From NCBI GenBank assembly GCA_000442015.1, contig KE561045.1, positions 56,453 through 76,452 on the forward strand: a stretch of 20,000 nucleotides of DNA. Direction: 5' to 3'. Position numbers and translations under genes: made by a program. The stretch comes from Rozella allomycis CSF55. Its lineage: Eukaryota. This document shows, one piece after another, positions 1 to 20,000 of this stretch (its first letter is position 1; the number at the start of each line of letters is the position of its first letter). Below the pieces are notes generated by a model. The model was not told where the DNA came from. It did not search any database and saw only the letters and a program-made list of their open reading frames with translations.

Positions 1-878
1 GCGTAAACGTAGGCATCAGTGTCCGATTGTTTCAGAACTCCTTCAACTCCAGTCAAATACCACCCAGACAATGCAAGTTCAGCATCAGAATAGTGTTGAT
101 CTGCCGCCTTTTTGTAATTCTCAATCGATTGTTGCGGATCAACAGAACATCCTAACTGTCCATATTCGTAAAAACATCCAACCTTATAAAGCGATGGCGC
201 ATAGCCTTGTTCTGCCGCCTTTTTATACAATTCTAGGGCATATGACTCATCTTGCAGAACAGCGGGGCAGTTTGGTGTCTCATAACATGCTGCTAAATCA
301 TGCAGTGCCTGCGGATTGTCGGACATATTTACAGTTCTTTTTAACCATGTAACACCTTCCTTTGGATTTTTTGGTTGTCCAAGCCAGCCATTTAGCAATA
401 TCATACCCAGCTTGTGCATTGACAATGGGTCACCAAGAGAAGCTGCTTTGCGATAAAAGTTCACCGCTCTCCCAAAATCTTTCTTCGTTCCAGCACCCAA
501 TTCATAACATACTCCAACTCGATATGTTGCTGCAGGATGGTTCTGCTTACTTCCCTGCAAATAATACCCGAAAGCCTTATCATGACTAATGGAGAGCCCA
601 TATAAACCTTTTCCGAACGCCTCTGCAAGAAAGAAATGAGCTTCAGGGAACGACACCTTTCCCGCGTTCTGCGTTGTTAATTTCCGAACAATTTTAATAG
701 CTTCTTGTTGCAATGCGCTTTTTGCCTTTGGATCTGATAGAGCTTCAGAAGCGTCAATAAGATAATTTGCAAAATCAAACTGTACTTGAGGATCATTGCT
801 CTTCAGTGCATTATTACGATACTGTTCTAACGTCTGATTAAAGTTTTGCGTAATTCGAGCCGGAGACGTGCTTGGCAT
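1..878 (-). CDS. SKT5: Chitin synthase activator Skt5/Chs4-like Sel1-repeat (SLR) protein, 3'-truncated by the window edge
   Basis: Absent from the ORF track because it runs off the edge. The minus-strand frame is open from ATG at 878 (in-frame TGA at 893-891 just upstream): MPSTSPARITQNFNQTLEQYRNNALKSNDPQVQFDFANYLI...HDKAFGYYLQGSKQNHPAATYRVGVCYELGAGTKKDFGRAVNFYRKAASLGDPLSMHKLGMILLNGWLGQPKNPKEGVTWLKR...AELALSGWYLTGVEGVLKQSDTDAY. The tandem Sel1 repeats and the 'ALSGWYLTG..GVL.QSD..AY' block are typical of fungal Chs4/Skt5. Confidence 0.85.
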   Translation of the reverse strand, partial: MPSTSPARITQNFNQTLEQYRNNALKSNDPQVQFDFANYLIDASEALSDPKAKSALQQEAIKIVRKLTTQNAGKVSFPEAHFFLAEAFGKGLYGLSISHDKAFGYYLQGSKQNHPAATYRVGVCYELGAGTKKDFGRAVNFYRKAASLGDPLSMHKLGMILLNGWLGQPKNPKEGVTWLKRTVNMSDNPQALHDLAACYETPNCPAVLQDESYALELYKKAAEQGYAPSLYKVGCFYEYGQLGCSVDPQQSIENYKKAADQHYSDAELALSGWYLTGVEGVLKQSDTDAYVY

Positions 879-1060
879 ATTTTGTAGAAATCAGACCGGT
901 CGGAGTTTTAATTAATCGGGATTCTTTCGAAATGTCAAAACTCTTTTAAATTTAATCTCAAAGCATCCTTTCTTGTTTTGACGTTTAATTTTATTCCTTT
1001 TGGAGTCTTACACGAATTTGTGTCACTATAACATAAAATCGCATTATAATTGGGTTCATT
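879..1060. promoter_or_regulatory. Putative bidirectional promoter (182 bp) between the divergent SKT5-like and tyrosinase genes
   Basis: Head-to-head start codons at 878 (-) and 1061 (+), with an AT-rich spacer and TATAAC near 1027. Inferred from gene geometry only. Confidence 0.45.
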
Positions 1061-2264
1061 ATGAATATCTTAAATTTTTTACAAATATTCGCCTTATTAG
1101 GTTCACTGTTTGCTCAACAAAGCAAGTGCCCTAACGGGATTAGAATTCGAAAAGAAATAAGAGATATGACCAATGCAGAGCTGGAAGCATTAAAAAATGC
1201 CATTAATGTGATGAGAAGCACAAGCACTGGAAATAGAACAGAAACTATTTACGATTACATCGTCAAAGTTCATTTGGATTACGTACCAATCGCTCACAAG
1301 TAACCTTATCACTAAAATGGAAATAGCACTCCCCAATTTCTGCCGTGGCATAGACTTTATGTACTTTACGTTGAAGACATTCTTCGTCAGATCGACCCTA
1401 CGGTCACCATTCCTTATTGGGACTGGGGTGTTGATGCTGCCAGGCCTCTTAACAGTGTCGTGTTCAGTGATAAATACTTTAATATTCGACCAGGTAACAT
1501 AATCTTAGGTCGAAATATTAAGGCCCACAAGGAGATTGCAGTTTTAGGGTGATTTACCCGCGAGTGCACTGTGTTGTTAGAAATTACAACGCCAACAATT
1601 TTACAACCTTTATAAACTCTGAAACTCTGCAAAGCATAGCTAGTGACACTGAAGGAGATTATGGATCATTCAGGGAAACAATTGAGTTTATTCCCCATGC
1701 AGTTGTTCATTCTGGAGTTGGCGGAGTCAATGGTGATATGACGTAAAATTGTACACTGAAATATAACAAAGTTCAATGATGAGCCCCAATGATCCCATAT
1801 TCTGGCTTCACCATAGTATGATTGATAAGATTTGGGCTGATTGGCAAGAACAAACAGACAACTTTTGGTTGTATGAAGGGACCCACCTTGGACAAACAGC
1901 TAGTCTTTGGAACAATTTGGAACCATTCAAGTCGAATGTGTGGCAGAGTATGGACTTTGATTCCTTATGTTATCGTTACGCCCCGCTTTCCAACCGACCA
2001 CAAATGTTAAGCCATGAGGAATTAGAAGATACTCCGCTACCCGATCGTATTCCATTATCCTGGATTCAAATGCACGGGATGGACGAGGAAAAATTTAGAA
2101 ACGTAGAAAACAGAATCAGATCTATAATGATGGCGCAAAAGGAAGGAAAAGAAATTTCCAGGGAAATTACAGGCGCTAAAGACAATAATGAAGGGGCAAA
2201 ATTGTCATCAACACTGTTTTATTCAATAGCAATTGCACTATTGGCATTTATACCTGCCTTTTAA
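1061..2264 (+). CDS. Tyrosinase (type-3 di-copper oxidase) with signal peptide and GPI-like C-terminal tail, 372 aa
   Basis: Exons 1061-1299, 1327-1493, 1523-1742, 1772-2264 (GT-AG introns of 27, 29, 29 nt) splice in frame to 1119 nt. CuA site: VHLDYVPIAHNTPQFLPWHR...IPYWDW. CuB site: PHAVVHSGVGG...GDMTSMMSPNDPIFWLHHSMIDKIW. Also an N-terminal 'IRKEIRDMT' motif, a hydrophobic leader (MNILNFLQIFALLGSLFA) and a hydrophobic tail (TLFYSIAIALLAFIPAF*). Confidence 0.92.
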
Positions 2265-2269
2265 TAAAT

Positions 2270-3101
2270 TTAATGTCTAGCCCTTGAACTTCTGCTTGAC
2301 CTGTAATCATCACGATCTGGAGATCTACTTTTGCTTTTTTCTCGATTTATTCTTTCAAATCTAATTTGAATTATAATTACCTTTTCTCGCGATCCCTGTC
2401 ATAGCTTGGAGATCTGGATCTTTTTCTTCGGCTCTTTCTGTCGTAACGGTCAGAGTAATCATCTCTTTCCTATATTATTAATATTGATTTTATTACGCTG
2501 CTGTGATAACGAGTACGACTTTTGTAATCTCTTTCGCGACTGGGCGACCTTCTATAACTTCTTTCATTTAGCTCTTCATACTCCTCATTATTCGCATCAG
2601 CAACCTTTAGTAAAATAAATTTGTATTTTTTACGTATATTCGTTTCTGGTGACCGTAATCATCTCTGATTCTCCTTTGTTTTTGACAATATTGCTTCCAT
2701 GTTTGTTCTGTAAATCCATAGTTAAAATAATCAGTTATATCAGCTCCAGGTTTTCTCCAAGGTTTTTCTTCTAACTCTTCTGGATCCACATCAATGATGT
2801 CTCTCCCATCCTCCAACTTTCCACTTGTTTGAATATCCAAAAATGATTTATTTTCAACGGTATTTGCTTCAGCAGGTTTTATTCCAGATTTAATATTGAC
2901 TAAGTTTTGTTCCCTGAATATTAAAAAGCAAAGAAACTCACGTTGCATCATCAAGAACAACCTCAAAATCACTTTCTTCACCCTCTTCCAATTCATCGTC
3001 AACAGCCCTGAATAAAATACAGAAATTATTTCTTACACTTCCTGTTCTGTTTTTTCTTCTTTCCCGTATAGAAATTCGTCGAGCTCGTCGACTTCTTCCA
3101 T
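2270..3101 (-). CDS. FIP1: Pre-mRNA polyadenylation factor Fip1, ~229 aa
   Basis: Exons 3101-3037, 3007-2942, 2913-2634, 2604-2497, 2469-2381, 2351-2270. Introns are 29, 28, 29, 27 and 29 nt; the last could use an in-frame acceptor giving 20 nt. Acidic N-terminus [13 protein letters not shown], Fip1 motif [32 protein letters not shown], and an RD/RS-rich C-terminus. Confidence 0.93.
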
Positions 3102-3384
3102 TTTAGAAAATTTTTGGAAATTTGGAAAGCTAAAAATTGTTCACATCGTCAAAAATATAATTCAAAGTAACTTTCGCGTTAGAGATTAAAAGATAAATTA
3201 ATTATCTGTATAAAACTTATGTGATATCAAATGAGATTGATATCATGCAACAAAAACAATATAAACATATTTCATAGAACTTCGAATATTTTTACTGTTT
3301 TATTTTATAATTCTGATATTACTCTTCTTTTCATTTACTCTCAGACTGACAAAAATGTTTTGCAAAGCCACCCAAAAAATTATA

Positions 3385-5983
3385 ATGAAGTTGGGATTTC
3401 AAGTAAAAATATTTGTGAAGAAGAAATTAGTTAACAAATATATTTGGGCAACCATACACTTCGAGCAATATAGTATTTACGTCGCCAACAACGATAGTTA
3501 CAGCTACATCTAACAGGGTGACGACTATGGATTTACAGGCACAGACATCTGTTACGTTTCCATACGAGCTTCCAACCAGAATAGTAAAGCTGGCGTGTTA
3601 TGGAAATTTAATTATGGCAGTTGATAGCGAAGGTCATTGTGCATGTTTGCATAGACTGAGTGGAGCTTGTTTGGCATGGTTAACTTTGACTATGCCGGTT
3701 AATGCAATGGCGTTTAGTCCCGATGGAAAGTAATGCATATTTAAGGTGATAATAGTTATTTGGCTATTGCATGTGGAAAGTATATAGAGATCTGGCAGCC
3801 ACCAAGTACCACAAAAAAGTCATTTCAACCATTTACAAAGATCAATACCTACGGTGGACATTATGACAATATCACTTCTCTTTCATGGTCTTTGGATTCA
3901 AAATATTTACTGAGCGGAAGTCAAGACATGACGGCTAGAATTTACATGGTAGAGAATAGGGAATTTAAGAACTTGACACTCGCTGCGATGAGAGATGTTG
4001 TAATTGATGTATATTTTTCATCTACATCGGAATATGTAAATGAATTAAATTTAATTTGATAGATTTATGTTGTTACAAGAGATGGAACTTTATTTATATG
4101 GAAATTTGATTCAGAATTGGAAGATGATTTTGCTCCGATTTACAAGGGTAGGTATGAATTAGCCAATAAGCATTATTTCAAAGTGGATAAAGTTTCTTCA
4201 TCTTCTTTTAATTCAAAAACAAATATTCTTTGTGTTGGATTTCAGAATGGATCATTTTCACTTTATGAAGTCCCCGATGTGAATCAAATCCATTCTCTCA
4301 GTTTAAATCAAAATAAGATTGATGCTGTGCAAATGAATACGAATGGGGAGTGGATAGCTTTTGGTTGTTCTTCCTTAGGTCAGTTGGTTGTTTGGGAATG
4401 GCAATCGGAAAGTTTTATTTTAAAGCAACAAGGTCATTCCTCTTTAATAAACGCAATTTGCTATTCTCATGATGGCGACATTTTGGCCACAGGAGGTGAC
4501 GATGGAAAGATAAAATTGTGGAATGCATTGAATGGTTATTCTTTTGTAACTTTTGATGATCATTCAAGTTCTGTCACTGGATTGGTTTTTACTAAAAATT
4601 CTAAAGTTGTTGTTTCTTCCTCTCTTGACGGAACAGTCCGCGCATTCGATACTACAAGATATCGAAATTTTAAAACATTTACTAGCCCTGAAAATCGCCA
4701 ATTTTCGTGTGTAACTGTTGATTCAGCTGGTGATATTGTTATTGCTGGTACAATGGAAGGAGAAATTTATGTATTTGCTATGCAGACTGGAAATTTACTT
4801 GAGATTCTTTCAGATCATCAAGGTCCTGTATCCTCTGTTGCTTTCGATCCAACTGGTACAATATTGGCTTCTTCTTCATGGGATAAAACAGGTAAAATGT
4901 TTCTGTATATTTAAAAAAGTGAAATTATGGAATGTTTTCGCAAAGAATGGGAATAAGGAGTCCTTTGATTGTCAATCTGATGTTCTTTGTGTGGCTTGGC
5001 ATCCTAATGGTCTAGAATTGGCGTCCGCTTCTTTGAATGGCGAGATAACTTTTTGGAATACTGAATCTGGTCAACAAATTGGTTTCATCGAAGGCCATAA
5101 AGATATTTCCGGTACTAGAAGATCAACTGATTTGGCTAGAGTGAAATTTCAGCATTTCAATTCTCTACAATACAGTTTAGATGGACACATTTTATTAGCA
5201 GGTGGTCAAAGCAACTTTATGTGTCTCTATGATGTAGATAACAAAGTCCTTTTAAAGAGATATGAATTGACAAAAGACAAGAGTTTGGATGGAACAAAAA
5301 CCATGTTAAATTCTAATAATAAAAACATTGTAGACACCGATCCATTATACGACAGGAAATTACCAGGGGTTCAAAAGGGTAACTTATCTGCCAAGAAGAC
5401 TGAGATTCATGTTACTGACGCTTCCTTTTCACCATCAAATGATTCTTTCTGTGTAACCACCCCGCAAGGCATTTATATTTTCGGGAGACATCAAGCAATG
5501 AAATTTGATCCATTTGAAATCGATGTTAACGTGACCCCTGAAGCTGTTCAATCTGCTATTAATCAAAACCAATTTGGAAAGGCTTTAATTATCTCACTCA
5601 GATTAAGTGAACTGCATTTAATTTCAAATGTTTTCAATGCTATAAATCAATCTGAAATACAGAGCATCGTTTCCTCATTGCCTCAATCTTATGTTTATCC
5701 ATTATTGTCACATCTTGCCTATGAATGGGAAACTTCAAAAAGAATTGAATTTTTATTGTCTTGGCTATTTTTTATCTTAAATATTCATCGTCCAAAGAAT
5801 AAGATCCTGCTGCAACGAATTCTTTCTAGAGTCCAGCACTATTATAAGAATTTACAACCTTTGGTTGATAAAACTAGAGGAACATTAAAATATCTTCAAA
5901 CAATTATAGAATTGGAAAAACAAAGAAGACAATTGGAACAAGTTTTATTGGATGATGAAGACGAATTCAATCCAGACGATTAA
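3385..5983 (+). CDS. PWP2: Periodic tryptophan protein 2 (Pwp2/Utp1), WD40 subunit of the SSU processome, ~829 aa
   Basis: Exons 3385-3402, 3431-3729, 3756-4035, 4063-4891, 4920-5983 (introns 28, 26, 27, 28 nt) total 2490 nt in frame. Hallmarks: LGQLVVWEWQSESFILKQQGH, DGTVRAFDTTRYRNFKTFTSP, LPGVQKGNLS, FDPFEIDVNVTP and a Utp12-type C-terminus. Confidence 0.95.
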
Positions 5984-6089
5984 CCAATAAATTATTNAAA
6001 AGGAATGCATCATTGATTCTGAAAAGACTAGCATAAGCATTTAAAACAAATATGTGTTTGGATTTAGAAGCTTTGTTAGGCTTGGCAAC

Positions 6090-7619
6090 ATGTCTATTCC
6101 GTTTTGCAACATTTGCGTCTTAGAGAATGTCCATCTAGATATAACAGCTTCGGAGGTGTGTCAAATAATAAATGATGGATTTAAAAAAGCTCCATATGGT
6201 CTGCAGGCATCAGCAGAAGTGTTTGCAGTGTTTACGGAACCATCGGGTGTAAAATATGCATTGTTTTCTTGGAACACCGGGCCTAGATTCGATATGCTAA
6301 ATGAAGAACGCAGCACGTGGTCCCTTTTTCAGTACAAAAAACGTGCATATAGATACTATGCTCGACCCGAGAAAGATCGGCACAGAAAGTTTTTTGAAGC
6401 TTGTGTTTCAGCGCCGGCATATTTGTATGTTGAATTTGAAAGAGAAGCCATCACCTTTGAACAGTTAGTTGCAAAGTCTAAGGAGCTTTCTGGCCTTCTT
6501 ATGGTGCACAAGGTTTTCTTTCACACCCAAGATTTGCTAAGTGAAGAGGTGTTGAATATTCTAAAGTTCTCTCTTAATGCGTCCTTCCAAAGTGTGCGAG
6601 ATTTAGTGAAAGTGCACTTTGAAAGTGATGAAAATGTTCCTCTTGATTCACATTTTCTACAATTTTTGTCTCCTGAGGACCAAGATAAAGTTCTAAGAAA
6701 CGATAATTACATGCATGCTATTAGAGATGGTATTGTTGATGTTCCCTTTAACCCATCAGAGAACAGGGGTGCCACGATTGTAGAGAGCGCCTTTAAAAGT
6801 GAAGTTGACCAAATGGCAGCAACGCACAAACGTCTATTTGCCAACGAATTGAAGATTGTGCAGAATTTGGTTCCTTATTCGTTGCTCGAAAAATGTACAT
6901 CAGGAGACGATGCGTCAATTCACAACGGGCATTACTTTAATCCTTTGGAAGTCGGCAAAAGTTTGGTAGGTCTTAGTGTGAAGTCTGCAGAAAATTTTGG
7001 CATACCAGGAATAACCATAGCAAACTCGTTCCTAAAGTTGCACGACAACATTTATAGGACAGTGACTTTATTGGAGGGGAATGTTTCAGAGTCGTATATT
7101 CGAGGGAATTTCACGTCTTTATTAGTAGATGCATTTACGCCTTGGTTGTTGGATAAAGACCAGAAGCCAAATGTCGTTCTTCGTGAGTATGATTCCAAGG
7201 TCACGTGGTGGACTCGAAGCCATATGCAAATGTGGGATGCCTCCATCCATTGTATAGACAAAAAAACAAAGGTGCGAAGAGAACCAGTGCTGATAGTTGA
7301 GGAAAAAACCGTTGGGTACAGTCCATCGAACATTATGACATCGAATGTTCCGATTGAAAAATACAACACCAATAATGCGGACATGTTAAAAAATCTTCGG
7401 GCAGCGAAAATGTTATTATTGAGAAGAGCTGATAAAGATGCGCTTCAAGTAGCCGTGCTTTTCCAGGGTTTTGAATACAGAATTTTCTTTTGTTCTTTGC
7501 TATCGAACAATGTTTGTGTTGCGACAGAAGTGTGCAGTGAAACTTTAGTTGATGAAAAATTAAAAAGCAAGCCAACATATCAAAACTTTTATCAATCAAT
7601 CCTTCCTACTNAAAGGTGA
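6090..7619 (+). CDS. Hypothetical protein with C-terminal PD-(D/E)xK (restriction endonuclease-like) motif; 3' end uncertain because of N at 7611
   Basis: Uninterrupted ORF of ~510 codons. First ATG is at 6090; a weak 26-nt intron at 6054-6079 could instead form a split AT|G start. Motifs WDASI...PVLIVEEKT, DMLKNLRAAKMLL and VAVLFQGFEYRIFF resemble REase-fold domains of Crinkler-type proteins. Family assignment is by eye. Confidence 0.55.
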   Translation: MSIPFCNICVLENVHLDITASEVCQIINDGFKKAPYGLQASAEVFAVFTEPSGVKYALFSWNTGPRFDMLNEERSTWSLFQYKKRAYRYYARPEKDRHRKFFEACVSAPAYLYVEFEREAITFEQLVAKSKELSGLLMVHKVFFHTQDLLSEEVLNILKFSLNASFQSVRDLVKVHFESDENVPLDSHFLQFLSPEDQDKVLRNDNYMHAIRDGIVDVPFNPSENRGATIVESAFKSEVDQMAATHKRLFANELKIVQNLVPYSLLEKCTSGDDASIHNGHYFNPLEVGKSLVGLSVKSAENFGIPGITIANSFLKLHDNIYRTVTLLEGNVSESYIRGNFTSLLVDAFTPWLLDKDQKPNVVLREYDSKVTWWTRSHMQMWDASIHCIDKKTKVRREPVLIVEEKTVGYSPSNIMTSNVPIEKYNTNNADMLKNLRAAKMLLLRRADKDALQVAVLFQGFEYRIFFCSLLSNNVCVATEVCSETLVDEKLKSKPTYQNFYQSILPTXR

Positions 7620-8053
7620 TGGCCCGAATCGATAGAAGCAACAACTTCACCTGCACGAGACATCTATGAGAATGACAGAGATGGGAAATCGTGATGTTCC
7701 TGGCATTATCCTAAAACAATGTCATAATCAAGTTAGAATGAAATGACATGGGTATTGGGTTATCATCAGAAATTTATAGTTCCCGATAAGGAAGTTTAAA
7801 CTTCAACATCCGCTGCTCCATTTTTTTAAATACATCAAACATTTTTTTAATTAAATAACTAATTTTTCTGACCAATTCAGGGCTATGAGCTGATTGTCCG
7901 ACAAATTTCGTTTGTGAATATATTAAAGTTTTAAACAATTCGTGTTCCACGAAGTTTCATGAAATCTCAATTGTGAAAAAAATTAGAATTTCCTTTGTTC
8001 CTCGCGTTTTTATTGCGAAATGGTTTTCTTTGAAACTTAGAAGTTAGAAATAT

Positions 8054-9485
8054 ATGAAATTGTTTTTGATCCAACGCTGCCCCTTTTTTAATTCACTTAC
8101 CGCTAACATTACTTTGAAAAGTTTCATTCAGAGAAGAGACATTTCAAAGATTGCAAGACAATGCCCTATAATGGGCAAGGCTATGGATATGGTTCAAAAA
8201 CATTGCTACAATACCATTCCTCACGCCAAACCTACCTCTCAAAGAAACGAAAGACGAGATTTTTATGAAAGAATATTTTCAAATGAAATTGAAAAGAAAA
8301 AGAAAGATCATAGCTACAGAATATTCAATGAAATAAACAGACTAGCGAATGATTATCCAAAAGCAGAAACAAGTAATACAGATAAAGTAACTGTTTGGTG
8401 CAGTAACGATTATCTGGGAATGAGTAAACACCCCAAAGTATTAAATGCGATAAGGTATGGTTTAATATTGTTATTGTTTTAGAGAAAATATCAATCTTTA
8501 TGGCGCTGGTGCAGGCGGTACGCGAAACATTGCAGGTAATAATTCATTGCACGTTGCTTTGGAGTGTGATTTGGCAGATCTGCATAGAAAAGAAAGTGCA
8601 CTGGTATTTTCTTCTTGTTATGTAGCGAATGATGCAACGTTGAGTACTTTGGCTTCAAAAATGAAAGACTGTGTAATATTTTCTGATGAATTGAATCATG
8701 CCTCAATGATCCAGGGCATTAGACACAGCGGTGCCAAAAAATATGTTTTCCGCCACAATGATTTAGATCACTTGGAATCATTATTGAAAAATGTGGAATA
8801 TGGAATTCCTAAAATTATTGCTTTTGAATCTGTTTATTCAATGTCAGGATCCATTGGGAAAATTCAAGAGATTTGTGACCTTGCGGAGAAATACAATGCT
8901 TTAACATTTTTAGATGAAGTTCATGCTGTTGGAATGTATGGAGAAAGAGGGGCGGGAATAGCAGAAGCCATCAACGAAATGGAAAGAGTAGATATCATCA
9001 GTGGAACACTTGGAAAGGCTTACGGGTTAGTTGGTGGCTACATTGCCGCTAGTGCGAACTTGATTGATATGATAAGAAGCTATGCGCCTGGATTTATTTT
9101 TACAACATCGCTACCTCCATTTATAGCCGCAGCTGCGTCTGCGTCAGTTAATCATCTTAAAGTTTCATCCACGGAAAGAAATCAGCAACAGTTAATGTCG
9201 AAATATTTAAAGAGAAGATTAATGGATGAAGGCATTGACGTTTTGGACAATCCCAGCCATATTGTTCCCATCATGATAAGAGACGCTAGACTGTGCAAAA
9301 AAGCTTCTGATTTATTGTTAAAGAATCATAATATTTATGTGCAAGCTATTAATTATCCAACAGTACCCGTTGGTACGGAGAGACTTAGGGCGACGCCTGG
9401 TCCATGGCACACGGAGGATATGTGTGATCAATTTGTTCAAAGTCTTAAATCTGTCTTGGTAGAATTAAACTTAATAAATGAATAG
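8054..9485 (+). CDS. HEM1: 5-aminolevulinate synthase, mitochondrial, 467 aa
   Basis: Exons 8054-8454 and 8483-9485 (28-nt intron). Motifs [51 protein letters not shown]-lysine [19 protein letters not shown] and [10 protein letters not shown]. The leader has CP heme-regulatory motifs (RCPF, QCPIM). Confidence 0.97.
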
Positions 9486-9571
9486 ATAAACTTTTAAATT
9501 CCCGTTTTTAACTTTTCTAAATTTCCTATTTAGCTGTTTGAGCAATTCACGGAGATCTTAGCAACAAGCCG

Positions 9572-11798
9572 ATGAATTCCAGAGATAAATTTGCTAAACG
9601 TCAAAATGTAAAAATCATGATTTTTTAAAACTCAGATAAATTGTTTTGATATCTCTAAAGACTTGGCAGCAAATGGACTTCGAATTGTTGGTTCTTATGC
9701 ATTGGGAAACGTGATCGGCGAAGGTACGAGATTCAAGTGGATTATATAGGCTCTTTTGGTAAAGTAAAAGATGCAAGACACATTTATACAAATACCAAAG
9801 TATTCATATTTTTGAGTCCAAGATAGGTGGCAATTAAAATAATCGACAAGATGTATTTACCGGTGGTCGAAAGAGAAATTGATGGGTGGAAAAAGTTAAA
9901 GCACAAATATATATCCCAACTATTTGAAGTATTTACTACAGAGACAAAAATATACCTTGTTATGGAATATGCATGTAATGGCGAGATTTTCGACTATCTT
10001 GTTGCAAGGAAAAGACTGGATGAAAACGAAGGAAAAAGACTTTTTAAACAACTTGCGCAGGCGATTGAATACTGCCATTCAATTAATATAATTCATAGGT
10101 ATTAATTGATTTCTTTGTTTAACAGAGATTTAAAGTTAGAAAATATTCTTCTTGATGAAAATTGGAATATAAAATTAATAGATTTTGGATTTATAAAAGA
10201 AACTGACGGAAAAAGTTTAATGGATACACATTGTGGCTCATTAGCCTATTCTGCCCCTGGTATAATTGTTAATCAAATAGAATATAGAAATGATTCAAGG
10301 AAAGAAATATACAGGATTTGAGGTTGATATTTGGTCACTAGGAGTTATTCTTTACACGTTATGTCTTGGATTCTTGCCATTTGATGATGATAATGAGAAC
10401 ATTCTGCAACAGAAAATTTTGCAGGGTGTCGTGGAATTCCCTTCTGATATTTCAGTTTCAGAAGAATTAAAAAATTTAATTACATTAATGCTTCAAACAG
10501 ATTCAAAAGCTAGGCCAAGTATTACAGATGTTCTTTCACATTCTTGGCTGCAAGATGAAAAGAAGTTTTCGAATAACAATGCTTATGACAATACAGTTGA
10601 TTCCATTATAAAAGTCCCTTTTATAGATAATAATAAAATAAATGATGAAGAAGAATGCAAATTAGATGAAAAACTAATCGACCAAATACAAGAGCTTTTT
10701 GGTGATGATTCTTTCAAACTAAAAGATCATTTGATGGAAAATAAAGTTAATTCGTACACCACTCTATATTATTTGCTAAAGAAAAAGAGGTCACTCTCCA
10801 AATTGTCTCCAATGTCGCCTAATGAAGAATCCTCTCCCTTAACTCCTGCGATTGATTCCCAAAAGCCTATGCAATTTTCATTCGAGATACCTAGCGGTGG
10901 TTTGGATATGTCTCAATTTTTGTCATCGAAACTTGAGCCCAAAAGAAAGAATGGTGGAAATCAGCCACTTGCATTATTGAAATCAAAAGGGAAGAATTTT
11001 GGATCTGATTCAAAGCCTAAATTTTCATCAAGCACTGTTCAGAATATAATCAGTGAAGAAAACGAAGAAGATTTGGACAAAAAGTCATCATCAACAGAGT
11101 CAATTTCATCTGTAGTCATGTCATCGGCATTTAACAGTAACGAAAACATTTCTATTAATGTTTTTTCAACAACGAAAACCACTCCTGAAGTGCCTGCCAA
11201 GCCTAGCAAGGAACCCAAAAAATCAAAATTGTTTATTTCTACAACCTGTCATGACAATGAATCTGATGTTTCTTCTGTAAATTCAGAGACGAAGCCTCCG
11301 ATCAAATACCAGAAAGATGTCGCCAGCCATTTGACAGTTATCCAGACGAATTTTTCGAGTACCAAAGAAACGCTTTCAGAGATCAATTCTATACTAGTGA
11401 GTCTAGGAATAAAGTATAAATCATACGCCAACAAGTTCTTTTGTTTGGCCAAGTTGTCGCTCCAGACCAATAGTGGAATGAACGTTGGCATGTACCATTC
11501 TCACCGACGAAAATCTGATAGTTTCTTGGACACCCAGATTAGAGATCAATTGGTAGCCAAGACTAATTTTGCAGAGCCGTTTTCAAAGTATAATGGCAGC
11601 CAAAAAATGTTGGGAGAAGAATTGAAGGAGGATGTCAGGACTGAAAATATAAGGTTTGAAATTCAGATAATCAAAGAAAAGAAGAATTATGGGATAAAGT
11701 TTAAGAGGATATCAGGAGAGCAGTGGCATTATAAGAGCATATGTGATCAAGTGTTGAATAAACTGCATCAGAGTGTCAATCAAAACAGCGGCATGTAA
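9572..11798 (+). CDS. CAMKL (MARK/Kin1/SNF1-related) Ser/Thr kinase with C-terminal KA1 domain, ~696 aa
   Basis: Exons 9572-9607, 9636-9723, 9750-9799, 9827-10098, 10126-10259, 10288-11798 (introns 28, 26, 27, 27, 28 nt). Splicing restores IGEGSFGKV, VAIK, HRDLKLEN, DFG, THCGSLAYSAPE and DIWSLG. KA1-like end: IRFEIQIIK...GIKFKRISGEQWHYKSICDQVL. Exon 1 is less certain. Confidence 0.9.
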
Positions 11799-11882
11799 TC
11801 ATTATAACGAATAAAACATAAATTGTATCTTTGCATGTTTTCATTGAACTTGAATTTCTTTGTTTCCTATTTGTAAATTTAC

Positions 11883-12295
11883 ATGATTATGGCGGATGTT
11901 GGAACATATTACAAGGATGTCCAATTTCTGTTACAGAGTGAATTTACACCGCCATCAATGAGAATTGATCCTGAAGAAAGGTTTTTGCAAGAGCGAGCAC
12001 AGATTATACCCAAACTGCCTTCAGTTAGAGATTTTGAGACTATAGTGCATGAAGAACACAAAGTAACTAGTAATTTTAATGGTTAGGGTAGGAGGTGAAA
12101 ATATATGAGCGACCACAGGCTCATTCGAGTAAAGTAGAAGAAAAAGAGGAGAGTAGAGAAAGAGGGTGTGAGAGTGTTCAATNAGGGTGTGAAAGTGTTC
12201 AATTGACTGATACCGAGATGGAGGCGGAATTTTACCATGTATTGAAGCAAGTGACCGAGGAGCATTTTAAAGCAGACATAACTTTAAAACAGTGA
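11883..12295 (+). CDS. Hypothetical protein, ~127 aa, spanning an N gap
   Basis: ORF-track frames 11883-12086 and 12095-12295 are joined in frame by a 29-nt GTAACT...GTAG intron (12063-12091). No recognisable domain. Confidence 0.5.
12163..12203. repeat. Direct repeat AGGGTGTGA(G/A)AGTGTTCAAT on both sides of N12183
   Basis: 12163-12182 and 12184-12203 match at 19/20. Either a collapsed 21-bp minisatellite or a contig-overlap artefact. Confidence 0.7.
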
Positions 12296-12345
12296 GTAAC
12301 TTGAAAACAGAAAACTTAAATAAACCCAAAGATTTTCCAAGCCAC

Positions 12346-15300
12346 ATGAAAAATTTAAGAGTTTGTTCTACGACTTTTGAATCATTTGAGGGTTCTGTGA
12401 GTGAGGGGTTTATTGTATATACGTATGATAAAAATGCGAGTTATTTGTACCGCGAGAGTGACGGCTGGTATTTGCTGGACAAGGGTGGTAGAATCAAGTT
12501 GGAGCTACCGAATGAGAGTATAGTTTCTGCGCGATATTTGTATTTGAAGGAGAGTGTGTGGGTGTGTTTTGTTGGTGGAGAGATGTATTTAGTGAATAGC
12601 GGGTATGAGAGTGAGTTTGTTGGGAAGATTGAAGGGGGGATTAGATGTGGGAGTACGAGTCCAGATTCTGAGATAATTGCGGTTGTTAGTGGAGATTATT
12701 TGATGATAGTGATGAATTGTGAGTTTGATGTGATAGTTGAGAAGAGTGTGTTGGATGAAGAGGAGAAGGATGCGTTTGTGCAGCTTGGATGGGGGCGAAA
12801 GGAGACGCAGTTTCATGGACGTGCTGGCAAGGAGGCTGCTGTTGAGAAGCGGGAGAGTGTTGATGGGAGTGTTAGTGAGGAGGATGATGGGAGGGTGAGG
12901 ATATCGTGGCGAGGGGATGGAGAGTATTTTTGTGTGAGTTTGATTGAGCCTGTGAGAGTGAAGAGAAGTTTGCGGGTGTTTGATAGGGAGGGTAATTTGA
13001 GGAACAAGAGTGAGGATGTAAAGTATCTTGAGCATTCGCTGGGGTGGAAGTAAGATGTTGATGTAGTTGAGATAGACCGAATGGTAGTTTGATAGCGAGT
13101 ACGCAGAATACGCCCAAGGGAAAGCAGGTTGTGTTTTTTGAGAGGAATGGATTGAGACATGGAGAGTTTGTGTTGAGGGATGATTATTCTGTGTGTGAGA
13201 TTGAATGGAACAATGATAGTTCGTTGTTGCTGTTGGTTTGTGCAAAGGAGGCAGAGTTTAAGTGTAAGGATGATTTGTTTGTGTGAGATAGTGAAGATTT
13301 ATGGGAGTAGCAATTATTATTGGTATTTGAAGCAAGAAGTGAAGATTGATGGAAGAATAATGGATGTGAAGTTTAGTGTAGAAGATAAAAATGTGTTGAA
13401 TATTTTAACAGACAAGGGGATTGAGATGATTGAATTTGAAGAGAAATATTTTAGTGTTGAATCGCGTGTGTTTGTGATTGATGGAAAGAGATTGTTAGAG
13501 ACTGATTATGCAAAGGCGAATATTCCCCCACCGTTTAGTCAAATTGAATATGAAATGAGAGATGTTGTAAAATGTGTTGAATTTAATGAAAATGTTTTTG
13601 TAATTTTACAAGATCAAACCCTTGTCAATTGTGTTACGAAAGAAGAAATATTTAGATTTGAAGGATGTGAAATTAATTGTTTTTCAGTTTTATCAAAAGA
13701 TGAATTTTTGTTGTTTGATTCAAGAAAGAAAGAATTGATTTATTTTAATAGAATTGATTTGATTAAAGTTGGAATGAAGCAAGACATTTTAAACTTTAAA
13801 GGAGAATATTTTCAAACCAAGCAAAGTGTAAACAAAGTTAGAGTTAGAAGGGAAAGGGGAGTTGAAAGAGAAGGGGGAGTTAAAGGTGAAGCATCAATGG
13901 AAGTAGAAGGTGAAGCATCAATAGAAGTAGACGGTACAGCATCAGTAGAAGAATCATCAAATGTTCAAGTTGTTTCAATTCAAATCGTTTATGAATGCAA
14001 TTTCAGAATTGATGATTTCTTTATTAAAGATGAAAAAGTAATTTTGAAAAATAAAGGAAAAATCTTTATTGGAGATTTTCTTTTGATTGAGAATATTAGA
14101 CAAATCTTTTCTACAAGGGATTATTTAATCTTTATAACATTTGAAAATGAATTAATCTTTTATGATTTCAATGAAGATTTTTATGAATTTGAAGATAAAT
14201 TAAAAATAGAAAATGAAATGAGAAAAAGATTAGTTGAAAAAGGTGCCATGATTGTTTGTTATATAAATGATGGCTTAGTCCTTCAAATGCCACGTGGTAA
14301 TCTAGAAACTATATATCCTAGATCTATAGTCATCCTAGCAATTCAAAATGAAATTAAAAACAAAAATTATCTAAAAGCTTTTGAAATGTGTAGAAGACAC
14401 AGAATAGATCTCAACTACCTTGTAGATTACCAGGATATAGATTTGAATCTATTTTCTACACAAATCACTAAAACTGAATATTTAAATCTTTTTATTTCAA
14501 ATCTGAAAAATGATAAATCTAGTTTACAAAAATATTCTTTTCAAAATGAAGATCTATCAGATCCAGAAAAGATTAACAGAATCTGTTCCAAACTGATGGT
14601 TCTATTAAATGATAAAACTGAATGTATTTTGACTTGTCTGGTTAAATTAAACAGAATTGAAGATGCTTTGAAATTAATTCTTAAACATGAAAACAATTCA
14701 AGAGAGAAAATGATTGAATATTTAGTCTTTCTAGTCAACGTTGATTTCTTATTCAATTTAGCCCTTGGCATCTACAATCTAGAATTGGTTCTTTTAGTGG
14801 CTAAATTCTCTCAAAAAGATCCAAAAGAATATCTTCCATTCTTAAACAAAATTAAATCTATCCAAGATTCAAATCTACAAAAATTTCACATCGATGATCA
14901 TCTAAAGAAACACAAAAAAGCTTTATCACATCTCTTCTCTTACTTTGAATCTTCAAATGATTTCTCTCTATTCCAAAATTACACTAAATCTCACAATCTA
15001 TTTTTAGATGCAATCAATCTATCCCAAAATCATCCAAATCTTTTAAATTCAATTCTCATTGATTACGCTAATTCTACTTCTGGTTCCATAGATTCGGCTA
15101 ATGCTTTCTTCTTATCTAACGAAATTTCTCAATCTATAGATCAATTTGTAAACATGGGTTGTTACAAGGAAGCTCTAATTTTAGCTTCATCGAAAGATCA
15201 AGAAAAATCAATCTGTGCAAAATCTATTCCCATTCTCTTGGATCAACACAGAAAAGTTGAAGCAGCTTACCTGTCTTTAGATTACTTGAACGATGTTGAT

Positions 15301-15948
15301 TCTTGCATTCTCTATCTCTCACAAGAAAACAAATGGATGGATTCGTGGCGTATCGCTAAATCTAAAAATAGACTCGATTTAATTGAAACAATCGTTCATC
15401 CCTCAATCATCGCTTCCTTTGATTCCTTCATTGAGCAAATTAATGAACTAAAAGAAAACTTTATCAAAAAATCAAATAGAATTGAAATCATCAGAAACAA
15501 GAAAGAATCAAATGTCGAAGGTATTGAATTTCTGCCTGACACAGCTTCAATGATCACTGGGCTCACAATCTCCCAAATAACAAACAGTACTCGCAGAACC
15601 GCTAAATCTAGAAGAAAAGAACTAAGACAGAGATTAAGAGGCAGAGAAGGCACTCCCTACGAAGAAGAATACATTCTTCTAACAATCAAAGGGTACTTTG
15701 AGAAATTCAATGATCTCAAACCTCAAATATCATCACTCTCTAGATGTCTCCTATTCATTAACCATAGAGAGAAATCTACCAGCCTCGAAAATGCATTCTT
15801 AAGTCTGGGAAATTTATTAAATGAAAAGAGAAACGCTCTTTTTGTTCATCCAAATAATCCTATTCCGAAACCTGAAGATAAGAAACCTATTGATGTGCCA
15901 AAGGAATTGAACAATGAGTGGAATAGTAAAGTCATTTCTTCCTTTTAA
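12346..15948 (+). CDS. ELP1: Elongator complex protein 1 (Elp1/Iki3/IKAP), ~1182 aa
   Basis: Starts MKNLRV. Exons 12346-13049, 13076-13263, 13292-15948 (introns 26, 28 nt). Motifs VQLGWGRKETQFHGRAGK, ISWRGDGEYF, WKPNGSLIAS, FFERNGLRHGEF, NYYWYLKQ, VLQMPRGNLETIYPR, SQKDPKEYLPFL and the basic tRNA-binding region RRTAKSRRKELRQRLRGREGTPYEEEY. Confidence 0.97.
13849..13956 (+). repeat. In-frame coding minisatellites in ELP1 (2 x 18 bp, then 3 x 24 bp)
   Basis: agggaaaggggagttgaa / agagaagggggagttaaa, then ggtgaagcatcaatggaagtagaa / ggtgaagcatcaatagaagtagac / ggtacagcatcagtagaagaatca. They encode RERGVE REGGVK GEASMEVE GEASIEVD GTASVEES. Confidence 0.85.
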
Positions 15949-16087
15949 ATAAACTACTTTTTAATTAATTGAAAATTGAAATNAAATTGAAATTATTGAG
16001 ATAATTCATTCTTTTATTGATTTAAATCGTTCAGAAAAAGAATAAATTGAATTTAAAATTAAAAATGAAATTGTATTCGCTGCAAGC

Positions 16088-16091
16088 AAAA
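16088..16091 (-). terminator. Pol III terminator (TTTT) immediately after tRNA-Asp
   Basis: AAAA on the + strand directly abuts the discriminator base. Confidence 0.7.
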
Positions 16092-16163
16092 CTCTTCGTC
16101 GGGGAATCGAACCCCGGTCTTCCGCGTGACAGGCGGAGATACTCACCTCTGTACTAACGAAGA
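16092..16163 (-). tRNA. tRNA-Asp (anticodon GTC), intronless
   Basis: Reverse complement TCTTCGTTAGTACAGAGGTGAGTATCTCCGCCTGTCACGCGGAAGACCGGGGTTCGATTCCCCGACGAAGAG. Acceptor stem TCTTCGT/ACGAAGA, anticodon arm TCCGC-CTGTCAC-GCGGA, T arm CGGGG-TTCGATT-CCCCG, discriminator G. Confidence 0.97.
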
Positions 16164-16326
16164 TGTGTTATGGGCTAAGTGGTTAAAGTAATAACAAGAG
16201 AACATCTCTTCAGAAAGTTCGCAATCTCCAATGCAGATGGCAATTTATCAATTTATAGTTTAAAAGTATATATCAAATTGCAAGATTTATTTTGTCACGT
16301 CAAGTTTGTCTATTTATCAGCAATAA

Positions 16327-16632
16327 TTAGTTGATGTACTTTTCCACATCATCCGACAGCTGCAACGAACTCAACCGAGCAGCCACCCCACCTAGTCACC
16401 CAACCCATATTACATTACACGTCTGCTTGCTATTCCTATGCTCCATCCATTCCTTTATCTGCCCAAGCGCCTCTTCCGGCGCATACACCACATTCCCGTC
16501 CTCGTCGAAATACCACGCTTCAGGGTCGAAATACTCTTCTTCAAATGCGTCCGACATTGTTGGTACCTGCATGTGCCAGTCCAGTTCTTCTAGCTCTGCG
16601 CTCGTAAATCCAAAGTTATTGGGTTCGGCCAT
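16327..16632 (-). CDS. Small acidic hypothetical protein, 92 aa
   Basis: ATG at 16632 preceded by AAAA. Exon 16632-16419, 27-nt GTAATG...CTAG intron (16418-16392), exon 16391-16327. Protein: MAEPNNFGFTSAELEELDWHMQVPTMSDAFEEEYFDPEAWYFDEDGNVVYAPEEALGQIKEWMEHRNSKQTCGVAARLSSLQLSDDVEKYIN*. GC is higher than in the flanks. Confidence 0.65.
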
Positions 16633-17254
16633 TTTCTGAAAATCTTAATTATTGGCGATGAGATGGAGGAAGATTCCAGAAATATCAAAAGCATAAATTT
16701 ATAGTTTTTATTGATAGTCAATGTATACAAATGTATTTTAAATTCTAAGAATATGTAAATTAATGCATGTCGTGGTATACGATCAGCCGATATATGTGGA
16801 CGAAAAGAGGATAAATTGAAAGACTAGACTCGTTTCTGATAACAGTTTGGAAATTCAGTCGTTTCAACTTTTCTCTTGTGCTTAAATAAATGATATATGT
16901 GCTCATAAGAAGCGAGCATTCACGAATAAAGTCAAAACTTGAAACGATTCCAATCATTCCATTTCCAAGAAAATATTGGAAAGGAGTCCAGAAACGTTAG
17001 TAAACAATAAGATTTGGAGGTATTGTTCTTAGAGTTAATACTTATGTTCTTATTCTTACAAAGCTATGCTAATGAAAAAACATAAAATGTTTGTATCATT
17101 TATCATTAATTCATTACTATCCGATTCATTAGACTATATCATTAATAATGTCTATTGTCCAAAGCTCTTCAATTTACATAATTCATTTTGCAATATTCCC
17201 AAGAATGAAATTTCTTTTTTACAACAACTATCCCTTTTTTAATTCTGGCACTCN

Positions 17255-17369
17255 AGAGTAATTGCAAGATCATACGATGCTTTGTGAAAAATAGCGAACA
17301 CGGTTACACGGAACATATTTATATTTAAAATTAGTTCTTTAATGCGAGCGAAGCGAGTACAACTGCTAG
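17255..17369 (+). mobile_element. Helitron-like 3' terminus (remnant) abutting N17254
   Basis: Hairpin TGCGAGCGAAGCGAGTA (17343-17359), 6 nt, then CTAG (17366-17369) followed by T, which is the canonical Helitron 3' end layout. The upstream sequence reads with frameshifts as RV...RCFVKNSEHGYT.NI.Y..KLVL*, like the end of a RepHel helicase. Confidence 0.6.
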
Positions 17370-17540
17370 TATCAATGACATTATGGTTGGCATAAGTCAT
17401 AACCTTATTTAATTTCTCATATAGACTTTTTTAACTAAAATCAAGATCATCAAAGCTTATTGTAAGCATATATATATATACACGAGATATCATGACTAAT
17501 TATTCTTAATGATAGGAGAACAAAAACATTTAAGTACATA

Positions 17541-17685
17541 CAGGGCATTCCACATCAATATCGCCGCCGCGGTATGGTATGCCGGTAGAAGAACTATTAA
17601 CTTCAAAATAGCGATTTAATAAACGCCATAATTCCTGCACTCGGCCAAAGTGCGGAGCTTTGCGATATTTATGCGGAATGCCCTG
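17541..17685. mobile_element. 145-bp MITE with 24-bp terminal inverted repeats (Tc1/mariner-like)
   Basis: Left TIR CAGGGCATTCCACATCAATATCGC (17541-17564) matches the reverse complement of 17662-17685, CAGGGCATTCCGCATAAATATCGC, at 22/24. Left flank TA, right flank GA (TA target duplication possibly mutated). Confidence 0.75.
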
Positions 17686-18122
17686 GATGTATTCATTAAA
17701 GCCGTATGTATGCCTAGCCATTTCCCGATTTCGTAAATCTTCTAGGTAATTTTGAAATTGATTTTACCTTTCGGAAAAAAACAAATTCAAAAATGGTACC
17801 TGTCAAAGCTTGGGCTAAAAAACTAGAGCCCAAAAATTCTAAGTACTCGTCAATTCTTCCAGAATAGCAACAGTCATTTCGAAACAGAACCACCGAATGA
17901 ACGATGCTTCAAGACAATAACAATTTTGAATATGAGCTTGCTTTGCGAGGAAGGTCTCTACCTATATAAGCCAGACTTACTAAAAACAATAATAAGAAAT
18001 AAACATGCAGCGGTAGAAAATGTCCTATATCTGACTGTCATGAACCTGCAAATTGCCGATGTACATCCAGCCTATTAAATCCCGGTTGTTGTAACAGCCA
18101 TGGTTCATTCCATTTGAGTAAT

Positions 18123-18312
18123 ATGATGACGTGCTTAGTAGTTAATAAAAAGCAAGAATATCAATTGAAAGGAACGGAGCCTGTGAAGTATATACTTTTG
18201 GTTACCGTGAATTGGAATTACGTGTCCACGATACCCATTAACGAATTACTTTAAATTTATACCAGCTTCTCCAGAGAATCCGACTGTTGCGTTTCATTTA
18301 GCATTGTATTAA
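18123..18312 (+). pseudogene. Decayed fragment resembling the CxC domain associated with KDZ/Zisupton transposases
   Basis: ...VKYILLVTVN...IPINELL, a frameshift, then KFIPASPENPTVAFHLALY* (18253-18312). This resembles the 'QLL..GFFPASP..P..AF..LL' motif of CxC domains. By-eye match only. Confidence 0.4.
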
Positions 18313-18354
18313 ATAATAAAAAGTATTTTTATTAAATGCAAACGTGTTGTTATT

Positions 18355-20000
18355 TTAAACTGTGATAACTTTGTACATTTTGTTGTTTCTCTTTAACAAG
18401 TAGCCCTGATAATTTAGAGTTTCTATAAATGCATTGAAATCATCAATCTTTTGTAGATTCAGTTCCTGTGCGATTTGAAATAATTGTTGGTAGCTGAATT
18501 CAGATCCAGGATTTTGTTGAGCTAAAGTCTGGATTTCCGCTAGAAACAATTTGATTTCTGCAGATTTGCTATTAGGCTTTTTGCCAGATTTTGAATTTGT
18601 ATTTGGTTTTTGATCTAAATTAGCCTTGCAAAAGTTGCTATATGAAGACAAGAATGAATATTACACTATTTCAATGACGTCATTGCAATCTTCTAGACAA
18701 ACAACATCTCTTAGGGCTAATTTTGCTCTTGCTTCAGCCAGTCTAATCAATGATTCTAATTGTCTTGTAGTTACAGGCGTTTCTTCAGACTTTGAATGGC
18801 GCATTTCAAGGTAAAATTCTTTTAGCCTTGATTTAGCTAGAGGACTTAATCTACGCATTCTTTAATACCATCAAAGTTACCTTGGATGAACGTATTTCTT
18901 AGCGTAAGAAATGTATTTTCTTAGCATGCTGGATGATAAAGGTTCAATGTAGGCTTCTGATTTTATTTTAAGACGATCAATTAATGGCACATCATCTGAG
19001 AAATTATCTAAAGATTCTAAAGCTGAATCTTGTCTGTTGAAATTTATTTGATTGTTTTTCCATTTCTGTTGAAAACTGAAATTTCGTTTTCCTGAATTGT
19101 GGAATGAAATGACTTGTTCAGATAAAAATTTGTCCATTTCATGATCTGGTTTATCCAAAAGAACAAAAACAAGATCAAATCTTGATAAAAGTGCGGAATC
19201 CATATTTAAATTTGCTTTCGTTGATTTGGATTTACTTTATCAATCAAGAATTTATTAGAATACTTGTAATGACCACCTTTTGGATTAGCAGCAGCCAATA
19301 TAGTAGATCTAGCAGGCACCGTAGTCACAATTCCAGATTTAGCGATCGAAATAGATTGTTGCTCCATCGCTTCTAATAAAGAAGTATGATATTTCATTTT
19401 ATCAAATTCATCAATGCAACAAACGCCCTGATCACTCAATACCAATGCTCCTGCCTCCAAAGCCCATTCATTCCTATTGCTGTCTTTAGTTAACGTAACA
19501 GTTAATCCAGCCGCTGTAGTTGTGTTGGCTCCAACGTAAATGCCTCTGGGAGAAATATTACTAGCAGAAATTAACATTTGACTCTTGCCAAGACCCGGAT
19601 CTCCTTTAGTTTATTTACAATCATTCATTTACCAACAATTAAGACATGTGAACTATTTCTCATCCCATTCACTCTCTCTGTTCCACCGAAAATCGCCAAC
19701 AATAACCCTGCTTTAATCAACTCGTGACCATAAATTGATGGGCAAAGTGAATGAACAAGCAACTTGAATAAATCACTTCTTTTTGAAATCGATAATATTT
19801 CATTCACGTCATGCTCACTCAAATTTATTTCATCTTTTTAAAAAGACTTGTGTTTAATACTTTTACAGGACTTCTCAAGCACCTTGGATGATACTATACT
19901 TATGCCCTCGACGTACAAAGTAAACATGGTTGAATCATTCTTGTTAAACTTTACTAGATAAAATTATAATGCTCTATAATTACCTTCTTCTGTAGGCGAT
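18355..20000 (-). CDS. MCM8: DNA helicase MCM8, 5'-truncated by the window edge
   Basis: Introns at 19983-19954, 19860(or 19866)-19834, 19632-19604, 19263-19235, 18880-18851 and 18664-18638. Splicing restores [23 protein letters not shown], Walker [17 protein letters not shown] (the MCM8-type GLGKS), [62 protein letters not shown] and the C-terminal [13 protein letters not shown]. Confidence 0.9.

Follow-up and report, generated by a model that had tools for sequence, protein, structure and literature searches.

Among effectors of the Crinkler/RHS type, a C-terminal layout in which a given domain is followed by a protein kinase is common (Zhang et al. 2016, as summarized in PMC5289972), and according to the same summary, the combination of a restriction endonuclease-like (REase) domain with a kinase accounts for about one-sixth of the CR C-termini, with the toxicity assigned to the REase (PMC5289972). 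In CR effectors of this kind, such as CRN8 of Phytophthora infestans (van Damme et al. 2012, as cited in PMC5289972), a variable N-terminus precedes the REase domain, and the kinase comes last. The account of the CRN-like proteins of Rhizophagus irregularis in PMC6131194 describes CR-REase (5, 6 and 8) and kinase domains behind LFLAK/DWL N-termini, and one of these RiCRNs contains a kinase that is out of frame. A 20,000-nt stretch of the genome of Rozella allomycis CSF55 (contig KE561045.1, positions 56,453 to 76,452; hereafter, the window) contains the 5' part of a gene that, in the interpretation that we tentatively favor, encodes a nuclease-plus-kinase protein specific to this lineage, with the construction of the REase-kinase modules of Crinkler/RHS-type effectors; we rate this interpretation slightly short of an even bet, and membership in the effector family is putative. 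Among the cultured relatives of fungi and microsporidia, Rozella branches deepest, and it lives naked in the cytoplasm of its host, Allomyces.

An uninterrupted open frame spans positions 6054..7619 of the plus strand (ORF listing). Its first in-frame ATG occurs at 6090, downstream of a TAA in frame at 6042-6044, and from this ATG up to the single N at 7611, there are 507 codons (6090..7610), intronless here, that represent the beginning of a longer gene. Under the base composition of the window, the probability of 507 stop-free codons by chance is about 1e-17. The translation equals, except for 2 residues, the annotated protein RKP17509.1, which is labelled 'partial'. The DNA of the ORF is present in 11 of the 15 listed sequencing runs, from 8 studies, and across positions 6460-7610, a contig of run X6 (record 22) and the window disagree in 4 letters; among the 3 of these 4 differences that are listed, the change at 7293 corresponds to I402V, the same as in P0002, and those at 7103 and 7283 read by eye as synonymous. 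The ORF is a genuine portion of a Rozella allomycis gene that codes for protein. No RNA run is listed as carrying it, and there are no contigs from X13, the only RNA run; the names EPZ34627, O9G_005892, A0A075AWM1 and RKP17509 were found in none of the paper main texts searched. The GC content of the ORF (0.40) is similar to that of the other coding parts of the window, and the absence of introns is unexceptional because ELP1, in the same window, carries a 2.7-kb uninterrupted ORF; horizontal transfer was considered and rejected on these two grounds.

The initial annotation of this DNA, which was derived from the sequence alone, described an intronless ORF of approximately 1.5 kb bracketed by Ns at 5997 and 7611 and located between housekeeping genes, all of which is seen here. 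Every peptide that it quoted was located in the translation, namely ICVLENVHLDITASEVCQII (residues 8-27), SGVKYALFSW (52-61), YLYVEFEREAITFEQL (111-126), SESYIRGNF (333-341), WDASI (382-386), LIVEEK (401-406), DMLK (431-434) and VAVLFQGFEYRIF (454-466). The range originally given, 6054..7740, contains the ORF, with the start to be moved from 6054 to 6090 and the stretch 7612-7740 to be removed: the latter contains stops in all three plus-strand frames and is not a coding continuation.

The gap at 7611 cuts the gene off, leaving only its 5' part in the window. Among the public sequencing runs whose contigs were compared with the window (X1, X2 and X6), X1 record 6 (1632 nt) and X6 record 22 (2349 nt) both match through 7610 and then run on for 874 and 1198 nt, respectively, that are unlike the window. 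The single N accordingly stands for a genuine gap of at least 1198 nt, in which the 3' part of the gene lies, and the conjecture that the true C-terminus is concealed there is confirmed; the apparent 'XR-stop' ending of the open frame is an artefact because the contigs of two runs continue past 7610. Both RKP17509.1 and the scaffold end at an assembly break, and it is an error to take the 507 residues for the whole product. The stretch that follows the gap (7612..7737) does not continue the plus-strand ORF; on the minus strand, an ATG at 7663 reads into the gap, and in X1 record 7, a diverged copy of 7612-7737 directly adjoins, in the opposite orientation, an ORF copy that begins near nt 6385. 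The other single N, at 5997, is an assembly break as well, with different loose ends before 5998 in the contigs of X1, X2 and X6.

Upstream of the ORF, on the same strand, lies a WD40/Utp12-domain gene of the small-subunit processome type (4117..5983, plus strand, stop at 5981-5983), identified by Pfam PF04003 (Utp12; E=8e-15) and by many WD40 propeller families. The adjacency of this gene and the ORF is real because X6 record 17 joins both sides, linking 5900-5996 with 6078-6114 across 89 letters of its own, where the window has 81. Just upstream of the start codon, a short stretch (5998..6036) that is present in only one copy in the window reaches a depth of 5803 in X6 record 19, and loose ends are found behind 6036 in X1 and X2; this stretch is probably a repeat. 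The downstream neighbor (8054..9485, plus strand) encodes 5-aminolevulinate synthase (TIGR01821, E=1.2e-151 and 2.9e-22; also PF00155).

When 1.84 billion representative proteins were searched exhaustively with phmmer, 4 matched at E<=0.001, all of them named Rozella allomycis, and no Pfam, NCBIfam, PADLOC, PHROG or PDB profile matches the ORF protein (P0001) meaningfully, with 0 Pfam families at E<=1 for the whole protein. By these comparisons, the gene is a member of a small family restricted to Rozella, where three loci, including the ORF, are annotated. The expectation of an undescribed family agrees with the lack of matches to known ones; the label 'orphan' does not strictly apply, given two paralogous loci and diverged DNA copies of the 5' half in Rozella. 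Word-indexed searches with P0001 (outside the 'longer' and 'shorter' length classes), with a 6-row alignment of the family and with the kinase part of P0006 returned only Rozella self-matches, and the search with the alignment missed even some of its own query rows. No relatives were found in metagenome contigs, prokaryotic genomes or viral contigs. Of the two paralogues, B (O9G_005892) is represented by P0006, which is extended by P0005. Residues 247-488 of the ORF protein align with residues 2-242 of P0006 (38% identity, E=5e-51), and P0005 carries the alignment back to residue 188, so that the common region comprises residues ~188-490. The first part of this region, residues 188-330 (6651..7079, plus strand), is probably helical and is conserved in both paralogue B (P0005/P0006) and paralogue C (P0003). 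The latter lacks residues 64-187 of the ORF protein and is apparently degenerate.

In O9G_005892, a short conserved helix, an acidic, proline-rich linker and a divergent Ser/Thr kinase domain come after the shared module, which gives a layout of the '[shared domain] + protein kinase' form. The C-terminus of P0006 matches PF00069 with E=2e-5 (24.6 bits, below the Pfam cut-off of 31.7), PADLOC kinase models (down to 1.4e-6), a PHROG Ser/Thr kinase (6e-6) and PDB kinases (E=0.012); the UniRef name of P0006 is 'Protein kinase domain-containing protein', and P0004 is assigned PF00069 in the precomputed annotation. The strings HCDINPSN, DYG and VLIK are visible in the P0006 sequence, and we take these to be the catalytic-loop Asp/Asn, the DFG-type Asp and the strand-3 Lys of the kinase core, respectively. 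These matches indicate that the paralogue carries a eukaryotic-type protein kinase core, which the initial annotation missed. The gene to which the ORF belongs probably also ends in a kinase, located inside the gap, because the first 10 residues past the gap, the only ones that bear on this point in the ORF copy, match the kinase paralogue at 8 of 10 positions: the 30-letter loose end common to the X1 and X6 contigs past 7610 encodes HAVHVFLALR, and the corresponding stretch of P0006 reads KAIHVFLALR.

The family is in flux, as demonstrated by diverged contigs and three opposite-strand joints on the 5' half of the ORF and by the shortened paralogue C. Contigs less than 95% alike to the ORF region make up 13 of 37 in X1, 9 of 18 in X2 and 2 of 8 in X6, and the diverged DNA copies cover 6396-6604 and 6740-6875. 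The opposite-strand joint 6376|6554 is found in X1, X2 and X6, the joints 6604|6901 and 6385|7612 are found in X1, and one contig joint swaps the part upstream of approximately residue 99. Such rearranged and diverged copies would also be expected if the family were in decay and either repeat-associated or selfish, such as the leftover of a mobile element, in which case the ORF copy would be non-functional or would serve only its own spread; the coincidence of both ORF ends with assembly breaks, the high-depth repeat at 5998-6036 and the degenerate appearance of paralogue C fit the same scenario. We nevertheless consider it unlikely: the ORF copy retains its 507 stop-free codons, the X6 contig that covers 6460-7610 is only 4 letters off the window, with one listed difference that changes a residue and two that read as synonymous, and neither TIRs nor direct flank repeats nor any transposase, RT or integrase signature is found in or beside the ORF. 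The search for TIRs and flanking direct repeats gave only short, chance-level matches, and no Rfam family was detected in 5700-8200. The initial suggestion of a 'multicopy or mobile' gene is thus supported in its first half, by the paralogues and the diverged or rearranged copies, and finds no support in its second half, given the lack of TIRs and flanking repeats.

The part of the common module that is shared with paralogue B downstream of the helical region, residues 331-490 (7080..7559, plus strand; 38-43% identity to P0006/P0004), is the candidate PD-(D/E)xK domain, that is, a domain with the restriction endonuclease fold. The REase core has the alpha-beta-beta-beta-alpha-beta fold, and the PD-(D/E)xK signature consists of an acidic residue in helix 1, an Asp that opens strand 2 and a (D/E)xK motif in strand 3 after hydrophobic residues. 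All these elements have counterparts here, on the plus strand: E334 in the SES motif (7089..7091) is the candidate helix-1 acidic residue, D383 in the WD motif (7236..7238) is the candidate catalytic Asp, and E404-E405-K406 (7299..7307), immediately after the hydrophobic LIV strand, is the candidate (D/E)xK. The five residues E334, D383, E404, E405 and K406 are all invariant between P0001 and P0006 at an overall identity of approximately 40%, the conservation being that of two independent sequences only. Taken alone, the D...ExK pattern is only mildly unusual, with matches of a loose regular expression in 245 of 5000 composition-preserving shuffles (~5%), and is necessary rather than sufficient for membership in the PD-(D/E)xK superfamily.

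A language-model look-up in the ESM Atlas with residues 321-507 points weakly to PD-(D/E)xK nucleases: PF20516 (PDDEXK_12, a family of fungal PD-(D/E)xK superfamily proteins) labels the nearest cluster that bears a family (0.78), and the family or clan of PDDEXK_12 accounts for 9 of the best 10 named matches. The best 30 unnamed matches (0.90-0.91; 170-204 aa) are all from Mucoromycota. The Atlas gives no alignment or E-value, and with a lead threshold of 0.9, values of 0.78-0.91 are to be read as leads only. The candidate domain shares with PF20516 the order E...D...ExK and differs from it in that hmmscan gives no match even at E<=10 and that 0.78 falls below the lead threshold. Profile searches were negative: with residues 321-507, there were 0 Pfam families at E<=10, and hence no profile of the PD-(D/E)xK clan; PADLOC and NCBIfam gave 0 matches and PHROGs nothing meaningful for this domain, and a PDB profile search with the 2-row alignment of the shared module gave 0 matches at E<=10. 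The AlphaFold2 model from the single sequence is of low confidence (pLDDT 33.5), and in the model from a 5-row alignment (pLDDT 43.7, pTM 0.50), the candidate catalytic stretch is the worst part. For this poor model, Foldseek gave 0 matches in the pdb database at E<=0.001, and in VIA-align, the best match (Z 5.4) is an unrelated lipoprotein, with no endonuclease among the best 50 matches listed. The fructose-1,6-bisphosphatases, inositol monophosphatases and LppA that appeared among the structural matches are weak, unrelated hits to a low-confidence model and were rejected.

On balance, the favored prediction for residues ~331-490 is the PD-(D/E)xK fold, in which E334, D383 and E404-x-K406 would be metal-binding and catalytic. 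A competing explanation, to which we assign a substantial but clearly smaller chance, is that a family of divergent Rozella kinases engaged in ordinary signalling uses the shared module as a lineage-specific region for regulation or substrate targeting, and that the E/D/ExK pattern is coincidental. The failure of every search to produce a nuclease profile or fold match (with the caveat that the models are poor), the frequency of the motif among the shuffled sequences, the position of the gene between same-strand housekeeping genes, without TIRs or flanking repeats, and its GC content, like that of other coding parts, are all compatible with such a regulatory region. Against this explanation stand the invariance of all five candidate residues in sequences that are 40% identical overall and the leaning of the named Atlas neighbors to PD-(D/E)xK nucleases; furthermore, diverged, rearranged and truncated copies are unusual for a housekeeping kinase, and no orthologue was detected outside Rozella among the 1.84 billion representatives.

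Pfam, motif and repeat searches did not identify the N-terminal region, residues 1-100 (6090..6389, plus strand), as either an RRM or a Crinkler header. The RRM is a beta-alpha-beta-beta-alpha-beta domain with the RNP1 and RNP2 consensus motifs. The initial annotation proposed tandem RRM-like domains fused to the PD-(D/E)xK nuclease, which would make the protein an RNA-guided or RNA-targeting nuclease. Like RRM proteins, the ORF protein contains loose RNP-like strings (residues 8-14, 52-61 and 111-118), and by eye, residues 8-14, 52-61 and 111-126 loosely resemble RNP2/RNP1 with the following helix; the low-confidence AlphaFold2 model has a helix at 20-33 and strands at 44-49 and 55-60. Unlike RRM proteins, it shows no Pfam match to an RNA-binding family at E<=10 with either residues 1-100 or 1-197, the only hit being the chance-level Cu_amine_oxidN3 (0.058); the strict RNP1 and RNP2 patterns match nowhere in the protein; and there is no tandem duplication, the best alignment of residues 1-81 with 82-197 having E=0.53 over 6 residues. 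The tandem RRM-like header is not supported and is weakly refuted by the sequence, and an RNA-guided or RNA-targeting nuclease of this kind is highly improbable.

Under the favored nuclease-plus-kinase interpretation, the conserved module (~188-490) would consist of the helical region followed by the PD-(D/E)xK-fold domain of ~160 residues, and the gene would continue as in O9G_005892, with the kinase inside the gap. By analogy with the CR effectors, the nuclease domain would cut nucleic acid in a target cell, that is, in the Allomyces host, or in a within-genome conflict, the kinase would regulate or target the nuclease domain, and the non-conserved N-terminal 100-190 residues would be an exchangeable header. 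One can go further and propose an uncatalogued type of nuclease-kinase conflict or effector protein, with a REase family whose relatives are invisible to profiles, distant kin only among unnamed proteins of Mucoromycota and a new exchangeable header unrelated to the Ubl header of Crinklers; in this proposal, the minus-strand start at 7663 and the opposite-strand joint 6385|7612 hint that the paralogues may lie in convergent pairs at which assemblies break. We regard this extension as improbable.

Compared with the described systems, the Rozella family differs from CR effectors in that the sequence of the ORF protein detectably matches no Crinkler or CR family and shows, as judged by eye, no LxLFLAK/HVLVxxP-type motifs; no Pfam family of the Crinkler header (Ubl, LxLFLAK-type) was found on residues 1-197, with the reservation that the Pfam copy used may lack a Crinkler model. 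With ~3 annotated loci, it is also far smaller than typical CRN families. Unlike the proteins of R. irregularis, with their LFLAK/DWL N-termini (PMC6131194), the ORF protein shows no such N-terminus, and phmmer finds no Mucoromycota protein at E<=0.001. The likenesses to R. irregularis are that it, too, represents an early-diverging fungal lineage, that the Atlas clusters nearest to residues 321-507 are unnamed Mucoromycota proteins, and that the out-of-frame kinase described for one RiCRN (PMC6131194) resembles the decay within the Rozella family. With CR effectors in general, the family shares the order of a variable N-terminus, a candidate E/D/ExK domain and a kinase, which is seen in O9G_005892 and probably holds for the ORF gene, and it is likewise a parasite's family, small and diverging, in which copies are rearranged. 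If the favored interpretation is correct, this gene is a concrete, testable, lineage-specific effector candidate in Rozella, and the REase-kinase architecture of Crinklers extends to sequence families that current profiles miss.

The uninterrupted ORF at 6054..7619 on the plus strand is genuine. It is preceded by an in-frame TAA (6042-6044). From its first in-frame ATG, at 6090, 507 codons extend to the N at 7611 (P0001, the window product), a run for which the chance of encountering no stop is ~1e-17, given the base composition of the window. All peptides quoted in the initial annotation were found in the places assigned to them. The neighbors are housekeeping genes on the same strand, as had been described: a WD40/Utp12-domain gene that ends at 5983 and, downstream, a 5-aminolevulinate synthase gene from 8054 (TIGR01821, E=1e-151), followed by genes for a KA1-type kinase and ELP1. 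Because ATG 6090 follows the stop of the upstream gene by only ~106 nt, the N-terminus of P0001 is complete. The ORF is, however, a gap-truncated fragment and, given its paralogs in Rozella, not a strict orphan as initially proposed.

Among database proteins, only RKP17509.1 of Rozella allomycis CSF55 ('hypothetical protein ROZALSC1DRAFT_30688, partial') is a close match; it has 507 residues, differs from the window product in 2, and terminates precisely where P0001 does, and its assembly thus breaks there too. The region 5900-7800 was compared with contigs from three DNA sequencing runs (X1, X2, and X6) and one RNA run. That the gap conceals the true C-terminus, as had been suspected, is borne out by two of these contigs: the first 758 letters of X1 record 6 (1632 nt) correspond to 6853-7610 and the next 874 nt are unlike the window, and X6 record 22, a minus-strand contig of 2349 nt, agrees with the window over 6460-7610 and then runs on for 1198 nt. 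Behind 7610, both carry an identical 30-letter loose end that translates in frame to HAVHVFLALR; the paralog EPZ34627.1 (O9G_005892, P0006; paralog B) has KAIHVFLALR (8/10 identical) right after the homologous LP(I/T). Because two runs share this in-frame, P0006-like continuation, the window ending 'NAA AGG TGA' is a scaffolding artifact. At least 1198 nt are missing at N 7611, and in none of the three plus frames of 7612-8053 does the protein go on.

The N at 5997 is likewise a break, directly followed by a 39-nt stretch (5998-6036) with an X6 contig depth of 5803, although contig depth does not equal copy number. This stretch is probably a short high-copy repeat at an assembly break; in X1, X2, and X6 its flanks run on into differing sequences, and it occurs once within the window. 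X6 record 17 links 5900-5996 to 6078-6114, with 89 letters in place of the 81 in the window, and therefore the adjacency of the ORF to the Utp12 gene is real. Since both examined Ns are real breaks, the other three of the five single Ns (12183, 15983, and 17254) probably are breaks of undefined size as well, and gene models that cross them, in the ELP1 region, may be incomplete. Separately, a strong strand composition anomaly was observed at 12500-13500 (plus strand), in the 5' part of the ELP1 gene, with 7-21 C and 74-110 G per 250 nt (GC skew +0.57 to +0.72) and mostly G or T in the third codon positions; the first ELP1 propeller is matched nevertheless (PF04762, E=1e-49). The anomaly could stem from a mutational bias confined to this stretch, from a process akin to editing or from an artifact of assembly.

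The family appears to be confined to Rozella. No Pfam-A family matched P0001 or its parts (E<=1 to 10), nothing meaningful was detected in PADLOC, NCBIfam, PHROGs or PDB sequences, and no relatives were found in metagenome, prokaryote or viral contigs. Exhaustive phmmer against 1.84 billion representatives returned 4 proteins at E<=0.001, all named Rozella allomycis. The first, P0002, is P0001 itself. P0003 (RKP16206.1, paralog C; 108 aa, partial, 86% identical) fuses residues 43-63 directly to residues 190-271 in P0001 numbering, for which splicing is a less likely explanation than deletion or degeneration of the copy. The remaining two represent paralog B: the 90% cluster of P0004 includes P0006 (610 aa), and the beginning of P0006 is identical to the last 76 residues of P0005 (136 aa), which takes this paralog back to P0001 residue 188. 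Residues 247-488 of P0001 align with 2-242 of P0006 at 38% identity (E=5e-51).

The tandem RRM-like header suggested for the N-terminal region is not supported. Neither residues 1-100 nor 1-197 matched any RNA-binding Pfam family at E<=10, strict RNP1/RNP2 patterns have no match in P0001, and the two supposed halves show no similarity to each other. A 20-residue piece of this region is common to paralog C only; a beta-grasp-like header would be an equally possible reading of the region.

The proposed multicopy nature is supported by these paralogs and by diverged contigs: those less than 95% like the window make up 13 of the 37 aligned in X1, 9 of the 18 in X2, and 2 of the 8 in X6. All their listed differences lie between 6279 and 6829; within 6900-7610, the differences listed come to only three, each of one letter (7103, 7283, and 7293). 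One variant contig (X1 record 5/X2 record 14, 6740-6875), which has 11 changes and lacks 3 nt at 6792, fits paralog C. Opposite-strand joints number at least three, namely 6376|6554 (X1, X2, and X6), 6604|6901 and 6385|7612 (both X1), and therefore some family copies are rearranged. The last (X1 record 7) joins a diverged copy of 7612-7737 to an ORF copy from about residue 99. As, in addition, translation from a minus-strand ATG at 7663 gives MSRAGEVVASIDSGHHL and runs on into the gap at 7611, we conjecture that a convergent paralog with a different N-terminus may lie within this gap.

Past the shared module, P0006 contains a linker enriched in acidic residues and Pro and then a divergent protein kinase domain, which the initial annotation overlooked. 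This part is matched by PF00069 (E=2e-5, score under the gathering threshold), PADLOC kinase models (down to 1.4e-6), a PHROG Ser/Thr kinase (6e-6), and PDB kinases (E ~0.01); HCDINPSN and DYG are readable in the sequence.

The candidate nuclease signature of P0001 consists of E334 (SES), D383 (WD), and E404-E405-K406 after LIV, all 5 invariant in paralog B in an alignment with 40% identity. On its own, this signature is weak evidence because a loose regular expression for it also matches 245 of 5000 shuffles of P0001. For residues 321-507, the 30 top ESM Atlas hits (0.90-0.91) all fall in unnamed clusters from Mucoromycota. Among clusters that carry a family, PDDEXK_12 comes closest (0.78), and of the 10 best hits with a name, 9 belong to that family or its clan; by the calibration of the tool, this is a lead rather than proof. 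AlphaFold2 models were unusable, both for the whole protein from a single sequence (pLDDT 33.5) and for residues 300-507 from a 5-row alignment (pLDDT 43.7, pTM 0.50); Foldseek and VIA-align on the latter low-confidence model gave weak, unrelated matches only. We consider a PD-(D/E)xK (restriction endonuclease, REase) fold slightly favored, and the nuclease reading plausible but unproven. The main rival, that the shared region is a non-nuclease N-terminal part of a Rozella-specific kinase, is rather unlikely. Tentatively, at a little under even chances, the gene would encode a lineage-specific nuclease-plus-kinase protein analogous to the REase-kinase members of the Crinkler/RHS-type (CR) effectors.

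In CR effectors, as outlined in a review (PMC5289972, citing Zhang et al. 2016), N-terminal headers are exchangeable, about one in six C-termini combines an REase-superfamily domain with a protein kinase, and the toxicity of such combinations is ascribed to the REase, as in CRN8; Rhizophagus Crinklers, according to PMC6131194, include CR-REase 5/6/8 and kinase domains. O9G_005892 may already be in the catalog of Zhang et al. 2016; the paper texts searched name none of EPZ34627, O9G_005892, A0A075AWM1, and RKP17509. For the Rozella family, the searches gave neither a header match nor an REase profile or fold match, and did not reveal a large number of members. Its layout is a variable N-terminus, a helical region, an E/D/ExK domain, and a kinase, and the family, small and decaying, belongs to a parasite that lives inside cells. 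Although membership in the class is itself unproven, this layout would resemble the CR class in its working.

Follow-up and report, generated by a model that had tools for sequence, protein, structure and literature searches.

The stretch of DNA analysed here (the window) comprises 20,000 nucleotides of Rozella allomycis CSF55 and is gene-dense, with about nine genes. One of them is ELP1, a single gene on the + strand whose three exons, once spliced, translate into 1182 amino acids. The annotated IKI3/ELP1 protein of the same strain (P0001) matches at 100% in both parts searched (exon 1 and residues 299-1182), and all five of the five ELP1 Pfam domains were found. The gene and a neighbouring tRNA gene are laid out as follows:

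12346..13049, + strand: ELP1 exon 1, start codon at 12346; translation matches P0001 at 100%; first beta-propeller (PF04762, E=1.4e-49)
13050..13075, + strand: ELP1 intron 1, 26 nt, GT..AG; G9 T9 A8 C0
13076..13263, + strand: ELP1 exon 2; the spliced coding sequence (CDS) of 1182 aa equals P0001 in length
13264..13291, + strand: ELP1 intron 2, 28 nt, GT..AG; T11 G10 A7 C0
13292..15948, + strand: ELP1 exon 3, stop codon TAA at 15946-15948; 100% match to P0001
16092..16163, - strand: tRNA-Asp(GTC) gene (ARAGORN; Rfam RF00005, 60.9 bits)

Splicing out the first intron restores the conserved motif KPNGSLIASTQ. Exon 3 encodes the second beta-propeller, the alpha-solenoid, the TPR and the three-helix bundle, and the Pfam matches place the boundary between the two propellers at 13.36-13.47 kb. 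The nearest relatives share 41-45% identity with exon 1, and in the remainder identity is about 31-33%; the top matches of exon 1 are early-diverging fungi (Endogone 42%, Thoreauomyces 41%, Dichotomocladium 45%), as are those of the remaining protein. The tRNA-Asp gene is convergent with ELP1 and begins 144 bp past its stop codon, and is context only as far as the skew is concerned. An Rfam scan returned no family besides this tRNA.

Base composition changes strongly along the gene, and three zones can be distinguished:

12430..13540, + strand: keto-rich block of ~1.1 kb, roughly the first beta-propeller; G 35%, T 30%, A 27%, C 7%; GC skew +0.67
13541..14700, + strand: AT-rich middle zone, GC 0.24-0.30; third-position purines are 11-21% G and third-position pyrimidines 6-28% C
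14701..15900, + strand: mirror zone; at third positions, C is 38% of pyrimidines and G 17% of purines (C:G 87:28)

In 500-bp sliding windows, GC skew peaks at +0.741 (12501-13000), changes sign near 14.3-14.5 kb, where GC content is at its minimum (0.24), and reaches its most negative value, -0.391, at 14751-15250. The background, taken from 144 windows outside 11-16 kb, has a mean of 0.024 (sd 0.137, range -0.32 to +0.28). A sequence-only reading of this DNA had reported a skew reversal inside one gene on one strand, and these values bear it out, as the ELP1 frame is continuous over 1182 aa. Its four hand counts are exact (12541-12600, 23 G/1 C; 12841-12900, 32 G/1 C; 14881-14940, 14 C/4 G; 14941-15000, 14 C/2 G). 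It had put the start of the nearly C-free stretch at ~12.1 kb, which holds from ~12.43 kb onwards; further upstream the spacer is normal, save for a 60-nt patch at 12134-12193.

Change points set the edges of the block at ~12.43 kb and 13.34-13.54 kb. Its onset is abrupt and lies ~0.1 kb inside the CDS, downstream of the ATG; in the spacer (11.8-12.43 kb), the 60-nt patch aside, G/(A+G) is.28-.50 and C/(C+T).21-.43. Within 0.1-0.5 kb on either side the flanks are near baseline, be it the upstream spacer, the 3' end of the kinase gene or the DNA past 15.95 kb. At the 3' edge, G enrichment drops fairly sharply (from.76 to.21 over about 400 bp), and C depletion runs past this drop to ~13.8 kb (change points 13785 vs 13542, ~250 bp apart). 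Overall, purine and pyrimidine change points are 0.25-1.2 kb apart, with purines switching at 13.54 kb and pyrimidines at 13.8 and 14.7 kb. In the middle zone both G and C are at or under baseline, and the mirror zone (the 3' 1.2 kb) is a weaker reverse of the block, enriched in C and depleted of G.

Such a pattern could in principle be an assembly or sequencing artefact, for example a chimeric join or a damaged template, and the window does have a single N at each of five places, 12183 among them. We give this next to no credence. Between 0.77 and 0.95 of the 31-mers sampled from 12000-16000 recur in contigs of 7 of the 15 runs listed (from four studies, 2014-2018; one of the seven may be the source sample). 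Moreover, frame, splice sites and ELP1 domain order continue across every change of composition, and these changes are gradual over hundreds of bases.

The bias is present at sites free of constraint from the protein. As a baseline we used the third codon positions of the other genes of the window (n=3368: A.317, C.133, G.187, T.363). In the block, these positions stand at A.12, C.02, G.46 and T.40; G:C is 118:5 and GC skew +0.92. Among purines the share of G is 78% (baseline 37%), and among pyrimidines that of C is 5-8% (baseline 27%), while purines as a class barely move (.50 in the baseline, only.58 in the block). Both ends of the gene depart from the baseline: 5 C among 123 G+C third positions in the block (P=8e-22) and 28 G among 115 in the 3' part (P=1e-13). 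Codon choice follows suit. In the block (12450-13550), AAG outnumbers AAA 23 to 3 and GAG outnumbers GAA 31 to 9, with TTG 19, TTA 3 and CTN 6 for leucine and AGT 21 vs TCN 7 for serine; in the 3' part (14251-15900) the preferences are AAA 42/AAG 6, GAA 33/GAG 4, CTN 46/TTG 6 and TCN 47/AGY 4. Counted over everything after the block, AAA:AAG goes from 3:23 to 59:9 and GAA:GAG from 9:31 to 63:5. Only 7 of the 100 two-fold, pyrimidine-ending codons of the block end in C, and the two introns together have no C and 19 G in 54 nt. The synonymous shifts from AGT to TCT and from TTG to CTA/CTC and the C-free introns were thus noticed correctly from the letters alone, and so was the point that the bias is not codon selection on the protein: third positions, both introns and amino-acid usage are all affected.

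Selection of another kind might still keep the stretch C-free, the transcript or its G-free template having a function of its own. In one variant, RNA polymerase II would be paced by the supply of CTP in a nucleotide-scavenging parasite; in another, avoidance of A-ending codons would free the first third of the mRNA for the Elongator scaffold from Elongator-modified tRNAs. The sharp edges inside the CDS and the coincidence of the block with one protein domain fit this view, as do the A-ending codons, which rise from 12% in the block to about 40-45% after it. CTP-linked avoidance of C has also been put forward as an adaptive reading of fungal intragenic skews (PMC3315797). We nevertheless consider selection for a C-free stretch rather unlikely, since codon-level selection leaves unexplained both the C-free introns and the preference for T- over C-ending codons. 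RNA structure gives no signal, |z| staying below 1.7 in each of the 20 windows (200 nt) examined, and the Rfam result adds no candidate family. The relatives of ELP1, at the identities given above, are too distant for a conservation test. It is distinctly unlikely that the C-free kilobase is a selected module, be it one that ties the advance of the polymerase, or the formation of R-loops, to the supply of nucleotides, or an autoregulatory codon switch in ELP1.

The bias has reshaped the protein. Residues that require C make up 9.7% of the block, compared with 22.7 +/- 4.0% (minimum 15.8%) in 23 orthologues, and the use of proline, histidine, glutamine, threonine and alanine is halved in a beta-propeller that must still work. 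None of the 23 orthologues shares this amino-acid bias, as the sequence-only reading expected. At the same time, 113 of 177 conserved columns in the block (64%) are identical to the orthologue consensus, and judging by these columns the block is still under purifying selection. For this reason, the bias must have accumulated slowly and not by a single hit. Polarising the replacements at conserved columns gives 12.9 losses of C vs 2.8 gains, and 6.7 A>G vs 6.0 G>A, which lends weak support to the direction of mutation that we infer, with the neighbouring genes as baseline, in what follows.

These results bear on the idea of a one-off event, be it that foreign DNA took the place of the 5' part of ELP1, that a hypermutated or edited copy did so (through gene conversion from an edited cDNA), or that repeat-induced point mutation (RIP) struck it. 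Discrete edges ~1.1 kb apart are of the size of a conversion tract. Yet foreign DNA is at odds with exon 1 matching early-diverging fungi first, like the rest of the protein, and we know of no genome with the G3/T3 usage of the block. An edited cDNA would not leave introns that are still present and are themselves biased, and a single saturating hit would not allow the open frame and 64% of the conserved columns to be kept. RIP in fungi targets duplicated DNA, prefers CpA and destroys genes. Like RIP, the ELP1 pattern has runs of C->T on one strand that can switch strand along the sequence; unlike RIP, it lacks the CpA/TpA signature, A->G is dominant and the gene is intact. In particular, TpA is at 0.60 of expectation and TpG, at 1.26, is not depleted; by the customary thresholds of the RIP indices, neither TpA/ApT (55/93 = 0.59) nor (CpA+TpG)/(ApC+GpT) (171/125 = 1.37) indicates a CpA->TpA preference. 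Nor does the locus look duplicated and inactivated: the frame is open, the protein conserved, and a tandem-repeat scan of 11500-16500 found short repeats only. Altogether, a one-off event is most improbable.

The geometry of the two lobes raises the question of replication. Forks might converge or stall at a fixed place, for example at the head-on tRNA-Asp gene, and the lagging-strand template would then be + to the left of that place and - to its right; alternatively, the AT trough might contain an origin or centromere. The G+T excess does switch strand, from + on the left to - on the right, across an AT-rich minimum. tRNA genes are polar fork barriers in yeast, and this one is transcribed towards ELP1. 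However, the new skew sign is not kept over long flanks: the composition is back near baseline in the upstream spacer, at the kinase 3' end and past 15.95 kb. The strongest skew is 1-2 kb off the switch point instead of adjoining it, and purines and pyrimidines switch at different places. By the usual leading-strand rule, a change from + to - is opposite in sign to an origin and resembles a terminus. Known centromeres with a skew flip and an AT trough are those of the Candida/Yarrowia type; here the trough (13.6-14.7 kb) codes for ELP1 and its surroundings are gene-dense, which sets it apart from known regional centromeres, and a gene-free or gene-poor core of several kb is not present. We thus regard replication asymmetry as improbable, and the earlier proposal of a process of the origin, terminus or centromere type centred near 14.2 kb gives way to a discrete 1.1-kb block inside the CDS, with normal flanks and a coding trough.

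A recurrent double-strand-break (recombination) hotspot in the middle of the gene would give the same strand geometry, as 5'-3' resection would leave + single-stranded to the left of the break and - to its right, and deamination would follow. The kilobase scale is that of resection tracts, and yeast and tumours are known to have strand-coordinated clusters in which C gives way to G across a break. The bias should then peak beside the break, whereas the middle 1.2 kb is the least skewed part, the extreme block is 0.8-1.9 kb off and its distal edge is sharp. In addition, the lobes are very unequal (+0.74 vs -0.39), and GC content is lowest where biased gene conversion should have raised it. This makes a break hotspot decidedly improbable.

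In our view, the ELP1 pattern looks like the scar of a long-lasting mutation process acting on one strand, and not like an error or a replication landmark. The reading we favour, with a probability of about 0.4 and so short of even odds, is that, in the promoter-proximal kilobase, mutation of the non-template strand favoured A->G and C->T, as would arise from persistent single-strandedness such as that of an R-loop. Strand-specific transitions would have accumulated on the coding strand over the first ~1.1-1.4 kb of the ELP1 transcription unit. Both A->G and C->T would be strongly favoured, the pair of changes expected from deamination of adenine and cytosine in single-stranded DNA. The most likely cause would be long displacement of the non-template strand during transcription, for example in a promoter-proximal R-loop. 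Such a process might reinforce itself, as a G-rich, C-poor transcript would pair more stably with its template, and this would account for a runaway in this gene and not in those next to it. Purifying selection would have retained the residues that are needed (e.g. GWGRKETQFHG), so that the bias filled synonymous sites, introns and tolerant residues. Of the candidates named earlier, single-strandedness with deamination fits best, though placed in the promoter-proximal kilobase of the coding strand and not at ~14.2 kb.

Several results argue for this transcription-linked transition bias. Since the introns are biased and the 0.6-kb upstream spacer is not, the bias lies within the transcribed region, starting ~0.1 kb after the ATG. 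The arithmetic of the step from baseline third positions to those of the block fits transitions alone, the purine class being nearly constant, and the excess of G+T on the non-template strand is found at the unconstrained sites (third positions and introns). In position, strand and length (A->G spans ~1.1 kb, C->T ~1.4 kb), the bias agrees with the mammalian pattern. That C depletion outlasts G enrichment on the 3' side is expected if the faster deamination of C saturates at lower exposure. G clusters of the type that initiates R-loops (defined as in QmRLFS-finder) occur three times in the 20 kb, both strands counted, and two of them are inside the block, as is the highest G density of the window (0.46 per 200 nt, 0.41 per 500 nt). 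The second G-richest patch (16396-16632, - strand) likewise lies where an ORF begins, and the G-rich strand is the coding one (G3 41%). Slow, long-lived action would agree with the conserved columns kept while C-requiring residues fell. Finally, C/(C+T) is greater in the 3' half in six of the seven other genes of the window, significantly in one. The same-sign gradient in other long genes that might have spoken against a local process is thus a weak tendency among these seven.

Other results count against it. None of the seven genes approaches the amplitude of ELP1, and the purine trend is inconsistent: G/(A+G) falls from 5' to 3' in four of the seven, significantly in none, and the kinase gene shows the opposite (p=0.03). 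High transcription would not be expected of ELP1. The sharp 3' edge of G enrichment coincides with the boundary between the beta-propellers, and decay with distance from the transcription start site (TSS) need not respect a domain boundary. At the 5' edge the order is reversed, with A->G saturated already (.78) while C/(C+T) is still.25. A G-rich zone of 0.5-2 kb with G clusters near the start is what an R-loop zone should look like and is what we find, but the G residues are dispersed (GG at 0.65 of expectation) and the block has no canonical G-quadruplex motif. The polarisation of A>G against G>A is weak. Moreover, G->A and T->C on the + strand, the mirror bias of the 3' part, would require the opposite strand to be exposed there; sense transcription leaves it unexplained, which counts against the R-loop reading.

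Several known systems can be compared with ELP1. As described by Polak, Querfurth & Arndt (2010, PMC2927911) for vertebrate genes, the non-template strand in mammals has [A->G]/[T->C] above 1 along transcripts, and [C->T]/[G->A] exceeds 1 no further than 1-2 kb from the TSS. This asymmetry resembles ELP1 in strand, in both transition directions, in G+T excess and in its kilobase scale at the 5' end. It differs in that ELP1 is a single gene at a GC skew of +0.74, with A->G limited to the block and the 3' part reversed, and mammalian skews are small when averaged across thousands of genes. In fungi, McLean & Tirosh (PMC3315797) describe an intragenic gradient, C-biased at the 5' and G-biased at the 3' end and extending into promoters, as a genome-wide average that is strongest in Candida; the authors attribute it to mutation specific to phases of transcription or to avoidance of C. 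Rozella seems to be absent from the data set as presented there. ELP1 shares with this gradient the opposite skews at the two ends, the effect on degenerate sites and the altered amino-acid usage, but its sign is reversed and its upstream spacer normal.

GC-skewed R-loop zones include CpG-island promoters and immunoglobulin switch regions, which are mostly non-coding or repetitive. They span 0.5-2 kb past the promoter and, like ELP1, have a G-rich, C-poor non-template strand with G clusters at the start. Unlike them, the ELP1 block codes for a conserved beta-propeller, has dispersed G residues and is known here from sequence alone. The heavy (H) strand of animal mitochondria shows gradients of single-strand deamination in which C->T saturates first and proteins are reshaped. 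ELP1 combines C->T and A->G in the same way, with C->T saturating first and amino-acid composition following the skew. The mitochondrial process, on the other hand, is replication-linked, organellar and genome-wide, and the ELP1 pattern is a 1-kb patch in a nuclear gene.

A literature search on skew, codon usage and strand asymmetry in Rozella or microsporidia (supplements aside) returned only mitochondrial or unrelated papers. Strand asymmetries of nuclear genes as a rule emerge only once many genes are averaged. In ELP1 the asymmetry is visible in a single conserved gene, and its skew is on a par with that of the most biased mitochondrial genomes. If mutational, it would be a natural record, built up over a long time, of DNA kept single-stranded in a eukaryotic chromosome, probably by an R-loop, and it would allow one to see directly how far a constrained protein yields to local mutation pressure. 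Should many genes of Rozella carry such blocks, this would be an undescribed property of the genome, and would matter for phylogenomic work on Cryptomycota and Microsporidia, in which trees are misled by compositional bias.

The window comes from a 76-kb contig of Rozella allomycis CSF55, and the region around ELP1 is gene-dense. The spliced gene at 12346-15948 encodes exactly P0001, a 1182-aa protein of this strain annotated as 'IKI3 domain-containing protein / Elongator complex protein 1'. The five Pfam domains of ELP1 are all there, in order: the first and second beta-propellers, the alpha-solenoid, the TPR and the three-helix bundle. The gene and its surroundings are as follows.

12346-13049, 13076-13263 and 13292-15948, + strand: ELP1 exons, a spliced frame without stops, 1182 aa
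13050-13075 (26 nt) and 13264-13291 (28 nt), + strand: ELP1 introns, both beginning GTAAG and finishing GATAG
16092-16163, - strand: tRNA-Asp(GTC) gene, convergent with ELP1, 144 bp past the ELP1 stop
Genes 3' of ELP1: the tRNA-Asp gene, a small ORF and an MCM gene
Other neighbours: a Sel1-repeat gene, a tyrosinase fragment, Fip1, a large WD40 gene and a family-less ORF
Further neighbours: a class I/II aminotransferase gene (by our reading a 5-aminolevulinate synthase) and a KA1-domain kinase

An open frame of 524 codons at 6045-7619 (+) has no Pfam match at E<=0.001. Single N characters occur at five positions in the window (5997, 7611, 12183, 15983 and 17254).

The sequence-only reading had described an extreme reversal of GC skew within ELP1, and this is confirmed by the skew profile, third codon positions, introns and synonymous usage. 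In 500-bp sliding windows, skew peaks at +0.741 (12501-13000), passes through zero near 14.3-14.5 kb, where GC content has its minimum of 0.24, and falls to -0.391 at 14751-15250. Elsewhere in the window the 500-bp skew has a mean of 0.024 (sd 0.137, range -0.32 to +0.28). Third positions of the other genes served as the baseline (A.317, C.133, G.187, T.363; n=3368). Against it, the G:C ratio at third positions is 118:5 in codons 51-300 (P=8e-22) and 28:87 at 14650-15849 (P=1e-13). The four hand counts of G and C behind the earlier reading were exact on recount, and neither intron contains a single C, as it had said. The synonymous flip also stands: AAG, GAG, TTG and AGT prevail early in the gene, and AAA, GAA, CTN and TCN late.

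To locate the edges we pooled third positions, introns and spacers, which are free of protein constraint, in bins of 60 sites. The 0.6-kb spacer 5' of ELP1 is ordinary except for a single 60-nt C-poor patch (12134-12193), and the anomaly sets in abruptly at ~12.43 kb, ~0.1 kb into the coding sequence. Change-point fits gave a third-position G/(A+G) of 0.78 as far as 13335, 0.53 from there to 13542 and 0.17 beyond (baseline 0.37), and a C/(C+T) of 0.08 as far as 13785, 0.20 from there to 14727 and 0.38 beyond (baseline 0.27). This gives three regimes: a keto-rich, C-starved block (12.43-13.54 kb), in which A→G and C→T both look saturated, an AT-rich middle low in G and C, and a 3' zone with the opposite departure from the baseline (G→A, T→C). 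The purine class is nearly constant, moving from.50 to.58 in the block, and transitions alone account for almost all of the block's shift. If composition is at equilibrium, A→G would exceed G→A by ~3.5:1 in the block (0.6:1 in the baseline) and C→T would exceed T→C by ~12-19:1 (2.7:1), so that either ratio would have shifted roughly five- to seven-fold.

The regimes roughly follow the ELP1 domains (~12.35-13.36 kb for propeller 1, 13.47-14.26 kb for propeller 2 and 14.32-15.82 kb for the helical part); where the two propellers join, the G-rich block stops. Within the C-poor patch 5' of the gene lies a 21-nt direct duplication (12163-12203, 2.0 copies, 95% match), which includes the N at 12183. 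Nowhere in the window is G denser than in the block, which also contains two of the three G-cluster motifs; the block's G residues are dispersed, and no canonical G-quadruplex motif was found on either strand. The second G-richest patch is the coding strand of a small acidic ORF at 16396-16632 (-) (78 aa, starting MAEPNNFGF, no Pfam family; G3 41%, one G-cluster motif), which may be a milder instance of the same 5'-end bias.

An artefact appears extremely unlikely. Seven of the 15 public runs listed (four studies, 2014-2018) contain 0.77-0.95 of the sampled 31-mers of 12000-16000, matches to contigs that attest presence rather than contiguity, and one run may be the source sample; the reading frame, splice sites and domain order run unbroken through every change of composition. 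A foreign origin of the 5' part was ruled out by the best-match taxa: exon 1 finds early-diverging fungi on top (Endogone, Thoreauomyces and Dichotomocladium, 41-45% identity), in agreement with the rest of the protein. Among the matches listed, no ELP1 exceeds 45% identity in exon 1 or about 33% in the remainder. Two further readings were rejected, namely RIP, whose indices the block does not show, and a bisulfite-like process sparing C in CpG, as CpG observed/expected is 0.99 in the block (neither spared nor depleted). No folding signal of a structured RNA was seen in any of 20 windows, Rfam returned only the tRNA, and the block is not made up of tandem repeats, since a scan for them gave only short two-copy ones. 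An antisense ORF across the block (12589-13257, -, 222 aa, rich in Pro/Thr/His/Ser) has no counterpart in Pfam; a strand so poor in G excludes two of the three stop codons, so that a frame like this is to be expected by chance.

The bias reaches the protein. We aligned Rozella ELP1 with 23 fungal orthologues picked from 120 listed matches. In the block (residues 36-385), 9.7% of residues are of the kinds that require C (P, H, Q, T, A), compared with 22.7 +/- 4.0% in the orthologues (minimum 15.8%); in the segment that follows, the share is 7.7% (23.1 +/- 4.5%, minimum 14.9%). Residues whose codons start with G (V, A, D, E, G) amount to 21.6% of the 3' part (32.1 +/- 3.5%, minimum 24.7%). The fall in V and G along the protein is partly shared by the orthologues, as a difference between beta-propellers and helical repeats; in every comparison Rozella is outside their range. 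Conservation in the block is nonetheless good, with 113 of 177 conserved columns identical in Rozella (142 of 248 in the 3' part), and motifs such as GWGRKETQFHG retain C-containing codons. Since a saturating single event would not have left these intact, the bias must have been gradual, under purifying selection. A one-off replacement is accordingly highly unlikely, given the kept columns and the best-match taxa of exon 1. Replacements were polarised on 488 conserved columns against the 23 orthologues, a comparison of low power. The least conserved part is the second-propeller region (15 of 52 conserved columns kept) around 13841-13951, with a Gly/Glu/Val-rich stretch (…EGEASMEVEGEASIEVDG…) that arises from imperfect tandem repeats of 18 and 24 nt.

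For Lys, Glu and Gln, A-ending codons (AAA+GAA+CAA) number 14 against 58 G-ending ones (AAG+GAG+CAG) in the first third of the mRNA (counted over 12450-15900), 148 against 16 after it, and 414 against 189 in the window's other genes. In yeast, the A-ending codons rely on Elongator-modified tRNAs. Selection for a C-free transcript or template would account for the sharp edges and for this marked avoidance in the first third of the Elongator scaffold's own mRNA, but it leaves both the C-free introns and the preference for T over C unaccounted for, and we consider it rather unlikely.

Deamination of single-stranded DNA should leave both A→G and C→T on the same strand, the combination seen in the block. 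Here the biased strand is the non-template strand of ELP1, affected from shortly after the gene start for 1.1 kb (A→G) and 1.4 kb (C→T). The block's high G density and its G-cluster motifs also make a composition that favours R-loops. In mammals, the same two asymmetries occur on the non-template strand, with C→T limited to the first 1-2 kb (PMC2927911). Taken together, these points suggest that the block is the evolutionary footprint of persistent, possibly self-reinforcing displacement of the coding strand, a reading drawn from composition to which we give a probability of roughly 0.4. The coding strand would be kept displaced and thus single-stranded, its deamination would produce A→G and C→T, and displacement might in turn feed itself.

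Replication asymmetry, including the fixed origin or terminus suggested earlier, and double-strand breaks with resection both have the right strand geometry. Under them the bias would be expected to persist in the flanks or to peak at the switch point, and neither is found; we judge both unlikely, the latter slightly more so. The centromere also suggested is unlikely because the DNA is coding and gene-dense. Several observations speak against strand displacement as well. The neighbours show only a faint trend in this direction: C/(C+T) increases from 5' to 3' in six of seven genes, significantly in one, and their purine trend is inconsistent. The G enrichment has a sharp 3' edge at the two-propeller junction, G residues are not tightly clustered but dispersed, and the 3' mirror zone requires another cause. 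Antisense transcription is one candidate; events at the convergent tRNA-Asp gene are another. The tRNA gene could be a fork barrier, or could give rise to antisense events in the 3' end of ELP1, which is poor in G.

No account of strand asymmetry in the nuclear genome of Rozella turned up in our literature search. Two described phenomena come closest: the transcription-associated asymmetry of vertebrates has the strand and direction of the ELP1 block but is far weaker, while McLean & Tirosh describe an intragenic GC-skew gradient in unicellular fungi that alters amino-acid usage, as in ELP1, but is of opposite sign and reaches into promoters (PMC3315797). We class the block as a locus-level, near-saturated asymmetry of the non-template strand, reversed relative to other fungi.
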